From contig CAWVXU010000071.1 in NCBI GenBank assembly GCA_963934255.1, positions 1 to 13,646 of the forward strand: a stretch of 13,646 bases of DNA. Reading direction: 5' to 3'. Below, one piece after another: positions 1 through 13,646 of the stretch. The position numbers and the translations under genes are program-made. Below the pieces are notes generated by a model. That model ran no database searches, was not told where the DNA came from, and worked only from the letters and a program-made list of their open reading frames with translations. The stretch's first letter is position 1. Each line of letters starts with the position of its first letter. The stretch is from an uncultured Fibrobacterales bacterium. GTDB lineage: Bacteria; Fibrobacterota; Fibrobacteria; Fibrobacterales; CAWVXU01.

Positions 1-25
1 TGTGATACTGGCTTCAAAACCAACG

Positions 26-203
26 CTAGTTGATTGCATTTTTGCCATCCCCCCAAGAATAATCAAATTTACCAATTGAACCTGTTAGGTTTTGATCAAT
101 ACCCTTGGCGTCCAAAGGTAATATCGCAATATTTGTGTATAACTTTTGAGCCCTTCCCCCGCGTCAAGATGAGTATCAGTAGGATAAGCGGTATTCACTT
201 CAG
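26..203 (-). pseudogene. Possible decayed remnant of a secreted CsgG/TolB-N-like domain gene
   Basis: The minus strand reads CTG-AAG-TGA then IPLILLILILT (signal-peptide-like). After a 1-nt shift at a G5 run (156-160) it reads AQKLYTNIAILPLDAKGIDQNLTGSIGKF, ending at a stop at 26-28. Family assignment is from recalled motifs only. Confidence 0.3.
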
Positions 204-218
204 TTATTGTAAGCTTTC

Positions 219-1001
219 TTAGTCTATTACAGGGAGTTTGCGCTGGCCTGTAATGAATTGTTTAACGTAAGGATTTTGTGTGTTGCGAATCTCATCAGGA
301 GTCCCATAATCAATGATATGGCCTTCATATAGCATAGCCATATGATCGGCTACTTTATAGGCTGAAGTCATATCATGAGTGACTACAACTGAAGTGACGC
401 CTAGTTTTTGCTGCATGTCTATAATCAGGTCATTAATGACATCAGCTGTAATAGGGTCAAGGCCAGTGGTCGGTTCATCATAGAGAATGACTTCTGGATT
501 TAAGGCAATGACTCGAGCAAGGGCAAGACGTTTGCGCATTCCACCTGAAAGTTCACTGGGCATTTTAGTCCTAAACTCAGGTTTGAGATGGATCATTTGA
601 AGTTTTTCGGTGACGATATCTTGAATCTCGTCTTCTTTCAGGGATTTGTCGTGCTCTCTAAGAGCGAATGCAATGTTTTCACCCGCATTCATTGAGTCAA
701 ATAATGCTCCATTTTGAAAAAGCATACCCATTTTTTTGCGAATTGTTTTGGTGTCAAAAAAGTCTGGCGTGGAGATGACTGTGCCATCAATAGAAACTTC
801 ACCAAAGTCAGGTTGAAGTAGCCCAATCATATGTTTCAGGATGACGGATTTGCCACCACCTGATTGTCCAATAATAACCATGGTTTCACCACGACGAATA
901 TTGAGTGTCACATCTTTTAAAACATCTTGTGGTCCAAAGGATTTCTTAAGATTTTTAAGACGGATCATTACGTCATTTGGATCAAATTTTACACCTGGCA
1001 T
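219..1001 (-). CDS. mlaF: MlaF/Mkl-family ABC transporter ATP-binding protein (phospholipid/MCE system)
   Basis: Walker A GQSGGGKS, MLFQNGALFDS, signature LSGGMRKR, Walker B ILYDEPTTGLDP, VTHD switch. GGAG RBS upstream. Directly follows mlaE. Confidence 0.93.
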   Translation of the reverse strand: MPGVKFDPNDVMIRLKNLKKSFGPQDVLKDVTLNIRRGETMVIIGQSGGGKSVILKHMIGLLQPDFGEVSIDGTVISTPDFFDTKTIRKKMGMLFQNGALFDSMNAGENIAFALREHDKSLKEDEIQDIVTEKLQMIHLKPEFRTKMPSELSGGMRKRLALARVIALNPEVILYDEPTTGLDPITADVINDLIIDMQQKLGVTSVVVTHDMTSAYKVADHMAMLYEGHIIDYGTPDEIRNTQNPYVKQFITGQRKLPVID

Positions 1002-1014
1002 AAAAGCTCCAACA

Positions 1015-1857
1015 CTAGCTAAAGAAAACGAGTGCGATTAAAAAGTCAAAAATAAGAATGAGTACACAGGCTGAAACAACAACCTTCATTGTAGCAACAC
1101 CGACACCACGAGCACCGGAACCAGCCGAGATACCATGATAATAACCCATCATGCAAATCGCTATACCAAAGACAAAAGATTTGACCAAGCCAGCGGCAAT
1201 ATCCATTGGTGAGAAAAAGTATTTGAGACCTGATATATAAGTGTAGGTAGTCAAGTCTAAAGCGAGAACACTCACAAATAGACCACCTAAAATGGCAAGG
1301 GCAATTGACATAATAGTCAAACAAGGCATCATCACCATAAAAGAAATAAGACGGGGCATAGCTAGATATCTAAGAGGATCAAGATCAAGAACAACCATGG
1401 CATCAAGCTCTTCTTTTTCTTTCATTGAGCCAATCTCGGCTGCCAATGAAGAGCCCACTCGACCAGCCATTACAAGCGCTGTGAGTACTGGCCCAAGTTC
1501 AATAACGACCATTTTACAAACGGCAGTGCCGATGAACTTATCTGGAACGAAATTTCGGAACTGATATTCAGCTTGGACAGCTGCTACCATGCCGGTAAAA
1601 ACAGAGGTGACCATCACAAGAGGAATAGAGCTAATCCCTACCGCAAACATTTGTTTGAGGGTGAGATCTTTGTTTTTAAATACGAGAGGGAAACGAGCTA
1701 AAGTTTGGAAGAATAGAATCATCACATCTGTGGCAGTCACAATGCCATTTTTGGCAATATTTAATAATGCAACAGGCGGCCCCAATAAAATTGTCAGGAC
1801 TGGATATTTGAATATGATGTTAAACAATAATATATTCCTTCCTAACAATTTTATCAA
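1015..1857 (-). CDS. mlaE: MlaE-family ABC transporter permease
   Basis: Motifs ELGPVLTALVMAGRVGSSLAAEIGSMK..EELDAM, DPLRYLAMPR and GARGVGVAT. Multiple hydrophobic helices. The TTG start overlaps the dnaB stop (TTGA); exact start uncertain. Confidence 0.93.
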   Translation of the reverse strand: MIKLLGRNILLFNIIFKYPVLTILLGPPVALLNIAKNGIVTATDVMILFFQTLARFPLVFKNKDLTLKQMFAVGISSIPLVMVTSVFTGMVAAVQAEYQFRNFVPDKFIGTAVCKMVVIELGPVLTALVMAGRVGSSLAAEIGSMKEKEELDAMVVLDLDPLRYLAMPRLISFMVMMPCLTIMSIALAILGGLFVSVLALDLTTYTYISGLKYFFSPMDIAAGLVKSFVFGIAICMMGYYHGISAGSGARGVGVATMKVVVSACVLILIFDFLIALVFFS

Positions 1858-3266
1858 TAACTGAACGAAGAGTCAACAGGTTCATCAGATCTATGGCTGA
1901 AATTAAAGAATCCGGCAAATTTCCCTTGAAAAGTAAGATTAATATCTGCAGTTGGCCCATTTCTATGTTTGGCAACTATCAACTCTGCTCCAGTAGGGTC
2001 TGCGTTTTTGTCATACATGATCTTGCGGTAAACAAACCAAACCATATCGGCATCTTGCTCGATTGCACCTGATTCACGCAAATCAGAAATCATCGGCTTA
2101 CCATCGCCTTGACGCTCTTCGACTTTACGAGAAAGTTGTGAAAGTGCAATTACCGGACATTTCAATTCTTTGGCGAGCTCCTTGAGGCCACGAGAGATTG
2201 TAGAAATTTGTACTTGACGAGATTCTCCAGGGCCATCCATGAGTTGTAAATAGTCAATAATAATGAGATCTAGACCTTGGCGTTTTTTAAGGGCACGACT
2301 TTTGGATTTAAGATCTGAAAGGGATAAAGATGCTGTATCATCAATAAAAATATTCGCTTCAGAAATTGGGCCGGCATTCATGATTACTTTGTTCATTTCG
2401 GCTTGTGGGAGCCGCCCTTGACGCAGAGCTGACATATCTACTTCAGAGCGAGTACAAAGTACCCTTTGCATGAGTTGTTCGCCAGGCATCTCTAAACTAA
2501 AAAAGACGACTGATTTACGAGCATCAATCGTACAATTACCAAGAAGGCTTAGTGCAAAGGCTGTTTTACCCATGGCAGGACGTCCAGCCAAAACAATCAA
2601 TTCTCCAGGCTTGAGTCCTGAAGTTAAAGTGTCAAGATCAGTAAATCCAGTAGGGGTGCCAGTGACTCCCCCTGAACTATATTGACCAATCATCTCCATT
2701 GTACGTGCCATCACAGTTTTGACGTGTTCTAGGTCGCCTTTTGTGTTATCATCGGAGATAGCATAAAGTTGTTGCTCGGCGTATGCCAAAGTTTCTTTAG
2801 GCTCTATAGATGGATCAAGTGAACGATTAGTGATGTTAGAGCAAGTGGCGATAAGTTCACGAAGGAGTGATTTGGATTTGACAATAGTTGCGTGATACGG
2901 AACGTGGGCACCTGATGAAACTTCGGTAGTGAGATCCCAAAGAAATTGTTGGTCTTGTATGAGGCCCCAGGCTTTTTTGTTTTTTTGTAGTTCTTCACCG
3001 ACAGTGATGACGTCAATGGGTCTGTTGTCATCAAAGAGTGAAATAATGGCTTCATAAACGAAACTGTGTTTATCTAGATAGAAGTCTTTAGGGACTAATT
3101 TGATGTCGCTAATTGCCGCGTCGATACTGGCGTTGTTTTGAAGCATTGCACCGAGTACAGCCTTTTCGGCATCAAGGGCTTGAGGCGGAAGTCGTCCACC
3201 TAGTAACTCCGGAGAAACGGTCTTTGACGTGATCTCTTGGGGGTTTTTGAAGTCTTTTTTACTCAT
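1854..3266 (-). CDS. dnaB: Replicative DNA helicase DnaB (470 aa, no intein)
   Basis: PPQALDAEKAVLGAML, Walker A GRPAMGKT, FSLEM, IDYLQL, LSQLSR, DLRESGAIEQDAD, KHRNGP. Start moved from 3323 to the ATG at 3266, which has a GAGG RBS at 3271-3274 and an ATGA overlap with the upstream stop. Confidence 0.97.
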   Translation of the reverse strand: MSKKDFKNPQEITSKTVSPELLGGRLPPQALDAEKAVLGAMLQNNASIDAAISDIKLVPKDFYLDKHSFVYEAIISLFDDNRPIDVITVGEELQKNKKAWGLIQDQQFLWDLTTEVSSGAHVPYHATIVKSKSLLRELIATCSNITNRSLDPSIEPKETLAYAEQQLYAISDDNTKGDLEHVKTVMARTMEMIGQYSSGGVTGTPTGFTDLDTLTSGLKPGELIVLAGRPAMGKTAFALSLLGNCTIDARKSVVFFSLEMPGEQLMQRVLCTRSEVDMSALRQGRLPQAEMNKVIMNAGPISEANIFIDDTASLSLSDLKSKSRALKKRQGLDLIIIDYLQLMDGPGESRQVQISTISRGLKELAKELKCPVIALSQLSRKVEERQGDGKPMISDLRESGAIEQDADMVWFVYRKIMYDKNADPTGAELIVAKHRNGPTADINLTFQGKFAGFFNFSHRSDEPVDSSFSY

Positions 3267-4204
3267 GATTCCTCTAAAATGGCTTTCAACGTTTGAAGTG
3301 TGGTCCAAGCGGGGCGCTTCCAACCTTCGTCATGTAACATCCAATGAAGTGGGTAAGTAGCCACCGTCGGGATGTTTAATAGTTTTAATTCAGTACTAAT
3401 TACTGCCTCTAAATTTCGCACATTGAGAGCTGTTTGAGCCAACTCCTCACTGAATATTAAGATTACTTTGGGTTGAACAAGTTCAATTTCTTTTTTAAGA
3501 ATCTCTAATAAGAAGATACGGTCTCTAGGCAGAAGTTTCTTGGCACTAAAGCTGTGATCTAAGAATGTCTGATAGCTTAAGTTTTTCTCAATCCCAATGG
3601 CTTTGAGCATTTTTTTTAGTAGATCACCTGGGGCACCGCTGAAAGGGTAACCTAGTTGGATGTCATCTGGGTAGGGTTGTAAATTGATAATCATTAGCTG
3701 TGGATTGATTGGTCCCTGACCTGCTAATAGGTTTACTTTCCCTATCTTAGGAGAATGTTGTTGTAAGTTTTTATACCAAGGATGTTCAAATAATAGGTGA
3801 TTAAATTCTTCAAGATTAGTTGCCGATTGAATTTTGGTATCATCTTCAAAGTTTGGCTTAACGGGCTTGGGTACTTTAATATCACCTAGACCTTTGCGCT
3901 TGGCGGACTCTTCCTGGTTTGAATTAAACTTATTCATGAATTTTTGATTGGCAGTCAAAGGTTTGATCTCTTGACTCGGATTGTTGGCCGGCTGAGGAGT
4001 TGGAGTAGGAGTATGGCCTGATGGTCTATTTACTTGAAGCCGACTGTGTTGATTTATTTGACTGAGCTGGCTTGATTGAGTTGAATGTGGAGGCTGAACA
4101 GATTCTTGTGCGGGCGCCACCCACGCCTCGTCAAATATCCAATGGTCATTACAGAGGATTTCCTCAGTTCTGAGGGCTTCTTTTATTTGATCTATTAAGC
4201 TCAC
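3263..4204 (-). CDS. Uracil-DNA glycosylase family-4-fold protein, apparently catalytically inactive, with N-terminal helix and P/Q/S/N-rich linker
   Basis: The C-terminal domain keeps the UDG-4 scaffold (GQGPINPQLMI, GYPFSGAPGDLLKKMLKAIGI, EIELVQPKVIL, PTVATY, KRPAW) but lacks GEAPG, NxxKCRP, HPS and the Fe-S cysteines. The GTG start overlaps the coaBC stop. Confidence 0.8.
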   Translation of the reverse strand: MSLIDQIKEALRTEEILCNDHWIFDEAWVAPAQESVQPPHSTQSSQLSQINQHSRLQVNRPSGHTPTPTPQPANNPSQEIKPLTANQKFMNKFNSNQEESAKRKGLGDIKVPKPVKPNFEDDTKIQSATNLEEFNHLLFEHPWYKNLQQHSPKIGKVNLLAGQGPINPQLMIINLQPYPDDIQLGYPFSGAPGDLLKKMLKAIGIEKNLSYQTFLDHSFSAKKLLPRDRIFLLEILKKEIELVQPKVILIFSEELAQTALNVRNLEAVISTELKLLNIPTVATYPLHWMLHDEGWKRPAWTTLQTLKAILEES

Positions 4205-5421
4205 GAGTGAACCTTGAAGAACTCAGAAACTTTTATGATGACTTGTTTAGCTAAGTCAGATTTACTTTGAATTTTGAGCTCTAGATTATCTTGTCCTTGA
4301 ACTAATATCCCACTGAGCACTTCTGTTTTACCAAATCCGCTGTCGGCTTGAACAGGGTTGTTAACAACGAGAAGAGGGCAGCCTTTTTTGTTGATTTTGG
4401 TAATTGCGTTTGCAATGACATTAGTCGTTTCTAAGGCAAATCCTACGATGTATTGATTTGAAGTTCCAAGTTTGGTGTATTTGGCTAAAAGATCATCGTT
4501 TGCGGTGAGCTTAATTTCGTTAAGGTCCCGGCTGGATTTAATTTTGTTACTTGAGATAGTACTTGGTCTATAATCAGCTACGGCGGCGGCTTGGATTAAT
4601 ACTTGAGACTCAGGGAAATTTTGTTTGAGTAAATTATCAAGATCTTTTGAACTTTTAAATCTGGTAGTGTTGATCCATGATGGGATTTCTTCATCAATTG
4701 GTCCACAAAGTAATTTGACTGGATATCCGGCTTGAAGGAATTCTTTAGCAAATGTCAGGGCAGTTTTACCTGAGCTTTTGTTAGATATATATCGGACAGG
4801 ATCAATGGCTTCCTCTGTGCGACCTGCTGTGATGAGGATATTCGGTTTGGGCGTATTGTTTGAATTTTGTAATTGATTGAGGTGCCACAAAATGACCTGG
4901 TCACGGATCTCATGAGGCTCTGGAAGTCTACCTGCTCCGACTTCACCACAAGCCAAAATCCCGTCATTTGAGTCTAATATCTGATGGCCATCGCTTTTGA
5001 GGGTTTGGATATTTCTTTGAACAGCCGGGCTCATGAGCATCACGGTATTCATTGAAGGACAAATCATCTTGGGAGCACTCGTGGCCATTGCCATCAGGGC
5101 GACCATATCCGGCGTAGTTCCGTTAGCGATATTAGCAAGAGTATTTGCAGTCGCAGGTGCAATGATCATCAGGTCTGCCCATCGAGATAAGTCAATGTGC
5201 TCGAACCAATCTTGAGATCTTGAAGAATTAAATATTTGAGTTGAGACAGTGTATCGTGAAAGAGCTTGGAATGTCTCTACACCCACCATTTGAGTCGCTG
5301 AATGAGTCATGGCGACTCGTACTTCAGCACCTTCTTTTTGAAGTAAGCGTAGTAACTCACAACTTTTATAAGTTGCAATTCCACCACTGACACCGAGTAA
5401 TATTTTTAAACCTTTAAGCAT
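4201..5421 (-). CDS. coaBC: Bifunctional phosphopantothenoylcysteine decarboxylase/phosphopantothenate-cysteine ligase (406 aa)
   Basis: GVSGGIATYK, HIDL, APATANT, PSMN, LACGEVGAGR, TAGRTEEAIDPVRYISNKSSGK, AAAVADY, VGFALET. Start moved to the ATG at 5421 (MLKGLKILLGV, a typical CoaBC N-terminus). Confidence 0.96.
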   Translation of the reverse strand: MLKGLKILLGVSGGIATYKSCELLRLLQKEGAEVRVAMTHSATQMVGVETFQALSRYTVSTQIFNSSRSQDWFEHIDLSRWADLMIIAPATANTLANIANGTTPDMVALMAMATSAPKMICPSMNTVMLMSPAVQRNIQTLKSDGHQILDSNDGILACGEVGAGRLPEPHEIRDQVILWHLNQLQNSNNTPKPNILITAGRTEEAIDPVRYISNKSSGKTALTFAKEFLQAGYPVKLLCGPIDEEIPSWINTTRFKSSKDLDNLLKQNFPESQVLIQAAAVADYRPSTISSNKIKSSRDLNEIKLTANDDLLAKYTKLGTSNQYIVGFALETTNVIANAITKINKKGCPLLVVNNPVQADSGFGKTEVLSGILVQGQDNLELKIQSKSDLAKQVIIKVSEFFKVHS

Positions 5422-5571
5422 GGCTACTAAAGTAGAAAATAGCACTCTTTTACGGCGAGTGGTTTTCAACATTGAGTGAACAATGTGATATAGATTAAAA
5501 ACTATAAGTTTATACGTGAGGCAATAAGCTAGGCTTTGTTAATAGGGGGTGAATAAAAAGGCCTTAAGAAT

Positions 5572-5606
5572 AAAAAAACCTTAAGTGTGTAAACACTTAA
5601 GGTTTT
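5572..5606 (-). terminator. Rho-independent terminator after rpoZ
   Basis: Perfect 14-bp inverted repeat AAAACCTTAAGTGT-gtaa-ACACTTAAGGTTTT (5575-5606) with a T7 run on the minus strand (5572-5578). Confidence 0.8.
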
Positions 5607-5632
5607 AAAAATTGTAGTCTAACTCGAGTGAG

Positions 5633-5663
5633 TTATACATCAATTATACATCAATTATGCATC
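5633..5663. repeat. 11-bp tandem repeat (about 2.8 copies) at the rpoZ stop
   Basis: TTATACATCAA TTATACATCAA TTATGCATC. The third copy contains the rpoZ stop codon. Confidence 0.8.
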
Positions 5664-6011
5664 CGTTTGGACTTCTGCTACAGGCTCTTCATCATCAATA
5701 AATGTCTCAATAGAAGGGAGTTCTTCAGCAACAGGTATTTCAACTATTTCAGTTTCAATCGAACTAATTAGTTCTTCTGCAGATTCGTCTGAAATCTCTT
5801 CAGATACTTCAGGAACAACTTCAAGACGCTCGTCCAGGAACTTACCCATGGCGATTGTCGTTGGTTTTTTGGTCAATTCAATAAAGCCCATGTTAGCTTG
5901 CTCGTTAATAAAACGTGCTTCTTCAGCCATCATTTTAACTGCTTTGAACATAGAACCATCACACTTCGAGTTAGCGTATACGTCGTCTAATGAAACTCTT
6001 GCTTTTGACAT
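5655..6011 (-). CDS. rpoZ: RNA polymerase omega subunit with acidic C-terminal extension
   Basis: SMFKAVKMMAEEARFI and KKPTTIAM match the omega patterns (sryeaVlvaakrARqi, KPtviAl). Conserved position upstream of coaBC. GAGG RBS at 6018-6021. Confidence 0.8.
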   Translation of the reverse strand: MSKARVSLDDVYANSKCDGSMFKAVKMMAEEARFINEQANMGFIELTKKPTTIAMGKFLDERLEVVPEVSEEISDESAEELISSIETEIVEIPVAEELPSIETFIDDEEPVAEVQTDA

Positions 6012-6024
6012 GTATTACCTCAGA

Positions 6025-6050
6025 AAAAATTAAAGGGGAAAAATTAAAGG
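6025..6050. repeat. 12-bp direct repeat AAAAATTAAAGG overlapping the tRNA 3' end
   Basis: Copies at 6025-6036 and 6039-6050. Confidence 0.6.
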
Positions 6051-6132
6051 AGAAGGCGGGATTCGAACCCGCGGTAGAATTAACTACACAGGCTTTCCAA
6101 GCTTGCGCCTTAAACCACTCGGCCACTTCTCC
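6048..6132 (-). tRNA. tRNA-Ser(GGA), CCA not encoded
   Basis: GGAGAAG/CTTCTCC acceptor stem, TGGCCGAGTGGTTTAAGGC D-arm, anticodon loop TTGGAAA, long variable arm GTAG-TTAATT-CTAC, T-arm GCGGG-TTCGAAT-CCCGC. Confidence 0.97.
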
Positions 6133-6279
6133 AAATATAGGGACAAACTTAACAATAAAGTGAACTATCACAAGGCTTAGAGTTGTTTTATGTCTAAAAT
6201 TAACATGAATTTTGCGATAATTCTTGCATATGGGCTTTAAATAATTTAAGAAAGGACCCTTTTTAGAGGATAGTTCAGG

Positions 6280-8121
6280 TTATTCAAATCCCAGATTGTT
6301 GAGTTTGACCAGTTGGGAATAGATTCCGTCTTCTTGCATGAGTTGCTCATGATTGCCTGACTCTCTTAGTTCACCGTGATGAAAAACGAGAATCATATCA
6401 GAATTAACAATAGTACTCAATCGGTGAGCTACGACGATAGAAGTACGTCCTTTCAGGACTTCTTCTAATGCTTCTTGGATAAGCTCTTCAGTATCTGTAT
6501 CTACAGAGCTAGTAGCCTCATCAAGTAACAAAAGCTGTGGATCTTGAGCAATCGCTCGAGCAAAACTAATGAGTTGACGTTGACCAGAGCTTAAGTTTGA
6601 ACCATTGTCCCTCAGTATAGTATCTAGACCATTAGGTAACTTTTGAATGAAAGTATCTGCTCTCACTTGTTTGAGTATTTCCCAAATTTTATCTTCTTCA
6701 ATAGTGGTATCTAATGCGATATTTGAACGAATGCTGTCAGAAAACAAGAAGACATCTTGAGAAACGTAAGCGAGTTTCGATTTGAGAGAATAGCGATCAA
6801 TATGGGCTAGCTCTTTACCATTGATAAGAATTTGTTCATCGTCAGCTCGGTAAAAGCGGTTTAATAGGTTCATTATTGTGGTTTTACCACTGCCGGTAGC
6901 CCCGACAATCGCAATTCTTTGACCTGAATTAATTTTGAAACTGATATTTTTAAGTATCGGATTAGTTTGTTCGTAGGCAAATTTCAAGTTTTTGATTTCA
7001 ATTTCAATTCCAGATTTTGATGTTTCACCAGAATTGACATCCAAGGTTCCATTGCGGTCTTCCGCATCTGTTTCCATGAGAGTAAAAACTCGTTCACCAG
7101 CGGCAATTGAGCTTTGAAGTTGAGTAATTTTATCAGAAATCTCCCGCAAAGGTCGTTGGAACATCGATGCGTACCAAGCAAAGGCCACGAGCGTGCCGAC
7201 TGAAGTAGATCCATCTATAATAAGATGAACACCCACAGCGTAAAGCGCTATAAGTGAAAAGTCCGTCAGACTGAAAAGGCCTGGGAAAAAAACAGAATAG
7301 TACCACACATTTTTGATATATGCTTCTTTGTAGCTTTCGTTGGTTTCATCAAAAAGGTCGGCTCTGTGTTTTTCTTTATTGAAAATCTGTACGAGATTGA
7401 TGCCATTGAGGTTTTCTTGTAAAATAGAATTGAGTGAAGCTAATTTTTCACGGATGATCCGATTGATGTTACGAACTTTTACTCTAAAAATAGCGGTGAT
7501 AATGACCATTGCAGGGAAAACTAGAGTAGTAGTAATAGCGAGCTGCCAATTTTTGATAAACATAAATACAATGGCAAATATGAGCATAAATACGCTCGAT
7601 AATAAATCTAAAAGACCTTCAGAAAATAAGCTATTGAGACTATCTACATCGTTAGTCATTCGCGTCATTAAACGACCTACAGGAGTTCTATGAAAAAACT
7701 CCATTTTCATTTTAGTGACTTTGTGAAATAAATCAACTCTTAGTTGATGAATGACATTAAATGCGAGTGTTTTAGAAAGGTAATTTGCCATGAACATCAA
7801 GGCCGCGTGGAGGAGAGTTATACCTAGGTAGATCCAAAGTATACTGACAATTTGACTAAATTCTCCACTAGGAATTGCTTCATCTATTATCTCTTCAAGT
7901 AGATGAGGGAAGACAAATGGAAGAGCTTGGCTAGATACCAATATGATGAATGTTACAATCCCCAGAAATTTGAATTTGTGGGCAATTTTTAAAATTTTCC
8001 AAAGTAATGGCAGATCGAGAAATTTCTGTTGTTGATCAGAAATTAGGTATTCTTTGACGGGATTCTTATCACTATTTGTTGGATCAGCATGGGTTTTGTC
8101 AGAATGAACTTTAGACATCAT
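6280..8121 (-). CDS. Type IV ABC exporter subunit (TMD+NBD), MdlB/YheH-like partner
   Basis: Six-TM N-domain, GRLMTRMTNDV, Walker A GATGSGKT, signature LSSGQ, Walker B LLLLDEAT, AHRLST. Start is 8121 or 8118 and overlaps the upstream stop. Confidence 0.93.
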   Translation of the reverse strand: MMSKVHSDKTHADPTNSDKNPVKEYLISDQQQKFLDLPLLWKILKIAHKFKFLGIVTFIILVSSQALPFVFPHLLEEIIDEAIPSGEFSQIVSILWIYLGITLLHAALMFMANYLSKTLAFNVIHQLRVDLFHKVTKMKMEFFHRTPVGRLMTRMTNDVDSLNSLFSEGLLDLLSSVFMLIFAIVFMFIKNWQLAITTTLVFPAMVIITAIFRVKVRNINRIIREKLASLNSILQENLNGINLVQIFNKEKHRADLFDETNESYKEAYIKNVWYYSVFFPGLFSLTDFSLIALYAVGVHLIIDGSTSVGTLVAFAWYASMFQRPLREISDKITQLQSSIAAGERVFTLMETDAEDRNGTLDVNSGETSKSGIEIEIKNLKFAYEQTNPILKNISFKINSGQRIAIVGATGSGKTTIMNLLNRFYRADDEQILINGKELAHIDRYSLKSKLAYVSQDVFLFSDSIRSNIALDTTIEEDKIWEILKQVRADTFIQKLPNGLDTILRDNGSNLSSGQRQLISFARAIAQDPQLLLLDEATSSVDTDTEELIQEALEEVLKGRTSIVVAHRLSTIVNSDMILVFHHGELRESGNHEQLMQEDGIYSQLVKLNNLGFE

Positions 8122-9889
8122 CTACCGCCAAATGAGTGGTAATTTGTTGTTTTTCCCAAGTGTTCCAATAGAGTCCTTGTAATGCAAGGAGCTGCTTATG
8201 GTTGCCTTGCTCTACAATTTTGCCTTCATCAAGTACGATGATATGATCTAGCTCGGAGACTGAAGAGTAACGATGTGAAATAACAATTGAAGTTAAATCC
8301 TTAATTTGACTCGTCAGATTTTTTAAAACTTGAGCTTCAGTCTCAGTATCAAGTGCGGATAAGGTATCATCAAGTATGAGTATTTCTTTATTGGCAATAA
8401 GCGCTCTGGAAAGTCCCACTCTTTGTTTTTGACCACCAGATAGGTTGATCCCTTTCTCTCCTAATCTAGCTTCAAGCCTATTCGGAATAGAGGGTAGATC
8501 TTTAGTGAAATCAGCAATTTCAACAGCTTGTTGGACTTCGGCATCTAGAGTAGGCGAGTCGGTGTTTTGCGAACCAAGAATGATGTTGTTATAAATAGAG
8601 TCACTAAATAAAAATCCGTCTTGGGGTGCAATCGAGAATAGTCTCTTATAGCTCAATTTATTAAAGCTAATAATGGGAGTTTGATTCAGCTTGACTTCAC
8701 CTTGACTAGAAGGATAAATACCAGCGATGACTTGTGAAAGTAATGTTTTACCTGAGCCAGTGGCGCCTACAATCCCTAGAGATTGCCCTCGTTTGATTGT
8801 CAGGTTTATTGAGTCCAAAACTTTCACTTCACTCAATGTGAGGCTCATGTCTTTTAATTCTAATTGATCAAACGTGTCATTAAAGTGCGCGCCATATTCA
8901 TACTCTTCTTGAGTTTGCATGGCATCTTCAAGCTCGATGATACGATCTAGTGAAGCTCGACCTCTCTGAGTCAGGCTAATGACCCAACCGAGTCCCACAA
9001 GAGGGAATTGAACTTTTACAAGATAAAGGATAGCAGCAGATAAATCGCCGATGGTCATCTCACCTTGTTGAACTAAATAAGATCCTAAAAGTAAAGATGC
9101 ACAGATACCTAATCCACTGACAACAGCAATAATAGGCCAAATAAATGAGTTAGTATAAGCGACTTTTTTAGATGTTTGTTTGAATTCTTCACTTCGTTCG
9201 GTAAATTTTTTGATAAAAAGAGGCTCTATGACATGAGCTTTAATGATTGAAATTCCTGAGATACTCTCATGTAAGAATGTATTGAGTTTGGCAAGAAACT
9301 TTTGATTAGTCGAATGAGTTTTGTACAAAAATTTGAGGAATTTCATCGAAATAAGTGGAAGTAGTAAGCTGAATCCGAGCCCTACAAGAGCAATTTTAGG
9401 AGAAATCAAATAAAGGCAAATACCTGTGTAGATAAGAAGTAGGCCCATGCGGGCAATGTGAAGTATAACTGGTCCTACTAAATCACGTACGTGATCAAGA
9501 TCATTTGTACTTCTTGACATAAGGTCACCAGTAGGGTTTTTATCAAAAAAATCACGGTTTTGAATTTGTAGTTTTTCAAATAAATTTTTACGTAAGCTGT
9601 ATTCAACTTTACGACTTGAAGTAATCAATAAATAACGTTGGAAAAAGAGTAAAATTGCAGCTAAAACACTGAGGCCTGCAAGTAGGTACAGATATTCGTA
9701 GACTTGAGATTGAACTTGGCCATCGAGCTGTTCGGATTGGGTAAGTAAATCTACGATGAGCTTGATGATCCAAGGCGATGCTTGGTCAAGAGCAGTCGAT
9801 ATCAACACGAAAAATAAAGAAAGACTTACCTGGAATTTGTAGGGCCTTAAATAAGGTCGTAAGTATTCAATTTGTCTTTTAAAATTCAC
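8111..9889 (-). CDS. Type IV ABC exporter subunit (TMD+NBD), MdlA/YheI-like
   Basis: TGDLMSRSTNDL, Walker A GATGSGKT, signature LSGGQKQR, degenerate Walker B ILILDD, SHR. GTG start. Confidence 0.93.
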   Translation of the reverse strand: MNFKRQIEYLRPYLRPYKFQVSLSLFFVLISTALDQASPWIIKLIVDLLTQSEQLDGQVQSQVYEYLYLLAGLSVLAAILLFFQRYLLITSSRKVEYSLRKNLFEKLQIQNRDFFDKNPTGDLMSRSTNDLDHVRDLVGPVILHIARMGLLLIYTGICLYLISPKIALVGLGFSLLLPLISMKFLKFLYKTHSTNQKFLAKLNTFLHESISGISIIKAHVIEPLFIKKFTERSEEFKQTSKKVAYTNSFIWPIIAVVSGLGICASLLLGSYLVQQGEMTIGDLSAAILYLVKVQFPLVGLGWVISLTQRGRASLDRIIELEDAMQTQEEYEYGAHFNDTFDQLELKDMSLTLSEVKVLDSINLTIKRGQSLGIVGATGSGKTLLSQVIAGIYPSSQGEVKLNQTPIISFNKLSYKRLFSIAPQDGFLFSDSIYNNIILGSQNTDSPTLDAEVQQAVEIADFTKDLPSIPNRLEARLGEKGINLSGGQKQRVGLSRALIANKEILILDDTLSALDTETEAQVLKNLTSQIKDLTSIVISHRYSSVSELDHIIVLDEGKIVEQGNHKQLLALQGLYWNTWEKQQITTHLAVDDV

Positions 9890-9949
9890 AAGTTTTCCTC
9901 TCTGTACCCCAAATTTAATAATTCAGAGTCAAAGAGGAAGTGATGTTAC

Positions 9950-10123
9950 TTAGTTATCAAAAATATGTTCGTCCTCGAGGATTTCACTCATATCTTTGGA
10001 GGTTTCCAGTGCTATAATGAGATTGAGAATATCATCTTGGGAAATGACTTTTTGACGGATGGGACGTTGGGTGATAGTCTTAGCTTCACTATATTCGTCT
10101 TTAGGGTTCAATGACTCATTCAT
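9950..10123 (-). CDS. Small acidic hypothetical protein, 57 aa (not in the ORF track)
   Basis: MNESLNPKDEYSEAKTITQRPIRQKVISQDDILNLIIALETSKDMSEILEDEHIFDN*. Perfect AGGAGG RBS 5 nt before the ATG. Fills an otherwise empty gap. Confidence 0.8.
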   Translation of the reverse strand: MNESLNPKDEYSEAKTITQRPIRQKVISQDDILNLIIALETSKDMSEILEDEHIFDN

Positions 10124-10161
10124 AGGGTCCTCCTGGGCTTTAGTGCTTACCTATATTATAC

Positions 10162-10190
10162 CTATCGGCGGATTCAATAACCAGCATTAG
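10162..10190 (-). promoter_or_regulatory. Putative sigma28 (FliA/WhiG)-type promoter for the small ORF
   Basis: CTAATG-N15-GCCGATAG (TAAT to GCCGATAG spacer 16 nt) versus the consensus TAAA-N15/16-GCCGATAA. Confidence 0.55.
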
Positions 10191-10315
10191 CTTAAAGATG
10201 AGCAAATATGATATAGTTTATCACACTTTACCCCAAGTTCTAGGTCAAATTTCCCTAACAACTCTCTTTGCTCAAGTATTGCTATTATTGTTTCATCAAT
10301 ATTTGGAGAGATTTT

Positions 10316-12016
10316 GTGGCTATTTTAATCGTTGTTGTTTCGTTTTTACTGTTTTATTTTGTCGGTTATCGTTTTTGGTCTAAGTTTTTGGCTGAAAAAG
10401 TGTTTAAGGTTTCCGAGAATGAGGTGACGCCTGCTCATACTCCAGGGCTAAGAGATGATGTTGACTGTTTACCAGTGGATAAACACATCTTGTGGGGGCA
10501 TCACTATACTTCTATTGCTGGGGCAGCTCCCATCATTGGTCCGGCAGTGGCTATTTATTGGGGATGGCTTCCGGCAATTATCTGGGTTGTCTTTGGCTCT
10601 ATATTTATGGGTTCTGTGCATGATTTTGGTTCGCTTCTAGTCTCTGCAAGGCATGGTGGCAAATCAATGGCCTCTATTGCGGGATCCGTGATTCACCCGC
10701 GTGCGCGTATTTTGTTTCAAGTTTTAATTTATTTTCTGATTTGGATCGTTCTGGCGGTTTTTTCTTTTGCTATCGGCGTTTTGTTTACCAAATACCCGGA
10801 GTCTGTGATTCCAGTGAATTTTGAGATTGTTATTGCCATGGTCATTGGGTATTTTATTTATAAAAAAAAGATCAAATTACTTATACCCTCTCTTATTGCT
10901 TTGGGACTTTTGTATGCCATGATCCCCGTGGGATTGGCTTATCCGGTCAACGTCGGGGGTTTAGGCTTCATGCCATCCTCTTTTGAGACTTGGGCTGTTA
11001 TTCTTCTCATTTATAGTGCTGTGGCCTCTGTGATGCCGGTTTGGCTTCTTTTACAGCCACGCGATTTTATTAATTCTCATCAGCTGATAGTTGGTCTAGC
11101 TCTCTTGGTTTTAGGTCTAATTTTCTTAAACCCGGAGATGTCAGCTCCTATGATTCGCGAATCTGTGGGATCTGCAGATGGTGGAGCTCCAGGCATTTTA
11201 CCTATGATTTTTGTCACTATTGCCTGTGGAGCAATTTCAGGCTTTCATGGTTTGGTGTCGAGTGGAACTACGTCTAAACAATTAAACAAAATGAAAGATG
11301 CTCGTCTGATAGGCTATGGAGCAATGCTAAGTGAGTCAGCCTTGGCTGTTTTGGCTACTGTTGCGGTAGGTGCTGGACTTTCGGATTGGGCGGGTCATTA
11401 TCATGATTGGAACGCTTCAGGAATTAATGCTATTGCTAACTTTGTTGAAGGTGGCGGTACCTTTTTGGAAGCACTATTCTTTAGCTCCAAAACAGCTCAA
11501 GTAATTATTGCAGTTTTGGCTATTTCTTTTGCTGCAACCTCCATGGACACTGCAGCTCGAATTCAGCGGATTATTGTCAGTGAATTTGGTGAAGCGGTGG
11601 GTATCTCTTTATTTAAAAACCGTTATTTAGCAACGGTTGTAGCCGTAGGTCCTGCAATCCCTTTAGTTTTAATGGGCAAGTCTGTTTGGGGGCCGTTGTG
11701 GATGTTATTTGGCACTACAAATCAGTTAGTTGCAGCTGTTATTTTACTTGTTTTATACGTCTATTTGGTGAAGTCCAGAAGGCCGGCTTGGCCGATTGGA
11801 ATACCGATGATTTTAATCGTAGTTATCACTTTAATTGCGATGATAACCAACATTTATACTTGGTATCATGATCTCACTTTAGGTGTCGGTGGAGCGACTT
11901 GGATGACTTTGATCCTAGCGGTGATACTGCTTTTATTAGAAGTTTGGTTACTTGTGGAGGCATGGGTAATCCTTCGGAATTTCTCTCAAGTGCGAAAGCG
12001 AGAAGTTAAATTTTAA
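10316..12016 (+). CDS. cstA: Carbon starvation protein A family peptide/pyruvate transporter (566 aa)
   Basis: TPAH, GHHYTSIAGAAPIIGP, PVWLLLQPRDFIN, FVTIACGAISGFHGLVSSGTTSKQL, LFGTTNQL. Start moved to the GTG at 10316, which has a GGAGAG RBS. Confidence 0.94.
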   Translation: MAILIVVVSFLLFYFVGYRFWSKFLAEKVFKVSENEVTPAHTPGLRDDVDCLPVDKHILWGHHYTSIAGAAPIIGPAVAIYWGWLPAIIWVVFGSIFMGSVHDFGSLLVSARHGGKSMASIAGSVIHPRARILFQVLIYFLIWIVLAVFSFAIGVLFTKYPESVIPVNFEIVIAMVIGYFIYKKKIKLLIPSLIALGLLYAMIPVGLAYPVNVGGLGFMPSSFETWAVILLIYSAVASVMPVWLLLQPRDFINSHQLIVGLALLVLGLIFLNPEMSAPMIRESVGSADGGAPGILPMIFVTIACGAISGFHGLVSSGTTSKQLNKMKDARLIGYGAMLSESALAVLATVAVGAGLSDWAGHYHDWNASGINAIANFVEGGGTFLEALFFSSKTAQVIIAVLAISFAATSMDTAARIQRIIVSEFGEAVGISLFKNRYLATVVAVGPAIPLVLMGKSVWGPLWMLFGTTNQLVAAVILLVLYVYLVKSRRPAWPIGIPMILIVVITLIAMITNIYTWYHDLTLGVGGATWMTLILAVILLLLEVWLLVEAWVILRNFSQVRKREVKF

Positions 12017-12353
12017 TAGGGCTTTTCAGCGGTATGTTACCTAATCAGTGGACTGTGTGAGTGGTACTTGTCCTTTTAGCTCAAAAAACTCAAAAAAATA
12101 AAGCTCTAATTTTCATAAGTGCACGATTTCACTTGATTTATGAAGTTTTTTTTCCGAAGATTAATATATATACATTAATTAGTGCACTCAATAGTAAAGA
12201 GCACCATGAGCAACTGCAACAAAATCTCTGGATTATCTGTAATCCTGATTGTTTACTCTCTTTCCCAGAGTGAGGTTGTTTTTGGTTTTAATTTTGGGAC
12301 AAAATGTCCAAACCAAGTTCAAAATTTCCTGGAGTATGGTTGCAACAAACCAG

Positions 12354-12367
12354 CTGATAATTATCAG
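12354..12367. promoter_or_regulatory. Perfect 14-bp palindrome, candidate operator next to the fibre-gene RBS
   Basis: CTGATAATTATCAG, ending 8 nt before the TTG start. Confidence 0.45.
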
Positions 12368-12375
12368 GTAGCGTT

Positions 12376-13646
12376 TTGAAATTCTTAATCCTTGTCACCT
12401 TATGCTTCATGTGCGTGAATATCTATGCTCAAACTGCTGGCCTGACTTTACCTCTCAACGGTAGGATTGCAAATACGGAAATTGGACTTAATGCCGAGAT
12501 CCAACTTCATGTGTCACTAAACGATGCAGCCGAAGGTGGCAAAGTTATTTGGAGTGAGACTCATACTACCACTTTGAATAATGGTTGGTTCAATGTTGAG
12601 CTTGGATCAAATGTCGAATTGCCCAGTGCGGCCAAGTTTACTGAGAACCTTTGGGTTTCTCTAGCGGTTAATTCTGAACCAGAAATTTTAAATCGTATAC
12701 CTCTCAGTATTGCAGCGAAGTCAATTATGGCTCACTCAGTCAATGGTCGAATTATCAAAGGAACTTCAATTGACAATGATGTGGTTGTCAAATCGTTTAA
12801 TGGTCTCAAAGATGATGTTATTTTTGAAGGTGATTCCAGTTTTGTTTTAAATGCCGAATCTAATACAATAAAGCTTTCACTTTCATCAAATGCTATTACG
12901 GCCGACAATATTTCTAAAGGGGCGGTTGTTCAGTCTAAAATTAAAGATGAAGCAGTCACAGAAGGGAAATTAAAAATTTCCAATAAAGGAAATGATAAAA
13001 CAGATGGGTACGTTCTAGCGTGGGATCAAAAAAACAATACTATGCGTTGGGTTCCTCTATCAGGTAAATTTTCTCAAGTTGGAGTGGACAGCCTCTCGAC
13101 TCCAGGGCATCTAGGAAACACAGGTGAAGAAGGTGTACTTCGTGTAGACTCATCTTTAACCTATACAAGCGGTGGGGACTTCATTACTTTTGGAATTGCT
13201 GATGACGCGATTAATAAAGATAAAATTAACGCGAATGTTGCCGGCCTTGGTTTAGGTCAAAATGCTGATGGTTCTTTAGAGGTCACCCCTGATGATTCTA
13301 CTTTAGAACTCAACGGTGATACTTTACGGTTAAAGGATTTTGGAATTGGTACTTCTAAGTTAAATGACCTAGCCGTGACTGCTGCTAAGCTTTCTGATGA
13401 TGCTGTGATGACATCTAAAATATTTGATAATGCTGTTACCAAAGAAAAAGTGAATTCCGATGTTGCTGGTCTTGGTCTTGCTAAAGATGTTGATGGTTCA
13501 CTTAGGGCGATTGTTGATGATTCGACTCTTGAAATTAATGTGGATACTCTACGGATTAAAGACTTGGCTGTTTCTAGTGAGAAGTTAGCATTCGATGCTG
13601 TTCGTAATATTAATTTAGCCGATAGCGCTGTTCAAACTGAGAATAT
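12376..13646 (+). CDS. Secreted phage-tail-fibre-like repeat protein/adhesin (partial, runs off the 3' edge)
   Basis: 423 open codons from TTG with no stop. Signal peptide MKFLILVTLCFMCVNIYA|Q. N-domain with NGRI..DAAEGGKVIWSETH..NGWFNVELG..LWVSLAV..RIPL. Then VVKSFNGLKDDV, GYVLAWD..MRW, and decapeptide AVTxxKLxDx repeats. Confidence 0.88.
   Translation, partial: MKFLILVTLCFMCVNIYAQTAGLTLPLNGRIANTEIGLNAEIQLHVSLNDAAEGGKVIWSETHTTTLNNGWFNVELGSNVELPSAAKFTENLWVSLAVNSEPEILNRIPLSIAAKSIMAHSVNGRIIKGTSIDNDVVVKSFNGLKDDVIFEGDSSFVLNAESNTIKLSLSSNAITADNISKGAVVQSKIKDEAVTEGKLKISNKGNDKTDGYVLAWDQKNNTMRWVPLSGKFSQVGVDSLSTPGHLGNTGEEGVLRVDSSLTYTSGGDFITFGIADDAINKDKINANVAGLGLGQNADGSLEVTPDDSTLELNGDTLRLKDFGIGTSKLNDLAVTAAKLSDDAVMTSKIFDNAVTKEKVNSDVAGLGLAKDVDGSLRAIVDDSTLEINVDTLRIKDLAVSSEKLAFDAVRNINLADSAVQTEN
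13201..13646 (+). repeat. 225-nt (75-aa) intragenic repeat, at least 2 diverged units
   Basis: Unit 1 from 13201: DDAINKDKINANVAGLGLGQNADGSLEVTPDDSTLELNGDTLRLKD. Unit 2 from 13426: DNAVTKEKVNSDVAGLGLAKDVDGSLRAIVDDSTLEINVDTLRIKD. Confidence 0.9.

Follow-up and report, generated by a model that had tools for sequence, protein, structure and literature searches.

In a window of 13,646 nucleotides from an uncultured Fibrobacterales bacterium, the whole stretch of DNA analysed here, we found a degenerate gene of the uracil-DNA glycosylase family 4 (UDG4) lodged between coaBC and dnaB. We consider its product to be a psi-like accessory subunit of the DNA polymerase III clamp loader that would work without chi, a reading to which we assign a probability of about 0.55. 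The earlier note on this DNA had suggested a psi-like adaptor, and this is still the best reading: the predicted complex with the clamp-loader collar passed its controls, if weakly, and comparative evidence supports it indirectly, whereas neither direct sequence similarity to psi nor a chi in the phylum was detected in our searches. New in this analysis is the argument that a psi-like protein, independent and without chi, may exist outside Proteobacteria.

Gene order and coordinates

The features of the locus are collected in Table 1. The start of the UDG-fold gene overlaps the stop of coaBC by 4 bases (GTGA) and its stop overlaps the ATG of dnaB by another 4 (ATGA); the earlier note had mentioned both overlaps, but not that the gene is on the minus strand (4204->3263). 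The ORF list extends dnaB to a TTG at 3323; it is the ATG at 3266 that overlaps the stop of the UDG-fold gene. Regarding coaBC, the true start is probably situated a few codons inside the listed ORF. Homologues of the small ORF upstream of it occupy the corresponding place before coaBC in other classes of the phylum, and judging by this position it probably encodes the omega subunit of RNA polymerase. With coaBC and dnaB as its flanks, the UDG-fold gene does not have rimI as a neighbour.

Table 1. Features of the coaBC-dnaB locus (positions within the window)
Feature	Position	Strand	Basis or remark
Degenerate family-4 UDG-fold gene, candidate psi-like subunit	3263..4204	minus	313 aa, GTG start
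aa 1-30, N-terminal motif (helix 3-17, hydrophobic strand-like segment, DE)	4115..4204	minus	family conservation, model
aa 31-118, linker, variable, mostly disordered, P/Q/S/N-rich	3851..4114	minus	AlphaFold2 model, alignment
aa 119-313, UDG-family-4 fold domain	3266..3850	minus	structure matches, purifying selection in relatives
coaBC	4201..5472	minus	TIGR00521 above cut-off
dnaB, replicative helicase	1854..3266	minus	TIGR00665 above cut-off
Small ORF upstream of coaBC	5655..6011	minus	no Pfam/TIGR family match
mlaE-like permease, downstream of dnaB	1015..1857	minus	Pfam; same conserved gene string
ABC ATPase, downstream of dnaB	219..1001	minus	Pfam; same conserved gene string

Loss of most pocket residues and retention of the fold

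The only Pfam family matched by the UDG-fold protein is PF03167 (45.9 bits, gathering cut-off 24.3, E 7.6e-12), and no AAA+ or DciA domain was found in it. Its score against TIGR00758 (UDG family 4), the family that it matches best, is 46.2 bits, below the cut-off of 125.3, and against TIGR03914 (UdgX) 31.6 bits with a cut-off of 189.95. Changes in the pocket were read against T. thermophilus UDGa (1UI0), whose uracil pocket is made up of E41, G42, E47, F54, N80 and H155 (PMC5387724, in part). Five of these six residues are replaced in the window's protein (E41 by L175, G42 by Q176, E47 by D181, N80 by F214 and H155 by P285), and the stacking Phe F54, retained as F188, is the sole pocket residue left. 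The motif replacements claimed before, NLQPY at aa 174, TFLDHSF at aa 213 and TYPLH at aa 283, are all found at these positions and are extended by the five pocket changes, but the retained F188 had been missed. It is likewise correct that the [4Fe-4S] cysteines are all replaced and that the single Cys of the protein is aa 18. Where the KCRP motif has its Lys, the window's protein has a His.

An AlphaFold2 model based on 52 sequences reached a mean pLDDT of 82.5; in it, residues 3-17 form a helix, the linker shows little order and the domain is predicted with confidence. The top structural match is UdgX (6AIL; Z 21.1, rmsd 2.5), T. maritima UDG4 (1L9G) follows with Z 20.2, and a Foldseek comparison with 1UI0 gave E 2.2e-12. 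In the suggested check of the fold against both UDG family 4 and psi, UDG4 and UdgX scored far higher (Z 20-21); E. coli psi (3SXU_B), aligned over 102 of 102 residues at rmsd 3.0, reached Z 8.2, a borderline value close to the level that the structure-comparison tool calls unremarkable. psi itself is said to resemble MUG, an observation attributed to Gulbis in 2004.

With the long-form UDG4s (TIGR00758, PF03167; 1UI0, 1L9G) the protein has the fold in common, and its locus and N-terminal motif are those of the intact UDG4s of other Fibrobacterota classes; it differs from them in the five replaced pocket residues, the four replaced Fe-S cysteines and the score under the TIGR00758 cut-off. UdgX offers the best fold match, but the TIGR03914 score is below its cut-off and the Fe-S cysteines are lacking. 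Going by its sequence, the protein is a descendant of family-4 UDGs without most of the uracil-pocket residues and without the Fe-S cysteines.

Distribution and ancestry of the degenerate gene

A search with the single protein gave matches in 45 of 61 genomes. For a profile search 30 genomes were selected, of which 28 belong to the window's class, and each yielded one copy and no more; the reading frame was intact in all 45 single-protein matches as well as in all 30 profile matches. Within the class, 27 of 28 loci are located between coaBC and dnaB. GEAPG occurs in 0 of the 28 class orthologues, and E41 is retained in 2, N80 in 1, H155 in 11 and CxxC in 1 of them. We set against these 20 loci from other classes of the phylum, 16 of which were chosen among the top PF03167 scorers so as to spread over families and 4 of which score lower. 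Here E41 is present in 17/20, N80 in 16/20, H155 in 17/20 and CxxC in 20/20, and GEAPG is intact in 16/20, namely in the 16 top-score picks. Position 239 carries a class-specific Glu, in the window's protein as in 27/28 class copies, versus Gln in all 20 copies of the other classes.

That the protein has remained an enzyme, acting on another substrate or with very low glycosylase activity, would agree with the F54 retained in the window's protein, with the H155 of the 11 relatives and with a confidently intact fold. It is nevertheless very unlikely, as none of E41, N80 and H155 has a conserved polar substitute in the class, and single changes at pocket sites of T. thermophilus UDGa lower k2/Km about 40- to 2500-fold (PMC5387724 Table 1, in part), with five sites changed here.

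Regarding the neighbourhood of the UDG4 loci in the other classes, coaBC adjoins in 17 of 20 cases, dnaB in 16 and both in 14, and in a profile comparison the UDG-fold protein matches gamma-type UDG4 at 100%. By locus and sequence the gene is an orthologue of intact UDG4, and since intact orthologues occupy the same locus, the adjacency to dnaB is older than the inactivation. The overlap with dnaB, which had been taken as a sign of repurposing, is inherited from the intact UDG4 at this locus and is therefore no proof of it. In the tree, a quick version with long branches, a branch with an SH-aLRT of 92 sets off the 29 degenerate members of the class, which are also separate from the proteobacterial clade. 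Four partly degenerate copies from other classes nest among intact UDG4s, and we regard these as a second, separate decay.

The search for another UDG, recommended in the earlier note, revealed a family-1 Ung with intact motifs in the window's genome. Ung is found in 72 of 73 genomes of the class but in only 16 of 78 others, figures that come from related, non-independent genomes, so that the co-occurrence of Ung and inactivation counts as one correlation. The Ung of the window's genome ends in QMDLF, which in our view resembles a clamp motif; as a feature of the class such a tail was rejected, only one other among the Ung proteins of 20 relatives having a similar hydrophobic tail.

Selection on the N-terminal motif, the linker and the domain

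We calculated dN/dS by the Nei-Gojobori method for nine pairs of relatives, a set without the window's own gene, for which the genomes contain no close relative. For the domain dN/dS amounts to 0.04-0.15 in eight of the nine pairs, and the ninth (L006/L016) with 0.66 is uninformative, as its dnaB also shows 0.68. Values for the first 30 codons range from 0.04 to 0.25 (eight pairs gave a value, from small counts), those for the linker from 0.19 to 0.95 (seven pairs gave a value). Neutral evolution or frequent pseudogenisation, either of which would speak against function, was looked for among the orthologues, and we found dN/dS far below 1 together with intact frames. These values and the presence of the gene in 28 of 28 class genomes uphold the earlier view of a maintained pseudoenzyme rather than a decaying gene, and the sequences of the relatives give good support for strong selection maintaining the degenerate gene throughout its class. 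A relic in slow decay, preserved solely because it overlaps two essential genes, coaBC and dnaB, might account for the long tree branches and for orthologues that are only 19-47% identical to the window's protein, but the frames intact in every match and the low dN/dS of both domain and peptide largely refute this idea, which we regard as extremely unlikely.

Mean column conservation is highest for aa 1-30 (1.33), lower for the core domain (1.06) and negative for the linker. In the family motif a helix containing Leu, Gln/Glu and Leu-Gly leads into a hydrophobic segment and Asp-Glu-Pro; Leu11 and Leu17 are among the conserved residues. The copy in the window is divergent (Cys for Gly) and still in register; among 2048 N-termini of the genome it ranks first with a fixed-register profile and 37th with a family HMM, both built without its clade. 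When the N-terminal profile of the degenerate family is compared with UDG4 N-termini of the other classes, hhalign gives 94.7%. The N-terminal segment quoted in the earlier note begins at aa 7, and the Trp in it was put forward as a psi-like feature. This has to be given up: the column of W22 is mostly occupied by V, I, L or Y in the orthologues.

The linker carries a net charge of +6, varies in length from 28 to 96 aa among 52 aligned orthologues and shows block pLDDT values of 55-64 over aa 31-110. It had been described as a low-complexity linker of about 90 aa; it is P/Q/S/N-rich and poorly ordered, but its complexity is only mildly lowered, with an entropy of 3.79 bits versus 4.01 bits for the domain.

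Purifying selection on the domain is as strong as on the peptide, which could also point to a mainly stand-alone, non-catalytic DNA binder (of abasic, uracil-containing or single-stranded DNA) in which tethering to the replisome is secondary. The class retains the KCRP Lys in 25/28, a C-terminal Lys in 22/28 and a Trp in 23/28 copies, the latter two also present in the window's protein; the nearest folds are UdgX and UDG4, and the long unstructured N-terminal region of Pseudomonas psi binds DNA (PMC3197488, in part). However, the free variation of the uracil-pocket positions within the class speaks against a conserved site of lesion recognition, conservation is on average highest in the first 30 residues, and the Lys site of the window's protein is occupied by His. 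We therefore regard a DNA binder of this kind as unlikely.

Relation to psi

For a comparison with psi we turned to UDG4 loci of a GTDB set, the best 80 of 598 confirmed loci, retrieved with a query biased to the gamma-type. Among these best 80, rimI adjoins UDG4 in 35 of 37 loci classed as proteobacterial by record title, and holD of E. coli occupies the same slot beside rimI. hhalign gives 92.9% for psi against 12 gamma-type UDG4 N-termini, and 7 of 13 hand-picked UDG4s of this kind match the start of PF03603 (psi), all of them under the cut-off. Five such proteobacterial genomes contain no psi over the cut-off, and chi is present in four of the five. In PMC3290774 psi is listed for gamma-proteobacteria only, with other homologues perhaps diverged beyond detection.

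On an N-terminal profile of active UDG4s from mixed phyla (87 of 118 kept), which includes near kin of both groups, E. coli-type psi outranks every one of the 2048 background N-termini, and the top 1% takes in 36 of the 52 members of the degenerate family; the window's own peptide ranks in the middle of the background (59% of it as high). A profile from 43 non-proteobacterial UDG4 loci recognised 32 of 52 members of the degenerate family, while 0 of 43 psi sequences reached its top 1% and 41.5% of the background scored as high as psi. In direct comparison with psi, hhalign yields 0.13% for the N-terminus of the degenerate family and 24% for the UDG4 N-termini of the other classes, and the whole-profile comparison of the degenerate family 0.2%, all of them comparisons weakened, like the test of the non-proteobacterial profile on psi, by the shallow psi alignment, whose members are at least 63% identical to E. 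coli. Any tie between the peptide of the degenerate family and psi would thus be an indirect one, by way of the mixed UDG4 profile, and is the weak step of the comparison. By eye, all groups have the same position, an amphipathic helix with Leu/Met-Gly at its end and then a hydrophobic segment. A search of the ESM Atlas with the whole protein gave nearest clusters from Fibrobacterota and UDG only, and with aa 1-40 nothing above chance.

PF03603 has no match in the UDG-fold protein or elsewhere in the window's genome, and without this domain, without chi and at another locus the protein is outside the HolD family as defined. Like E. coli psi (HolD; PF03603; 1EM8, 3SXU), it consists of a peptide, a flexible link and a UDG-like domain that is non-catalytic in psi and probably so here. 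It is, however, about twice as long and has no PF03603 or direct profile match; psi belongs to the rimI locus and the UDG-fold gene to coaBC-dnaB, the inactivation is of separate origin in the quick tree, and psi pairs with chi, which was not found in the window's phylum. The psi proteins of Pseudomonas and Acinetobacter, the latter described as likewise long and divergent (PMC11975115, in part), also combine a long unstructured N-terminal region with a highly divergent sequence, but they pair with chi.

Predicted docking on the clamp-loader collar, chi and the helicase loader

For the complex prediction we combined aa 1-36 with three copies of the DnaX collar (residues 244-382) together with the collars of HolA and HolB, all from the same genome. 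The score was 0.58; of three controls, one of which replaced DnaX, the best scored 0.00. This is weak support; contacts agree to at least 62% between runs and partner pLDDT is at least 54. In the calibration 116 of 157 solved pairs and 2 of 215 mismatched ones came up to the mark, but only 18 of the 157 solved pairs, and both mismatches, did so with scores up to 0.60. The proposed docking of the N-terminal peptide on the DnaX collar thus passed its controls at a score of only 0.58, in a weak band, with the DnaX collar as the one partner modelled and 3GLI possibly remembered by the predictor. 3GLI shows the psi peptide on the clamp-loader collar; details of this structure are reportedly given by Simonetta in 2009. 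Each of the three tau subunits contributes its domain III to psi binding (Robinson et al., PMC3290774, in part), and the psi site has been placed at the collar centre (PMC11044049, in part).

It is also conceivable, if somewhat unlikely, that the protein is a maintained adaptor whose N-terminal motif docks on DnaB, the sliding clamp or RNA polymerase and not on the DnaX collar. Translational coupling to dnaB, the flanking of the gene by coaBC and dnaB in nearly all class loci, the lack of direct psi similarity and the restriction of the modelling to one partner would fit such an adaptor. Against it, adjacency to dnaB is common to intact UDG4s (16/20 other-class loci) and absent in Proteobacteria, where rimI is the neighbour, the collar complex passed its controls, and the genome has a separate gene for DciA. 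The presence of this gene also makes the role of a DnaB loader, raised in the earlier note, less likely.

chi (PF04364) has no match in the window's genome, which is 92% complete, and no chi over the cut-off was found in 121 genomes of the phylum; a full psi role, with the bridge to chi, is hence inapplicable as stated. Fifteen weak chi matches in relatives (E 0.003-0.009) were rejected, being FtsY-like ORFs in the two loci inspected.

For the psi-like clamp-loader accessory we envisage the following course. The ancestor at coaBC-dnaB was a long UDG4 with intact motifs and the same N-terminal motif. Ung, present nearly throughout the class that lost the motifs, would free the protein from its enzyme activity, as far as a correlation indicates. 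Peptide and folded domain remained under purifying selection while the linker drifted. Docking of residues 1-30 on the collar that three DnaX subunits form is predicted, weakly, and by analogy with E. coli psi this would stabilise DnaX3-delta-delta' and aid clamp loading. In a system without chi, the dead domain and the basic linker may contact ssDNA, SSB or another partner directly. If the collar docking is true, a psi-type clamp-loader partner exists far outside Proteobacteria and can work without chi, and its source would be a repair enzyme tethered to the replisome.

A possible link of long-form UDG4s to the clamp loader in other phyla

A wider reading, which we hold tentatively and at slightly less than even odds, is that the long-form UDG4s of many phyla are clamp-loader subunits by virtue of an ancient collar-docking peptide that would couple uracil repair to the replisome. 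The function of psi would then be no peculiar addition of gamma-proteobacteria, and dead psi-like forms would have arisen repeatedly, in Proteobacteria at the rimI locus as E. coli psi and independently at coaBC-dnaB as the chi-less form of this class. In the full-text literature searched, which covers few subscription journals, we found no paper tying UDG4 to psi or the clamp loader, and a term search of a review of non-catalytic glycosylase domains found psi unmentioned (PMC9266487).

In R. sphaeroides the 783-bp family-4 UDG gene RSP_1001 received 0 insertions in Tn-seq, and chi also scores essential (PMC5513736 supplements, in part). Insertions are tolerated in the neighbouring RSP_1000 but not in RSP_1002, on which RSP_1001 insertions may therefore be polar. 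The DEG table of the same source lists essential homologues of RSP_1001 in C. crescentus, R. palustris and B. thailandensis, and its main text has no mention of RSP_1001. In Azoarcus, supplement file 1 of a Tn-seq study contains a row for holC and, by name match only, none for a uracil-DNA glycosylase, an uninformative outcome. The essentiality data concern active UDG4 enzymes of other phyla; docking on the collar, if true, would account for the essential score of UDG4 in several alpha- and beta-proteobacteria (PMC5513736, in part).

Partly degenerate UDG4s and the distribution of uracil-DNA glycosylases

At the same locus in four genomes of another class of the phylum (G079, G102, G126 and G107; loci L055-L058), we found family-4 uracil-DNA glycosylases (UDG4s) that are partly degenerate, retain the Fe-S cysteines and branch among intact copies in the tree. 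These are a second decay, in progress. A family-1 glycosylase (Ung) was found in G102 and G126, and a search for Ung in G079 gave no match. The window genome's own Ung carries the C-terminal stretch QMDLF, which we take to resemble a beta-clamp-binding motif; a similar tail is present in only one of 20 relatives' Ung proteins.

According to the supplements of PMC5513736, RSP_1001, the family-4 UDG gene of R. sphaeroides, scores essential and has essential homologues in three further proteobacteria; the main text of the paper carries no remark on this.

The dnaX gene

In the window genome (contig C18, L033:2585-2601 and 2697-3167) a run of nine A directly precedes the stop that ends dnaX at 390 aa, and a tau-like ORF downstream is reached by reading on in the -1 frame. 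An A9-A10 run followed by a stop recurs at three of the four loci inspected (L059, L060 and L079) and is absent from L086. The A-runs and stops point to gamma and tau forms that would be made by slippage or frameshifting.

Other genes in the window

The ORF that probably encodes a divergent RNA polymerase omega had no match in Pfam or NCBIfam. The two neighboring ABC exporter genes probably encode a heterodimeric exporter.

Coordinates of the Ung gene (on another contig of the window genome) and of genes in the window
Feature	Location	Strand	Remarks
Family-1 Ung	L001:1432-2172 (contig C26)		
Probable omega ORF	5655-6011	(-)	
tRNA-Ser(GGA)	6048-6132	(-)	precedes probable omega ORF
Two fused ABC exporter genes	6280-9889	(-)	permease and ATPase each
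CstA carbon-starvation transporter	10268-12016	(+)	
Open-ended ORF after CstA	12376-13646	(+)	runs past window edge; signal-like start, then repetitive beta-rich sequence
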